Source: Mytilus edulis (taxonomy: Eukaryota). From it: a stretch of DNA of 64,000 nt. The DNA lies in contig NC_092351.1 in NCBI RefSeq assembly GCF_963676685.1, positions 20,212,001 to 20,276,000 on the forward strand. Reading direction: 5' to 3'. The notes below the pieces were generated by a model, which saw only the letters and a list, made by a program, of their open reading frames with translations, was not told where the DNA came from and did no database searches. The position numbers and the translations under genes are program-made. Of the stretch, positions 1-64,000 are shown in pieces (position 1 is the first letter of the stretch; every line of letters begins with the position of its first letter).

Positions 1-1956
1 TTGACAAATCTGGTTCGCTGACTTGTGACATGAACAATAAAAATATATTTGATATTTGAAACGGGGAAATATGTTCTGGTTCATCATAAGGAGTTGAAAA
101 ATATCGCTAGATATATAAAAGCTATAATTATGTAGTATACGTTTCAAAACATTAAAACTGATCAAAACTTGCATGGATTTTGATGTGCAGTTTTTTTCCA
201 GTCTGCAGAAGATAGCAAAATAAACAAACACCGGAGTTTCATTTGATACGGCCCACTCCGTTACACAGTTTAAAATACCTATTGTTTGCAGATGTCTGTT
301 GTACATTAAATCAATAATACTCACAACATCAATTATCTTTCCGCCATTTTAGTTTATTTTGGCACCTTTTGCAGGAATGGAAAAAAAAACTGAATAACAA
401 AATCTAGTTAAGTTTTGTAATTTTCTGAAACACGAAATGCATTTAAAATTTATATGTCTAGTTCCTGCCATCCCTTAAAACTTTTGCAGATGCATAGGTA
501 TGTCTGTACACAGAGTAAAATTTGTGGTGTAATTGCGGCCATTTTAGCCAGAAGGTTATGATGAACCTTGGACAACAACCCGACCAAAGAGTAGACAACA
601 AAGAGTACATAATAAATTAGGACACCGAATCCTAGTGGCAACTTTAAATTAACAGAACAATGATCGTGAAAATAGAGGCAAATTGTGTACTTGTATCGAG
701 CGGTAAATTCAATCTTAAATATTCCTGGTCCGCGCAATTTACATAAGAAAAAATAGCTCTACTACTTTTAATTATGCAAATTCATCAGCACCTTGGAGTT
801 GTATGAGCTGTAACGCAGTAAATCACTCTACCATACCTTTTCCATCAACAATTGTAATGTTCCTCTGATACTTTTATTAAATTATTTATCTTGCAGATCT
901 TAAAAATAGATTCAAAATTACATTCAAGCTGCCGCTACATGTCAGTGCATACACTCTTGTATAAATAATAGTGTATGTAGTATTTTTTTTTGTTGAAAAC
1001 GCAAATGATTTTTTTTTTTTTACAATAACTGTCATCATATGGTCATATTTATGTTGAATTTCATTCGATGGACAATGTTATTAACATCCGTGTTGGTGTT
1101 GCTTTTCATAAATTTTTGGTTTCAAAACAAACAAAACGGACTGATATACATAGACAAAACCGGATGATTGTGGCGTAAACAATATTGACCAAACCGGCCT
1201 CTTCCATTTTTACATGACCCATTTCAGTCTTTCATTCCATTCACAGATATACAAGTATTGAGGTTCTCAAAGTGGCTAGTTTTGTAATCTCCGTGTCAAT
1301 ATCTTTCTGTTCATACCTTTCTTCTCGTACAATATGAACAATTTAAGGATTATGTACCCTTGTATTTCTTCAATGCTAAACATGGAAATTTTATAGAAAA
1401 TCTACAGCCATTCCCCTTGTGCTCTCATATTTGGTAATTCAGTACTTGATAGATAGAGGATTATTGCATGCAGTGCTAGCGATGATTTCCTTTAAACAGG
1501 TTTATGAATTTATATATTGGTTAAGGTTTATGTACCCTTCTCACTGGGGTAAAGCTGATGACCGTAACTGCATTCACGGTCATCCCAAGATGTCGGATGA
1601 AAAATTAGGTCAGTTTCTGTATTGTCTGTTAAAGTGTTTCTATATCATTTTCTTTACAAATCATACATTGAAACGATGTAAATTTATAAAAGAATCACTC
1701 GAAAATCACTAATTACTTCCGAGAAATGTGCATGAAACGGGAAATTCGATTTGAAAAAATCGTTAAGATGACCGTAAATCATAATCAAAATATTTTCAAG
1801 ATGACCGTAACATAAAACAAGGATGACCGTGATTGGTAAAAAGATGACCGTAACTTGTAAAGGATGACCGTAGTTTGTAAAGACTGACTGTAATTTATAT
1901 AGGACGAACGTAACTTTTATAGGATGACCATCAATTCTAAGTATTGTATTCAAAGC

Positions 1957-2594
1957 TTTTTTGTTGAGTTTGTCGATCTCAATAAGGGCTCGGTTAGCGG
2001 ATACAAAAATGTCGGTTATTCATTTGGGGATGTACGGCGGGCGGGCGGGCGGGTTCGGGCAGCAATCAAATGTTGTCCGTGCATTAACTCATGAACCGTT
2101 CAACCAAAGCTTTTAAAATTTTAATATGTTGTTACTAACAACTAAATGAAGGTCAAGTTCAATAATGGCGATTTTGACTTTTACCGTTCAGGAGTTATGG
2201 TTCTTTAAAGATTGAAAAATGGAGTTTCCAGTCGTGTCCGTGCATTTACTCATGCACTGTTCTACCTAAGCTTCCCAAATTTTAATATGTTGTTACTGAT
2301 GACAAAATGGAGGTCGAGTTCAATAATGACGATTTTGACTTTTACAGTTCAGGAGTTATGGTTCTTGAAAGATTGTGAAATGGCGTTTCCATTCACGTTG
2401 TTGCATTTACTCATGAACCATTCAATCTAAGCTTTTCAAATTTTAAGATGTTGATACTGATGACAAAATGGAGGTCAAATTTAAAATTGACGATTTTCAC
2501 TTTCACCATTCATCAGTAATGGTTCTTGTGATATTGCCAGGACACAAATAAATATTAATAAATCCGGTTTGCTGTCGTTGTGACAGCCTCTTGT
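1957..2594 (+). repeat. Helentron/HINE-like non-autonomous element with (GGGC)n and internal tandem units
   Basis: T-run start, GGGCGGGCGG microsatellite, three related internal units, CTCTTGTT end. Confidence 0.5.
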
Positions 2595-2734
2595 TTTGAA
2601 CTATAATATAATTGGCCATATTTAGGATTTATAACAATGATAGTAAATTGCATCTTTCTCGTAAACAATGAAATATTTATTGATATCGACGTTAAAATTT
2701 TAACACAAATTGACAGCGATACGACGAAAATTTG

Positions 2735-2982
2735 AAGAAACATGAATATGTCCCTAGTACACGGATGCCTCATCTACACTATCATTTTCTATGTTTAGTG
2801 GACAATGAAAATGGGATAAAACTGTAATTTGGCTTTAGAATTAAAAAGATCATACCATAGGGAAAATGTGTACTAAGTTTCAATTTTATTTAACTTGAAG
2901 CTGGACAAACGGACAAACAGACGAACGGACGAACGTACGCACAGACCAGAAAAACATAATGCCAATAAATGGAGCATTAAAA
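2735..2982. repeat. Dispersed HINE-like repeat (related copies at 30310-30772 and 42325-42650)
   Basis: Shared ...TAGTACACGGATGCC...CACTATCATTTTCTATGTT...(GGAC/AGAC)n...GCAT(T)AAAAA. Confidence 0.6.
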
Positions 2983-3323
2983 ACATTAATAATACATACG
3001 AATATTTGGTAATCGAGCCCATGTGTATGGTTCCAGATGAAGCAGATTAAAATCTTAATTTGTCTTGATATATGCAGGCAGAAACACTTTTGAAATAGAA
3101 CAAAAGAATCGAAGCTCTGTGTATATCGAGAAAGCGATAAATGTTAACTGTAATGTTTGATATAGTAACAAAATTTTAAAAAGTTAATAGAAACAAATAA
3201 AACGACAATTTTCTTATTTTAAAAACACCATTTGCATAAGTTTTCAATGTATCTATTACATAGCAAAACAATAAGATATAAAGTCGACGATATAAAGTCG
3301 ACGACATGGTTCTTATCGGGGAC

Positions 3324-3460
3324 TTTTATAGCTGACTATGCAGTATGGGCTTTGCTCATTGTTGAAGGCCTTACGGTTACCTATAGTTGTTAATGTTTGT
3401 GTCATTTTGGTCTTTTCTGGATAGTTGTCTCATTGGCAATAATACCACATCTTCTTTTTT
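3324..3460. repeat. Short dispersed repeat (also 61058-61192; degenerate near 18000-18125 and 57590-57725)
   Basis: GACTATGCAGTATGGGCTTTGCTCATTGTTGAAGGCC...GTTGTCTCAT...ACCACATCTTC shared between copies. Confidence 0.7.
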
Positions 3461-6100
3461 ATATATAGTATCTAAAGTTGGATGTAAAAAATGCATAACC
3501 TCCGATTTTTTTTTATCACGGACGGAGAACATATCAATCTTTTAGTTCAGAAATTTTCGTGTCTGCCCTTCCATTATGTGAAACAAGAAAAAATTCCCCA
3601 AAACAGGTAACGATTGTATCGAAAAGAGAAAAATCGAGTGCACCTTTTCATGTTAGGGCATGTTTGGGGTGTATATTTTGTCTTTAAAACGTACAAAGCA
3701 AGAGTATTTTATATAGCATATCGCTTCAGATTCTATCATTATTATATATCAAAGCTACAGGTTGACTTTATAACGTAAAAAAATGACAGTACGAAAAGAT
3801 GAAATATATGGGTCAAGTGAGATACCTATCTAATGAATCACAAAAACAGAGTAGGTGTGTTCGAATAGCTATTTTTTTCTAAAAGTACTTGACGACAGTC
3901 TTAATTTGGATGATGAAAATGGATATCTTCGAAAAAATATGATTTTCTTGTGTGTGATAACTAGGGTTTATAATCTTCAACCACTGTTTAGTTTGCCCTT
4001 CCACGAAATATTTAATTAGAATTATTTTAAATGCTTAAGAATTTTCAAAAATTCCATCTGACATCCGAACAGACAATATTTTTAAGTTGAATCAATGCAG
4101 ACAAGATCATTAACTAATGCTCATTAGCTAGTAGATACATTTGTCTTTTAAAGTATAACTGACATATAACGATCGATCGTAATGGTGCTATGTGGTTAAA
4201 TTTATCAGTTTTCAAGAGCAAAATTGGCAGAGCGTCATCCCTACAATGGCTTCCATTTCTACGATTGTGGGCATGAACTGGCGTAATGGGGAGATAATTT
4301 TGAAGAAGTAGAATCCTGACTGTATGAATAACATTTCTGTATATATACAAATTGACAACGTTCCGCCTTGTGATACGCTTTTCGTACAATACTATTTTAA
4401 GGATCTACTTTGCTAGAGCTCACCTTCACTAGTTTATTCGAATGATATTTTCAAAATGTTTCTGTTATTTTATTTGCACGACAAAATGAAAGACGATATA
4501 ATATCAATGGGTGTACATGCAATTTTTTGGCATTTTTAAAAATGTGTATTTATTATATGTCATTAAAAGGAATCCCAGAAACAAACAAAAATCTTTTGTC
4601 GAGCAGTTGAAGGCTGTGCACCCCATTTTTTTTTTATTATGCTTGTAAGGTGTCATTTTATCGCGCTTTTGTGGCATGTTTTCCCTTCCTGTTCATTTGC
4701 ATGTCTTTTGGCAATCATTTCATACAAAAAGATAGTTGTATAATTACGGATATTTCTTAGAATTGAGGGTCATCCTTTAAAAGTTACGGTCATCATTTAC
4801 AAATTACGGTCATCTTAAAAGCAGTTACGGTCAGCCTTGTTATGAATCGCTGATTCTGTTACGGTCATCTCGATTGTGATTTACGGTCATCTTGGCGATT
4901 TTTTCAAATCGAATTTCCCGTTTCATGCACATTTTTCAGAAGTAATTAGTGATTTCCGAGTGATTCTTTTATAAATTTACATCGTTTCAATGTATGATTT
5001 GTAAAGAAAATGATATAGAAACACTTTATCAGACAATACAGAAACTGACCTAATTTTTCATCCGACATCTTGGGATAACCGTGAATGCAGTTACGGTCAT
5101 CAGCTTTACCCCAGTGCTTCTGTAGCCATTTTTGTACGAATTTTTCAAACCTCAATTGTATCAAAACTAAAGATATAATAAATAATAGAGATAGGCCATT
5201 TAGTACATGTTCCAAGGGGAAAATTGATGCAAAGCATTATTTTTTACTGTTTCATTGCATTTGATAGTAAAAGAGGACTTTGTGGCAAATAAATCAAGAT
5301 TTTTATAGAAAATCCACAGCCTTTAATACAGAGATTTTTGTTATAAAATTTGAAACATAAATTACTCACTTGATTTTCTATGATGTGCTAGTGTTTATTT
5401 TTTACAAAAAGTTCTAAGAAACCTGTAAATTCCAAAACACCTCGTGCTAAGTCACTAAAGTCGAGCGCACCCTAAACGGTGTACTTGATTTTGGCCATAT
5501 TTATACTTGTCTTAACCAGAAACTACATTTATAAACTTGTTTTAAGAAAATCAATGCTAGCACTGCATGCAATAATCCTATATCTATCAGTCATCAAATT
5601 GCCAAATATGAGAGTACAAGGATAAAGGCTGTGGATTTTTTTTTTAAAATCTTGATTTATTTGCCACAAAGTCCTCTTTTTCTATTAAATGCAATGGAAC
5701 ATAAAAAAATAATGCTTTGCCTCAAGTTTCCCCTTGGAATGTGTACAAAATGGCCTATCTCTATTATTCATTATATTTGTAGTTTTGATACAATTGAAGT
5801 TTGAAAAGTTCGTACGTAACAAAAATGGCTACAGAAGGGTACATAAACCTTAAAATAAATATAAATATGGACTAATTCAAGTACACCTTCTAGGGTGCGC
5901 TCGATTTTAGTGACTCAGCACGAGGTGTTTTGGAATTTAAAGGGTGTTTAGGATTTTTTGAAAACAATAAAGGCTAGCTGATCATAAAAAAAAAACAAGT
6001 GAGTAAACTATGTTTCAAAGTTTATAACAAAAAATCTCTGTATTAAAGTGTGGATTTTCTACAAAATTCTTCATTTAATTTTCACCATATTCCCTTTTAC

Positions 6101-6139
6101 CAAGGATTTGTATAGTATACTATACTATACAAATCCTTG
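6101..6139. mobile_element. P-superfamily-like excision footprint or mini-element (17-nt TIR + 5 + 17-nt TIR; 7-bp TSD)
   Basis: CTTTTAC|CAAGGATTTGTATAGTA-TACTA-TACTATACAAATCCTTG|CTTTTAC. Confidence 0.7.
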
Positions 6140-6668
6140 CTTTTACTATTAAATGCAAAGAAACTATAAATAATTATGCTTATCACGAAGTTTCCCCCTG
6201 GTATATGTACGAATCGGCCCATCTCTATTATTTATTATCTTTGCTGTTTTGATACTATTGCAGTTTGAAAAGTTCATAATTCACAGGCCACAGAAGGGGT
6301 CATAAACCTTAACGAGATATTAAACAAATTTGAGGCAAGGTTCACTCAATTCGTCATTTTGACATGCATTTTTACTTATTTCTCCGTTAATGTTGAACAG
6401 TTGTAGAAAATATTAATATATGTGAACACATTCTTCGGTATCATAAAAATAACAAATAAATAAACAAATCAACTTTTTCTCTATCCGATTATGTTCTGTC
6501 ACCGTGCTGGATATTAAATACCATCAAGTCCAAACATTTTGTGTCGATGTGGTTTGGACACAGTGTTTCTGATGGTATAAAAAAAAACACCGAATTTTTC
6601 AGCAATGACCTAGGTTATCAAGTTTACAGGCACGATAGAAACAGACCCCCATGGGAAGTACTTATTGC

Positions 6669-6826
6669 CATAGGCGGATCCAGGGGGGGGGGGGGGCGGC
6701 CCCCCTTTTGTGGGAAAAATTTGGTTGATTATATAGGGAATCACAAGCATGACCGGAGAGGGCCCCCTTAGGTCAGTCAGAGCCCCCCCCCCCCCCTCCT
6801 TAGGAAAAGTTCTGGATCCGCCACTG
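6669..6826. mobile_element. hAT-like MITE with 5-bp TSD inserted in the LINE
   Basis: ATTGC|CATAGGCGGATCC ... GGATCCGCCACTG|ATTGC. Confidence 0.75.
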
Positions 6827-7628
6827 ATTGCTATCAAGGATTATGTACTTTATAGACCACTGGGGAGAACTGACGACCTTTACATAACAAACCAACTCTT
6901 ATATGGAAATCACAGACCTGAAAACTAACAATAAAAATATAATCCATATAATTGGAGATTTTAATGCTCCAAATATTTCATGGGGAAAGCAACTCAATTT
7001 CAGGATCGCAACATTATAGCCTCTTAGAGTCGGCCAAACATATTTCGACATCTTACAGGATATGGTATTAGAACAAATGTCAAAATTCCCAACAAGACCC
7101 CAAAACACACTAGAACTACTACTTACAAGTCATCCTTCCTTTATGATGCGCTGTAAGCCACTTCCACCTATTGGACTAAAAAGTGATCATGATATAGTAC
7201 TGTACCGTACGACACAAATATACAACCAAATCGAGTTAAGCCAACACTAAGAAAGATTTTCTTGTGGAAAAAAGCTAACATGAAAGCAGTTAAAATTTTG
7301 CTTAAGAACTTTGGTGAACAATTCTGTCAATCGAAAGACCCGACATTGGAGGCTACGTGGAAGGCAAGAAATACAATCCTGGAACATCTTATCGAAAAGC
7401 ATGTATCAACAAAACAAACAATGAACAGGCACACATCCATGGATAAACACCCAGACAAGAAGAGCAATGAGAAGAAAACAAAGAGCTCACTCCAAAGCTA
7501 AACGTACTTATAACCAAAGCGACTGGAAAAACTACAAAAGACTGAAAGCAAACACCCAAAAGGAGACGAGAAAATCTCATATAAAGTAAATCCGATATGT
7601 TGTCAGCAATAACTTCAGAGAAAATCCT

Positions 7629-7767
7629 CAATCTAATTTACAATCGATCTCTCGTCGATTCCGTTTTCTGAGCTCCCACGCGACATATCAGAAAACGGGA
7701 GCGAGGAAGCTCCCACGCGACATATCAAATAACGGGAGCGATGAGAGATCGGTTTTTAATTAGATTG
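7629..7767. mobile_element. Fold-back mini-element at a deletion point in the LINE
   Basis: CAATCTAATT..CGATCTCTC / GAGAGATCG..AATTAGATTG inverted arms; internal GCTCCCACGCGACATATCA duplicated; no TSD. Confidence 0.55.
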
Positions 7768-9521
7768 CACATTTTTGGAAAACAACATCTTGACAGACAT
7801 GCAGTCAGCATGGATTCAGAGCTCGTAGATCCTGTGAGACACAACTAATTTCAATAATACTGAGAAGGAATTGCCAAACAACTGAAATCAGGGAAAGATC
7901 AAGTGGACGTAATCTAACTCGATTTTGCAAAGGCATTTGACAAAGTCCCACGCTGCAGATTACTCAACAAACTGAACGACTATGGCATTAGAGACGAAAA
8001 CCTGAAATAAATAAAATATATAAAATCTTTCTTAGAAAACAGGAAACAACAGGTGGTAGTTGAGAGCTGTAAGTAATCACTGGGAGACGTACTTTCAGAG
8101 GGACTGTGTTAGGACCCTTACTCTTCCTAGTATATATTAACGACTTACCAGAAACGGTTCAACATTCAACTGTCAAACTATTCGCTGACGACTGCCTCCT
8201 ATTCTACCATATCAAGAATTCCCAGACGAAGCCAAACTACAACAGGACCTTTCAGCACTAGAAGACTGGAAAACCAAATGGCAGATGAAATTCCACCCAG
8301 AAAAATGCACCGTCATCCGCATTAGCACAAACATGCCGTAAATCAAAAAAAGAGACATACTATAAATTACATGACCACACTCTCGAAACTGTACCAACCA
8401 TCAAATAGCTAGAAGTAAATTTCAGTGAGGACCTACAATGGAAACATCATATTGACGTGACTGTCAAAAAAGCTTCCAAATCATTGGATTCCTTAGGCGT
8501 AACCTTCGAGAATGCAGCAAGAATGTCAGTACGAAATGCAGCCTATATCTGGTCAGACCCACACTTTAATATGCAAGTTCGGCATGGACCCTCATACCAC
8601 TGAGGACATAAACCGCTTAGAACAAGTGCAAAGGAGGACCGCCAAACAAACTAAACTGATAAAACACCTGTGTTACAACTATGGTTAAGACAATAGGATG
8701 GGAACCAATAGCTAACAGACGAATTAACCATCGACTAGTCATGCTTTACAAGATACACTTCATGAGGTAGTGGACATTGATGCCAGTTCGTGCGTCCAAA
8801 CGATCGGCATACTAGAGGCAAACAGCGCCTATATATCAACCACCAGCAAACCAGAGAGTAAATAAGTACTCATACTTTCCACGGACTATACAAGAGTGGA
8901 ACCACTTTCCAACAGCTACAACTGAAGTTCTGACAATATAGGGGTTCCAGAGTGCACTAGCCAACACCAGTGCACCTCAGAAAACAACACCATAGACAGC
9001 AGCCAAGTGTACATAGTTTTAAATTGTATATATTCGGAACGTTTATTTGTAAATAGTTACAAGAGATTTACTGTCTCATTCTCCGCCTACATGCCTAGTG
9101 GACGATAACATTCTTTTAAAGAATCCAGTCCTTAGCAAGGAAAAAGAAGAAACATTTGCGCTATCAAACTAATATACCAGCGAAACGGTCAAACCGGTCT
9201 CAGATTTAGTGAGAAAAACATGCAGCATGGGTGGATTGAGACTACTATAGAATAGTTGACTGCCGAAAACCCTCCCTTTAATAGACATTTTTGGCCGGCA
9301 TGTCCGGGCCTTAATCCCAACAATAAACTTGTCGTAGTATAATAAATTCTGGTAAAACAGGAATTTTAGCTTAATTGAGCTTAGATTTTTTTTTTCAAAT
9401 TGCGTATATTAAGAAAACGGAACCGATTTTCATATAATAGTTGAACGAGGATATGATACATGTAAAACAAACGGATAAAAGTTAATGTTCAATATTTACT
9501 CTTTCACAACATCCACATAAG

Positions 9522-10694
9522 GTGAAAGATGCACAAAATAATGTTATTTCTTGTTATTTGCTTCATTTTTTGTCAGCAGTTTATATTCTCAAAACATTGA
9601 ACGATACAAAGACTTTAAGGAGTAATATATTCACAGTACAAGCTTACGATGCAACAATTAGACCGAGACTGGACCAAAGCAAACCTGTCGATGTCAATAT
9701 GTCCTTGTCTCTTATTGCTTTTGTACAGCTAAACGAAGCCGATGGTAAACTTGTTACTACGGGATATGTCGATATTCACTGGACAGATGAACTACTGACA
9801 TGGTCACCTGAAGATTATGGAGGAATTCGACAAATTTTTGTTCCGATGAATTTGATATGGAGACCTCATTTATTTCTCGAAAATGCGATTGAAGATTTAA
9901 CACCGCTCGGTTCAGAAGATATGTTAGCCCAAATATTCTACAACGGAACTGTTCATTGGTTACAATATCAGTTGTTTGAAACTACCTGTACCCTAGATTT
10001 TACCTACTACCCGTATGATACTCAGAATTGCCTATTCAAATTTATAGTTTGGAGTATACATACAGATGACGTACGGCTCTATCGTGATTTCGGCCCAACT
10101 CTTCTTAGAGACGGATTTGACCGGCATGGTATTTGGGATATAACTGCGATTGCATCTGAAAACATTAAAAAGAAATCCGCACCGCACGAAGTTGTAATTG
10201 GTTTAATCTTTCAGAGAAAGCCTGCATTTTACGTCTTAAATATGATTGTTCCTATAGTCTTATTAGCACTCTTGAATAAATTTACATTCGTTGTACCTGT
10301 CGGCGGCGATAGAATCGCCTTTACCGTGACCGCATGGCTTACATATGTAGTCTATCTCACCCTTTTTGGAACAGAATTTTCAGTAAGAACGGATTCAATA
10401 CCAGTTATCAGTATATACCTTACAGTGGAAATTGTATCTGGCACTATAATTGTTTTACTGAGTGTATATCAGTATAAACTGGCAGCTAAATCGAAAGAGT
10501 TAAACATTTCCAAGCGTTTTTGGAAGATTTTCATCTTCGTAGCTGGGATAAAAGTGAAAAATGATGATACACCATACAAGATGAAATCCGAAGAAATTTT
10601 ATCCGTCATGGATTTCTATTTCTTTTGGGGATTCTTAGGCGCATATTTATTTGAAACTATCATTACATTTGTGCACTTATCTTCTCAGCAGTAA
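9522..10694 (+). CDS. Intronless Cys-loop ligand-gated ion channel subunit, nAChR-like, non-alpha; 5' end apparently frameshifted
   Basis: YDATIRP, WTDELLTW, IWRPHLFLEN, Cys-loop CTLDFTYYPYDTQNC (C-x13-C), RKPAFY, four hydrophobic segments, GDR before M2, no vicinal CC; AATAAA near 10744. Track start is GTG; signal-peptide ATG at 9529 is in another frame. Confidence 0.88.
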   Translation: MKDAQNNVISCYLLHFLSAVYILKTLNDTKTLRSNIFTVQAYDATIRPRLDQSKPVDVNMSLSLIAFVQLNEADGKLVTTGYVDIHWTDELLTWSPEDYGGIRQIFVPMNLIWRPHLFLENAIEDLTPLGSEDMLAQIFYNGTVHWLQYQLFETTCTLDFTYYPYDTQNCLFKFIVWSIHTDDVRLYRDFGPTLLRDGFDRHGIWDITAIASENIKKKSAPHEVVIGLIFQRKPAFYVLNMIVPIVLLALLNKFTFVVPVGGDRIAFTVTAWLTYVVYLTLFGTEFSVRTDSIPVISIYLTVEIVSGTIIVLLSVYQYKLAAKSKELNISKRFWKIFIFVAGIKVKNDDTPYKMKSEEILSVMDFYFFWGFLGAYLFETIITFVHLSSQQ

Positions 10695-11470
10695 AAATCA
10701 AGCGTGTCTAAATGATTCCTTAAAAGTGACTGCTGCTAGATTGAATAAACAATCATATGATTTTTTTTCTTTTCTTTTTCAGACCAAAAGTAAAAAATGT
10801 TGAAATTTGAAACCTTTTTGGACGGTTTAATAATACCGTAGTACAAATAAACAACACGGCCATAATTCATAAAGCAGTGTACTAGTCTGATTTAAAGTGC
10901 GAATCCAGTTACCACTAGTTCAGTTTCACTGTCGCATGCGAGTATGTATACGAGGCGGAGAGGGATGGGCTGTGTTTGTTTGTACGTTTTGAAAACACAA
11001 AATAAATGATTTGAAAGTATTTTTGAACACAATGTCATTAGAATGTAACTTTTTAATGTATAACCGGATAAAGTTAAATAAAAGTGTAAAGCAGAAGAAT
11101 CCATATTGATTTCTGAATCCGATCCCTTTAAAGCTATAAGTGCGTGAATTAATTATTACTGTAAGTGCGTTCATTTCTGATAAGGAATTTGTATACGCCT
11201 GTTTACGGGACGTATTATGGTAAACTTTTGTCCATCGTCAACATGTTGGACATTAACTCAAAAAGGCTTTAACCAATTTGCATAAAACTTTGGTTAATTG
11301 TTTATATCTATTGACGTGAGCTCCCTTTCGTTTTTTTATAATTTTTAAATTATATGTTTTCGCGTTGCAGGGTTTTATTCATAACCAAAAGGGACATTTC
11401 CCAGTTTTCAGGCAATAACTCAAAAAATGCTTTCAGCAGTTCTTATGAAACTTTGATGAATTGCAGTTTA

Positions 11471-11770
11471 GGGAGCTACCATTTAATTTTTATGGGGCGG
11501 GGGGCTAGGATGAAATTTGAAAAAAATAGGCAGGACAGGAGTTTTCAGTAAAAAAAAAAGGCAGGATGAGACACTTGCCAAAAAAAAGTCAGGACTACAA
11601 TTTAGGTAAAAAAAGGTCAGGATAAACTAAAAAAAAAAAGGCAGGACCGAACAGAGTGAAAAATAAAAAGGCAGGGCAGAGATTACAGCTAAAAAAAATG
11701 CAGGACAAAATTTTTCCTCCTAGCCCCCCCCCCCCCCCCCCCCCCCCATAAAAATCAAATGGTAGCTCCC
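11471..11770. mobile_element. PIF/Harbinger (Tourist-like) MITE
   Basis: TTA|GGGAGCTACCATTT ... AAATGGTAGCTCCC|TTA; internal AAAAGGCAGGA repeats; interrupts an older repeat at ~11190-12180. Confidence 0.8.
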
Positions 11771-12367
11771 TTATAAACAAACAAACAAACAAATATTTTA
11801 TTTGCCAATCCCGAAGGCGCCCAAAATGAGCAGAATAATTATAATATAATTTTCAAACATAATGTAAAGTAAATTAAAAATAGGTTAAACAAAGTACATA
11901 ATATGATTGATTCTGACTTGATTGATTAAATTTATTTTTTACATTTCCGAGTTGTGGGTTTTAGTCGTTGAAAAAGGGGGGATTTTCCAGTTTAAGGGCA
12001 ATAACTCAAAAATGATTATACAGAAGTTCTCATGAAACTTTACTATATCTACTGATGTTTTATGAATTTTAGATTTTACATTTCTAAGTTATGGGGTTTT
12101 ATTCATCATAAAGAAGGGATTTTCCAGTTTTCGGACAAATACTTAAAAATGCTTTCAGCAATACTCATGAAACTTTGTTTGTTTATAGTCTGACAACAGA
12201 TCTATACTATTAAACGAGAAGACTCATTTTGTGTGTCGCTTCTCCTCCTTCCACAATTAATTAATCATCATGCCTCTGTGTCCTATAGGTAACATGTATA
12301 GTCGCATTTGTCATCCATTTTTATGATCATTCAGTTTGGGTTATTTTGGGATAAAAACGAAAAAGAA

Positions 12368-12810
12368 GGTGTCAGACCACCAATTACTCCCTCCAATTTA
12401 GATATTTAGAATAGTGCTTTTGATGTCATTGTTTACTTAAACTAACCAACAAATTTGCAGAAATGAAACTTTTGGTGAAAGGGAAATATATTTAGACCAT
12501 TTTGAGCCAAAATTCACTTGTCTATGAGTTTGCATTAAAAATTCAGGATTAATACGCTACATAGTACACTAATTTAAGATTTCCAGAAAACCGGGAGTTA
12601 TTTTGGTAGTACCTGTCTTTTCAAAATCAGAAATTTGTTACAAGACTTTAAACATTGGTTGAAAATTGGCATGTAGGAAGGTGATACATGTACAATTCAG
12701 GATATACCTGGTTTCCTTGAAGTTAAACTTAAGGTAAAATATTTAGAAAGCTGTGAAAATTGCAAAATTTGGTTGAACAGATAGAGATTTTTAATTGGTG
12801 GTCTGACACC
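12368..12810. mobile_element. MITE with 19-bp TIR and 4-bp TSD (possibly Sola-type)
   Basis: AGAA|GGTGTCAGACCACCAATTA ... TAATTGGTGGTCTGACACC|AGAA. Confidence 0.75.
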
Positions 12811-13048
12811 AGAATGCGTCCGGATATTTTCCAGTCATTGGACAAAACTTTAAGTCAGATTAGACTTCCGGTTTGTGTTTTTCTGTACTTTGAACATACA
12901 AAGACTATGAATAAAGTATATAAATTTGCTTTCTGCTATCATTTTGAGTTCTAGCATGTATCATCCTTGCTTAACGTGTTTCAGTCTGGGTTATTTTGGG
13001 AGGAAAACGAAAATTAATAATATTTGCTATTTACTATTTATTAGTTTA

Positions 13049-13216
13049 CAGTGGCGGATCAGCAGAACTTTTCATAAGGGAGCGGGCGCTGACTGGCCTA
13101 AAAGGGGGGGGGGGGCGTTCCTCTCATGCTTCAGTTATTCCCCATATAATCAACAATTTTTTTTTCAACGAGATGGGGGTCAGGGCCCCCACGCCCCCCC
13201 CTGGGATCCGCCTATG
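13049..13216. mobile_element. Second copy of the 5-bp-TSD hAT-like MITE (opposite orientation)
   Basis: GTTTA|CAGTGGCGGATC ... GGATCCGCCTATG|GTTTA. Confidence 0.75.
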
Positions 13217-13265
13217 GTTTACTATCAACGGCGGTCATTACGGATATATTTCTGTATACTTACAT

Positions 13266-13546
13266 TAATTGATTGATTGTTGGTTGCTTAACGTCCAGTG
13301 GCAAATATTTCATGCATATTCAGGACGAGACCAAATTCACAATAAATGCAATAGGTAGGTTGGTACGATAGAGGCCATCTGGGGTGATGGTCGGGGAAAT
13401 TTGGACTGCCACTGGAAAAGGAGGGTATATTGGATAGGGACCGAAATTTTGCCTTGCAACAGGCCACCTACGGTCCCCTCAAAGAGTTGTTGCAAGAGTT
13501 CTTAACGTGCAAATAGCGTGGCACTCTCTTTACACGATGCATCGGA
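13266..13546 (-). mobile_element. 5'-truncated SINE-like retroposon
   Basis: 15-bp TSD TCTGTATACTTACAT (13251-13265, 13547-13561); (AATC)n tail on the minus strand. Confidence 0.7.
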
Positions 13547-16500
13547 TCTGTATACTTACATACATTTACTATGAATAACTGTATTTGTTATAATTTACTA
13601 TAAATTTCAATGGTTATCTTGGGGGAGGGGGATGTTCATAGAGTACAGAAAAACAGATGGTTTTAAAATCGGTATTTGGAAAAATGTGCCCAGTCCCTAA
13701 GTACCTTTGACTTTTGATACCTCTCCTGAAGTTCTCCAGTCAGTATATTTTTTTTACAGTTTACATACGCTCTATTTCCCCGCGATTTCGCGGGTGTGTT
13801 CTAGTTTACTATTAAAGCACATTGCATGGCACAACAGCAAAAAATCTTGAATATTGTGTCTATTTTTGCCCCAACTGTTCAGGGTTGGACCTCTGTGGGC
13901 GTATCCAGTTGCGCTCAGCGTAGCAGTTTTATTTAACCTGGATGGCTCTATAGGCACGATGAAAACCCATTTGCATCTCTTATCTATATCATGAATTTAT
14001 AAAAAGAGTACATATTATATGTATATTATTTCTTTTTTTATTATAAAGTCGTGAATTTGTTTATTTATCATTCTACATCAGAAATTCATAGCAGATTCAG
14101 TGAAAATGGTATTTATATAGACCGATAATTTATGGAATACTAGATCGCGAATAACGCTTATTATGAAGGAGGGATTTCCATGGAACGCCGCGGCTGTGTT
14201 ATGGCGTACTCTGATATAACGTTATAAGTTGTTTTGTTATTATTATGTACCATAGTTTGTTTGAATTTCCATTGAAAAAGTGTGAGGGTATCTCCACAGA
14301 CACCATAGTCCATATCAGCCCTCTGATTGGTTTACCAGAGGATAGAAAAATGCCGTTCATGTGGTGTATATTAGATACCACACACTTTTAGCCAGAAACT
14401 ACAATGAACCACATTTTGTATGCCTCCGTCGTACCGGAAGGGGGGGCATTAAATGTTATCCTTGTCCGTCCGTCTACCATTTTAGAGTTATGCCCCTTTC
14501 ACAAATTGAAAAATTGCTGAGTGGTTAGTTTCCGTTCTCTAACTTAAATTTTGCCTCAACCAAATGTTATGAAACTTATACACAATGCTAATATCAACAC
14601 ACACCAATTATCTCTGTGGTTTTTTTTCAACCTTAAAACTTTTGTGTTGGGTAGTAGTCTCATTGGTGAATACCAATTTGTCACTTTATTTGTGGAAAAC
14701 GTATAGTGCAACCTATTTAAGTTTTAATTAACTCCCCAACTGGATAATATCCGTTGAGGAGGTGTTCCATAACTGGAAGGATATACATATAGAAGAAGAA
14801 GAAGATACCCCTTATCCTTTATTTTTCTAAAATAAATACAACAATGAATTTTAATAACTATTATATAAAAAAAATTGAAACTGAAAGCCACATATATCAA
14901 TCCTGTGATCCTCGAGAATAACACACTGGTCATCTCATTAAACAAAAAAAAGATGCATCATATTCCATAATGCAAACATTTCACTACAAAACTAGAGGCT
15001 CTAAAATGCCTGTGACGCTCACCTGGTCTATGTTCATACATAACAAAGGACATTCATAATAGATGAGAATAGAATTATAAGACAAAATTATGTTTTGGTG
15101 ATGATGATGTGTGTTTGTCAATCTTCATTACTGAACATTCTTGCAGTTTACAATTTTCTCTATTTATAATGAACTTTGCTCCGAGTAGTTTCACGGGTAG
15201 TAAGGTCGTCATATCGAGGAGCGTTTAGTACAGTGATTTTGTCATAATTTGGATAAGTTTGACATGGTTAATTTATGTTGCTTTCCTAAACTATTGCCTC
15301 AGTTCTATTCACACGAGCAGATAAAAAGCAAATAAGATGCTTGAATCTGTATTGGAGGTCAAACGATCTATATTGGAATTGTTGTTTCACGAAATTAACG
15401 CAGAATAAGCAAGATATCGGAATTGCTATGGTTTGGTTAAGCGATTGACATGGTTCGGTTCAGAGTCTAGAAATTCGTCATGGTTTTGGTCAAGATTGTC
15501 ATGGTTTAGATCGAAATAAATATATATGTGTTTCACTTTAATACTGAAAAGTTGATTGATAGCGCCTGTTATTGAACTAAGTCACACTATATATTAACTG
15601 CCGGAGAAGAAAAAAAGCCTGTTTAACCAAATTTAGTGGGTGCAATCGTCAAAGCGTATGTTAAACATGTCATGTTACTTTTCGTAAGTTTTCTACAATA
15701 TAAATTTAAAAGTCACTGCTCTTTTAAACAAGCTTTCGATATAATTTTACAAAAAAAAAAAGACAAAGCGTTGCTTCTGTTTCACATATAATCTTTTGTC
15801 TATATGTCCAAAGTCATGCTTGACTCTGCCGGGGATATCATGAGCGGCATCACTAGCCAAATAGCTAAAGACTTCTATTCAAAAGTGGCAGCCAGTCAAA
15901 AAGTAACTCCTGTTTTTCATTTTCTAGAAAACTATTCATTTGTTGGTTTTTCTTTATTGCAAATTTTGAACTAGTTTATGATGAATAAAAGGAGATGTGG
16001 GGTTATAGGTCCATGATACAGTAACCCAACTACAAAACTAACCAAAGTATATTAAGAGGACATCATAAGTCTTCAACCATTAACGAAACCGAATAGTTAC
16101 GCGTGACATGGACAACAGTTTTAAAACTTATTGGTTTTAAAACTATAATAGGTGAAATTACAATAAAAAGTACTTTCAAAGTTCAAATTTAAATATATGA
16201 AAGATCACAACACCAATTTTGGATTTAAGCCGGTATAATGTTCAAGTTTATCAATTATTATTAGGAATCAATAAACATCTTTGTAATATTGTATAAATGC
16301 ATCGTGTATAGTATCATTGAATTATTTCAAATATTTTACTTTTTATGTAATACAGTTTCTATACTAATATCTGAAAAAAACCCTCCTGCTATCTAGTTTT
16401 AAGTATGAGGTGGTATATTATTAAATGTGATTGAAAAAAGGATTGAAATGCAAAGAAACACGTGTTATATTGTCTGCTACATGTACATTTAAACTGTGTA

Positions 16501-16838
16501 CGACCTTAATTGACCTGGCTAGACAAGAAATCATCGTTTGTAATAGGATAGAACGCATTACAAGATGGACGAAGATGAAACAGATGGTAAGTTTGTTGAT
16601 ATATATCACAAGTACACTTCATTTGAACTTCTAAGAACATTCAATGATATTTTATGCTATCTATATTTGCCGTTTATCATTTTTTGCTTATTTGATTTTC
16701 AATTTACTAGGTAATATCAAATGTAAGATGACGTGGGAAATACATTTTGATTATATCATACGATTTTATTTGTCTATGTAAAATGCATCCAATCAAGGAA
16801 GGAGGGTTTTGAGTACTGGTGTAAAATTGCGCGTTTGA

Positions 16839-17252
16839 AATTCGCACACATTCGATGTTTGCGGCAAAAAATATACTTCAAGAATCGGCCTAAGTCGTCA
16901 TTTAAGAGACCCTGCTAGTTCACGCCCAATAGAGTGTGATATTTGCCATCAACGGTTTAACGATAACGCACATTTTGAAAGTCATCGCAACAGTAAACAT
17001 TTAAATTACAAACAGTTTAAATGTACCGTATGCAGCAAGGCTTTCGCTTATAGACAATCAATGGCAAGACATGTCAAAGAATGTCAAGGGAATAAGTCCT
17101 ACATCTGTATGGAATGTAATGCTGTGTTTAACAGCAAGCGTTCACTAAACCAGCACCATAGTGGGATACACGAGCAGAAAGAGCATAAATGTATGTGTGG
17201 AAAGTCCTTCCGTTTGGTTCGATCATTCACCAGACACAGTAAAATATGTTAA
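16839..17252 (+). pseudogene. C2H2 zinc-finger array (five fingers, first degenerate) inside the element
   Basis: HTFDVCGKKYTSRIGLSRHLRDP-ECDICHQRF..H..H-KCTVCSKAF-ICMECNAVF..H..H-KCMCGKSF; in-frame TGA at 16836; possible upstream exon MDEDETD with gtaagt donor near 16587; AATAAA near 17268. Confidence 0.75.
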
Positions 17253-17380
17253 ACAAAATAGTATTTAATAAATTTAAAATTTGATTTTTGATTCATTTCT
17301 AGCATTCATAAAGTTTAAATGATATAAATTTTGTCTCATTTTCAAGATAAGGACATTTTTAGATATCCTAACATGCTCTT

Positions 17381-17526
17381 TTATGGGGATGGATTTTTTT
17401 CTTCATCTTTCCTATAGTACTGACGAAGTCTTTGAGCACCATGTGCAAATCCATCATATGGGTTCACGATTGCAATATTTACGTTTAGCAGTAGATCTTC
17501 GGGGTTGGTCAAACTTTGCATGGCTT
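17381..17526 (-). other. Putative terminal exon of a second, convergent gene in the element (unknown protein)
   Basis: tttatttcag acceptor then open frame EAMQSLTNPEDLLLNVNIAIVNPYDGFAHGAQRLRQYYRKDEEKNPSP-stop. Confidence 0.4.
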
Positions 17527-19275
17527 CTGAAATAAATAAACGTAGTATTGTTAAATTAGTTCTTTTGGATTCAAGTTTATAATATGATTTAGGAAATAAA
17601 AGATTTAAAGATTAAAAAACAAATATTGAAAAATAGGATCCTCTCAATATTGTTTCATATAATATTATGCTATTCAATGAAAGTACAGTGTTAAATATAT
17701 GTCGTTATTTATTTGTGTCTTTAGTGTTTCTGTTACTTGATTTTCTTGTTTAAACCCGATCTGGTGAGTTTACATGTGTGGCATGGTTAAGGCGAAGAAG
17801 AGATTGGGGAACCCGCAAACATGTTTTACTCCGCAATATTTTGTATATACTGTCTCAAGTTAAGTGTCTGTAATTCCGTGAATATCGTATGTAACTGTGT
17901 ATCATATTTTGCTATTTATTTTGGACAGAAATTAGCTGATGATTTTCTAATTGGAATTCCTATACATTGAATTTTGTCGCAGCCTTTTATATCATGCTAA
18001 GAAATATGGTTTTGCTCATTGTTGAATGTTGAAGGCCTCTTGATGACAAATAGCTGCTAACATCTACGTCATTTGATCTCAGGTGGATAGTTATCTCATT
18101 GGCAATCATACTGCATCTACTTATAACATATTACTACATTGTTTGTGCGTTTTTATGTCCTTCTATGTTTCAAATGGAACGATTTATGTTAATTTTGATA
18201 GTAACTCTTCATTATACACGAGAAGAATTACATAACTGAACCATGTCGAACATGAACTTAACCATGACACTAATGAACCAAACCATGACACAGATATTTC
18301 AGTAATTTTGAATTGATTGCAAAAGTAGGTATTTTTCAGAATAATTGACTGCAGTGTTATATCACGAAGATATATGTGATGTAACAGACTGTAAGAAAAT
18401 AACTTTTTTTATGCACGATAAACCAATTAGCAAGTTTTAAATTTTGACATACGCAAGCTTTGTTCTGCATTAAATCATTAACCATTAGATACCACTTGTG
18501 ATGTACTATGATATTTACTTTATACAAAGGTACTTACCAGCTTGAATTAGTGATGAGAAGTTCCGTTTACAAAATATCCCAATGTTTACATTTTGGCATT
18601 GATTGTCATCAAAAAGACTTAACACCGTCATGTCAAACTTATCCAAACTATGACAAAATCACTGTACTAAACGCTCCTCGATATGACGACCTTACTACCC
18701 GTGAGTTTTAAAGGAAAATATTTTGTAAAAGTTTACAAATATTTACCTAAGTTACGAAAATTGTTTAAAATTTACTATAAAGAGCAAAATTAAATAATTT
18801 GTTCACCAAACTTTATACTTCCTTTATCTAGAGGTGTTTGACTCTGGGAGCATAAAATTTCAGTAATCACAAGTGTGACTATGATTTTCATCTCCCAAAC
18901 ACTTCTCTAGTACCCAGATAGTTTTATAGTAATCTCAGAGTAGAACAACAAGAAATTAGTACATTTCTGGTCTATTTTGTCGCCGGAATTTCAATAGACG
19001 CTTGAGACTTTAATCAATACTGTCAAATCAACATTTTGTAATGATAATTTTCTGTTTGATTAATTCCAAATTTTATACCAGGAAGATTAAGAATTTGACA
19101 TTGAATTGTTGTAAACTGTATGTTTCTCACTAGATGTCATTTGGTCACTTGTGTTGGTTGAGTTGCCGTCTCATTGATCTAAATCTTTTATAATTTATAA
19201 ATATATGCCCACTTCAATAAGTAATTATAGGATATATTTTAGAAGAGACATATTAGTTACTAAATATATTTCTCG

Positions 19276-20290
19276 TTTTTGTCGAGCCTGCAACTTTTGT
19301 TGCAGAAAGCTCGACATAAGGATAGTGATCCGGCGGCGGCGGCGTTAGCTCACTTCTTAAAAAGCTTTATATTTTAGAAGGTGGAAGACCTGGATGCTTC
19401 ATACTTTGTATATAGATGCTTCATGTTACGAAGTTTCTGTCAGTCACATGTCCAATGTCCTTGACCTCATTTTCATGGTTAAGTGACCACTTGAAAAAAA
19501 AGTTCAATTTTTTTGTAATGTTGAATTCTCTCTTATTATAAGTAACAGGATAACTATATTTGATATGTGCGTACCTTGCAAGGTCCTCATGTCTGTCAGA
19601 CAGTTTTCACTTGACCTCGACCTCATTTCATGGATCAGTGAACAAGGTTAAGTTTTGGTGGTCAAGTCCATATCTCAGATACTATAAGCAATAGGGCTAG
19701 TATAGTCGGTGTATGGAAGGACTGTAAGGTGTACATGTCCAACTGGCAGGTGTCATCTGACCTTGACATCATTTTCATGGTTCAGTGGTTATAGTTAAAT
19801 TTTTGTGTTTTGGTCTGTTTTTCTCGAACCATATGCAATAGGTCTACTATATTTGATGTATGGAATGATTGTAAGGTGTACATGTCTAGCGGGCAGATGT
19901 CATGTGACCTTGACCTCATTTTCATGATTTAGTGGTCAAAGTTAAGTTTTTGAGTTTTGGTCTTTTTATCTAATACTATATGCCATAGGTAAACTATATT
20001 TAGTGTATGGAAATATTTTATGATCTTTATGTCGGTCGCGCAGGTTTTATTTGACTGTGACCTCATTTTCACGGTTCATTGCACAGTGTTAAGTTTTTGT
20101 GTTTTGGTCTATTTTTCTTGAACTATAAGTAATAGGTCAATTTTATATGTTGTATAGAAGCATTGTTAGCTGTACATGTCTGCCTGGCATGGTTCATCTG
20201 ACCTTGACCTCATTTTCAAGGTTCATTGGTCTGTTTAGTTATCTTGGTTAATGTTAAGTTTATATGACAGTTGTAATAAAGCTTAGCTTA
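19276..20290 (+). mobile_element. Helentron/HINE-like element with (CGG)n and ~147-150-bp tandem units, 3'-truncated
   Basis: TTTTGTCGAGC...GCTCGACA inverted repeat, CGGCGGCGG, repeated TGACCTTGACCTCATTTTCA; near-identical inverted copy at 44472-45562. Confidence 0.75.
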
Positions 20291-20999
20291 ATTTTATCAT
20301 CTTCTGCAGGGACGAAAAAAAGTGTACGGCAAATTCCAGTGAAGTGATGAATTTTCTTAATCATACAATGCATTTGAATTCTATTTATCTAGGGCATGAT
20401 ATGCCTTAAAACTTTTCCAGAAGCACAGGTTTGCCTGTACTCAGAGTAAATTTTGAGGTGAAAATACGGCCATTTTAGCCATAGGGTCCACATGAACCTT
20501 AAATGAAAGTGGCCGCATTTGTTTTCATTCTTAATATTGAAATGTAAGTTGTATTTGATGATAATACATAACATATATAAAGGTTGAGGATGAACACGCA
20601 TTCATTTTTGACAAAAAAACATCTGAAAAGTGACATTTTTGGCATATTTGATAGATTTTTCATATATAAGCTTGAATCGGAGCGTTTTTAATGCGTAAAT
20701 GAGTTAAAATCTTTTACATAAACTAATTGAATTAACTGAAATTGACACTTACATGTTTAAAAAGTGTCCAAAATCGTTTGTCATATGAACCTCTAATTTG
20801 AGGTCAAAATCGGCCCTTACCTCCTATCAAGTATTGAAACTACCTAGACTAAAAACTTTAACCAGAAGCGGGACAGACCAGAAAACATACTGCTCCTCTA
20901 CTATTGTGGTATTTAACTTGTTTTATCTATGTTTAGAGCAACTATGAAAGTTTGCCCAGAACCATAATTTAGCATATGGAGACGGAATTCATAAGGGCA

Positions 21000-21450
21000 T
21001 TAAAAACTTGAAAAATGATAAAGCATTTGGGGATGACCGTATAATAAATGAATATGTCAAGTCTACAGCTAGCTTATTCATAGAATTATACGAAAACTTC
21101 CGATGATTATTTAATGTTATATTTCGCACTGGTATTATTCCTGACATGCAGTTGGCTAATAATTAATTGGTTCCATTAAGCCTGTTTATAAAAATAAAGG
21201 TAGTAAGTTGGACCCCAACATTTTTAGACCAATTACCATTTTTAGTTGTATGGGAAACTTGTTACCACAATTTTATGTGGGCGACTAAATCTTTTCTCTG
21301 AAGAATTTATGATTTTAAACGAAAACCAATGTGGTTTTAGAAAGGGTTATTCGACAACTGATAATTTATTTGTGATTCATACATTGTTTGAAATTTGAAA
21401 GCTAAAAAAGAAAAAAAAAAACTATTTTGTGGATTCTTGATAAAGTCTGT
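21000..21450 (+). mobile_element. LINE reverse-transcriptase fragment
   Basis: GDDRIINEYVK...IKPVYKNKG...FRPITIFSCMG...ENQCGFRKGYSTTDNLF with frameshifts. Confidence 0.75.
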
Positions 21451-21560
21451 TTTTTTTAAACAGATAGAGAGAACAAAGTACTAAAAAATGAATTCTCTTT
21501 CAAAAATTGGCATAATTAAGATGCAAACCTCATGTTTTATAAATTTTAATTTCGTCATTT

Positions 21561-21566
21561 TTTATT
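21561..21566 (-). promoter_or_regulatory. Candidate poly(A) signal of the Fat gene (implies ~2.4 kb 3' UTR)
   Basis: AATAAA on the minus strand at the end of a mostly unique AT-rich stretch downstream of the stop; other AATAAA sites are possible. Confidence 0.3.
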
Positions 21567-22032
21567 TACATCAACACAATACTAAGGTTCATAACCTGAA
21601 GCTCACAATCACAAAACTTAAAAATATCATTCACACATTATCTGTAAAAATAATGTAAATCACATTTAAAACATACATTCAACAAGAGAAACTTTCAACA
21701 TAAAATACACTCTCCACTGTGTACAAATCTTATGAATGTAAAAATGTCATGAAATCATCATAATGAAAATAGGATTTATAAATTTGTATGTACAAATTCC
21801 CTATAAATTTTTAATAAATCAGAACAACTTTCTTAAATATATTTTACATTCACTGGCCTTTTACTGCAAGCAACCACATGTAACTAATTCAGAAGTAAAG
21901 GTTATATGAGGCAATAACAGATGAATACAAAATATTAATAAAAAAACTAGTGTACAATTTAATAAGCACTGATCTAGATTTATGGATGTTGTATGCTTTT
22001 TTTAGGAAGTCTTTCAAAGATACTTTCTATAA

Positions 22033-22244
22033 GGCCAAAAAAATATATGTGTGTTTCCTGTTACATTTATGAAAAAAAAGATAGGTAGGTACAGATCTTT
22101 TTAAAAATTTATTATTTTTTCTTTAACATTGAGTGTATTCTGATTTTAATAGTGCTTAAAAAAACTTTAGGGTAGGCTATCTTTAAGCTAAAAAAAATAT
22201 TGAGGGTATGGGAATAGGAAACATGCATCTTATTTTATTTGGCC
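22033..22244. mobile_element. Harbinger-type MITE in the putative Fat 3' UTR
   Basis: TAA|GGCCAAA ... TTTGGCC|TAA. Confidence 0.65.
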
Positions 22245-23955
22245 TAACAGTTCTATAGAAGAAAATCTATCAGTGAATGAAACAATGTACATTGTAAAAT
22301 CATTACGATTACCAATGTTTGAATGAGACATTAACTCCCATTGGCTTGAACACAGGTCAACCCTGCTGTCTTATATATCATATGGATGCATATAACTAAA
22401 TCAATTTGTGTCATGTTAAAATTTATCCTGTCAAATATTTGTTTTCAATATAAATTTGTTTTTAAGCCTTCTCTCAATATGGAAAATCCTGGTATAAAAT
22501 TATTCTAGAAAAAATATGTAGAAATTTGTTAAGTTTTATCACAGTATTTAAGCACTTAAACAATAAAACCTCTTGCCCATTGCACTTAACGTGTTTCTAC
22601 TTCACATCTAGAATTAAACTTTCTGCCCAAAATTAGTTTACCTTCCAGTGTATTTTTTATGAAAATGTGGGTTAAAAAAATGTTTTTCTGCTGTTTCAAT
22701 AAAAGCACAAACTTTTTGTATAACTTTTCATAAAATCACTGCAAGTTTTTTAAAAGTGTTCAGAAATTCAAAATAAAATGTCCAATTGTTTATTTAAATT
22801 ACAAAAATGAAATCAGTTCCTGAAAACAACAGCCTATGAACTGTCATGTAACAACTGCATTTGATTAAATATACAAATTTATGCAAATGAGGTAATAAAT
22901 TTGCATGAGCAGAGGAAAACAACAGTATTATACATCTGATAAAATGTAAACAACCAAAATGGATCACTAACAACAGAACATGACAATGAGTCACATGACA
23001 ATTAATAGCTTAATAGGTCACATGACAATTAGTCAAACAACCATCTATATCTAGTTGAATAACACAACAAAGGTATAAACAAATTTTGGCAAAATATATA
23101 TTAGTATTGTCACAGACAGCATACAGTAAATCCTTATTTTAAGGACTAAATGTGGCGTTTTATTTCTGTATTCTTATTTTTTCTCTTTTGTTTATTTTTC
23201 AGTCCATTATTCTCTATTCTTATTTTTTTTACATTTTAGCATATCATTTATTGTAAGCAAACATGTATTATTTTTTTTTTTTTTACCTTAATTTAATTAT
23301 TTAAAACAAATGAGGTTTTACTGTACATGTATTCTAATCTTTTAAACCTTACAGGTAAAGCTGAACATCCTGCATCAACAGAAATGATGACAAAGCAGAA
23401 TTTGATAATTAGTTACAAATAAAAAATCGAGGTCATACAAAATGGATAAAAAATGTGTGAAAGACTGATTCTACAACCATGATCACAAAGGCAACTTCTG
23501 TCACCATACAAAACCAATTAATAGAACAACCTGGCAGTTAGCTTCATTAACATCATCTTAAAGCAATGTCAAAAAGCTGTAAGATTTATTTTGATGAGGT
23601 AAATTGGTCATCATAATAATTACTTTTTATGAAACAATATGAAAAAAAATGAACTGAATGATTAAAACAATGAGAACCATAAAAAAGTCATTTTTATATT
23701 AAAACAAATGCAAGACTGACAATCGTGGTAAAAACAGATCTTTCTGCCCTATAAGTAAGGCTATATTGTGTCTGATGAGAAAGGTGTATTTATAGCACCA
23801 AATTTATAACTATTTGTCTAAGCAAACATTTTACAACCAGTGGTTATAAATAAATGAAAAAATGGAGGACTTCTGATTGGTCCATCACAACCTAATGTGG
23901 TCATGGTAACCATTATATTGAACACAATATCAAGGTCATATAACTTGTCCTTGGA

Positions 23956-24710
23956 TTAAACTTGTGTATGAAGACGATCAATGTTCAATGGTGTTCTTTC
24001 ATTGTTTTCATCCCCACTTTCATCACTAAAGTTCACTTCGCTATCTTCAATTTCACAAAGTCCTGAAATGTCTGACATTGAAGCATTTGTTGAAGTATAG
24101 CCTCCCATAGAATCTATCATGGATGATCGCACATTGTATTCACTGTCTGTTATGTTTCCTTGGAGACCAAGTAATGGTTGTTGAGATGGAAACCCATAAT
24201 GTACCACTTCATCATTGTCATCTAAGTCATCCTCACTTAACTGACAAACACGATTTTCTCCTCCTCGAAATTCTTCTGGAGGATCGGGGAAATTATCATT
24301 GTCACTGTACTCATCTCGAGATTCATCATTTAAATTGTACATTGGTAAATAATTATTTGGATGCATACCGAAATTGTGTTCTGGAAGCTCGTAACTCATG
24401 TCTTGGTTTCCTGAATCATCATTGTTTACATACTGAGAAAAGATTTCTTGATAATTTGGTGGATTTAAGTAATGGTCAGTGTCACCCTCATTGTCCGCAT
24501 ATTCTGAATCACCAACGTATTCAGATTCGATCATTTCTCCGTCTGTGTAAACGTCATTATTGTAATGGTGTTGCAGACAATCAGCATGTTCATTAGACTC
24601 GTTACTATGGGGACTAGAACTTGGTGAATCTGGACATTCTCTGTTTGGTACTTCACTGATATTCGGTAAAGATGGACGAGGTGCCCAGTCTGAGGCGTCC
24701 CAGTGATAAT
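23956..24710 (-). CDS. FAT1: Fat-like terminal coding exon
   Basis: ttttcag|AT TAT CAC TGG (DYHWDASDW)...FPDPPEEF...SGLCEIEDSE...HTQV-stop. Confidence 0.92.
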
Positions 24711-27700
24711 CTGAAAAATAATCAGAAGAAAAGATGTTGAAACAGTTTTGGCATGTCATAAATAAAATTGTGAATATTTCTTTTCTTACAAGCAGGTTTC
24801 ATATTATATCATATTTCATAACATTTCACAAAGCAGAAATATGTTGGGTGCTTTAAAGTCTTGTAGAATATACTGATACTTTAATTCAAAATTGAAACAG
24901 AACTGTTTTTTTGATTTTTTATAAATGAAGTATCTGTGAAAGCTGAATAGTTTATACATTAACACTGAATGATTCAAGAAATTTTATTTAGTATGTATTG
25001 TGGCACATAAATATTTTAATTAGCATTTTCTTAGGCAGGAAATCATACAGCTACTGATTTGACTCAAAATTTCTACACTTATTCAAAATAGCCTCTAGGC
25101 AGGACTTTTATACATAGCTACTGATAGGAATCTTGCCTTTTTTAAATTAAGGTTTGACTACAGGCGATGCAATTAGTTTTAGGCAACAGCTAATAAAAAT
25201 TTAATAAACAATATCAATTGTAATAGGATTGTTTTAAGCATACTATAATGTTAGACAACAAACTTATAATATACAACTGGATTAATTAGGTCTAAATATT
25301 GCTGTCTAGCAAACAGTGGCTTATACAATGTAATAGATTTCAATGAGTTTCACCCAAAACAATATCCAAATAAATGAAAAGAAAGGAAACTCAACACTTT
25401 CAGTTAACCAGATTCATTTTTTGAGGAAACAAGCATATATATATAGATTTTGTATATAAAGTCAAGTCCAGATTGGTTTTTAGAATACACTCAAGTCAAA
25501 TATGGCCAAGTATTTTACTGAGTTTTCTTAGACATATATGATTTTTGTTTGTTGTTCTTGTTGGTACTAACAGATTTGAATATTTGAGCTATCAAAGTTA
25601 ATACCTATACAATTTCTTAACTTAAATATAATGGGGGTTTAAGATTTGAAGTGAGAAATGCAGTTTTTAAGGGATATTATTATTTCTAATGACTGCAGCT
25701 ATCTCATACTATTGTATATAAGTGACAATTGGATTTTATAATAAAGAAAATTGAATAAAGAAATTAATATTTTCTGCTTGAGGAGTTAATTTTACAAACA
25801 TTCCAAAATAATAGTCTAACCTACTTTCAATAAACAACATCATACAGGTAACTATAGTAACTATAGTCCTTTCATTGCATCACATGTTTCTATATAATTT
25901 GTTATAAATGTTACATAAACATTAGTATTTAAAAAAAAAAAATTAAATGTGAAAGAGATATCAAGAGGTTGTAAAATATTACTACTTTTGCTCTAGAAAT
26001 ATGACAGTATTTTCTCCATACATTATAAAAATTCAAAATTTCTTATCATGCTATCACTATTTTTTCATTTAAAAAACCTGATATAGACATTTTTTCAAGA
26101 TAAAACTAGCAGTTTGTTCTAGCAGAAATGATAACACATACCTCTTCAATGAAAACATAAAAAAAAACATTTACCAAAATATTCAGGATTACCATAGGTA
26201 AATGGTTCTAGCAGAAAATCACCAAGAGATATATAGAAAATCCCATTTTATAGAAAAATGTAATATTTCCAGATATGTGTGAAAATATAATATCATGCAA
26301 TATACACAGAAAACATAATAAAGGCAGAACTTAAATAAATACTGCAAGATAGTTACAAGAATTGTAATAAATAATAAAACATGCAAAATGGAAATTCTGC
26401 TTAGAAATACAATATAGCTTTTGTTAGACATCAGCCAAATCTATTGCTTAAGTTATAACCTTAAAATGATCTATTCAATGTCAAGATATTTATTATTTAA
26501 GTATGGCTGTAATTTTGATGCATTTTCTTATTTATTCTTTTTAGGGTTTTCCAAAAGCAACAGATATTGACTTATGTCATGGATGAAGCCAAGCGTAAAG
26601 AGCATGCCTAGCTCTGATTGGCTACCTTTTCGCTTCTTTCGTCTACCTGATTTTGATGCAGCTGCATGGAAAAAGAAGTGTTGTGTTATCACATTGGCAA
26701 TATATCAGGCAGAATGACTTTTTAATATCAAATCAGAAAATATTTGAAAATTTTTGAAAAAAATGTAAGAGGACAAATGCCAAAGATTGGGTTTTTCCAA
26801 CACACAATGTCTTAACTTGGTAAATATATACCATTATTTTCTACTGTAATGTTTTCCGAAAAAGAACCACCAATTTATTCCTTTCTAATTTATTAACCAA
26901 AAAATCATTCTACACATGACAAGATTCAGTATTTGTCTCTATAAGAACCATATCCAGGTGGAGTACTAGCAAACACGGTTTTAGGTTGTCTCACAGAATA
27001 TATCAATCATCATAAAGTGAAGTTAATCAAAGTATGATGAGTGCAATGATGAACTGATCAAATTTTAAACTTGTGATAAAATTTACTATCTGCTCTCGGA
27101 AAATTTAGGTTTTGTCCTAGTTTTTTTTTCAGTATATGTATCATACAAACGTCTTTATGAACAGACAAAATATTTTTCTGTTAAGCACAACTATTCATCT
27201 ACTTGAATAATATCTAAACTAGGGGGAAAATTTTGTGATTTAATATAACAATCTGTTTGTTTTTGCTGTCAGTTTGCCCTATAAATATATGTGTATACAT
27301 TTGAGGGAGAAATCATAATTAGGGAGAATTTTGAACACATTTTCCTGCAGTCCACCAAAAGTTCTGAAACCAACAAAGCTGCGAATGAATTCATGCAAAA
27401 GCTGAAACCTCCCTCAAAACAGTTAAATAAATAAATAAAACAAAAGGAATTCAAAATTTTGGAAATTTAGTTGTACACAATTTTGTTTCTTACCAAATGT
27501 TCAAACCAGAAGTGGTGTATCTATTGTATACATGAGAAATAAAAAAATATCTTTAAATGACAAGCTCGTAATATTTAAGATGGTACCCAACACTTTCACT
27601 AAAATTAATTTGGATCGTTTATTTTTCATAAAATTTTGTCAAAGTATTTACTTTGACCCTTTAACAAAAATATAAAAATTTCAAAGATTTTGAACCAACC

Positions 27701-30700
27701 GTTTTGTCAGAAAAATTACACTGGTTATATAGCAGTTTGACAAACACCTATTTTGATCATTAATATTCCTTTCACAACACAATGTAATTAAAACGTTTAG
27801 CTGACTTTACAGAGTTATCTCCCTGTAGTGTTAGGTACCACCTTCAGGCAATAAATAACATCCAGCAATGCATTTCAATTATATATCAATTTAGACAGCA
27901 ACACAAACTTACATTTTACACAGAGTAATACAATATATGAAACATGATATGTGTGCAGTGATTACAATGATACGATGAGCTAGCCCTGATGATTCAAAAG
28001 TTCCTTTAAAGCTAAATTCATTAAGCTAAAGCGTGTATAGACCTATTGATAAACAGTGTGCTCTATTATAGTTCAGATTTATCTACTAGTGATGAAAACA
28101 TATTTGTTTTAGTGAATTTTTATCAAAGAAAAGTAAAAAAAAAAAGTCTTGATTGCAAATCTGTATACCAGTTGTGTAGTGATTTTGATTCAATATTTTC
28201 TAAATTTTATCAACATTCATTTACTAGTGAATTTTGAACTGCATTGTCAAACTTTGAATTAAAGCTATTTTAAAAATCACTGAAATTGGTATAATATTTG
28301 AATTGCAATATGAAAGTGAAAACTTATTATTAAAGAAATTACAAGATCTAATTCCCAAATGAAAAACTTTTGATACCATAGCTCTATAAAAATTGTGACA
28401 AAATATATATGTATAAAATATTATCAATAATTATTTCGATGAAACCATTGTAAGCCTAGCATACAATGAACAAGCTGTTGCATCAAGTCAAACCATCCCA
28501 TGTGATCATAATCATGATTAATACACATGATAACAATGATAATTATGATTATAGATAATCTCACCTGGTTCATCCTCTGATTCTGATACAGGTAAACTGC
28601 TAAATGAGACATTATCTGGTGGTCCTACTTGTGGACCAGGGATGTTCTTAATGTACAGTTTCTCTGGATGATTTTTATCTGGTAATTAGAAATAGGTCAT
28701 TTAAAAATAAGGATAGATAATGTGTTACACAAAGATAATGTTTTGTGTACATTTGCTTGTCTTTCATTTTTAGCCATGATGTTTTCTGTTTGTCATTTAT
28801 TTATGTCAGTTTGATTAAGTCTTTGGTATCATCTTACTCTCTATTATTCATTGATAGTATCCACTTTTAGAATACTATTTATCAATTAAAACTTGTGTTT
28901 GATTTGAGCAATGTTCATCTTTGATAGATTTTCTTTAATTTATGCACAACATTCATAGATTCTAGATTATTATTAAAAGCTTGACACATTGTAACACCAT
29001 ATATCTATCATTGAACTCTAGGTAAATGTTATTATTTATTTCTAAGGCAACAAAGAAAAAACAATCTAAAATGGTAACTATATTCTTCATCAATGAGAAA
29101 AAAAATCATATTAAAAAGTCCTTATTCAACCAAATACCATAACTCAGAAAGGAAAATTTACAACAAGGAATGTTTTTATAATGCTAAATAAGCTAGGTAT
29201 ACCTGTATGTTCCAGCATGTTATCCATCTCCCATGGTGTCTTCTGTATAGAGTCTGTATCAGATGCAGGATTGGATGAAGGCAATGGTGCTAGAGATGGC
29301 GCCTGACTAGCAACCATTCGAGGTAGTGGTGCAAATGTTTGTAAATATTCTGCATAATATGGAATGTTTTGAATGTTTTCTAACTCGTCAGCAGCACTTC
29401 CGTAATTTCTAACATTGTCAAAGTTATTTAAAGTGTTCAGAGAATCGTGGTTGCTGGGAGTGTATGACGCTGGTCTGTCAGGCACTGGAGGTGGGCGTGG
29501 ACTTGGGGGTGGATGAGTGATATCCACGTTACTTTTCTTTATGCCATTTTTACAATTATCTTCCTTTAATGAACGTAACATTACATCTGTTTCGTCAGTT
29601 GGAATTCCTAATGTGATGTTACCATAGCGACTGTTTTGACGACGTCTAATACATTGTATGGCAACAAATAGGAAAGCAAGAACAATTATTCCTCCAGCAA
29701 CTCCTGAAAAATAATGAAAAGATTTTTAAAAGACTTTAACAAAATTATATTATAATCTTATATATAATTTTTTTCTCATAAAGAAATGTTATTTCTAATC
29801 CTACCTATACATAACTCATCATCCATGTTTCTTGCAGTAGCTACAACTAAAAGAGAAATGCAGATTTTTTTTTTTGAAATTGCATTAATTATATAAATGT
29901 TCCACCAATCACAAGACAATAAGGTTTTAACATGTTTAAAATAAACAGGCCATATGTTATACTTTCAAATAATTGGTACTTGTTTTGACAACACTTAATT
30001 AACCCTGTAATTAGGACTTTTTTTCAACATATCCATTTCAAATAAAAAATAAATTATTTAGAATTTGAAAAAATATTTTATATTCAATTTTTAGAAATAT
30101 AATGGATTGTATGTATTTTTTTTAAAATGCATTTACAGCAAATTATGATGTAAAAATAATCAGATTAGTGGTGAAACTCTTCAATCTTACATTTTAAAAG
30201 GATCTATTTAAAATTTAATACTTCCTAAATTTTATAAGTTTACAAAATTCCATAAAAAGAATACATGTACATACATCTACAATAATACTTTGATTATTAA
30301 AAAAAGATTAACAAGAATGTGTCCATAGTACACGGATGCCCCACTCCCACTATCATTTTCTATGTTCAGTGGACCGTGAAATTGGGGTCAAAACTTTAAT
30401 TTGGAATTAAAATTAGAAAGATCATATCATAGGGAACATGTGTACTAAGTTTCAAGTTGATGTAACTTTAACTTCATCAAAAACTACCTTGACCAAAAAC
30501 TTTAACCTAAACTTTGCACTATCATTTTCTATGTTCAGTGGACCATGAAATTGGCATTAAAACTATAATTTGGCATTAAAATTAGAAAGATCATATCATG
30601 GGGAACATGTGTATTAAGTTTCAAGTTGATTGGACTTCAGCTTCATCAAAAATTACCTCGACCAAAAACTTTAACCGAACAGACGAACGAAGGCACAGAC

Positions 30701-33700
30701 GGGCGGACAGACGAATGGATGCACAGACCAGAAAACATAATGCCCCTGTACTATTGTAGGTGGGGCATAAAAACTAAGATGTATTCATATGTACGTCAAG
30801 TATTTTTTTTTTATCATTATCTTATAACATCCTGTTTAGAAACAAATGTTTGAAATAAAGATTATCTTATTTTTCAAAAACTGAACTAACCAATGATAAT
30901 AAAGAGTTCCTCCTGTGTAATACCAGCTGAGTTAGAGATCATGTGCGGAGTGATTAGTTCCTCACAGTTCCGCCCAGCTGATTTCTCCGTACAGTTACAG
31001 ATGTAAGTATTGTCTGCATTGTGACAAGTGGCTCCATTCATACATGGATTAGATCTACATGCACTCACTATCTTCTGACAATTTTCACCTGTAAAAAGTG
31101 CAACAAAAATATTAGATCTACATGCATTTATTATCACCTTACAAATCCTACCGTTAAAAGAAAAGTATTAGATATGTAAATAATAACATAATATGTTCAA
31201 TATAATATGATTACATTGAGACCAAGTCAATTTTCTAAAATTTGTTTAAACATTCATATATAAAATCTTTTTTCTTAATTTTCATGTAAACTTATCGGAA
31301 ATAATACCACCACGGAAAAACTCATATAAATTGTTACATCTTTTCATCTTTCGCTTCTTATTTAATTGCATTTTTCTCTCTTTGTTTCTTTTTGTGTATA
31401 TGCAAATATATGTCTCAAATTTTAGTCAACTTTTCTTGACCGAAGTAACAATCATAACAAGAAGTAATTGTAACAGGATGCTGTTACGAAGTCTCCCAAA
31501 CAAAGCTCCCATACCTCGCCATTTATATGGTCCCATGTTCATTTGATTTGATTTTTTGTCCAATACAAGAATAAATATGGCTTACGTGTGGGGATCTCCA
31601 CCATTTACAAGTATTCAAACAGGAGGGGGTGGTGGTAACCCCCAGAGACTTAACCTACATTTCATTTGATTTGTTTTATTGTCCCATACAAGAATATATG
31701 TGGTTTAGGGGTGGGGATGTTGACCGTTTACAAGTTTTCAAACAAGAGGGGTTGGGGTGACCCCCTCGAGACTTCCCTTTTATTTCATTTCATTTGTTTT
31801 ATTGTCCCCTACAAGAATAGATATGGTTTAGAGGTGGGGATCTGGACCATTTACAAGATAATAGTACATTCTCAAATTGAACGGGGTGGGGATGACCCCC
31901 AGGAACTTCCATTTAAATTCATTTGATTAGTTTTATTGTCCCATACAAGAATATATATGGTTTAGGGGTGGGGATGTTGACCGTTTACAAAGTTTTCAAA
32001 CAAGAGGGGGTGGGGTGACTCCCTCGGGACTTCCCTTTTATTTCATTTCATTTGTTTTATTGTCCCCTACAAGAATATATATGGTTTAGGGGTGGGGATG
32101 TTGACCGTTTACAAGTTTTCAAACAAGAGGGGGTGGGGTGAGCCCCTAGGGACATCACTTTTATTTCATTTCATTTGTTTTATTGTCCCCTACAAGAATA
32201 TATATGGTTTAGGGGTGGGAACTGGACTGTTTACAAGATAATAGCACATTCTCAAATTGAACGGGGTGGGGATGACCCCCGGGGACTTCCCTTTAATTTC
32301 ATTTGATTTGTTTTATCGTCCAATTCAAGAATATATATGGTTTAGGGGTGGGGATCTGGACCGTTTACAAGATAAAAGCATATTCTCAAATTGAAGGTGG
32401 TTGGGATGACCCCCAGGGACTCCCCCTATATTTCATGTGATTTGTTTTATTGTCCTATAATCATTTCTGAAGACTGCATGTATCTATCACTTACAGTTTT
32501 TAAGTTATATTCATTTGAAAATTTTAGAAAATAAAATCCCATAGGGTTCTATAGTTAACCCCTCCCTCCTTTCTACCCCCCAAAATACCCCTTAATAGAC
32601 CCCAATGCACAAACGAAACATTGATGGCTCACCTAGACATGTTAGTCTAACATATTGTAAAATTCTTAGTAAATCTGACAAGCCGTTTAGGAGAACCGCT
32701 GCGGACAAGTTCATTTTTAAAGTGGCGGAAGAAGAAGAGGAAGAGGAAGAATAATAAAAATAATAAGAACTGACCAAAAACAATAAGTCTCCAAACTTTG
32801 TTTGGGAGACTTAATTAGTCTTTACAAAAATAAAACAACACAAAAAAATAGCTGTATCATAAATCCAGTTTTCTCCTTGTTGTATAATATATAGAAACAA
32901 CTTCATTCCTCCATCAAACTTTGCCATTCTATTACATTTGATTTCAGTTTATTCTCACCTTCAAATCCACCTAAACAGTTACAGACCATAGCCTTTGGTC
33001 CTTCAACACAGCTGCCATTGTTTTGGCAGGTATCTTCAGAACAGTATTTGCCATATTCACAGAATTTACCACGGAAAGGTGAAGGACATCTACATTCAAA
33101 ATCATTGGGGATGTCTTTCTTGTTTATACACTGGCCTAAAATACATACAATATGAAAATATATATAGAATTTGTGTTAACATATTTTTTAATCAAATTTA
33201 TAGTCTACTCTAGGAATGAATTGAAAAGATGAATACACAGTGTGAACATGTTTCAGATCCATAAATTTATATGATAAAATTGAGAAAGGAAATGGGGGAT
33301 ATGTCAAAGACAACAATCCGACCAAAGAGAAGACAACAGACAGCAGAGCTGAAGGCCACTAATGGGTCTTCAATGCAGGAAGAAATCCCACACCCTGAGG
33401 TGGTCCTTAGACCTCAGCTGGCCCCTAAATAAAATTTCAAGAATACAAATTGAAATTATTTTTTTCCTTATTCTATGTCTGAGGTTGGGGCGGCACTTAC
33501 CTTTATTCTGACAAGGGCTATTTGCACATGGATCTTTATCTATTTCACACCTAGAACCATAGAATCTATCAGAACAGGTACAAATATAACTGCTGCCTGA
33601 CACTTCACAGTTACCATTGTTATCACAGGGAAAGGTGCTGCAGATGTCTGGAATAAAAATATCATCAGAATAAGAAATGACCGCTAGTTAATGTAATTAA

Positions 33701-36700
33701 TATTGAAGTCATATAAATCTTTTGGAACAATTCTCATATTTGTTCATACGACCTCATATAGAAATAATAAATAAACTGCTATTATTTTTACCACTCTTGG
33801 GAGAAATTAAAGATTTAATCACGTCAGTCATAAAATAAAACTCCCAAAGCGTAATTCATCTGACTGACTGACAGTATCTAAAATAAATATATTTCAATAA
33901 TAAATATTGTTTTTAGACTACAAAGATTTATACTTAAATGCTTACAACACCAAAAAATCAAGAAAAAAAATAACTTGATATATTCTAAAATATACATACT
34001 TGTTCCTGTAGGGCTCTGGTAAGTGTCTTTACAGTGGAACTGCAGATACTTGAACTCTTGATCTAAGGCAACAGCATTGCTTCCATCAAATGGAAGTCGT
34101 ACATTGTACAGACGTATGTTCTCCATACATCCTTCAAACCCTCGTCTGATATCAGAGTAACCATTGTAAATCTCAACCTCAGCACCAAAGAACACATTAT
34201 TAGATTTAAGGTCAAGGATATCGTTAGTTCCTGGCGACATGGTCATACTAGAGTAGGTGTGGTCTAAAATGAGCTCAGCCGTTTTACCAAATCTCTCCAC
34301 CATGACAGTGTGCCATTCTCCATCGCTGATCAACAATGGGATGATTACAATCCCTTCACCACTCCCACAATTAAACCTATACTGTAACATTCCATTGTAT
34401 ATCTAAAAGGAAAATACAAGGTAAAGGATATTTATTACAAGGCAAATTTTGGATTACTTGAGTCAGTACATATTACAGAGTTGTTAAAATATGCAAACAC
34501 AAATATTTAACAAATCATCACTTCTGCCTCAATTTTTGTGAACACTAAGATGGTATTGTTTCAAAATTAAATTGAAAAAGCTCAGATGTCTTCAGAATGT
34601 TTGGTTGTGAAAAAATTATACGTTCTATTATATTCCCCCTCCATTTTTTTTCAGGGAGCTGTCATTTACATCTCATCCAAATCTTTTCAATGATTTGGTA
34701 ATGTTCAAATTAGTAAATTAGGGTAAAAATTAAATATAAACGCATTCCTATTTGTTCATACATTGTTTCGACCAATATAATTAGATTAACTAGATTTCTA
34801 ATTGAACAATATTAATTACATTCCTATATTTGTAGAGTCTCATTTTAATCACTCTAACAAATTAAACATGTAATTTTCTTTACCTCTAGGATGCTATAGT
34901 CGACTTTGCCTTTAGCATACATGATAGTAGCCAACTGTTTCCTAGTCTTTATTCTAAGGGACAATGTCAGTCTCTGCTCTATTGTAAAGGCATCCTGTAA
35001 TGTCCATTTGGCATAACTCTTACCGGAAAATGTCATTGGCTTATCTCCTGAAATGACACAAACATTAACTTAGTTACAGTGGCATCATAATAATTGTCTT
35101 GAACAAAACATGTATTATAAATGTAGTCCAAATTTATCTTAGTTTCATCATTTTGTCCTTTATTTTTTATGTTTCTTTTTTTACATTGGCCATACTTTAT
35201 TCCTAAAATTTGATAAATACTAGCCTGTAACTTTTATTAATTTAATCAGAATGAAAGTTGAACTTGAACAACTTAGTTAACTTTTAATGCCCCTTTCAGT
35301 TACAACACTATAAGTATGTTAAATAGTTTTGGCTGTCTCTAGATTCTTAGCACAAAACATGTTTTCTCTCTTCTCCGAAGTGGGAGCAGACAAAAATGTA
35401 CAACAATCTTTGTGAGATTCCTACCTATTCTACAGCTGGAGTCTGCACAGAAGTTCTCCTCCTCATCACAGTGTTGTCCTGACATCCCCGGGGGACACAC
35501 ACACAGATATCCTCTCTGGTCAGAATTCATCTTACACATCTTAGAATCTGGACAGGCATCAGAAGGACAGACAGCAGGTATCTTATCACAACTGTCATCT
35601 GAAACATAAAGTCACCTTACTTAGTCATACTGGAAAGTTGGAAACTTTTACAAAGAGTTTGTTTTTATGCCAACTTGGTGTTGACAGAAAAAAAATCACA
35701 GAGAATGTTCCCTTGCCTACAGTTTGCCTTTAAAAAAGATCAGAATCACATACAAGAAATATGCTTAATTGAAATCACATGACCAGGTTTGGCTCTAGAA
35801 ATTGCAAAATTTTATTGCCTTGAAAAATAAACCCCTTGAATGTATCTATTCAAATATCATATAAAACATTTGGATGAAATCCGACATGAAGAGGAACATA
35901 TATTTATTTAAAATAAGTTTACTTTTAAACAGATATACAATGAAAGCTATAAAGTCATATGGATCTCCCCGCTTTTATGTTTTGAATTTTAGCAAGAGTG
36001 ATGCTTGCTTGTCATGAAATTATAAAATCATTGAACTGTAAACCTTAATCCCAGTATAAAGAGTTTTTGAATTTGATTTATAAATAATAAAATTTAAGAT
36101 GTTATATCCCTACCTGTTGACCCATCAGGACACACACATTTGTATAAGTATCGATGACGAGCTGTGACAGTACTCTTACTTCCCATACGTACTGGCGTCA
36201 GATTGTCAGAGTCGAACTCAATGTAACCTTCACATGTGCCTTCCTTACACGAACTGTGTGTACATATGTCACCAAACACTTTGATGACTTTTACTTGGAG
36301 GGCTTGTTCAATGGCTGGAACAGCTGCTCCCACTTTTTTGCTAAGAGGTTTTCCACGAATGAATGTATTCTGGTTTCTTTTGATGGCAAAGAGAACATCA
36401 AGGTCAGGGCTAACGTCTCGTTTCCTTCTTTTACCAAATGAAGATGATGCAAATTTAGATGTTTGTACGTTGATGATTTCAACATCCCTTGACCTAACAT
36501 TCAGTTCTCTTTTCAAAACACGTTTAAAATCTTTAAGATGTTTATTAAAGAAGTCTTCCACACTAAGGCTATGAAACTGTATTGTTACAGAATTTTTGAT
36601 CATGTCATCTGAAATTCCAACCACTTCAACACTGACGATTCCATAACTTTGAAATCTTCCATCTGTCACGCTTATATTAACGTTATACCTTCCTGGATCA

Positions 36701-39700
36701 ATGTTTTTAAATGCCATTATCCTACCATCGTATTTATCTATATCAAAAAGATTCTTATTTGTTGAAATAATTTCAAAAGTTAGCTCATCAAATATGTCCT
36801 CATCCACAGCATTTAATGTTCCAATTATACCACCAGGGAAAGAATCTTTGAATGACATCACAGAAATGTCAATATCGGAAACTTTTGGTGGATTATTGCC
36901 TTCTTCAATAATCTCGATCACAACTGGAACTTCTGAATGAAGTAGAGGACTTCCGAAATCATAAGCTCTGACCACCAGATTATACATGTCCTGGACATGA
37001 CGGTTGAACTTCCTGGCAGTGGTCAATACACCATTAGAGTTAACCATGAATTCACCTCCTTTGTTACCGCTGACAATGTCGTAGGAGAAAGGTTCACCAT
37101 TGGGTGGTAGATCATCATCTGTTACAGAGAATGACAGAATTTCATATCCAACATGTCTGTCCTCCTGTTCAAATACAAGATACCTTATTAGTTAAACAAT
37201 CAGGAGTAGCTTATAAGGATGCATATACATGTATAATAATTGTATTTTTTGCTGGCATTTTTCTGTTTTTTAGTGTAAAATCCTGTGCCCTGTTGATTTC
37301 TTTTAAATATACAAATTCCCAACTTGATTTTTGTTCTTTAACATAATTTTGAGAAAAATAAGATTAAAGGTTCTATGTGTCTTTTGTTTCAGTGCTTTTT
37401 TTGTTTACTTCTATGTATGAATTGCATTTTGTCATCTCATAGACATTGCCCCATTATCATTTTCATTACCATATGCCAAAAATTTAAATTTATGTATGTT
37501 TGTTTACCAATATTGGGATTACAACTAACAAACAATCATTTTATTTCTTCATGCACAGAACAATGCATATATAAATCTGAAACATGACTTTATACTGATT
37601 GTTTTGGTAAAAGGATCTATATTCATGCAAACTCTGTGGTGATGGAAAACTAGGCTCACATAAAACTCGTCAGACTCATGCTCATTTTGGGCAAACAATA
37701 TTAAAATTAAGTCAAATATTTAGTGCTGTGTTCATCCTGTGACAACACTTTCTGGTACTATACAATATACATTTAAAAATTTAACAGTAAACATAGAAAG
37801 CAATACAAAACAGATATAAAGTAAACCTTGTTATATAATTTCCTTTGAACTTAAGTTAACTTCAATATTTTTTACTTCAAAAAAAAAAAAAAAAAAAGGG
37901 GGAACACATAATGTCTTTTATTTAATTGTCGATTTTTCATTCAAAATTTCAATAATATTTTTCTAGTAATTTTCAACTGTCATTATTTTTTTTCTTGATT
38001 AAATATGGGACATTTTAATGCAAAAAAATTCTAACTCAGGATAATGAACAATTCAAGGTTTACTACAACAAGTATGCACATCATTTAACAATACAAAAAA
38101 ATATGGGCAACATAAGTTAACAAGATCTTTTTTATTCAAAACAAACTGTGATGATTTGTCTTAAATTGTATAATAAAGCAAATATGAAATGTTTTGGTCA
38201 TGCCGTGGCATGCACATTCTGTGCGTGGCATTCTACTTACATTCCCCTCACGTGGCCTCTGTGAATGCAGTGAATGGCATAATATTATGCAAATAAGCAA
38301 TAATGAATGGTGAAACTACATGATAATGTGAAGTCTTAATTAAGTATATGATAACAATTGACAAAGACTTTACCCCATAAACACATGCATATAGACATTT
38401 TTGATAGATATGTAATATAGTTTAGAGAAAATTTCACTGGTAAAACTTCAAGGTAGGTTCTTTCATACATAAATGAATTTGGAATAAATTTTACCAATAA
38501 AGAATATTTAATATAAATTTTATAACTACGAAAACTCTTCGATTTTATTTTTATTCCACCAAATTAAACACACAAAAAGATTGAATTTATTACACTAATT
38601 CAATAACCTCCTGATCTTTTAGCATAAATATACCGAATAAAATTAACAGTATTTCATGAGAGTAAGGCAACAATAAAAAAAATATTTTTCTTTCAAGAAT
38701 TTTCATCAACAGAGCTACTAATCTTAAATAACCTCCTTAATATGCCTGTTAAAATCCTGACCACTATTTCATAGTCATAACTAAATATCACAGGCATTCC
38801 TATAAATTTCACAGCAAAAGAGAAAAATTCCAATCCTATAGAGCGAAGGTTTATGTTTTATGAAGGCAATTGATCATGTGTTGCAAATCTTGAGTAAATG
38901 TTGCTGATTCCCTAACGACAGTATAAAATCTGATTGAAGTACTATGACCCATGAAGGATTTTCTTTTTATTAGGTTGCTAGAAAGTGGATATCTATTTGT
39001 CGATCTAGTTCACTTGCTTGACAAGACCTACCTGTATTACAGCTGAGTAGTTGGATTCAGAGAATTTGGGTGGACAGTCATTAACATCTAATACATCAAC
39101 AATGACCACTGTTTCACTGCTCAATAGTCCATCCGATGCCTTTATGGTCAGCTCAAAATTGTTTACCTGAAAAACATTATCAATTTTAATCCTTAATCTG
39201 AACACTCCAGTGATTGGGAACATCATATTTTTAAACTTTAACCTGAAGTCTACACTGAAAAAGACCTGTTTCATTCATTTAATATATCAAAGATTATTGA
39301 TTTTCTTTCTTTTACTGTTTACAATTTTGGAAAATGTAGAAAATAGTTTAAAACTTTAAAACTTAAAACCTTCTTTCAATATCAAAAAGTGTTCTTTAAA
39401 AATTCTCAAATGATTTTATTACTTCTGACATGATATCAAACAGTTGCCATACCATTTCTCTGTCTAGTGCATTCTTTATCAGAAGTTGTCCATCTTTTGG
39501 ATTGACATCAAACTTATCCATGGTATTCCCCTTGATGATAGAATACAGAATGATAGAATTGGTGTCTGCATCAGAGGCTGTCAACTGTAAATAAATATTG
39601 GGAAAATCATATGAATGATATTGACATATCTGTCTTTCAATAAACACCAATCAATCAATGTTTCAAAAATGTGTAAATTGGTTCCTAAAATGATAATGTA

Positions 39701-42700
39701 TGTATGTATATACTGGTAAGATTCCTCCTTTATTCGGAGTAGCACTCTAGAGCCGCAAGGGTACAGTGGAATCTGTGTATGTGATGAGGGTGTAACTTAA
39801 TGCTGTTCATAAAGCTTTCATATATAGGAAATCAAATACATGTACAAAATAAATTTCCATTATCATTATCACTGATTCAAATTTGGTACATGGTACCAAG
39901 GCAAAGATAATAGGGGGAACCTGTGATAAATCAAATCAATTTGAGCATTTATTATGAAATTTGTATTTTCTTCTAAACTCTGGTTTTAGGAATGTTTAAC
40001 GGAAAAGCCTAATTTTAAAACAATATAAAACCAATGCTTCAAATATTCTTGACTTACATGTAGAATGACTTCATTAATAGGGACATCCTCCTTGAGAGTA
40101 AGTTTGTATGGATTCTGTACAAACTCTGGTTGGTTATCGTTGACATCAGTCACATTTATAGTAACAAATGTAGAGCTACTGAGTGGGGCAGAGGATCTGT
40201 CATGTGCTATGATGGTCAAGATGTATTCTGATGTTGTCTCATGGTCCAAGGTCTTGGCCACTTGTATCATACCTGAAGATTGAATTATGAAATAAAGCTA
40301 TCTTGGATTACATGTGATTATAAAAAAGATTCATACATGCAGAACCAAAACTTTGACTTTGAAATGTATCCAAAATATATCATCTAGCTAATTTCAAAAA
40401 TATTTTTCTTCTTGGGAACATTCGACTTGTTTTACCATTATATTATTGATATCTTTACTGTTGTGTATAAACATGTATTGCATTCAAAAAGTGAATTAGA
40501 TAATTAATTTTTTGTTGATTGCTGATTTCTTATACATCACTGTAAATTGTTTTATGTGGACAATATTATGTAATGATTTCAATTTGTTAAATTTCTTACA
40601 AATAACAAATTAAAATGAGATGATATGAACCATTTGCATGACTATGTCTTAGAGCTTGTACATTTCGTCACATGTTTGAAAACAAGTCCCTGACTTACCA
40701 GTATCAGTATCAATATTAAAATGTCTGTCCACATTTCCAGCTGAGATCATATACAACATCTTAGCATTGACTCCTATGTCTTTACTGGTTGCTGTGACTG
40801 CAATCACGTCAGAATTAACAACAGCATCCTCACTGATTGATACAATGTAACTGCTACGTACAAATTCTGGTGGGTTGTCATTCTCATCCTGAATGGCTAT
40901 TTTTAGAAGGACTTCTCCTGTCTTGCTTGGATTTCCCTAAAATATGCATTTCCATTGTAAAATTTTATAGTTAAAAACACTTTTACAATTTTGTCTTTTT
41001 CAACATTTATTTTGTTGAAATCTAGACAATTTTCATTTATAACAGCAGACAGAATAATTATTATGGCTCATCTTCATTTATTTTTAACACCTTATTAATG
41101 GCAACATGTAGATTGTAGAATCCTTATGACTTATTTAGATAAATAGTTATATTTTCCATAATATGGCAATTTATATATATATACTGAGGTAAAATCAAAA
41201 AGACTAATTCAACACATCAATCATACTCACCATGTCATAGGCTTCCAACATTAGTTTGTACAGATCTTTCTTTTCTCTGTCAAGGGAACTCACAAGAGTT
41301 ATAACCCCTGTTTCTGGGTCCAGTGTGAAGCTGCCATCAGCATCATCTTTCAGATTGTACTTTACTTGTCTATTTATACCTGAAAATACAAATCAGAATT
41401 GTCCTAAATGTGCATAAAATAGGCCACTGGATAATAAAAATAAATATTCTTTAAAACCTGTAAAGAGTATTTTCATTGTCCTGGCCTTGAAATCATTTCT
41501 TTATCTAGTCATACATGTATTTACAAATTCCAAAAGGGATCGCACTTTAATTTACTGTAGTAATTGAACCTTTTTTTTTAAATCATGTCAAGCAGTTTCT
41601 GCAGTTTCTTGACTATCGTTCTATACTACATTGTTTGCCTTCTCCAATTTCTTAACTGAAGAAATCCAGAGGTTAAAATACCTTAAATATAATGATGCCC
41701 CCTCTAGAATATCATATAAAGCTATAGAGGAATATAATTGAAGAACAGTAAAAAGGGACGCTACCCAAATTTGTACTTGATCTGAGTTTTGCAGCAATAG
41801 ACATTGAATATAAGTTTCATAACATTTGGTTGAGGCAAACTTAAGTTAGTGAACATAAAGGAAAAATTCAGCTACAGTGGGGGCATAAAAAGGGTTTAAT
41901 TACTGTTAATATTTTCACTCATGTGTTTGTCATATTTACCTAAATCATCATCAACTGCTCTCACTCTCATTAACAATGTATCTGGTGGTGTGGATTCTAT
42001 CACCTGGAAAGTCTCCGGAATGTCAATAAACCGTGGACTGTTATCATTGATGTCACTCAGATCTATAAATACATCAATGTCACATGACCTGCCTCCTCCA
42101 TCCACTGCATTGATTGACAGGTGGTAGTTATCAATTTCTTCTCTGTCAAGTTCCGATTTTACAGTCAATATCCCTAAAAACAAAACATATCTCTAAGTTA
42201 ATTTTATAGATTTAGGGTAGCTTTTTATGTCTGGTATCTAAAAGATGATGTTTATTTAACTTTATTTGTTCTTTTAAACTAATACAGTTAGACTTTGCAT
42301 AAATTGCTTAAAAAATAATTAAAAACAAGAATGTGTCCTAATTTCGCATAAAAATGATAAAGATCATATCATATTAGGGAACATGTGTACTAAGTTTCAA
42401 GTTGATTGGACTTAACTTCATCAAAAACTACCTTGACCAAAAACATTAACCTGAAACTTGCACTATCATTTTCTATGTTCAGTGGACCATGAAATTGGGG
42501 TAAAAACTCTAATTTGACATTAAAATTAGAAAGATCATACCATAGGGAACATATATCCTAAGTTTCATGTTGACTGGACTTCAACATCATCAAAAACTAC
42601 CTCGACCAAAAACTTTAACCTGAAGTAGGACAAAGGAACAAACTAACGAAACAAAACAAAACCAATTTTTAAATAAATCTGAATCCCCTTTGCTTACCTG

Positions 42701-45700
42701 TACTTTTATCGAGGTTAAATTTCTGTTTCTCATTGCCTGCCCTAATGACATAGCTAATTTCTGCATGGACAGTTGCTGCATCATCTGCATCAGTAGCCTT
42801 GACACGAACAATTATACTTCCAACTGATTTTTCTTCTGACAGGATTAATGGATGAATAGGCTGCAACAGAAAAAGTTTATAAGAATATCTGTCAGATTTC
42901 CTGTCAATATATAATTTTGTGGCAATGATTTTACATGCACTTACAGTAGAGCAAGGTTAGCTGATGATTTGACAATTAAAGGTATTACCTTTCATTTTCC
43001 TTTCAAGACAACTTAATCTATATGCATCTAGATTTTTTATTTTATTTAAATACATGTATTTCCTTGAAAATGTAGTATTCATTTGAGAAGAACAGATCTA
43101 TACTAACAATAGCAGCAGTCTTACAATGTTGAACGTAACAACCTCCCAACAAAAAAAGGCGGAAGAACAAGCACAGTAACATTACGTACAGTGAATCTTC
43201 CTTATTAATATACAACCCAATATTTATCTTTATAATGTATTATCCTGTATTATACAAACCTCATCACAGACAGGATCGTTGTCATTATCATCAAGTATCT
43301 CGATGGTAATCTTTGTCATTGTAGACATCCCTCCATCTGTAGCAGCTACAACCAGTGTATATAAGGAATCATTTTCACGGTCCAGTGGTTTATTCACAAT
43401 TACTTCCCCTGTTCCTCGTACATGAAACTTTCCAAGTTTATCCCCATCAACAATTATATACTCTACATTGGTATTAGGTCCTATGTCTTCATCTGTGGTA
43501 AACAGTTCTGTAACTACGGTACCCAAGTCAGCTCCTTCATTTACAGCTGCAATGTAAGATGGACGAGAGAAGATAGGTGGATTATCATTCTGGTCCGTTA
43601 CATCCACAAGGACTCTTGTCAAACTCTTCTGTTCTGTTTTAGCTTTTATGTCCATGGCAACAATGGTGAAATTGTATTGGTCAGTCGTTTCCCTATCTAA
43701 TGGATTAATCAATGAAATCCAGCCAGATATTGAGTCAAGGTCAAATATTTTAGACATTCCACTACTTTCCTCCCCAAAACTGTATCTAATTTCAAAGTCA
43801 GAATCTTCATCCATGGCACGAACTTGGATAACATGATCACCTGGTTTACTATTCTCTATCACCATTGTATGATACTCATTAGATTCAAATACAGGATCTT
43901 TATTATTAGAATCTGTTACTATAATTATAACCTCCACATAATCATACAATGATGGAGAACTAGTAGTCTTGGCTTGTACAGATAAATGATATTTCTGAAC
44001 ATCATTATAGTCCAACTTCCTAAGTAGTTTCAGTTTACCACTGTGACTGATTTCAAATGATGGAGGATAGTTGGTATCGGGAGTATTACCATGAATTATG
44101 TAATACTTTACTGGATTATGGCTCTCTGCAACAATAAGTCGACTAAATACCGTTTCGTCTTCAGATATTGTAAAAATCATTTTCTTGGAAGCTTGGAATC
44201 TTGGCGCAATATCATTTTTACCCATGACATAAACTTGAACAGCAACTGACGAGTCTAGTATAGGATCACCTTCATCTATAGCATGAACAAAGAATTGGTA
44301 CACTTGATTTGCTGAAAAAAAAGAAAGATATTATTATAATAATTATTTTCTTTTAATTAAATGCACTTGTATACTTTATTGAGTCAAATTCTCTTTGTGT
44401 TGGCTTTTATTTTCAAATATGAATTTCTTATAAGATCATATTTCCATTTTTCTTTCCTTCTGCTATTATACACAAGAGTGCACACGCTGAAATGTCTCGC
44501 CTTCTATACTAATCATTGATATTATGTTGAAAGTCCTAAGTATAAAGCTAAGCTTTAATACAACTGTCACATAAACTTAACATTAACCAAGATAACTAAA
44601 CAAAGACCAATGAACCTTGAAAATGAGGTCAAGGTCAGATGAACCATGCCAGGCAGACATGTACAGCTAACAATGCTTCTATACAACATATATATAGTTG
44701 ACCTATTACTTATAGTTTAAGAAAAATAGACCAAAACACAAAAAACTTAACACTGTGCAATGAACCGTGAAAATGGGGTCACGGTCATATAAAACCTGCG
44801 CGACTGACATAAAGATCATAAAATATTTCCATACACCAAATATAGATGGCCTATGGCATATAGTATTAGATAAAAAGACCAAAACTCAAAAACTTAACTT
44901 TGACCACTGAACCATGCAAATGAGGTCAAGGTCACATGACATCTGCCCGCTATATAGGTACACCTTACAATCATTCCATACAACAAATATAGTAGACCTA
45001 TTGCATATAGTATGAGAAAAACAGACCAAAACACAAAAATTTAACTATAACCACTGAACCATGAAAATGAGGTCAAGGTCAGATGACACCTGCCAGTTGG
45101 ACATGTACACCTTACAGTCCTTCCATACACCGAATATACTAGCCCTATTGCTTGTAGTATCTGAGATATGGACTTGACCACCAAAACTTAACCTTGTTCA
45201 CTGATCCATGAAATGAGGTCGAGGTCAAGTGAAAACTGTCTGACAGACATGAGGACCTTTCAAGGTACGCACATATCAAATATAGTTATCCTATTACTTA
45301 TAATAAGAGAGAATTCAACATTACAAAAAATCTGAACTTTTTTTTCAAGTGGTCACTGAACCATGAAAATGAGGTCAAGGACATTGGACATGTGACTGAC
45401 GGAAACTTCGTAACATGAGGCATCTATATACAAAGTATGAAGCATCCAGGTCTTCCACCTTCTAAAATATAAAGCTTTTAAGAAGTTAGCTAACACCGCC
45501 GCCGCCGGATCACTATCCCTATGTCGAGCTTTCTGCAACAAAAGTTGCAGGCTCGACAAAAACTGAGTTGAATCTTTTTCATAATTTGTGTGCCTAATGT
45601 CAAATTGCAAGTATTACATATTTTTAGCACTTGGACAAATATAGAAGTTAATTTAATTAAATGAAGTGTTAAAGCATTCATTATTACCAAATTCCTTCAA

Positions 45701-48700
45701 ATCCATTTTGACAATGAGATCACCAGTATAAGGATTAATGTTAAACAGTTTCTCTGGTTTAGCAAGTTCATATCTCACTCGGCCTCCTGGTCCTTTGTCC
45801 ATATCCACAGCTTCGATCTGTTTAATTAGAAAGAAAATATGTATCAAATCTTCAATTCAAAATACTGTTTCTCTTCTAACTAATGATACATACAATTTTA
45901 TTTATACGAATAGTTTAAAAAGGAAAAGATTTCAGTAATAAATTCAGGCCAAAATATGGTTAGTTCTTGTCAAATCATAAGTTATTTCCCATTTTATTAA
46001 TGAAAAATTGAGTTAAAACCCAAATATGGCCTGTAATAATTAGAATGTTAAAATTTTCCAAGTACTTTATAATACCTTTAAAAATCTGAAAAAAATTACC
46101 TTTGCAAAGGAAGAATTAACAACAGCACCAGGGGAGACAACCAGTTTATATTCGTTCCTAAGGAAACGTGGAGGATTATCATTGAGATCCCTGATGGTAA
46201 CTTCTACCATTGAAAATCCTATTCTCCCAGCATTGTCTGTTACTGCTATTGGTATCTGATAGAAATCCCGCTTCTCTCGATCAAAGTCAAACTCAGAAAA
46301 TATTTCACCTGCAAAAGACAATATGTTCTTCTTTAAAACTATTCACCATTATTGGAAAGATATTAAATTCATGCAAAAACGTCAGTGTATGAAAATTTCA
46401 CATTTAACATGTAGCTCAAATAAACACTATTGGACAAAAAGTTATACTAGGCTATACAAAAGAAAATTTTATAACAATGAATTATTTCAATTTACAAATA
46501 CTACTGTAAAATACAACAGAATTAGTTTTATATTTTAGTAATTTCTATACATTGATTAAAATATATCTATTTTTTGTTTTAATATAAATCATACCTGTAT
46601 CAGCATCAATACTGAAGTACTGCTTCATCTCGTCACTAGGTATGGTGTAAGTCAACATCCCATTGGTTCCTGGGTCCTCATCAAATGCTGTTACCATAGT
46701 GACAATCATTCCCTTCCCAAGATTCTCTAGAATGGTTGATCTATATAACTGTCTAGTGAACATTGGTGTATGGTTATTGGAACTCTTGACCGATAGGCTT
46801 ACTTGAGTGAAAGCAGTAAAAACACCGTCACTGACAGATATATTTAGAATATAAGCATGCTGGAGTAGGCCAGTACGTCTGCTGGATAGACTGATCAATC
46901 CCGTCTGCTGATTCACATGGAAAACCTGGTCAATATTACCACCAACAATACTGTACTGTAAATTACCTTCACTACAAGGGTCAGGGTCAGATGCCATTAC
47001 CTTGACAACATATGAACTGCTTGGTTGATCAAATATCGTACAATCATATGATTTCTGTACAAAGTATGGAGGATTATCATTCAAGTCTTGTAAAATTATG
47101 TGTAATGGTGCTGTTGTAAAATGCTTGTTCGACCCACCATCAGTTGCTATGGCAATGACATTGAACTCGTGCTGTTCCTCGTAATCTAACATCTTGGTGG
47201 TTACTATGTGACCAGATTCAGAATCAATTTCAAAATGGCTGACATCCTCACTGTCGATATGTGCTGGTACTAAGCTGTAGTACACAAGCCCATTGGATCC
47301 AACATCTGCATCAGTAGCAGTCACCATAGCAACAGAAGAACCAATCGGAACAGATTCTGACAGCAAACTAGTGTATTTGAACTTTGAAAATACTGGTTTA
47401 TTGTCGTTCACATCCTGAAATAGATGAATACAGATAATTTATAAAACAATTTACCTAGACTGGTGGCATACTCTATATGGAAATTAAAACCAATAGGGTT
47501 ATTTAAAATTTTTTAAAACATGCTACATAATCCCTTTTCAACCCACTTAGATGTCAATTGTTGGAGAGTTAAAATAGTAACGACAGAGCTATAACATCTA
47601 TTTTAATAGTATTACAATAGCATTGATTGTTGAATGTATTGTAAAAGAGTACCTTAGTTTGTTTAAACCAAAACATATTCAGAACTATCTATTTCACTTT
47701 TTTTTTTTTTAGATAATATTCTGCGAAAATATTATTGAATATGGGTTTTTTTTAAGCAAAGTTGATCCTTTTACAGTATATGATATCCCATGATAACTTT
47801 CAAACACTCCAATATATCTTTGTTAATAAAGGAATACTTACCACAACACTAATTCTTAGTTTTGTTTCTGCTACGGATCCAGTTTTGACATCTTTAGCTG
47901 TTAATGTAAGATCATATCCTTTTGTTGACTCATAATCTAGAGGGCTCACAACGGAAATAACACCTGAAATTCAAAGGGTAAAATATGTCATAATAAATTG
48001 GGGGGAAAATCAGTAATAGTAATGATTGTTATACCATCATTATTCTTCAAGGTATATACTGAATCAAAATACTTTTCTATTTACTCTACACAAAAACATT
48101 TACTGGTAAAATTATAAAAGAATTTGTTTAACATTTAACATCAAGACAATTTTTACAATGATAGTTTCAACAACAAAAGGCTTAACTTTTCTACTGTAAA
48201 CAATCTTTACAAGGACAATTCCAACAACAAAGAGCTAAACTTTTCTATAGTAAACAATCTTTACAAGGACAATTTCAACAACAAAGAGCTAAACTTTTCT
48301 ACTGTAAACAATCTTTACAAGGGCAATTCCAACAACAAAGAGCTAAACTTTTCTACTGTAAACAATCTTTACAAGGGCAATTCCAACAAAAAAGAGCTAA
48401 ACTTTTCTACTGTAAACAATCTTTACAAGGATAATTTCAACAACAAAGAGCTAAACTTTTCTACTGTAAACAATCTTTACAAGGGCAATTCCAACAGCAA
48501 AGAGCTAAACTTTTCTACTGTAAATAATCTTTATTACGACAATTCCAACAAAAAATAGCTAAACTTTTCTATAGTAAACAATCTTTACAAGGGCATAATT
48601 CCAACAACACAAGGTAAAACTTTTCTACTATAAAATTTCATATAACAAGTAGCTTTGTCTCAGTTTGGTCTTTATTATTGGGTTTCATTCAATTCAATTT

Positions 48701-51700
48701 ATATATTATGCTTTTCCCATGCACTGTCAAATATCATTTATGGTGAATTCTTGTTTATCTAGGCGTTGAACTTTTAAATAAGTTTTATGTGAAGTTATAT
48801 ATTTTTAACATGTCAACTGGTCAGTAAGGTAAAACTATGTATATTATGGTTACCAAACTGCCAATAATAAACCTTTAAAGAATGAACCAAATATGCATAG
48901 CAAAATATAACTGTGTTTCCAAATGTAATGTAAAAAAATATTAGTTAATTCTTGATTAACATGGTTAATACATCATCTTGTTATTATTGAATATTGAGTT
49001 ATAACAATCTGCATACAAAAATTTAGAGAAAAGAAAGAAAAAAGCAATGCTTAACTAGCCTGAAGCCATTGTGTGCTGTAATACAGAAAAGTGATTTTAG
49101 AAAACATTCTTAAAGGGAAAATTCGCGATTTTTTACTTATGGTTTAAATATGTTCATTATGACATAATATATATATTCACAAAGTTTTATCGCTATATGT
49201 GCAGTAATAAAGGAGAAATTCAATAATTAATGAAAAAATATTAACTACTTCCTGTAGGTCGTGACGTTTTCTCCTGGTTTTTGCATGCCGGGATTTAAAA
49301 TAAAATCATTAAAAGTCTTGGTTTTTAATCATATTTTACCGTTATCGTAAGCGTGCCGATGACTAATGCTATATCTAATAACCATCCGATAATAAGAAAA
49401 TAAAACGCACAGTCGTGCAGTTGTACACATTCATGAGAAAAATTTCTATATTTACCTTATATATTTCGATTTATTTTTGTAGACAGCACAAGAAATTATT
49501 ATAATTATTTATTTTTGCTTAAATTTATACTTTTTGAGACTGATAAAGTGAATAAATCAAAGTATATAACTTGAACTGTTAAGACAATATATAGGTTTCC
49601 GCTTATTGACCTTTTACTATCTACGCTATGACTTTATTTATGCGATGTGTGTATTAGTCTCCGACAATACTCGTGAAAGACCTGTATAAAGGTGAAATGT
49701 TATTTGCAGATCGGTAATTAGCTTGGTCTCTAGGGCACACCGTGCCAGGTGTGACTGTCTATTCGGATCAGTGGGTTATACGACAGGAGGTCAAGTTTAA
49801 TACACAAATTTAAAATACATTTTCAAGGTGTGAACAAATACAAGTGAATCGCCGTGGAATTTTTTAATTATATTTGGTGCTATTATTTTATTTGTATTCA
49901 AAAGAAGTTACTAAACTAAGAAATGAACCGGTTAAAGTCTGGAAACTAAATTTAGTTGTCGGAATGAAATGATATACACTCTTATCATTTATTTATATTT
50001 TCTTAAAAGGGAAAATAAAACTAGTTTTACACAAGCATTTTAATTGTCCTAAATAGGCAAAAAAATGTACGGGAACACTTAAATTTAAGACATTTGAAAG
50101 CCATGACCAAATGAAAGGTGTACCTGTATTACATTTTTACTTTTACACATAGTCTCAGATTCTAGTGAGGTCGGAAGGGTTAAATGAAATAATATAGATT
50201 ATCTGGTATCATTTGGATAATGGAAGAAGCTATACTATAAAAACAAAGAAATTTATTACCAATACACTCGAGATCAAAGGTTGTTAATTTTTCTGATCCA
50301 GTTAATTTTTACTCACATATTTTTTTTATATTTTGATTTGAGCGTGCTTGTTTTTACATGACACTTTTTTTTTCATTTCTCCTATTTCGTTGGACGAAAG
50401 CAAACCGGTAGGTACATTATATTCTGCATTTGTATAGTCCGAAGTTTCCTAATTGATATTCTTGTTTCACATGTATAATGAATGATCAATTATAAAAAAC
50501 GGCATTCATTTTGAAATATAGCACTGTTTTCTAGAGAGAAAATGAAGTCACATATGCGAGGGTATAACAGGGACGAACTGATTAAAAATAACGGAACCAA
50601 CAATTATATATAAAACGAAAGAATAAAAGTAAAATTTAATTTAGATAACATCAAGGATTTGTATAGTAAAACAAATCCTTGATAACATGGAGATTTGGTC
50701 TATACCTATTCTTATAACCACTCTTAAATTTTGTAAGATTTTGTACACAGGCTGTATATCACGGACAGTTTTATATTGGTATGGTATATTTTATACGTTT
50801 TACCTGAGCACACCTGGTTCACTCGCAATCACGCACGTGATTTATTGACCTTGTTCATTGTGTATTAAATTAAACAAGCCTGCCAGGAAGTCGACCGTTA
50901 GAATACCCGAATATGTCATTTTTACAATACCCCGGTAATTACCGATATTAAGCCATGCTGATTACAAGAAGACAAGTTTTTTTAACGTTGGTCAAGTTAG
51001 ATCAAAACCCCAAATAATCTAAAAATATACGTTAGAAAAATCTCAGTTTATAATTCCTCCACAATAAGTATCCCCGGACTTTTTTTCACTTTATTGTGAC
51101 TACTTTTGCATTATTATAGCATATATCCTATATAGTACTTGAAACTGCATCTCCGTGCCAAAAATGTAAATTTAGTGACGAGCTAAAACCAATAAAATTG
51201 AGAATCAATGGAAATGGGAATGTACGATCTTTTGTCATTTACAGCTTTTCAACCTGACTTCACCATTGTACGCTGAATATTTAACCCTCTAAAAAAATTA
51301 AGATTAATTTTTTGAAATATTCTTATCAATCTTAGTGAACCATTACTTGATTTGATGATTTTGGAAACTATGTAGACTTCTTCCATTACTTGGTCGGCTG
51401 GAACATCCATCAGTTTGACAAGTCATTTGAACACTGATTAACGGACATGTCATGCTGGATACTAGGACTTTGTGGTAATTAGATATCCGTGGTCATTAGT
51501 TTTCAAGATGGCGTCTTCCCGAGAATTGAGAGTCGATTTTAAAAAGCTAATAACTCACTTATCTAGACGAATAAACCTTTAATATTTTGGGAATATGCTT
51601 ATTTATTTAGGATAAACATAATATCAAATTTTATTTTTTTTGCGAATTTTCCCTTTAACTGAGTTTGAAGTCCAAATAAGTTATCTTATGTTAAAATGTT

Positions 51701-54700
51701 AATTAATGGTTACATCAAAAGGCAAACATCCAGTATATAACTCTTCTTGGTCAGAGTAACACATGTATATTAGATAATTATTTCCCTTATGCCTTTCGTT
51801 GCCATGTACGATAATTATCTTAATTTTGTTGACTTCATCAACTTTGCAGCTAATTCTTATGAAAAAGTTGAAAGAATGGTCCATGATCCAAGCCTTATCT
51901 CTGTCTATTCTTCAACATGAATTTTGGACAAACATTTTTTATAATGAATCTTGAACTAATTCCATTTAAATTTATAAAGGAATAACATGCAGAAAGGTAT
52001 GTGTTTTTCTACAGAATTGTCCTTAGGTTTAGGTAGAAATACTACAATAACAATATTAACAACATCAAAACACTAGGAGTATGAAGATCAAGAATACAAC
52101 TGACCAACATTTCACTCAAAGAGTTACCTAATAGCACAAGAAAATATAACATACACTAGTCAATTATTTAGCTAGAAGAATGCTCGATTTACTTAAGCTG
52201 TAGTGCAACTCTAAGTTAAGAAACCGTAGTCAATCATTTTCTCTAATATCATATTCCATACAGTGACAAAATTATTGTAGTAAAGTGTATATCTACAACG
52301 CTCAACAAAAAAATATTGTGGTAAAGTGTATATCTACAACATTCAACAAGAAGCTAATAAAAGTTGTCTTTTAAAAAAAAATTAAAAAAAAAAAAAAAAA
52401 AAAACAGTATCAAGAATAATATCACAGAATTTAAAATGTATTAATCAAAGCGTGATTATTATTTTAATGTTTCTGTAACCTTGTAACTATTTAGTAGAGT
52501 TTGTGATAATTTTTATTTTCAAACTCCTTAATCTTCCCCCCCCCCCTTTATCTCTAACATTAAGTAGATTAATGTTTTATTAATAATATCCCATAAGAAG
52601 TCTCTGAATCAAAAACAATAGTTTAACATCTACAATTCAAACCTCTGCCATGCTTTTAAATGATTCTTTATATTAAAATATACAAGACTACATTTTTGGA
52701 ATTAAAAGAAGAATGAGGTAAAATTATGGATTTTATCTTGTAAAAATATTTATAAAATTCCTTTTCTTTTCAAATTTGCTATAAAATAAATAATGTAATC
52801 AACTCAATGCAGCTTAAAGGCATTGCAGCCCAAGATGCATTAAAGATTAAAAATGCAAATTATATAAAGTTATGATAATGGCACTTTATAAAGTTCTTAT
52901 AATCATATTATGAATTTTCCAACATTCACAATATTCATAAATGTAGCTAAAAGCTTACAACTAATAGCAGCAAAATCTTTCACGTGCAAGTCTTTTAAAA
53001 ACAGCATTTATTTGTTTATAAAACTCTTTGACCTATTTCTTTGTCTACAACAAGCATATAAAAAACAATTTTTTTACCAGACAAAACATTTCTTTTTTCT
53101 CCATAATTGGTCTTCTTCTCTATTCATATATTTTACTAACAGTTATTTGTAGTAATGGCAGAGACAGAAATGTAAGAGAAATGTAAACTAAAGCCTTTGA
53201 TCATGAGACTGAAAAATTCAGTGATATGTTAAAACACAACAACTATTTCTGTCAAATTATAAGCAATGGCGCACACAACAACCACCAAAACATGCAGCAA
53301 ACAGGAAACTAAAAAGGGGAGATAACTCAAGCAAGTCTGATGTGGGATACTCACATGGACCCAGCACATCTTTGCCTTATTTAGGAGTAAACAAAATCAT
53401 AAATAATAACAAAAAGCATGATAAAAACAATGATAAAAAACATGTATTACAAGCATATTTTGTTCTTCAAAATCAATTATTCCACAAAAGGACACAAGGG
53501 TAGTTAGATTTTATGATACAAGTATTAAACTAATATATATTATTATACGTTGAATGAATGTAACAATTTGAAGAATACATAGTTGTTATCCCCAGTTGTA
53601 TTAGAACAGCATCTTCAGATTGTTTATGGAATCATACAATTATACTGTATCCAGGGGTAAAAATAAAAGGTCTTCCTGTGGCACACAGTAGGCTTTACCA
53701 ATGATCAATTTGCCTGCTTGGTTAGTTATTTTCATTTTCTTAATGCTATTTTTCAACTTCTGAAGCAAGGTTGTCGTCTCTCCAAGCTTTCCCGAGGTAA
53801 GAACAAGTATATATTATATCTAGGATTTATATCGATTTTTAAGGAGCTTATTCCCCTAATCATCTTTTAGACATACATTCTTATTTCTACCCTAGTGTAA
53901 AATTTTGATCTTAACTGTCCTAAATTCTGGACACAATTTTGTCCTCTATTCTGACCAAGAGAAAAAATATTATGATCTACAATTTAATGAATTATGAACA
54001 ATATAAAAAATCAATATCTTCAGTTTAATATCATATATCAATATTCCTAAGTCAAGAAATATGAATTTTTATTGCAATATAAATTTCTTATCAAACAATG
54101 AGATTTTAACAATTATTAAGTCTAAATATTTAATGCACATTTATGTCAATATATATATCAATTGTCATGATGCAATTGAAGTTTTATGAATTCAAATTCA
54201 GGCCATATCAATTTCTATATGTTTTTTATGCTTATCATGCTTATTCATCAAGATGAAATACAAAATTATTAAGTCTTTCAAAAGGTTCAATAGCATATAT
54301 ATAAATAGTAACAATTGTTGATTTGATATGGGAATTACAATACCTAGAAAAACTTAAATTGAAGACATATTGTTCCTTTTTAAAAGAGTGGGCATTAATG
54401 TTGTATTAAATTAAATATTATATTAACTTAGCCTTGCCATTATTACAGAACTGACATTGTTTCTAGCCTTGACATTATTACAGAAAGAACTGACATTGTT
54501 TCTGTACCAAGTCTGCCATTCTACATGTTCTAAACTTAACAACAAATCATATCATTATACTGGCCTATCTAACATTTTATTGTTTCAATTTTACATTGCA
54601 AGTTTTTATTATTCTGACAAAAGATTTGCTGATGGTCTGATAGAATTTTTTGTTTTCTGTCTGCTGCTATTAATCAAACTGACATAGTTTGGTGACTTTA

Positions 54701-57700
54701 GATTGCTTCTCTATCATGTCTATATTGATCAAAATCATTTTGTATTGATTTTGAGATTATTATTTTATAAGATATGTAATTAATGTTGACAGAAGAACTA
54801 ATTAATGTTTCCTCTCACTTAAGGACCAAAACATTTTGGTCATATTATGTCTGGCCTCCCCCTTTTAATTTTTCAGCAATATTCTCATCAAATTTCAGAG
54901 AAAATGTATTCACATTGATCTTAATTTACATATACACTTATTTTTTTTATTAAAAGGTTTATCAGACTTCAAATACAATATAATGAAAGGCTCAAATACA
55001 TAATCATAATGAAAAGCTTTTCACAAATACATGTATTAGGGTCCAGGTCATCACAAACTTTCTTATATCTTCAACCTCAGTGACACAAAACATTTAAGCA
55101 AGCAGACACATAAACCCCTTCAAGTTTGGTGTAGTGTACAACCTGTGTGAAATGTATATAGGTATAAACCAACAAAACCCACATCATGCCTTATAACTGT
55201 CTTCTATAGTCATAGTCATGTATTTTTATCGTAACATAAGCTAAATTCTCTGTTATAACTTATCTGATATTCTGTAACTTATTTCCCTTTTAAAAAAGGA
55301 TGGTAGAAAATATTTCATATACCCAGTGCAAGGTAATTTCAAATGTTGAGATTCCTATTCAACTGATTCAGTTTTAAATAATTAGTCAGAAACTTACAGT
55401 ATGAATGTTAATGAAGATAGTGAAGTCTTATTTAGTAAAGTTATTTGAAGATTTGGGAAAACCGTGCATTGTGATAGGACACACCAGCACAAAATAGAAT
55501 GTGTTTCCATAGAAACCTTTAAAATGACCTACCAATATTGTAGTCCACAGCGAATTCTTTGTACGGATCACCTCCAGTTATGCTGTAGATCAATTTGTGA
55601 CCATTTGGACTCGAGGCTTTCACGCTGATGACTGGAGTAAATAATGCTACATCTTCTTTGATGGAGGTGGTATAGAACCGTTTCTCAAATACTGGATGTT
55701 CACTGCCAACTATTGTCACAGTGACATTCACGAAAGAACTTTTCATAGGAGAACCTAAATAAATTTGTTTCAAGAATAGCATTTTAGTATTTTGATGTTA
55801 TTGTTCAATGTTTAAAAAGAATTACATTTTTTGTTAAAATGCATGCAACACTGATGATTTTGTCCAGCTCTAAATACCTTGACAGAATTGATGTAGGGTT
55901 ACTGACACTGGGTGACCCTCATGGATAGTCAAGATCGTTCTAAAACCCCTTAGTAGTACTACAGGTTTGTTTGTTAGTTATTGATGTTTAAAGGCATATA
56001 TGTGAAAATTACAGAAACTGATATACTGATATATTAGATTGTTGATCTATAATGATTATGTTGTAGCCCAAATCCTGTTTTCTTTTCCTCAATTGTGACT
56101 TCAATGAATGCCCCTTATTTATTTCTTTTAACTTGCCATTAATTAGCAACATGACAGGAGCCATGAGTAAAGCAGGAGCAATTTACCCTCCCTTTACACT
56201 AAACATTCAACCCTAGTTTTTTGGGGGGAGTTTAGTTTGATCCATTTTTAGCTTTTCTGTGTGTTGTAACCTGGGTATTTAAAATGTTGTCTCTTTTTTT
56301 GTTTTTTTCCCCCAAGGTATTGTCTGCTTTTCAATTTATTTTTGGTTGACTCTTTTATGCATGAATCTTTTATTCTTTTTTAAAAAGACATGTATAAAAG
56401 ATGTAACAAACAACTTTTCTTAACAACAGATTTGACAAAAGATTATGAATACTTTAAGCATGTTTGAGTCCTCATGTTTTACCTAAATCACTGGCCATTA
56501 CAAACAGTAATATCTGTCCTTCGTCCGACTTCTCTAGTGGATTCATTAACATGACCTGTCCATCCACTTGATCCACAGAGAATTTATCTTTGTATCCCTT
56601 GACCATTGTAAACTCCACCTTCCCATTATCTCCGCTATCTCTATCCTGAACAGTCAACTACAAAACAGGGTATAAATATGTCAACATGCTAAAGACTTGT
56701 CCTAAGTTGAGAAAAAATAATGTTTCAATAGTCTATTTGCCAATTCAATAATTGATCCATAATTTTAGACTTCTTGAGTTACTTCCCTTAGGATGGACAA
56801 ACATTTTCATTGACAATTAAGGGCAAGCAGAACTACTAAATTTGTGTGTGTGCTTAATTTTTACTTTACATCATGACATTCCCTTTCATATTTTGGTAAT
56901 CTAAAAAAAATTGATGTCAATAGTTATTTTTGATAAAAATTGATTAAAACACTAACAATGACTTAGAAGTATACATATTATTATTATGATTATATAGATC
57001 ACTTTTAGCATGGGCAGCAGCCCATTTTGTCGGGCGTAGAATAAGTTTACAATTCACCAAGGGACACAATCCATGTTAAAAGTGTGTTAAACCAGAGTCA
57101 AATTGATATTGGCACATAGACTATTGTTACGTAATAAAACTATTTTTGTTGATCAATATATCCTGGAATGTCTGACAGTTCTAAATAAGTAAAGGAAGTA
57201 TAAATTTAAACAGTATTTTTTTCTTTACAGAATGCACATGTTGTCATAGCTAAGCATACTGCCATCTATAAATCAAAGTATTCGTAAACAGGAAGTATAT
57301 GTCTGGCAGATCCAAAAAAGCGCTCACACATTACAAATACAACTCATCACTGCCAAGAGGCTGACTAAATATGAAGTCACTCTATTACATAACATTTAAA
57401 ATCTATTTTGGGTTTTAAAATATTTAAATTATCATCAGTGATCATATTCAATATATATATTAATCCAGTCATTGTTGCTGGTTGCAATGTTTTAATGTTG
57501 TTTTTAGCATATAAGTTAGGTGATGTTGTTTTTAGCATAAGTTAGGTGATTTTCTTATGAATTGTTTCACATTTTTTGTCATGCTAGTGCCTTTTACAGC
57601 TTAAAATATGATATGAGTTTGCTCATTGTTGAAGTCTGTTCAGAAGCCTATAGTAATTTACAACCCCCTCCTTTTTGTCACATGAAACATTGTCTCATTG

Positions 57701-59949
57701 GGAATCATAACACATCGTTTATTGTTTATAATCGTAATCAATAAATGTGAAGTGTCTCACTCGTAATTGATCCCTTTGGTGTCGTGCACATTCATTTTTA
57801 CAACATCATGAACATAGTACCAAATATTGCTTGAGGATGACGGTGCATAGGTATAATAAGATATTTTCAGTGATAATTTTACATGTTTTTCTTTGAAAGA
57901 GTTCCAACGAGCCTTTTTACAAGTAGAACATAAAATAATAGAGCCCCTGTAAAGAGACTTCAGATAAATATGACAGAACAGCAGCTGTTGATGAAACTGA
58001 GTTTAGAAGAATTGAGTGTATATGATTATGTTTTAAAAATCACTTGTAAATCAAACTATTTGGTACTTATGATAAATTAATGGGATATTGTACTTACATT
58101 AACATGATTAAGCAATAACTGTATAATATTCTAATTGGTACTTTATTATAATGGTTTGGTGTACTAACATTAAGCATTAACCCTATAATATTCTAAAAGA
58201 AAACATACACATATGCTCACAGCAACATGAAAATTGTGTATCTAAGTAACTGCTTATGACAACCATTTTGAGTTTTTTTACTTGTACCGGTAATACTTGA
58301 AATTTGTGGGTTTTCTTTTACTAGTAAGCGCTCATAATTTGCAATGACATTAAAGTTGTTTGATAGAAATGCACCAAACTTTCAATACAAATCTATGTTT
58401 TTATGTTCACTGTTGACTTGAGAAGACATCAGAAATAACAAATTTATGCCTACCTGTCTAACAGGTGTTCCAACTTTGGCAGTAATGGCAACAACTGTAT
58501 CATATGGCTGATTGAGAAACACAGGGCTGTTATCATTCTCATCCTCAATATTGACCTTTACTACAACATGTGCTTTACGAGGTGGGTCACTTAAATCCTC
58601 GACACTAACAACTAGATTGTAATTAGAAATATTCTCTCGGTCAAAAATTTTCTGTTTGGTTTGGAGAACACCAGAGGTTTGCCCCATGGTGAACATATCA
58701 TTTCCATTTAAAAGATTGAATACTAAGGGATCGTTTGCAAAGTTCACTACTTGAACAACCATCAGATTGTCACTTATTTCCTTGTTTTCTGGAATGGTCA
58801 CATGATATTCTTGTGAACTAAACACTAATCCACTACTGTGTGATGTTTTCACAGTAATATTAACAAATGAAGTTGTTTGAAACTTTCCATCTGAAGCTTC
58901 CACTGTTAAACTATAGCTTGTTTTAAGTTCATTAGTATTTGTCACAGTAATTAATCCTGATAACGGATCTATGTTGAAATGACTGCCACCATTGTTGTCA
59001 TGTAAAATTCGATACTTGACATTCTGCGATGATTTTGTATCTGGGTCAGTTGCTGTGACCTGCGTGACACGTACATCTTTGGCTGTAGGTAACAGAAGGA
59101 TTGCAGAGAGTCCCTTTGGCATGAATACGGGGGCATGGTCATTTACATCTTCTATATGTATTATAACTTTGGCTGGTTGGTGTGATTTTAACGCTGGACT
59201 TCCCTGGTCAGAAACATCAACACTAAATTCAATCTTATCCATTGTTTCATGATCCAGAAGAACAGCAGTTCTAATTGCTCCTGTATTTGTATCAATTACA
59301 AAATATTTTTTAGCCTCCTCATCAATAATTGAAAATTTTAGTCGGCCGTTATCATTTTCGTCCAGATCAGTAGCGTGAATGACAAGCGGTTTATTGTCTG
59401 TTGTTACGACAACACTTGCAATCTGAGCTGCTTCAGAAATAGTTCCCTCGTAAATCTGCTGACTGAATTCGGGGGTATTATCATTGATATCAATAACGTG
59501 TATTTTAACAGTAGTCAAAGCAGAATAACCAACAATGTTAGCAGCTGATACCATCAAATCATATGATTTCACTTGTTCATAATCTATTTTATTTTTCACA
59601 TAAATCACACCAGAATTTGGATTAATAGCGAACTTGTCGCCTTCGTTTCCTTGGATTATTTCATAATAAACTGATGACTGACTCTTTGCTTCTAAAACAG
59701 CAACATTAGATCCTATTTTAATATCCTCATTTATTTCTGCTATGTAGTTAGTGCCAGTAAATTTTGGAGGCGCATTATTGGAAATTGTGATGTATATATT
59801 GACTGTGGCAGTACTGCTTTGTGGTGGTCTTCCTTGATCTGATGCCTTTACAATGAGACTATATTCTGCTCTCTGGTTTTTGTCAAGCTGTCTTTTGACA
59901 CTGATCAATCCAAGAGTTTCATCGATCTCAAACATGTCTCCAATGTTAC
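23956..59949 (-). CDS. FAT1: Fat-like atypical cadherin (FAT1/2/3 - fat2/kugelei group); multi-exon, 5' part outside the window
   Basis: 25 GT-AG exons join in frame (~9.18 kb coding). Cadherin motifs (DxNDNxP, LDRE, AxDxG), EGF repeats, single LamG, TM segment, FAT1-type cytoplasmic motifs PPVPDRPASYTPS, YHWDASDW, FPDPPEEF and C-terminal HTQV (human FAT1 ends HTEV). Confidence 0.93.
26626..26661 (-). CDS. FAT1: Candidate alternative cytoplasmic exon, 36 nt (AASKSGRRKKRK) or 15 nt via internal donor
   Basis: cttctttttccatgcag acceptor; donors gtagcc (36 nt) and gtagac (15 nt), both frame-preserving. Confidence 0.6.
27579..27842. mobile_element. TTAA-type MITE in Fat intron
   Basis: TTAA|GATGGTACCCAACAC ... 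GTGTTAGGTACCACC|TTCA. Confidence 0.65.
28565..28678 (-). CDS. FAT1: Fat-like cytoplasmic exon, not in ORF track
   Basis: DKNHPEKLYIKNIPGPQVGPPDNVSFSSLPVSESEDEP; accag / gtgaga; 114 nt symmetric phase 1. Confidence 0.8.
29203..29703 (-). CDS. FAT1: Fat-like exon (TM and proximal cytoplasmic tail)
   Basis: GVAGGIIVLAFLFVAIQCIRRRQ...PPVPDRPASYTPS...NYGSAADELE; ttcag / gtatac. Confidence 0.9.
30310..30772. repeat. HINE-like repeat with two internal tandem units
   Basis: AACAAGAATGTGTCC...duplicated CACTATCATTTTCTATGTTCAGTGGACC...GGGGCATAAAAA. Confidence 0.7.
30891..31088 (-). CDS. FAT1: Fat-like exon (EGF, start of TM)
   Basis: CRSNPCMNGATC...EELFIII; tacag / gttagt. Confidence 0.9.
31457..32815. 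repeat. HINE-like element with ~8 tandem units of ~125-135 bp and a GAA/TAA microsatellite
   Basis: AAGTCTCCCAAACAAAG (~31490) inverted at ~32797; repeated TTCATTTG..TTTTATTGTCCC..ACAAGAATA..GGTTTAGGGGTGGG. Confidence 0.7.
32959..33135 (-). CDS. FAT1: Fat-like exon (EGF), not in ORF track
   Basis: QCINK...FECRCPSPFRGKFCEYGKYC...CNCLGGFE; tttag / gtgaga. Confidence 0.9.
33501..33647 (-). CDS. FAT1: Fat-like exon (EGF)
   Basis: ICSTFPCDNNGNC...CEIDKDPCANSPCQNK; tccag / gtaagt. Confidence 0.9.
34000..34402 (-). CDS. FAT1: Fat-like exon (laminin G, C-part)
   Basis: FNCGSGEG...SDGEWHTV...GFEGCM; tttag / gtatgt. Confidence 0.9.
34884..35047 (-). CDS. FAT1: Fat-like exon (laminin G, N-part)
   Basis: MTFSGKSYAKW...DYSILE; ttcag / gtaaag. 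Confidence 0.9.
35425..35598 (-). CDS. FAT1: Fat-like exon (EGF)
   Basis: CDKIPAVCPSDACPDSKMC...CVCPPGMSGQHC; ttcag / gtagga. Confidence 0.88.
36114..37164 (-). CDS. FAT1: Fat-like exon (last cadherin repeats, membrane-proximal region with KRRKR, Cys-rich EGF-like end)
   Basis: ORF 36094..37047 extends to acceptor aacag|GAG; donor gtaggg. Confidence 0.92.
38241..38258 (-). CDS. FAT1: Candidate 18-nt Fat microexon (RPREGN)
   Basis: tgccattcactgcattcacag|AGGCCACGTGAGGGGAAT|gtaagta; in frame in a phase-0 intron; UGCAUG at 38209-38214. Confidence 0.55.
39032..39166 (-). CDS. FAT1: Fat-like exon (cadherin)
   Basis: VNNFELTIKASDG...DVNDCPP...SAVIQ; ttcag / gtaggt. Confidence 0.9.
39453..39584 (-). 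CDS. FAT1: Fat-like exon (cadherin)
   Basis: LTASDAD...LDREM; tacag / gtatgg. Confidence 0.9.
40058..40272 (-). CDS. FAT1: Fat-like exon (cadherin)
   Basis: MIQVAKTLDHE...DVNDNQP; ttcag / gtaagt. Confidence 0.9.
40699..40936 (-). CDS. FAT1: Fat-like exon (cadherin), not in ORF track
   Basis: GNPSKTG...QDENDNPPEF; tttag / gtaagt. Confidence 0.9.
41231..41379 (-). CDS. FAT1: Fat-like exon (cadherin), not in ORF track
   Basis: INRQVKYNLKDDADGSFTLDPETG...LDRE; ttcag / gtgagt. Confidence 0.9.
41940..42173 (-). CDS. FAT1: Fat-like exon (cadherin)
   Basis: ILTVKSELDREE...DINDNSP; tttag / gtaaat. Confidence 0.9.
42698..42860 (-). CDS. FAT1: Fat-like exon (cadherin)
   Basis: PIHPLILSEEKSVG...ATDADD; tgcag / gtaagc. 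Confidence 0.9.
43260..44311 (-). CDS. FAT1: Fat-like exon (cadherin repeats)
   Basis: ORF 43230..44303; ttcag / gtttgt; phases fit neighbours. Confidence 0.92.
44472..45562 (-). mobile_element. Complete HINE-like element (same family as 19276-20290) in Fat intron
   Basis: Reverse-complement match; retains the ACAAGAGTGCACAC end. Confidence 0.75.
45688..45817 (-). CDS. FAT1: Fat-like exon (cadherin)
   Basis: IEAVDMDKGPGG...; aacag / gtaata. Confidence 0.88.
46100..46308 (-). CDS. FAT1: Fat-like exon (cadherin)
   Basis: EIFSEFDFDRE...DLNDNPP; tgcag / gtaatt. Confidence 0.9.
46595..47414 (-). CDS. FAT1: Fat-like exon (cadherin repeats)
   Basis: ORF 46545..47411 bounded by canonical splice sites. 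Confidence 0.92.
47842..47963 (-). CDS. FAT1: Fat-like exon (cadherin), not in ORF track
   Basis: VISVVSPLDYESTKGYDLTLTAKDVKTG...; ttcag / gtaagt. Confidence 0.9.
48165..48632. repeat. Minisatellite, ~54-bp unit x ~8.5
   Basis: CAACAACAAAGAGCTAAACTTTTCTACTGTAAACAATCTTTACAAGGGCAATTC repeated. Confidence 0.9.
49114..51654. mobile_element. 2.5-kb TTAA-flanked non-autonomous DNA transposon (Kolobok-type) in Fat intron
   Basis: TTAA|AGGGAAAATTCGC ... GCGAATTTTCCCT|TTAA. Confidence 0.78.
50652..50681. mobile_element. Second P-superfamily-like footprint (17 + 2 + 11 nt; 7-bp TSD)
   Basis: ATAACAT|CAAGGATTTGTATAGTA-AA-ACAAATCCTTG|ATAACAT. Confidence 0.7.
53355..53375 (-). CDS. FAT1: Candidate 21-nt Fat microexon (G-KDVLGP-C)
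   Basis: ttttgtttactcctaaataag|GCAAAGATGTGCTGGGTCCAT|gtgagt; frame-preserving in a phase-1 intron; UGCAUG at 53291-53296. Confidence 0.7.
55533..55754 (-). CDS. FAT1: Fat-like exon (cadherin)
   Basis: GSPMKSS...FAVDYNI; tttag / gtaggt. Confidence 0.9.
56483..56657 (-). CDS. FAT1: Fat-like exon (cadherin)
   Basis: LTVQDRDSGDNG...ASDL; tgtag acceptor, gtaaaa donor; phase consistent. Confidence 0.9.
58454..59949 (-). CDS. FAT1: Fat-like exon (cadherin repeats)
   Basis: ORF 58382..59935; acceptor ttcag|GT and donor CAG|gtagg; 1496 nt. Confidence 0.93.
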
Positions 59950-59984
59950 CTGAAAAAGAATGAGATTTAGAATGAAGTTTACAA

Positions 59985-60095
59985 AGATTTATTAAGTTTA
60001 GTATTGAGAGTTTAATCAGTTAGATTTATTAAGTTTAGTATTGAGAGTTTAATCAGTTAGATTTATTAAGTTTAGTATTGAGAGTTTAATCAGTT
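59985..60095. repeat. Perfect 37-bp tandem triplication
   Basis: AGATTTATTAAGTTTAGTATTGAGAGTTTAATCAGTT x3. Confidence 0.9.
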
Positions 60096-62185
60096 AAGTC
60101 CAGACTCCAGAGACTCTCAACAATCAATAAGGTTTAAAATGTAAAACTCATAATTCATATATAACCAGATGGCCTTCTTTGTACTTTTTTTTTATTATAC
60201 TAAAGCCAAGTGAAGAAAAATATTAAAGGAAATAGAGTTATCCCCCTTTGACTGTACTTGCTCATCAGATGTAACTTGCTCTTCAAAATAAACTATAATA
60301 GACATTTGATTTCATTATTTATAAACTTTGACAGTTGTGTATTGAAGCTTATCTATCTTCATCAATAGCCAAGCATAAAACATTTAGCCTTGAAGAGCTT
60401 TCCTTTTTTTACATGAATACAATTTTCATATTGCACCAAAACATTTACAAACTTATTAACTTTGAATTAAAAACATTTTATGGGACACATAAGCAAGAAA
60501 ATGCAATTTAACATTTCTGCAAATGTATTTAATGGTTAATTTATTTCTATTTCACATGAACAATTTACAATTCTTAAATAGTAACTTTTCATATTTGAAT
60601 AGGTACCAATTTGTGATATCTGTGAAGTTTATTTTAAAAGTTCTTTAATGGATTTTTCAGTTCCTATTAAACTATAAGATCTATAAAATAGTACATTAAT
60701 TCATATCTAAAATCTTTTGAAATATAAATATTTGCCCCTAGTTTACAACAAGACATAAATAAATGCTAAATGATTTGAAAAAAAATCACTATTCATAACA
60801 TGCACCAGAATTTCTTTGCAGTGGCAACTAATTTGTTTTACTTCAATGGATTTCTTCTTTTATTTAAACAAGCTTTAAGTTGTATGACCTAGATGCAAAC
60901 TGAACAAACAATTTTAAAGATAAAATTTTAAACTATTTTAACTAAACAGATTCATTCCAACATGAAAAAAAATATCCAAAATTTAACAGAAAGATTGGAT
61001 TGTTGCATTGTATTATATTTATAAGTTAAAGGCACTGTTACACCATGGTTAGGTGACTATAGCAGACTATGCAGTATGGGCTTTGCTCATTGTTGAAGGC
61101 CGTACAGTGACCTATAGTTGTTAATTTCTGTGTCATTTTGGTCTCTTGTGGAGAGTTGTCTCATCGGCAATCATACCACATCTTCTTTTTTATAAGCTAA
61201 AATCTAATCTTTTTAAAAAAAATCATGGAAAACATGGGAAAAGTATGTGAAAAACTGTATCACTAAAATATGTCTCTTAATAAATATTTTTACTTTTTAA
61301 TTAATTTGTCAGTGATCCTTTATGGAATAGACATTATTTGAGATTTGTCAAAACACATTCCCCGATCATAAAGATGAAGAATGCCTTTTTTGGAGGTCAA
61401 ATGTAACCTGTAGTAGATATATGAAAGGTATGTCATACATCTTGTTAAAGTAAGCAACAGTTATATAATTGTTTCATGTCAAAAGACATCTTTCAATATG
61501 ATATAACCATCTCAGCAAAAAATTCATTAATAGGCAGCATTTTCATAGCCAATTATTTCTCACAATATGCACTACAAAAACACCCATGCACATAATTATT
61601 TCTATTTATTTTTACGCTGGATTGATCAAGAATATCTGTGTCTAATGTTTATATCTTACAAAATATGCTTTAATCTTTAACTTTTTTTTATCAGGTTAAC
61701 AATTCATTTAGCAGAAACCTCCATCAGAGGTAAAAACAGGGTAGTTTCAAACATAAATGTCCTGTTTTTAAAAAAAATTCACAAGCAGCTGTATGAAAAT
61801 TATGTAAATAAAAAGCTATTTCAAAATAATGCAGCATGTCTTTATAGGTACATAAATGTAACCATAATTATCAATTTCTTGTGTCCTTTTCCCCTACTGA
61901 ACAAACATGGTTCCTCTTGTACCCTAAGAGGGACATTAATATTCTGTTTGCATCGACTGCAACACACACATTTGATATCCAATCTCCATATAAAATAGAA
62001 ATTAATGTCCAAGGTTACAATATTGAAAGGAGGTTAGGTAACGTTAACCTTGAAAAAGTACTTCAAAATACAAAAGAAAGACTATTAAATATCTTTTAAT
62101 AAATACATAATATAATTTCATCTTCCTTTTAAGTATACGTTTGGTTCCGATTTCTCAAAATTGTCATTAAAATCCATGTTTCATC

Positions 62186-62204
62186 TGACCTTTGTTTGAC
62201 CTTT
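62186..62204 (-). promoter_or_regulatory. Perfect DR5 (AGGTCA-N5-AGGTCA) whose half-sites are both NBRE octamers
   Basis: Plus strand TGACCT-TTGTT-TGACCT-TT; flanked by E-boxes and TAATTA. Confidence 0.35.
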
Positions 62205-64000
62205 CTAAAGAGTGAACAAAAATCTGAGGTCAGATGTGCAGCAGCTGACATAATTAAACATGGCATTAATGCCTTATATAGACCTATAAAGTGTCCAAAG
62301 GTCGGCTTACAGTAGCTTTAATGATTGGATTGTGTGATTCTGTGCAATTCAGATGTACAGTACAAGAACTTAATGTCAGGGGTAAAATTGAAACACGGAA
62401 AAAAAAATAGTTTGTGAAAGATATACTTGCTTGATGCAGATATTTTCATTTAATTTTTTTCATCAATATATACACAATCTCACTTTCTCTTGTGAAAAAT
62501 GATTTTTGTCATGCAAAATGTTGATATCAATATGCTTAAGTATATTTGGGTAAAAAGCAATTTATTTTTGGTCAATTTCTATTGGATATTATAGTCCATA
62601 TTGTGTATACTTAGCCACTTTGCTAAATTTGGGTAAAGATTAATGGCCATGTTTAGTATGATATAAAACCCTTGAACTGTTTAACTAGACTTTAAAGTAC
62701 TTTTCACTGTCCATCTGTGTAAAATTTTCAATAAATATGTCTTTGAATAGGATAATAAGCATAAAATTAAATTTATAAATAAAGTGCTAGGTGAAAGCCA
62801 CTTTAAAGTCAAATCATCAAATTCTCATAACTTTAAAATCAATTGTGAAGAATAAACATAATTTCCATTTAACTTCTTAATAAAATATACAAACACAATT
62901 AGAATGTGTGAAATAAAAGAGCCTATGTTAGCGTCCACTCTACCATTACCATAAAAGGTAAAGCAGGGGTTTGTGTTTATGAATAAATAATGATTTAATG
63001 ATAGTTGTTCAAATTTTCTGCTCCTATGACTTTGTCACTTTGTAGACCATTTTGTCCACACCACCTCTGAGGCTAAATTGGGTCTTTTCATTGCATTGAA
63101 TTTCAATGAACATAAAGTTTGTACTTAAAAAAATCATAAATGAATTATTTAATATCTTTCTAACACAGCTGCCAATTTTGTGATGAAATGACAAATTTAA
63201 AATCAATTCCTATGCAAAACATGTTGTCCAAATCTTACGAAACCTGTAGGAACCTCTTTCAGAGGGTTATAAAAATTCACTTAGTACCTATCATTCAATA
63301 TAAGGTAATAAAACAGTACTCATTCACCTTGTAATCAAAGGAAATTTGATGGTTTTAACCACAAGTACTTTGTACAAGTACTTGATGGTCTCAGATTAGC
63401 ATGTTGATAACCTCCCAATTAAATATCAATTAAATGTTTGTCATATATTTATAGGGGTACACCAACACATTAACACCCTTCAATGAAGTAATTTAGAAAA
63501 CATTGGAATGATGTATTCATTCATCAAAATTTTGAAGAGAAATTTAAGAATTTTGTTTATCTTTAAATTAAATCGCTTCCCCCACTACTCTTTTTGAAAC
63601 TTAAAAGAAAATGACGGTTCATATATTTTATATTAGAAGTGTGATGTATGCAGAAGAGATTAGACTGTAAACCTGGTAACAAATTTGCACCTAACCCATT
63701 GAATAAGAAATTTCTGCTTCTAAATATTGTATTACACCAAGTTCCATGTAACTTCAAGTTTTAATAATGAATGCATCACTTTACTGTAGGGTAAAAGCAG
63801 GAAAAAACATCATTATAACCATATTAGAGCTGAATGTGTAAGGGGGACACCTTTCAGTCACACTTCTACACCTACCAGATTGAATACTGTAGGCTATCTC
63901 AGCATTTTCTCCTTTATCATCATCAAGGGCAATAACTTCCACTACAGATGTCCCTACAGCGGCAGATTCAAATACTCTCCCTTCTATGGTACTGGATAAA

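Follow-up and report, generated by a model that had tools for sequence, protein, structure and literature searches.

Probable excision scars of a P-type transposon family in Mytilus edulis suggest a staggered cut 20 nt inside the terminal inverted repeats

Transposon remnants and host repeats in the window

The window, a stretch of 64,000 nt of the Mytilus edulis genome (NC_092351.1, positions 20,212,001 to 20,276,000), carries a 39-bp insert in one arm of a host repeat (Table 1). Two 17-nt arms, the second exactly inverse to the first, enclose a 5-nt filler, and exact 7-bp direct repeats flank the insert, in full agreement with the preliminary description. The 17-mer of the arms has three exact matches within the window; with up to 3 mismatches, four matches were found versus a mean of 0.56 in shuffled sequences, and four were reached in none of 100 shuffles. 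The heptamer CTTTTAC is single in the host-repeat paralogues and in empty-form contigs of other individuals, indicating that its duplication is a true target site duplication (TSD). The preliminary description had drawn this conclusion from one paralogue, rightly, with coordinates (5266–5272) that were off by one.

Comparison with public sequencing runs revealed that exactly 46 bp are absent at this insertion from contigs in three of four runs, with 7 ambiguous letters. One 239-nt public contig joins both flanks of the site with no other letters on either side and, judged from its sequence, is likely the orthologous empty allele; the runs containing this stretch include mollusc metagenomes. 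The empty-form contigs make it likely that the 39-bp insert is polymorphic. Another scar of this family, with arms of 18 and 11 nt, sits inside a multi-copy host repeat, and its empty form is present in contigs from two runs (X19 and X10). An allele with a full-length element was found at neither site among the listed contig matches of four public runs each (six different runs for both sites together; repeats dominate the matches), an absence that is no evidence that such alleles do not exist.

The first site thus shows two terminal stubs within an intact TSD together with an empty pre-insertion site, as is expected of a P-type footprint, and we are highly confident that the 39-bp insert is the repair scar of an excised P-superfamily transposon. 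Its filler likely arose by templated insertion during end joining or by later slippage. As a single scar, it is ordinary and probably has no function.

Table 1. Coordinates of features in the window (counted from its first letter) and of related elements elsewhere in the genome
Feature	Position	Strand	Remarks
Left TSD copy, 7 bp, CTTTTAC	6094..6100	+	single in paralogues and other individuals' contigs
Left stub, nt 1-17 of the parent's 35-bp TIR	6101..6117	+	
Filler TACTA, 5 nt	6118..6122	+	tandem repeat of the right arm's first 5 nt (read in the sequence)
Right stub, TIR nt 1-17, inverted	6123..6139	-	
Right TSD copy, 7 bp, CTTTTAC	6140..6146	+	
Host repeat arm, recipient of the insertion	5983..6296	.	
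Host-repeat paralogue, inverted	near 5117-5385		
Host-repeat paralogue, direct	near 5637-5815		
Empty paralogous site	5267..5273	-	single CTTTTAC
Second empty paralogous site	5676..5682	+	single CTTTTTC
Second scar, same family, 30 bp	50652-50681; with TSDs 50645..50688	+	arms 18 + 11 nt; exact 7-bp repeats ATAACAT
Nested inverted-repeat elements	1397-5815		
250-bp TIR pair	1542-1791 / 4867-5116		96%; appears inserted in a copy of the host-repeat family
Inverted repeat copies	19275-20292 and 44542-45563		96% identical; 147-bp tandem units; 24 kb apart
Tandem array	48038-48685		period 54 bp
P-type elements with a second convergent ORF	G000:C3:6.92 Mb, C10:60.59 Mb, C11:7.52 Mb, C6:47.38 Mb, C4:31.89 Mb, C1:37.77 Mb		loci L199-L204, L074, L209-L218

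The scar family and its parent elements

Genome-wide searches (1.37 Gb) recovered 1,824 exact matches to the window 17-mer and 1,490 loci of short two-ended copies, defined by two 9-nt ends within 48 bp (control, 0 in both searches); the latter count is inflated by host-repeat amplification, a sample of 50 loci collapsing to 44. Full-length ends gave 105 exact 34-nt matches, which correspond to at most about 52 elements with both ends intact, at a ratio of more than 25 scars per such element. The parents are elements of 4–14 kb with terminal inverted repeats (TIRs) of 35–37 bp and 7-bp TSDs, and most long copies are non-coding, about 4.2 kb long, with perfect 35-bp TIRs. An exact 7-bp TSD was observed in 17 of the 18 long copies checked, and an 8-bp TSD in none of them. 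Three subfamilies are told apart by an A, G, or T at TIR position 17 (A17, G17, and T17), with TIRs of 35 bp in A17 and T17 and of 37 bp in G17. Scars and parents have a common target preference for T at TSD position 2 and A at position 6, and the CA...TG termini and 7-bp TSDs agree with the P superfamily, in which TSDs measure 7–8 bp. The proposal that the window insert derives from this superfamily was borne out by parents that combine these very ends, 7-bp TSDs, and a P-type transposase.

Several long copies have a complex structure. A non-autonomous copy of the scar family contains a nested reverse-transcriptase ORF (PF00078; L073:241-2130), and three autonomous G17 elements (L200, L202, L203) contain, at one shared internal position, a 30-bp remnant with both ends of their own family and without a clean TSD. 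At G000:C10:60587087-60643278 (L201, L202, L287, L288), two G17 elements with identical ORFs lie inverted to each other; one flank, in inverted form, borders the first element on either side and recurs at the third end, and only the fourth end differs, an arrangement that looks like an element-driven rearrangement.

The genome also holds a very young P family of 8.15 kb with perfect 606–607-bp TIRs and 8-bp TSDs (L209-L214; G000:C4:31888478-31896631 and others), 10 copies of which have identical search scores and whose long TIRs are Galileo-like. Short scars numbered 0 both in this 8.2-kb family (606-bp TIRs) and in a 12.8-kb family with 14-bp TIRs, and for three further transposase loci no TIRs were found within 10 kb on each side.

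Heterogeneity of the short copies and a same-site pair

To describe the short copies, we took the 50 loci that head the list of 1,490, located in the first 26.6 Mb of contig C1, of which 44 were independent after collapse by flank similarity. These 44 loci comprise 40 distinct sequences of 24–45 bp, without the homogeneous length and internal sequence of a MITE, and at least 6 of the 7 TSD letters are kept at 35 of them. The junctions are blunt, joined at microhomology, or filled with a few nucleotides. In a larger, 20-mer-enriched set of 68 independent loci, forms of 35 bp (8 loci) and 39 bp (4 loci) are recurrent, and the same geometries recur separately in all three subfamilies. One 35-bp scar (TSD CTGGAAC) has been amplified 7 times as a passenger of its host repeat (L028, L091, L092, L095, L096, L143, L165).

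Analysis of the region G000:C1:53.80-53.81 Mb revealed a 1.4-kb flank that runs, with the TSD ATTAAAT, into a long element. An inverted copy of this flank, 98.6–99.6% identical, lies 630 bp beyond the long element, and there the same ATTAAAT stands on both sides of a 35-bp scar. The identical TSD and the duplicated flank indicate that one insertion site is seen both with a long element and with a scar, in what is our most direct sign of a scar origin and the only clean same-site pair, at a rearranged locus where the far element end lacks nt 1–8. The layout resembles an inverted duplication produced by sister-chromatid (hybrid-element) transposition, a mechanism that may have acted here. A second candidate pair (L219/L132) was rejected; its hosts are only about 85% alike, so that two separate insertions into a favoured position of a common repeat are equally likely. 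The heterogeneity of the short copies and the same-site pair uphold the earlier view of them as excision scars rather than a fixed mini-MITE.

Arm lengths and the depth of the cut

The preliminary description had predicted that arms would be capped near 17 nt genome-wide and had proposed the cleavage chemistry of Drosophila, with its 17-nt stagger. Neither was supported, as arm lengths cluster at 20 nt and fall off beyond it. Exact matches to TIR prefixes number 1,824 (17 nt), 866 (19 nt), 701 (20 nt), 210 (21 nt), and 132 (22 nt), corresponding to a survival of 0.69 per base from nt 17 to 19, 0.81 for the step to nt 20, and 0.30 for the step to nt 21; once the 132 longer ends are subtracted, the last two values become 0.78 and 0.14. 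Divergence within long ends is just 0.7% per base, and the G17 and T17 subfamilies show the same drop past nt 20 (281 to 83). Among the arms of the 44 independent loci, 18 extend to nt 20 and 13 of these end at that base, while the fractions stopping earlier are 18/55 at nt 17 (inflated, since the scoring left TIR position 17 free), 13/37 at nt 18, and 6/24 at nt 19, and only 5 of 88 arms are longer than 20 nt.

Longer products were sampled from the 132 matches to the TIR 22-mer, which gave 68 loci, 30 of them with a TSD-matched partner end within 1 kb. In the one-sided products of this sample (long arm of at least 30 nt, n = 16), the short arm measures 20 nt in 8, 21 nt in 2, and 12–19 nt in 6 cases, and is never longer. 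This distribution is highly improbable under a 17-nt tail plus chance extension (P about 3e-14) and weakly separated from a 19-nt tail plus a chance base (P = 0.015). By analogy with the fly, the one-sided copies look like products of aborted gap repair, in which the unextended tail would mark the cut. Among 78 listed short copies, 20+20 joins recur and 19+19 joins are absent.

In a minor class, made up of 7 of the 30 paired copies, both arms measure 21–23 nt (23+21 and 22+23), lengths not expected from a strict 20-nt tail. Scars of 44–45 bp with such arms lie at L031, L047, L059, L220, L228, L244, and L245. Arms ending at nt 23 occur at about 11 of the 68 22-mer loci, versus about 490 ends stopping at nt 20, and this class may reflect a minor second cut at nt 23 or short two-sided synthesis.

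Tails of 17, 19, 20, and 23 nt could not be told apart by their self-pairing energy. Inspection of the TIR revealed that nt 2–8 are repeated exactly at nt 20–26 (7 nt; P = 0.006 in 20,000 shuffles, post hoc); such an internal terminal repeat spans 5 nt in the 8.2-kb family and is lacking in the 12.8-kb family, neither of which has scars. Taking the arm lengths together, we consider it probable (roughly 0.8) that the transposase of the scar family cuts 20 nt inside each 35–37-bp TIR, not 17 nt as in Drosophila, a depth read from repair products whose stubs bound the cut indirectly. The 17+17 arms of the window copy are likely a trimmed product, and their match to the fly's 17 nt is likely coincidental.

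Alternative origins of the short copies

A Drosophila-like 17-nt cut, with longer arms added by short gap-repair synthesis, would agree with the 17+17 arms of the window copy, with the many arms that end at 14–18 nt, and with gap repair being clearly active in this family. Such synthesis would have no reason to halt at nt 20 in three subfamilies, and the excess of exact 20-nt over 21-nt ends, like the 10 of 16 one-sided products with a short arm of 20–21 nt and none longer, makes this explanation very improbable. A 19-nt tail with a frequently added A, or variable cutting at nt 20 and 23, comes closer to the data: the 39-bp form is readable as 19+1+19, the internal repeat begins at nt 20 so that a cut after nt 19 would expose the whole of it, and the 21–23-nt arms would fit variable cutting. 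The lack of blunt 19+19 joins among the 78 listed short copies, in which 20+20 joins recur, and a survival from nt 19 to 20 far above chance argue against the former, and the small number of nt-23 ends relative to those at nt 20 against the latter, so that we regard this pair of explanations as unlikely. A single main cut at nt 20 remains our preferred reading.

The short copies might also have been inserted as such by the transposase, as a mobile mini-MITE or solo-end unit, which would explain why the 35- and 39-bp forms recur, why the exact TSDs carry the parent's target preference, and why only empty and short alleles were found at the window site. The diversity of lengths and sequences at the 44 loci, the separate recurrence of the same geometries in three subfamilies, the one-sided gap-repair products, and the long element and scar at one site all speak for excision instead, and a unit of at most 40 bp would be expected to fall apart under deep staggered cuts; insertion as a mini-element is thus very unlikely. 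Inverted repeats can promote internal deletion, and microhomology is present at many junctions, so a transposase-free origin was also considered, namely replication slippage or hairpin deletion between the inverted repeats of a long element. Such deletions would not halt at nt 20 of a perfect 35-bp TIR, and the two other P families, one with 606-bp TIRs, have no short copies, although these may just be rarer or younger; we find this origin scarcely credible. Excision followed by repair of 20-nt tails is the reading that we carry forward.

Parent transposase and a convergent second ORF

A 9.8-kb copy with the exact ends of the window scar contains ORFs that match PF21787, PF21788, and PF21789. 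In the G17 subfamily, whose copies of 11.8–14 kb are 99–100% identical in their catalytic halves, the copy at C10:60.59 Mb has an uninterrupted ORF of 930 aa, which matches the same three Pfam families (E values of 1e-20, 5e-19, and 8e-6, respectively) and the Drosophila P transposase (PDB 6P5A, E 2.7e-16). On inspection of this alignment by eye, D303 and E531 of 6P5A are matched, D230 lies outside the aligned stretch, and all 8 of the GTP-contact residues named in PMC7776569 are identical. The parent therefore shows homology to DDE RNase H transposases and the GTP-binding insertion domain (PF21788) of the P superfamily. Pfam gave no THAP match in the long parent ORFs, and six-frame translations of 5 loci showed no motif that convinced us, although small upstream exons could escape both searches. 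Of the THAP/P transposase anticipated in a long parent, the P transposase was thus recovered and the THAP domain was not.

The transposase ORF ends about 70 aa past the catalytic Glu and, unlike the canonical Drosophila-type P element, has no fused C-terminal domain. A second, convergent ORF of 406–433 aa is present in the scar family and carries a C2H2-like finger. Its 433-aa version matches the P transposase C-terminal family PF12596 weakly (E 0.048, below the cut-off), and PDB searches gave no match for this ORF or for the N-terminal 667-aa ORF of L074. The convergent ORF contains a YIAGY...RGGL motif, which we take to be typical of P-type C-terminal domains, and on sequence grounds it is possibly a split-off C-terminal domain of the transposase. 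The 8.2-kb and 12.8-kb P families likewise have ORFs convergent with the transposase, and a fourth has a homologue upstream; in two other P families, the convergent ORF is 1,091–1,140 aa long with a Cys-rich end. Our literature search returned nothing on a convergent second ORF in P-type elements.

Proposed mechanism

In the mechanism that we propose, the transposase would cut at the 3' ends of the element and 20 nt inside on the other, non-transferred strand, so that excision would leave two identical 20-nt 3' tails on the chromosome flanks. The tails would be joined with little or no homology, often after trimming: direct fusion would yield 20+20 and 20+19 scars, joining at 1–4 nt of microhomology would yield 20+16, 17+17, and 14+14 scars, and trimming with templated fill-in would yield the 17+5+17 window copy, its 5-nt repeat being gained at joining or by later slippage. 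Aborted gap repair would pair a long arm with one that does not exceed about 20 nt. Two cuts 20 nt deep would leave no duplex in scars of up to 40 bp, which would thus be immobile end points that pile up in the genome.

A cut at nt 20 would free a 5' end that could pair, through the internal repeat, with the distal transferred strand. The likeness of this fold-back to the fly transpososome is qualitative and suggestive only, as far as the available text of PMC7776569 allows a comparison. A tentative extension, which we hold to be doubtful, is a two-gene transposase made of a THAP-less RNase H/GTP-binding subunit and a convergent zinc-finger/C-terminal-domain gene, with the inner cut placed by sequence at the internal repeat (nt 2–8 = nt 20–26). 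If it were true, the stagger would be a family-specific, DNA-encoded length readable from genomic scars.

Discussion

The long staggered cut is the most unusual step of P transposases; its order and mechanism are stated as not known in the available text of PMC7776569, and the fly enzyme is the only one for which we found a measurement (17 nt) in the literature accessible to us. For the fly, both this stagger and the products of its repair are established knowledge. Our search, which left subscription journals and Repbase outside, returned no report, in the text available, of genome-wide natural P scars or of a stagger other than 17 nt. From about 1,500 natural scars, the cut depth of a P-type enzyme not studied before would be obtained without biochemistry; the scars indicate that this depth is not fixed at 17 nt, and they also document end joining and gap repair in the germ line of a mollusc. 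Because near-identical parents carry an uninterrupted 930-aa ORF, direct tests are possible of the 20-nt prediction and of what the internal repeat and the second ORF do.

The P superfamily offers several points of comparison, given here as far as the available text of each source extends. BuT5 of Drosophila mojavensis has left a 27-bp footprint with arms of 12 and 15 bp (PMC3355041), likewise a natural both-ends remnant of a P-type element and named a footprint there, which differs from the mollusc scars in being a single copy without a family-wide length distribution or cut depth. The zebrafish Pdre2/THAP9 system is a non-fly P-like element that can be excised, with donor-site deletions reported; the stagger cited is the fly's 17 nt only, and no cut depth of the fish enzyme was found in that source (PMC10983969). 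1360/Hoppel and Galileo belong to the P superfamily and have 7-bp TSDs (PMC3698922), and the accessible part of the literature searched gave no stagger length for either. The mollusc family shares with them the 7-bp TSD and a P-type transposase, a likeness by description, and differs from Galileo, whose TIRs are long, in its short TIRs.

The closest parallel is the P element of Drosophila melanogaster. In the available text, repair of fly P donor sites gives microhomology, blunt, and templated-insert junctions with stubs capped at 17 nt (PMC2895639), and the mollusc scars share with them two TIR stubs in an intact TSD, the same three kinds of joins, and aborted gap repair followed by end joining (PMC2895639). 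Both elements encode a P-type RNase H transposase with a GTP-binding insertion (PMC7776569, as far as available). The two systems differ in the cap (17 nt in the fly, 20 nt in the mollusc), the TSD (8 and 7 bp), and the TIR (31 and 35–37 bp), and in the mollusc parents, in which our searches found no THAP domain, a separate convergent ORF holds the C-terminal-like domain. The fly data come from laboratory events, whereas the mollusc family offers about 1,500 natural scars in one genome.

What the first reader, a model, noticed from the sequence alone, without database searches (positions are those of the whole stretch)
15187..18708. Transib/RAG-like-ended transposon carrying a C2H2 zinc-finger gene tail-to-tail with an unknown gene
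Seen: ~73-bp TIRs starting CACGGGTAG, exact 5-bp TSD AGTTT, subterminal CATGGTT repeats. Inside are a plus-strand five-finger C2H2 ORF (16839-17252, decaying) and ~130 bp away a convergent exon (17526-17381) with a clean acceptor and open frame; AATAAA/ATTAAA signals overlap near 17264-17273. Known: CAC plus 5-bp TSD marks Transib/ProtoRAG, and RAG-like transposons carry two convergent genes; classic Transib carries only a transposase. Neither peptide is recognisably RAG1 or RAG2. Inference: deletion derivative of an undescribed multi-gene transposon family that spreads ZF genes or uses a ZF accessory protein. Best candidate for a new system in this window.
Basis: partly seen in the sequence, partly recalled or inferred. 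Interest (0 to 1): 0.78.

Follow-up and report, generated by a model that had tools for sequence, protein, structure and literature searches.

The report
Decayed copy of two-gene P-like transposon
This stretch is a broken, non-autonomous copy of a young mussel jumping gene whose full 9.5-kb form carries a zinc-finger gene and a P-element-like cutting enzyme with a second nuclease built into it, a design for which I found no description in print.

Summary
Window 15192-18703 is a 3512-bp element with 75-bp TIRs (99%), starting CACGGG, and a 5-bp TSD, AGTTT. The family has 244 TIR ends in this 1.37-Gb genome, probably Mytilus.

The Transib/RAG reading fails. Two 9.47-kb copies elsewhere (99.3% alike) show the full element:
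- A 250-aa, seven-finger C2H2 ORF (read from a TTG; proposed two-exon gene).
- A convergent three-exon gene of about 1461 aa.

AlphaFold models of the large protein match Drosophila P element transposase at Z 28.4 (385 of 442 residues). RAG1, BbRAGL and HzTransib score 7-10. A lambda-exonuclease (YqaJ) domain (Z 15) sits inside the transposase fold.

The window copy lacks the 5.35-kb transposase core and 1.2 kb of the zinc-finger gene. Its minus-strand "exon" is the frameshifted last transposase exon.

Colinear convergent zinc-finger genes lie behind all three transposase lineages examined (38-39% identical). A sister family also makes 5-bp TSDs and starts CACAGTG. Both transposase introns appear as GT..AG joints in contigs of a probable RNA run.

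Seven literature searches found no description, but Repbase and Dfam could not be checked. Earlier notes of this scan (s1-838800, s1-832322, s1-836128, s1-838820) report the same design elsewhere in this genome.

The parts
15187..15191 (.). Left target-site duplication AGTTT
   Evidence: Same 5 letters at 18704-18708. Exact 5-bp TSD in 10 of 12 copies of the family read.
15192..15266 (+). Left 75-bp terminal inverted repeat, starts CACGGGTAGTAAGG
   Evidence: I1, 99% complementary. Its 30-mer with up to 3 mismatches occurs 128 times forward and 116 times reverse in the genome, against 0 and 0 for the control.
15263..15506 (+). Left subterminal CATGGTT repeats (15263, 15449, 15479, 15500; a variant at 15428)
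   Evidence: The same positions are kept in the 9.5-kb copy L048.
16565..16586 (+). Exon 1 of the zinc-finger gene (ATG..GATG|gtaagt)
   Evidence: Read by eye. Its phase fits the acceptor ...tttcag|AGGCA of the intact copy, L048 about 2088. No RNA joint was seen for this intron, so this is inferred.
16743..16852 (.). Junction of a 1.2-kb internal deletion, followed by the last ~110 bp of a 497-bp insertion that had interrupted zinc-finger exon 2
   Evidence: Window element 1-1554 = L031 1-1560 and 1552-3512 = L031 2773-4733, at 99%. L031 2386-2882 is absent from copies L032, L035, L042 and others.
16854..17252 (+). Remnant of zinc-finger exon 2: fingers 3-7 of 7, with a stop 3 codons early
   Evidence: tblastn with the 250-aa L048 ORF: residues 116-250, 90% identity. 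Pfam zf-C2H2 at 1.2e-15.
17264..17273 (.). Overlapping AATAAA (+) and ATTAAA (-) signals between the two convergent genes
   Evidence: Read. Function inferred.
17381..17526 (-). Decayed last exon (exon 3) of the transposase gene
   Evidence: Aligned to L048 exon 3, with 1-nt insertions at two places. Stop after 23 codons in the true frame. The exon 3 start is confirmed in L048 by the joint 3062->3685.
17527..17706 (-). Remnant of transposase intron 2
   Evidence: L048 2408-3245 = L031 2884-3742. Intron 2 of L048 is 3063-3684.
17707..17712 (.). Junction of the 5.35-kb deletion that removed transposase exons 1-2 and the start of the gene
   Evidence: L048 3245 is joined to 8592 in L031-type copies, at L031 positions 3737-3742. 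Converted with the offset 1221 taken.
18239..18287 (-). Right subterminal repeats (AACCATG, three copies, 21-bp spacing)
18629..18703 (-). Right 75-bp terminal inverted repeat
18704..18708 (.). Right target-site duplication AGTTT

Best explanation
Window 15192-18703 is a dead, non-autonomous copy of a young cut-and-paste DNA transposon family, with about 120 copies in this genome.

The autonomous form is 9.47 kb (L048 = C9:51366306-51375787). It carries two convergent genes between 75-bp TIRs.

Gene 1 is a two-exon gene for a seven-finger C2H2 protein (250-aa ORF).

Gene 2 is a three-exon gene of about 1461 aa. Its product is a P-element-like DDE transposase. A coiled-coil segment and a complete lambda-exonuclease-type (YqaJ, PD-(D/E)XK) domain are inserted between the first strands and the rest of the RNase H-like fold. 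Its N-terminus carries a C2H2-like finger where P element transposase has a THAP domain.

Shown here:
- the anatomy and copy relations;
- the 5-bp TSD;
- the fold match;
- the nuclease insertion;
- splicing of the transposase gene;
- the same partner gene behind three transposase lineages.

Inferred:
- The transposase (proposed catalytic residues D273, D822, E1319, with a DxxH motif at 1147-1150) cuts at the CAC ends and integrates with a 5-bp stagger.
- The built-in 5'-3' exonuclease processes the cut ends or the gaps.
- The zinc-finger protein is the sequence-specific end-binding factor. It would read the mirrored CATGGTT arrays and recruit the transposase, as the Myb-like partner does in Harbinger (recalled).

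The window copy arose from the common 4.2-4.7-kb deletion derivative, which has lost 5.35 kb holding transposase exons 1-2. It then gained a 497-bp insertion in the zinc-finger exon, lost a further 1.2 kb, and picked up frameshifts. It can move only if the one intact copy supplies the proteins.
For: Anatomy and copies:
- TIR and TSD.
- TIR ends in the genome: 128 + 116, control 0.
- Copy relations.
- Exact 5-bp TSD in 10 of 12 copies.

Full-length copies:
- L047 and L048 are 99.3% alike over 9.5 kb, lie on different chromosomes and have different TSDs (ATAAA, ATTAA).
- ORFs of 250 aa and 1360 aa.

Domains and relatives:
- Pfam: YqaJ at 4.1e-11 on residues 473-617, zf-C2H2 at 4e-19.
- Relatives: 24 with E up to 7.7e-237, including Mytilus edulis at 98%, Owenia and Mercenaria, none named as a transposase.
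- 814 clusters at E<=1e-3 in 1.84 billion representatives.

Fold:
- C-terminal model (pLDDT 74.8): 6p5a at Z 22.4, against RAG1 8.8, BbRAGL 8.3, HzTransib 7.0, Hermes 6.4.
- 1200-residue model (pLDDT 86.8, pTM 0.78): 6p5a at Z 28.4, rmsd 3.3, 385 of 442 residues, chain 142-569.
- In the same model, LHK-Exo and lambda exonuclease score Z 15.5 and 14.8 on model residues 298-510.
- Foldseek agrees.
- PF21787 (P-type RNase H N-terminal domain) hits 4 of 34 long homologs, best E 1.4e-5.

Conserved residues: D572, E586 and K588 (nuclease) and D822 are invariant in 16 sequences. D113, D662 and E1159 of the model are at least 90% conserved in 61 sequences.

Splicing: joints 3062->3685 and 3824->4432, CT..AC on the + strand, in contigs of run X2 at depth about 21. 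55 raw RNA reads of run X24 lie mostly on exon 1. Exons 2 and 3 are open.

Partner gene: convergent ORFs of 237 aa and 231 aa with multiple C2H2 fingers lie behind two paralogous transposases that are 38-39% identical. They are colinear with the L048 protein, with 34 invariant columns.

Sister family: starts CACAGTG. I read an exact 5-bp TSD in 35 of 38 listed end pairs.
Against: - No sequence-level hit of the L048 protein itself to any P-element Pfam family at E<=0.1.
- A profile of 23 relatives does not find 6p5a among PDB sequences.
- The 50 PF21787 loci of this genome do not include this family.
- The link to P therefore rests on predicted structure plus 4 of 34 weak Pfam hits.
- No residue-level superposition was available, so the DDE triad is inferred.
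- The zinc-finger ORF is frameshifted in L047 and in most 4-kb copies.
- No spliced read supports the zinc-finger intron.
- Run X2 is only guessed to be RNA.
- No excision footprints with TIR stubs were found for either family, so nothing here shows the cleavage geometry.
- Only the flank on one side of each paralog was read.
Confidence: 0.85

Rival explanations
1. One reading: a Transib/RAG-like transposon, with a RAG1-type transposase in the autonomous form, and the two convergent genes standing for RAG1-like and RAG2-like partners.
For: - 5-bp TSD and CAC ends.
- Two convergent genes.
- The sister family starts with CACAGTG, the consensus RSS heptamer (recalled).
- RAG1, BbRAGL and HzTransib do appear among the fold matches at Z 7-10.
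Against: - P element transposase matches at Z 28.4 with 385 of 442 residues aligned, about three times the RAG1 score.
- No RAG1 Pfam hit on the protein.
- The partner is a C2H2 protein, not a Kelch/PHD protein.
- The PF12940 scan of the genome found nothing, but its control was silent too, so it says nothing either way.
Confidence: 0.03
2. The transposase reading is right, but the C2H2 gene is a passenger. It would be a host gene captured early and kept by descent, with no role in transposition.
For: - The ORF is broken in L047 and in most non-autonomous copies.
- No splice evidence for it.
- P-type transposases are not known to need a partner (recalled).
- The transposase has its own N-terminal C2H2-like finger.
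Against: - Colinear partner genes in the same convergent position behind 3 of 3 transposase lineages that are only 38-39% identical.
- These partners have themselves diverged to 26-30% identity while keeping seven-finger order and length of 231-250 aa.
- A passenger would be expected to be lost in some lineages.
- Decay in non-autonomous copies is expected under either view.
Confidence: 0.2
3. It is an ordinary member of an already catalogued superfamily (P proper, hAT5, Kolobok, Dada or ISL2EU) that the tools here could not name.
For: - Repbase and Dfam could not be consulted.
- The fold is P-like.
- ISL2EU elements carry a YqaJ gene (PMC4482050, passages).
- Some Dada transposases hold an exonuclease domain between the second D and DxxH (PMC3706591, passages).
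Against: - TSD is 5 bp. P has 7-8, Kolobok TTAA, hAT mostly 8 (recalled). ISL2EU has 2 bp with GG ends (PMC4482050). Dada has 6-7 bp in small-RNA genes (PMC3706591).
- No THAP, hAT-dimerisation or Harbinger-type DDE Pfam hit.
- Hermes scores only Z 6.4.
- Canonical PF21787 loci of this genome are other loci.
- Seven literature searches found no description.
Confidence: 0.12

Closest known systems
P element / THAP9 superfamily (Drosophila P element transposase, PDB 6p5a)
   Same: The RNase H-like DDE transposase fold with its insertion domain matches at Z 28.4, rmsd 3.3, 385 of 442 residues. A D..H motif follows the second Asp and a ...E.FF... motif lies near the C-terminus (by eye). TIRs are accompanied by internal/subterminal repeats.
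   Different: - 5-bp TSD, not 7-8 bp (recalled).
- 75-bp TIRs that start CAC.
- No THAP domain.
- A YqaJ nuclease and a coiled coil inserted in the catalytic fold.
- A second, convergent C2H2 gene.
- No TIR-stub footprints found.
- Not detected by the P Pfam models in this genome.
Transib / ProtoRAG
   Same: CAC termini, 5-bp TSD and two convergent genes. The sister family starts CACAGTG.
   Different: The transposase fold matches RAG1, BbRAGL and HzTransib only at Z 7-10. The partner is a C2H2 zinc-finger protein, not RAG2-like.
ISL2EU (PIF/Harbinger-like, PHIS)
   Same: A two-gene element that uses a YqaJ exonuclease (PMC4482050 and PMC9179366, passages read).
   Different: In ISL2EU the YqaJ protein is a separate ORF, the transposase is Harbinger-like with THAP/HTH, the TSD is 2 bp and the ends start GG. 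Here the nuclease is fused inside a P-like transposase and the second gene is a zinc-finger protein.
Dada
   Same: A DDE transposase with a DxxH motif, distantly like P, hAT, MuDR and Kolobok. Some members hold an exonuclease domain inside the catalytic region (PMC3706591, passages).
   Different: The Dada exonuclease is of the DEDDy 3'-5' type. Its TSD is 6-7 bp, it targets snRNA/tRNA genes and it has a single gene. None of this applies here.
PIF/Harbinger two-gene logic (Myb-like partner; recalled)
   Same: A transposase plus a separate DNA-binding partner gene inside the element.
   Different: An unrelated transposase fold. The partner there is Myb/SANT, not C2H2, and the TSD is 3 bp.

Membership tests
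Transib / RAG-like | 5-bp target-site duplication | tested here: met
   10 of 12 copies have an exact 5-bp TSD. One has a 6-bp repeat (L039) and one has inverted flanks (L038).
Transib / RAG-like | Termini start 5'-CAC, RSS-like heptamer | tested here: met
   CACGGGT in this family and CACAGTG in the sister family. A nonamer or spacer was not examined.
Transib / RAG-like | RAG1-type transposase core | tested here: not met
   RAG1 Z 9.9, BbRAGL 9.6 and HzTransib 7.0, against 28.4 for P element transposase. No PF12940 hit on the protein at E<=0.1.
ProtoRAG | Convergent RAG2-like (Kelch) partner gene | tested here: not met
   The partner is a seven-finger C2H2 protein.
P element superfamily | P-type RNase H-like transposase with insertion domain | tested here: met
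   6p5a_A: Z 28.4, rmsd 3.3, 385 of 442 residues. PF21787 hits 4 of 34 homologs.
P element superfamily | Sequence membership in the Pfam TNP-like / Tnp_P_element models | tested here: not met
   No hit for L048 at E<=0.1. None of the 50 PF21787 loci of the genome is a locus of this group.
P element superfamily | N-terminal THAP DNA-binding domain | tested here: not met
   No THAP hit. The N-terminus shows CxxC..HxxxxH instead (by eye).
P element superfamily | 7-8-bp TSD (recalled) | tested here: not met
   5 bp.
P element superfamily | Staggered cleavage that leaves TIR stubs in excision footprints (recalled) | tested here: inconclusive
   0 matches for 13-nt stub pairs with a 0-30 nt gap in either family. 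Absence of scars proves little.
P element superfamily | GTP-binding insertion domain and GTP dependence | not testable with these tools
   Only first and last aligned residues are reported, and no ligand prediction is available.
ISL2EU | Harbinger-like DDE transposase, separate YqaJ ORF, 2-bp TSD, GG ends (PMC4482050) | tested here: not met
   YqaJ is fused inside a P-like protein. TSD is 5 bp and the ends start CAC.
hAT (hAT5) | hAT transposase with C-terminal dimerisation domain | tested here: not met
   Hermes Z 6.4. No PF05699 hit.
Dada | 6-7-bp TSD inside small-RNA genes (PMC3706591) | tested here: not met
   5-bp TSDs of varied sequence.

The most novel reading that the evidence does not exclude
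These elements would be an undescribed, superfamily-rank lineage of animal cut-and-paste transposons. A P-like DDE transposase has a lambda-type 5'-3' exonuclease built into its catalytic fold and works with an obligatory C2H2 zinc-finger partner gene. It nonetheless produces Transib/RAG-style ends: CAC or CACAGTG termini and a 5-bp TSD. This would be a case in which end chemistry and transposase fold are uncoupled. It would also mean that part of what automated annotation calls 'Transib-like' in lophotrochozoans belongs to another enzyme family.
Probability: 0.4. Interest if true: 0.75.

Novelty: new variant of a known kind. Interest (0 to 1): 0.6.

Why it matters
If the group is indeed uncatalogued, it adds a widespread transposon type: 814 protein clusters at 50% identity, named members in bivalves, a gastropod and an annelid.

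Three features would be of mechanistic interest:
- a nuclease domain nested inside a transposase fold;
- a conserved zinc-finger partner gene;
- Transib-like ends made by a P-like enzyme.

It also gives a practical warning. CAC ends plus a 5-bp TSD do not identify Transib/RAG relatives.

One copy (L048) has all reading frames open, and the family is 93-99% alike. It may therefore still be active in mussels, and it could be tested directly in a transposition assay.

Tried and rejected
- RAG1 Pfam scan of the genome: no hit, but the control was silent too, so it is uninformative.
- PDB sequence search with the 1360-aa exon-1 protein and with a 23-sequence profile: no transposase hit, only weak lambda exonuclease (E 1.9).
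- ESM Atlas: no usable hit.
- Short MITE forms: none of 30 loci had a second TIR within 1.5 kb.
- Excision footprints with TIR stubs: 0 in both families.
- Protein remnants of the transposase elsewhere in the window, including the CAC/5-bp element at 1537-5121: none.
- Subterminal repeats in the sister family: only two weak pairs, so I could not test co-variation of repeats and zinc fingers.
- Splicing of the zinc-finger gene: no joint seen.
- The joint 2018->4200 (GT..GT, depth 5, side 21) and the variants at 6516 and 6755 were set aside as non-canonical or copy variants.
- Literature: seven searches gave no description of a P-like/YqaJ fusion or of a P-like element with a 5-bp TSD.
- Papers read as passages only: PMC4482050, PMC9179366, PMC10225492, PMC7826175, PMC3706591. 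PMC10983969 was seen only in a search listing.
- Supplements were closed. Those of PMC4482050 and PMC3706591 might list related families.
- Repbase and Dfam were not available.
- TSD lengths of other superfamilies, P element biology, the RSS heptamer and the Harbinger partner are recalled, not taken from a call.
- The TSD count for the sister family (35 of 38) was read by eye from the listing. Two pairs show 4-bp repeats (C2:67889303, C2:76082410). One pair 16 kb apart (C3:63418768) does not match. Unpaired ends in that listing were not counted.
All searches and folds used exon 1 alone. Exons 2 and 3 were only translated, each by itself. The figure of about 1461 aa is arithmetic from the exon lengths.

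Full report
**1. What is at the coordinates**

The sequence and the repeat finder confirm an element at 15192-18703 (3512 bp). Its TIRs are 75 bp and 99% complementary, and they start CACGGGTAG. The element is flanked by AGTTT on both sides.

The CATGGTT motif is clustered and mirrored. Four forward copies lie in the first 320 bp. Three reverse copies lie at 18239, 18260 and 18281, spaced 21 bp apart. The whole-window count alone is unremarkable (21 against 12.4 expected).

The plus-strand frame 16839-17249 is open and is a C2H2 array (Pfam 1.2e-15). The minus-strand exon has a good acceptor at 17526.

**2. It is a repeat family, and this copy is a double deletion derivative**

- The first 100 bases recur at 96-100% identity. 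40 of 347 candidates were scored.
- The terminal 30-mer, with up to 3 mismatches, occurs 128 times forward and 116 times reverse. The reversed control gives none. That is about 120 copies in a 1.37-Gb assembly.
- None of 30 loci had a second TIR within 1.5 kb. Paired ends lie mostly 3.0-5.2 kb apart.
- The nearest relative, L031 (4733 bp), is 99% identical. It shows that the window copy lacks L031 positions 1561-2772.
- L031 and the window also share a 497-bp insertion that other copies lack. It interrupts the zinc-finger exon.
- TSDs are exactly 5 bp in 10 of 12 copies read. The exceptions are L039, with a 6-bp repeat, and L038, whose flanks are inverted complements.

**3. The autonomous form**

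Two end pairs lie 9.47 kb apart. These copies, L047 and L048, are 99.3% identical. They sit on different chromosomes with TSDs ATAAA and ATTAA. They hold 5.35 kb that the common copies lack, at a point equal to window position about 17710.

L048 has two large ORFs:
- a 250-aa plus-strand ORF with seven C2H2 fingers;
- a 1360-aa minus-strand ORF.

I read the gene models by eye. The large gene has three exons: L048 8511-4433, 3825-3685 and 3062-2897. Exons 2 and 3 are open. Its tail...GAQGIRQYHRKDEEKILPHKRACYDI, aligns with the tails of homologs from Owenia, Mercenaria and Mytilus edulis.

Both introns appear as joints 3062->3685 and 3824->4432. They read CT..AC on the plus strand, which is GT..AG on the gene strand. 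They occur in contigs of run X2 at depth about 21. In addition, 55 raw RNA-seq reads of run X24 lie mostly on exon 1. X2 is only guessed to be RNA, but a canonical spliced form argues for it.

The window's exon 17526-17381 is exon 3 of this gene. It carries two 1-nt insertions, one shared with L031 and one private. In the true frame it stops after 23 codons.

The zinc-finger gene is proposed to have a short first exon (window 16565-16586). Its phase fits the acceptor at L048 about 2088. No RNA joint supports this.

All searches used exon 1 alone.

**4. What the large protein is**

Sequence searches:
- Pfam finds only YqaJ (PF09588, 4.1e-11, residues 473-617).
- PDB sequence searches and the Atlas gave nothing.
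- Homologs are many but unnamed. There are 24 in the word-indexed search, the best being Mytilus edulis at 98%, plus Owenia and Mercenaria.
- There are 814 clusters at E<=1e-3, 434 at <=1e-10 and 172 at <=1e-30 in the exhaustive search.
- Named members among ten looked up are Batillaria and Owenia, as 'hypothetical' or 'YqaJ domain-containing'.

C-terminal model: an AlphaFold model of the C-terminal 670 residues (23 sequences, pLDDT 74.8) matches Drosophila P element transposase. Foldseek gives E 1.8e-4. VIA-align gives Z 22.4 with 285 residues aligned. RAG1 scores 8.8, BbRAGL 8.3, HzTransib 7.0 and Hermes 6.4.

Longer model: a model of residues 161-1360 (61 sequences, pLDDT 86.8, pTM 0.78) raises the match to Z 28.4, rmsd 3.3, with 385 of 442 residues of the chain aligned. 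The aligned chain range now starts at residue 142 instead of 249. Model residues 298-510 match LHK-Exo and lambda exonuclease at Z 15.5 and 14.8.

The part of the protein before the nuclease therefore supplies the first elements of the transposase fold. The coiled coil (model 139-267) and the nuclease are insertions within it.

Conserved residues:
- D572, E586 and K588 (a PD..ExK signature) and D822-G-Q are invariant in 16 sequences.
- D113, D662 and E1159 of the model, which are D273, D822 and E1319 of the protein, are at least 90% conserved in 61 sequences.
- The catalytic assignment is inference. No residue-level superposition was available.

Other sequence-level evidence:
- 4 of 34 long homologs hit PF21787, the P-type RNase H N-terminal domain, with best E 1.4e-5. 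19 of 34 hit YqaJ.
- The genome's 50 PF21787 loci are all other loci. This lineage is therefore distinct from canonical P/THAP9 elements, which the genome also holds.

**5. The partner gene is conserved**

A genome search with the C-terminal domain found 66 matches.

Within this family:
- L048 has the only fully open copy (1366-aa frame).
- L047 has a break near the C-terminus.
- There is one decayed copy at 80% identity and one fragment.

Beyond this family there are many paralogous lineages, 28-39% identical, with ORFs of 1100-1511 aa.

Both flanks show the last transposase exon with the same tail motif, followed by a convergent multi-finger C2H2 ORF:
- 237 aa at L051 3559-4272;
- 231 aa at L053 1824-2519.

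The three proteins are colinear, 26-30% identical, with 34 invariant columns that include the finger ligands and a Trp in the last finger. That makes 3 of 3 lineages examined.

The sister family on C10 ends ...CTACACTGTG, so its TIR starts CACAGTGTAG. It has 286 + 278 ends. I read exact 5-bp TSDs in 35 of 38 listed pairs. Two pairs have 4-bp repeats and one is a non-pair.

Within the window's family the zinc-finger ORF is intact only in L048. It is frameshifted in L047 and broken in most 4-kb copies.

**6. Mechanism**

Shown: a TIR/TSD-bounded, multi-copy, recently active element with a P-like DDE enzyme, a nested PD-(D/E)XK nuclease with an intact signature, a conserved zinc-finger partner gene, and a transcribed and spliced transposase gene.

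Inferred:
- cut-and-paste transposition with a 5-bp stagger at the target;
- end or gap processing by the built-in 5'-3' exonuclease. There is a precedent in Dada, where a DEDDy exonuclease sits between the second D and DxxH and was proposed to process cleaved ends (PMC3706591, passages);
- end recognition by the zinc-finger protein at the mirrored CATGGTT arrays. The transposase lacks the THAP domain of P elements.

No TIR-stub footprints were found, so the cleavage geometry is open.

**7. Comparison and novelty**

The element works like a P-type transposon in its fold. It fails the membership tests on TSD length, THAP domain and Pfam models.

It resembles Transib/ProtoRAG in its ends, TSD and two convergent genes, but not in either protein.

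It shares the use of a YqaJ nuclease with ISL2EU. There the nuclease is a separate ORF beside a Harbinger-like transposase, with a 2-bp TSD and GG ends (PMC4482050, PMC9179366, passages).

Seven full-text searches found no description of this design. Repbase and Dfam could not be checked, and supplements were closed.

After I had formed this reading (stated), a look-up showed that the scan had noted the same design on other pieces of this genome. These are s1-838800 (same 75-bp TIR and 5-bp TSD), s1-832322, s1-836128 and s1-838820. They are unchecked AI notes and are not independent evidence, but they agree with what I tested here.

**8. Verdict**

It is wrong on the Transib/RAG affiliation.

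The window copy itself is a dead relic. Its value is that it leads to a probably uncatalogued P-like/YqaJ two-gene transposon group.

Interest is 0.6. Novelty: new variant of a known kind.

Noticed in passing
window 1537-5121: Another element with long TIRs that start CACTGGGGTAAAGC and an exact 5-bp TSD, CTTCT. It holds no remnant of the transposase or zinc-finger proteins (tblastn). It may be a non-autonomous member of the same P-like/YqaJ group rather than Transib.
   Followed up: partly
window 6094-6146 and 50645-50688: Short palindromic stubs, CAAGGATTTGTATAGTA...TACAAATCCTTG. The first is flanked by CTTTTAC on both sides (7 bp). They look like excision scars of a different, canonical P-type family. 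The genome has at least 50 PF21787 (P-type transposase) loci.
   Followed up: partly
L031 2886-3383 (element positions 2386-2882); window 16743-16852: A 497-bp insertion that interrupts zinc-finger exon 2. Only L031 and the window copy share it. Its nature (nested small element?) was not examined.
   Followed up: no
L034 3079-9871; L040 with L049 (C3:52914367-52927950): Two copies of the family with large internal additions (about 6.8 kb, and ends 13.6 kb apart), probably nested insertions of other elements.
   Followed up: no
L038 (C8:76743269-76747919): The 8 letters flanking this copy are reverse complements of each other (gactctat / atagagtc) instead of a direct 5-bp duplication.
   Followed up: no
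L048 2998-3029 (= window about 17410-17445): A contig of run X1 covers this part of transposase exon 3 at depth 243. It carries the 1-nt insertion typical of the non-autonomous copies. The remnants may be read through at a high level, or this may simply reflect DNA copy number. Run X1 is only guessed to be RNA.
   Followed up: no
G000 C10:55589929 and C10:43560036: Two copies of the sister family each keep a 1511-aa open transposase frame. That family has over 500 TIR ends, so it may be active as well.
   Followed up: partly
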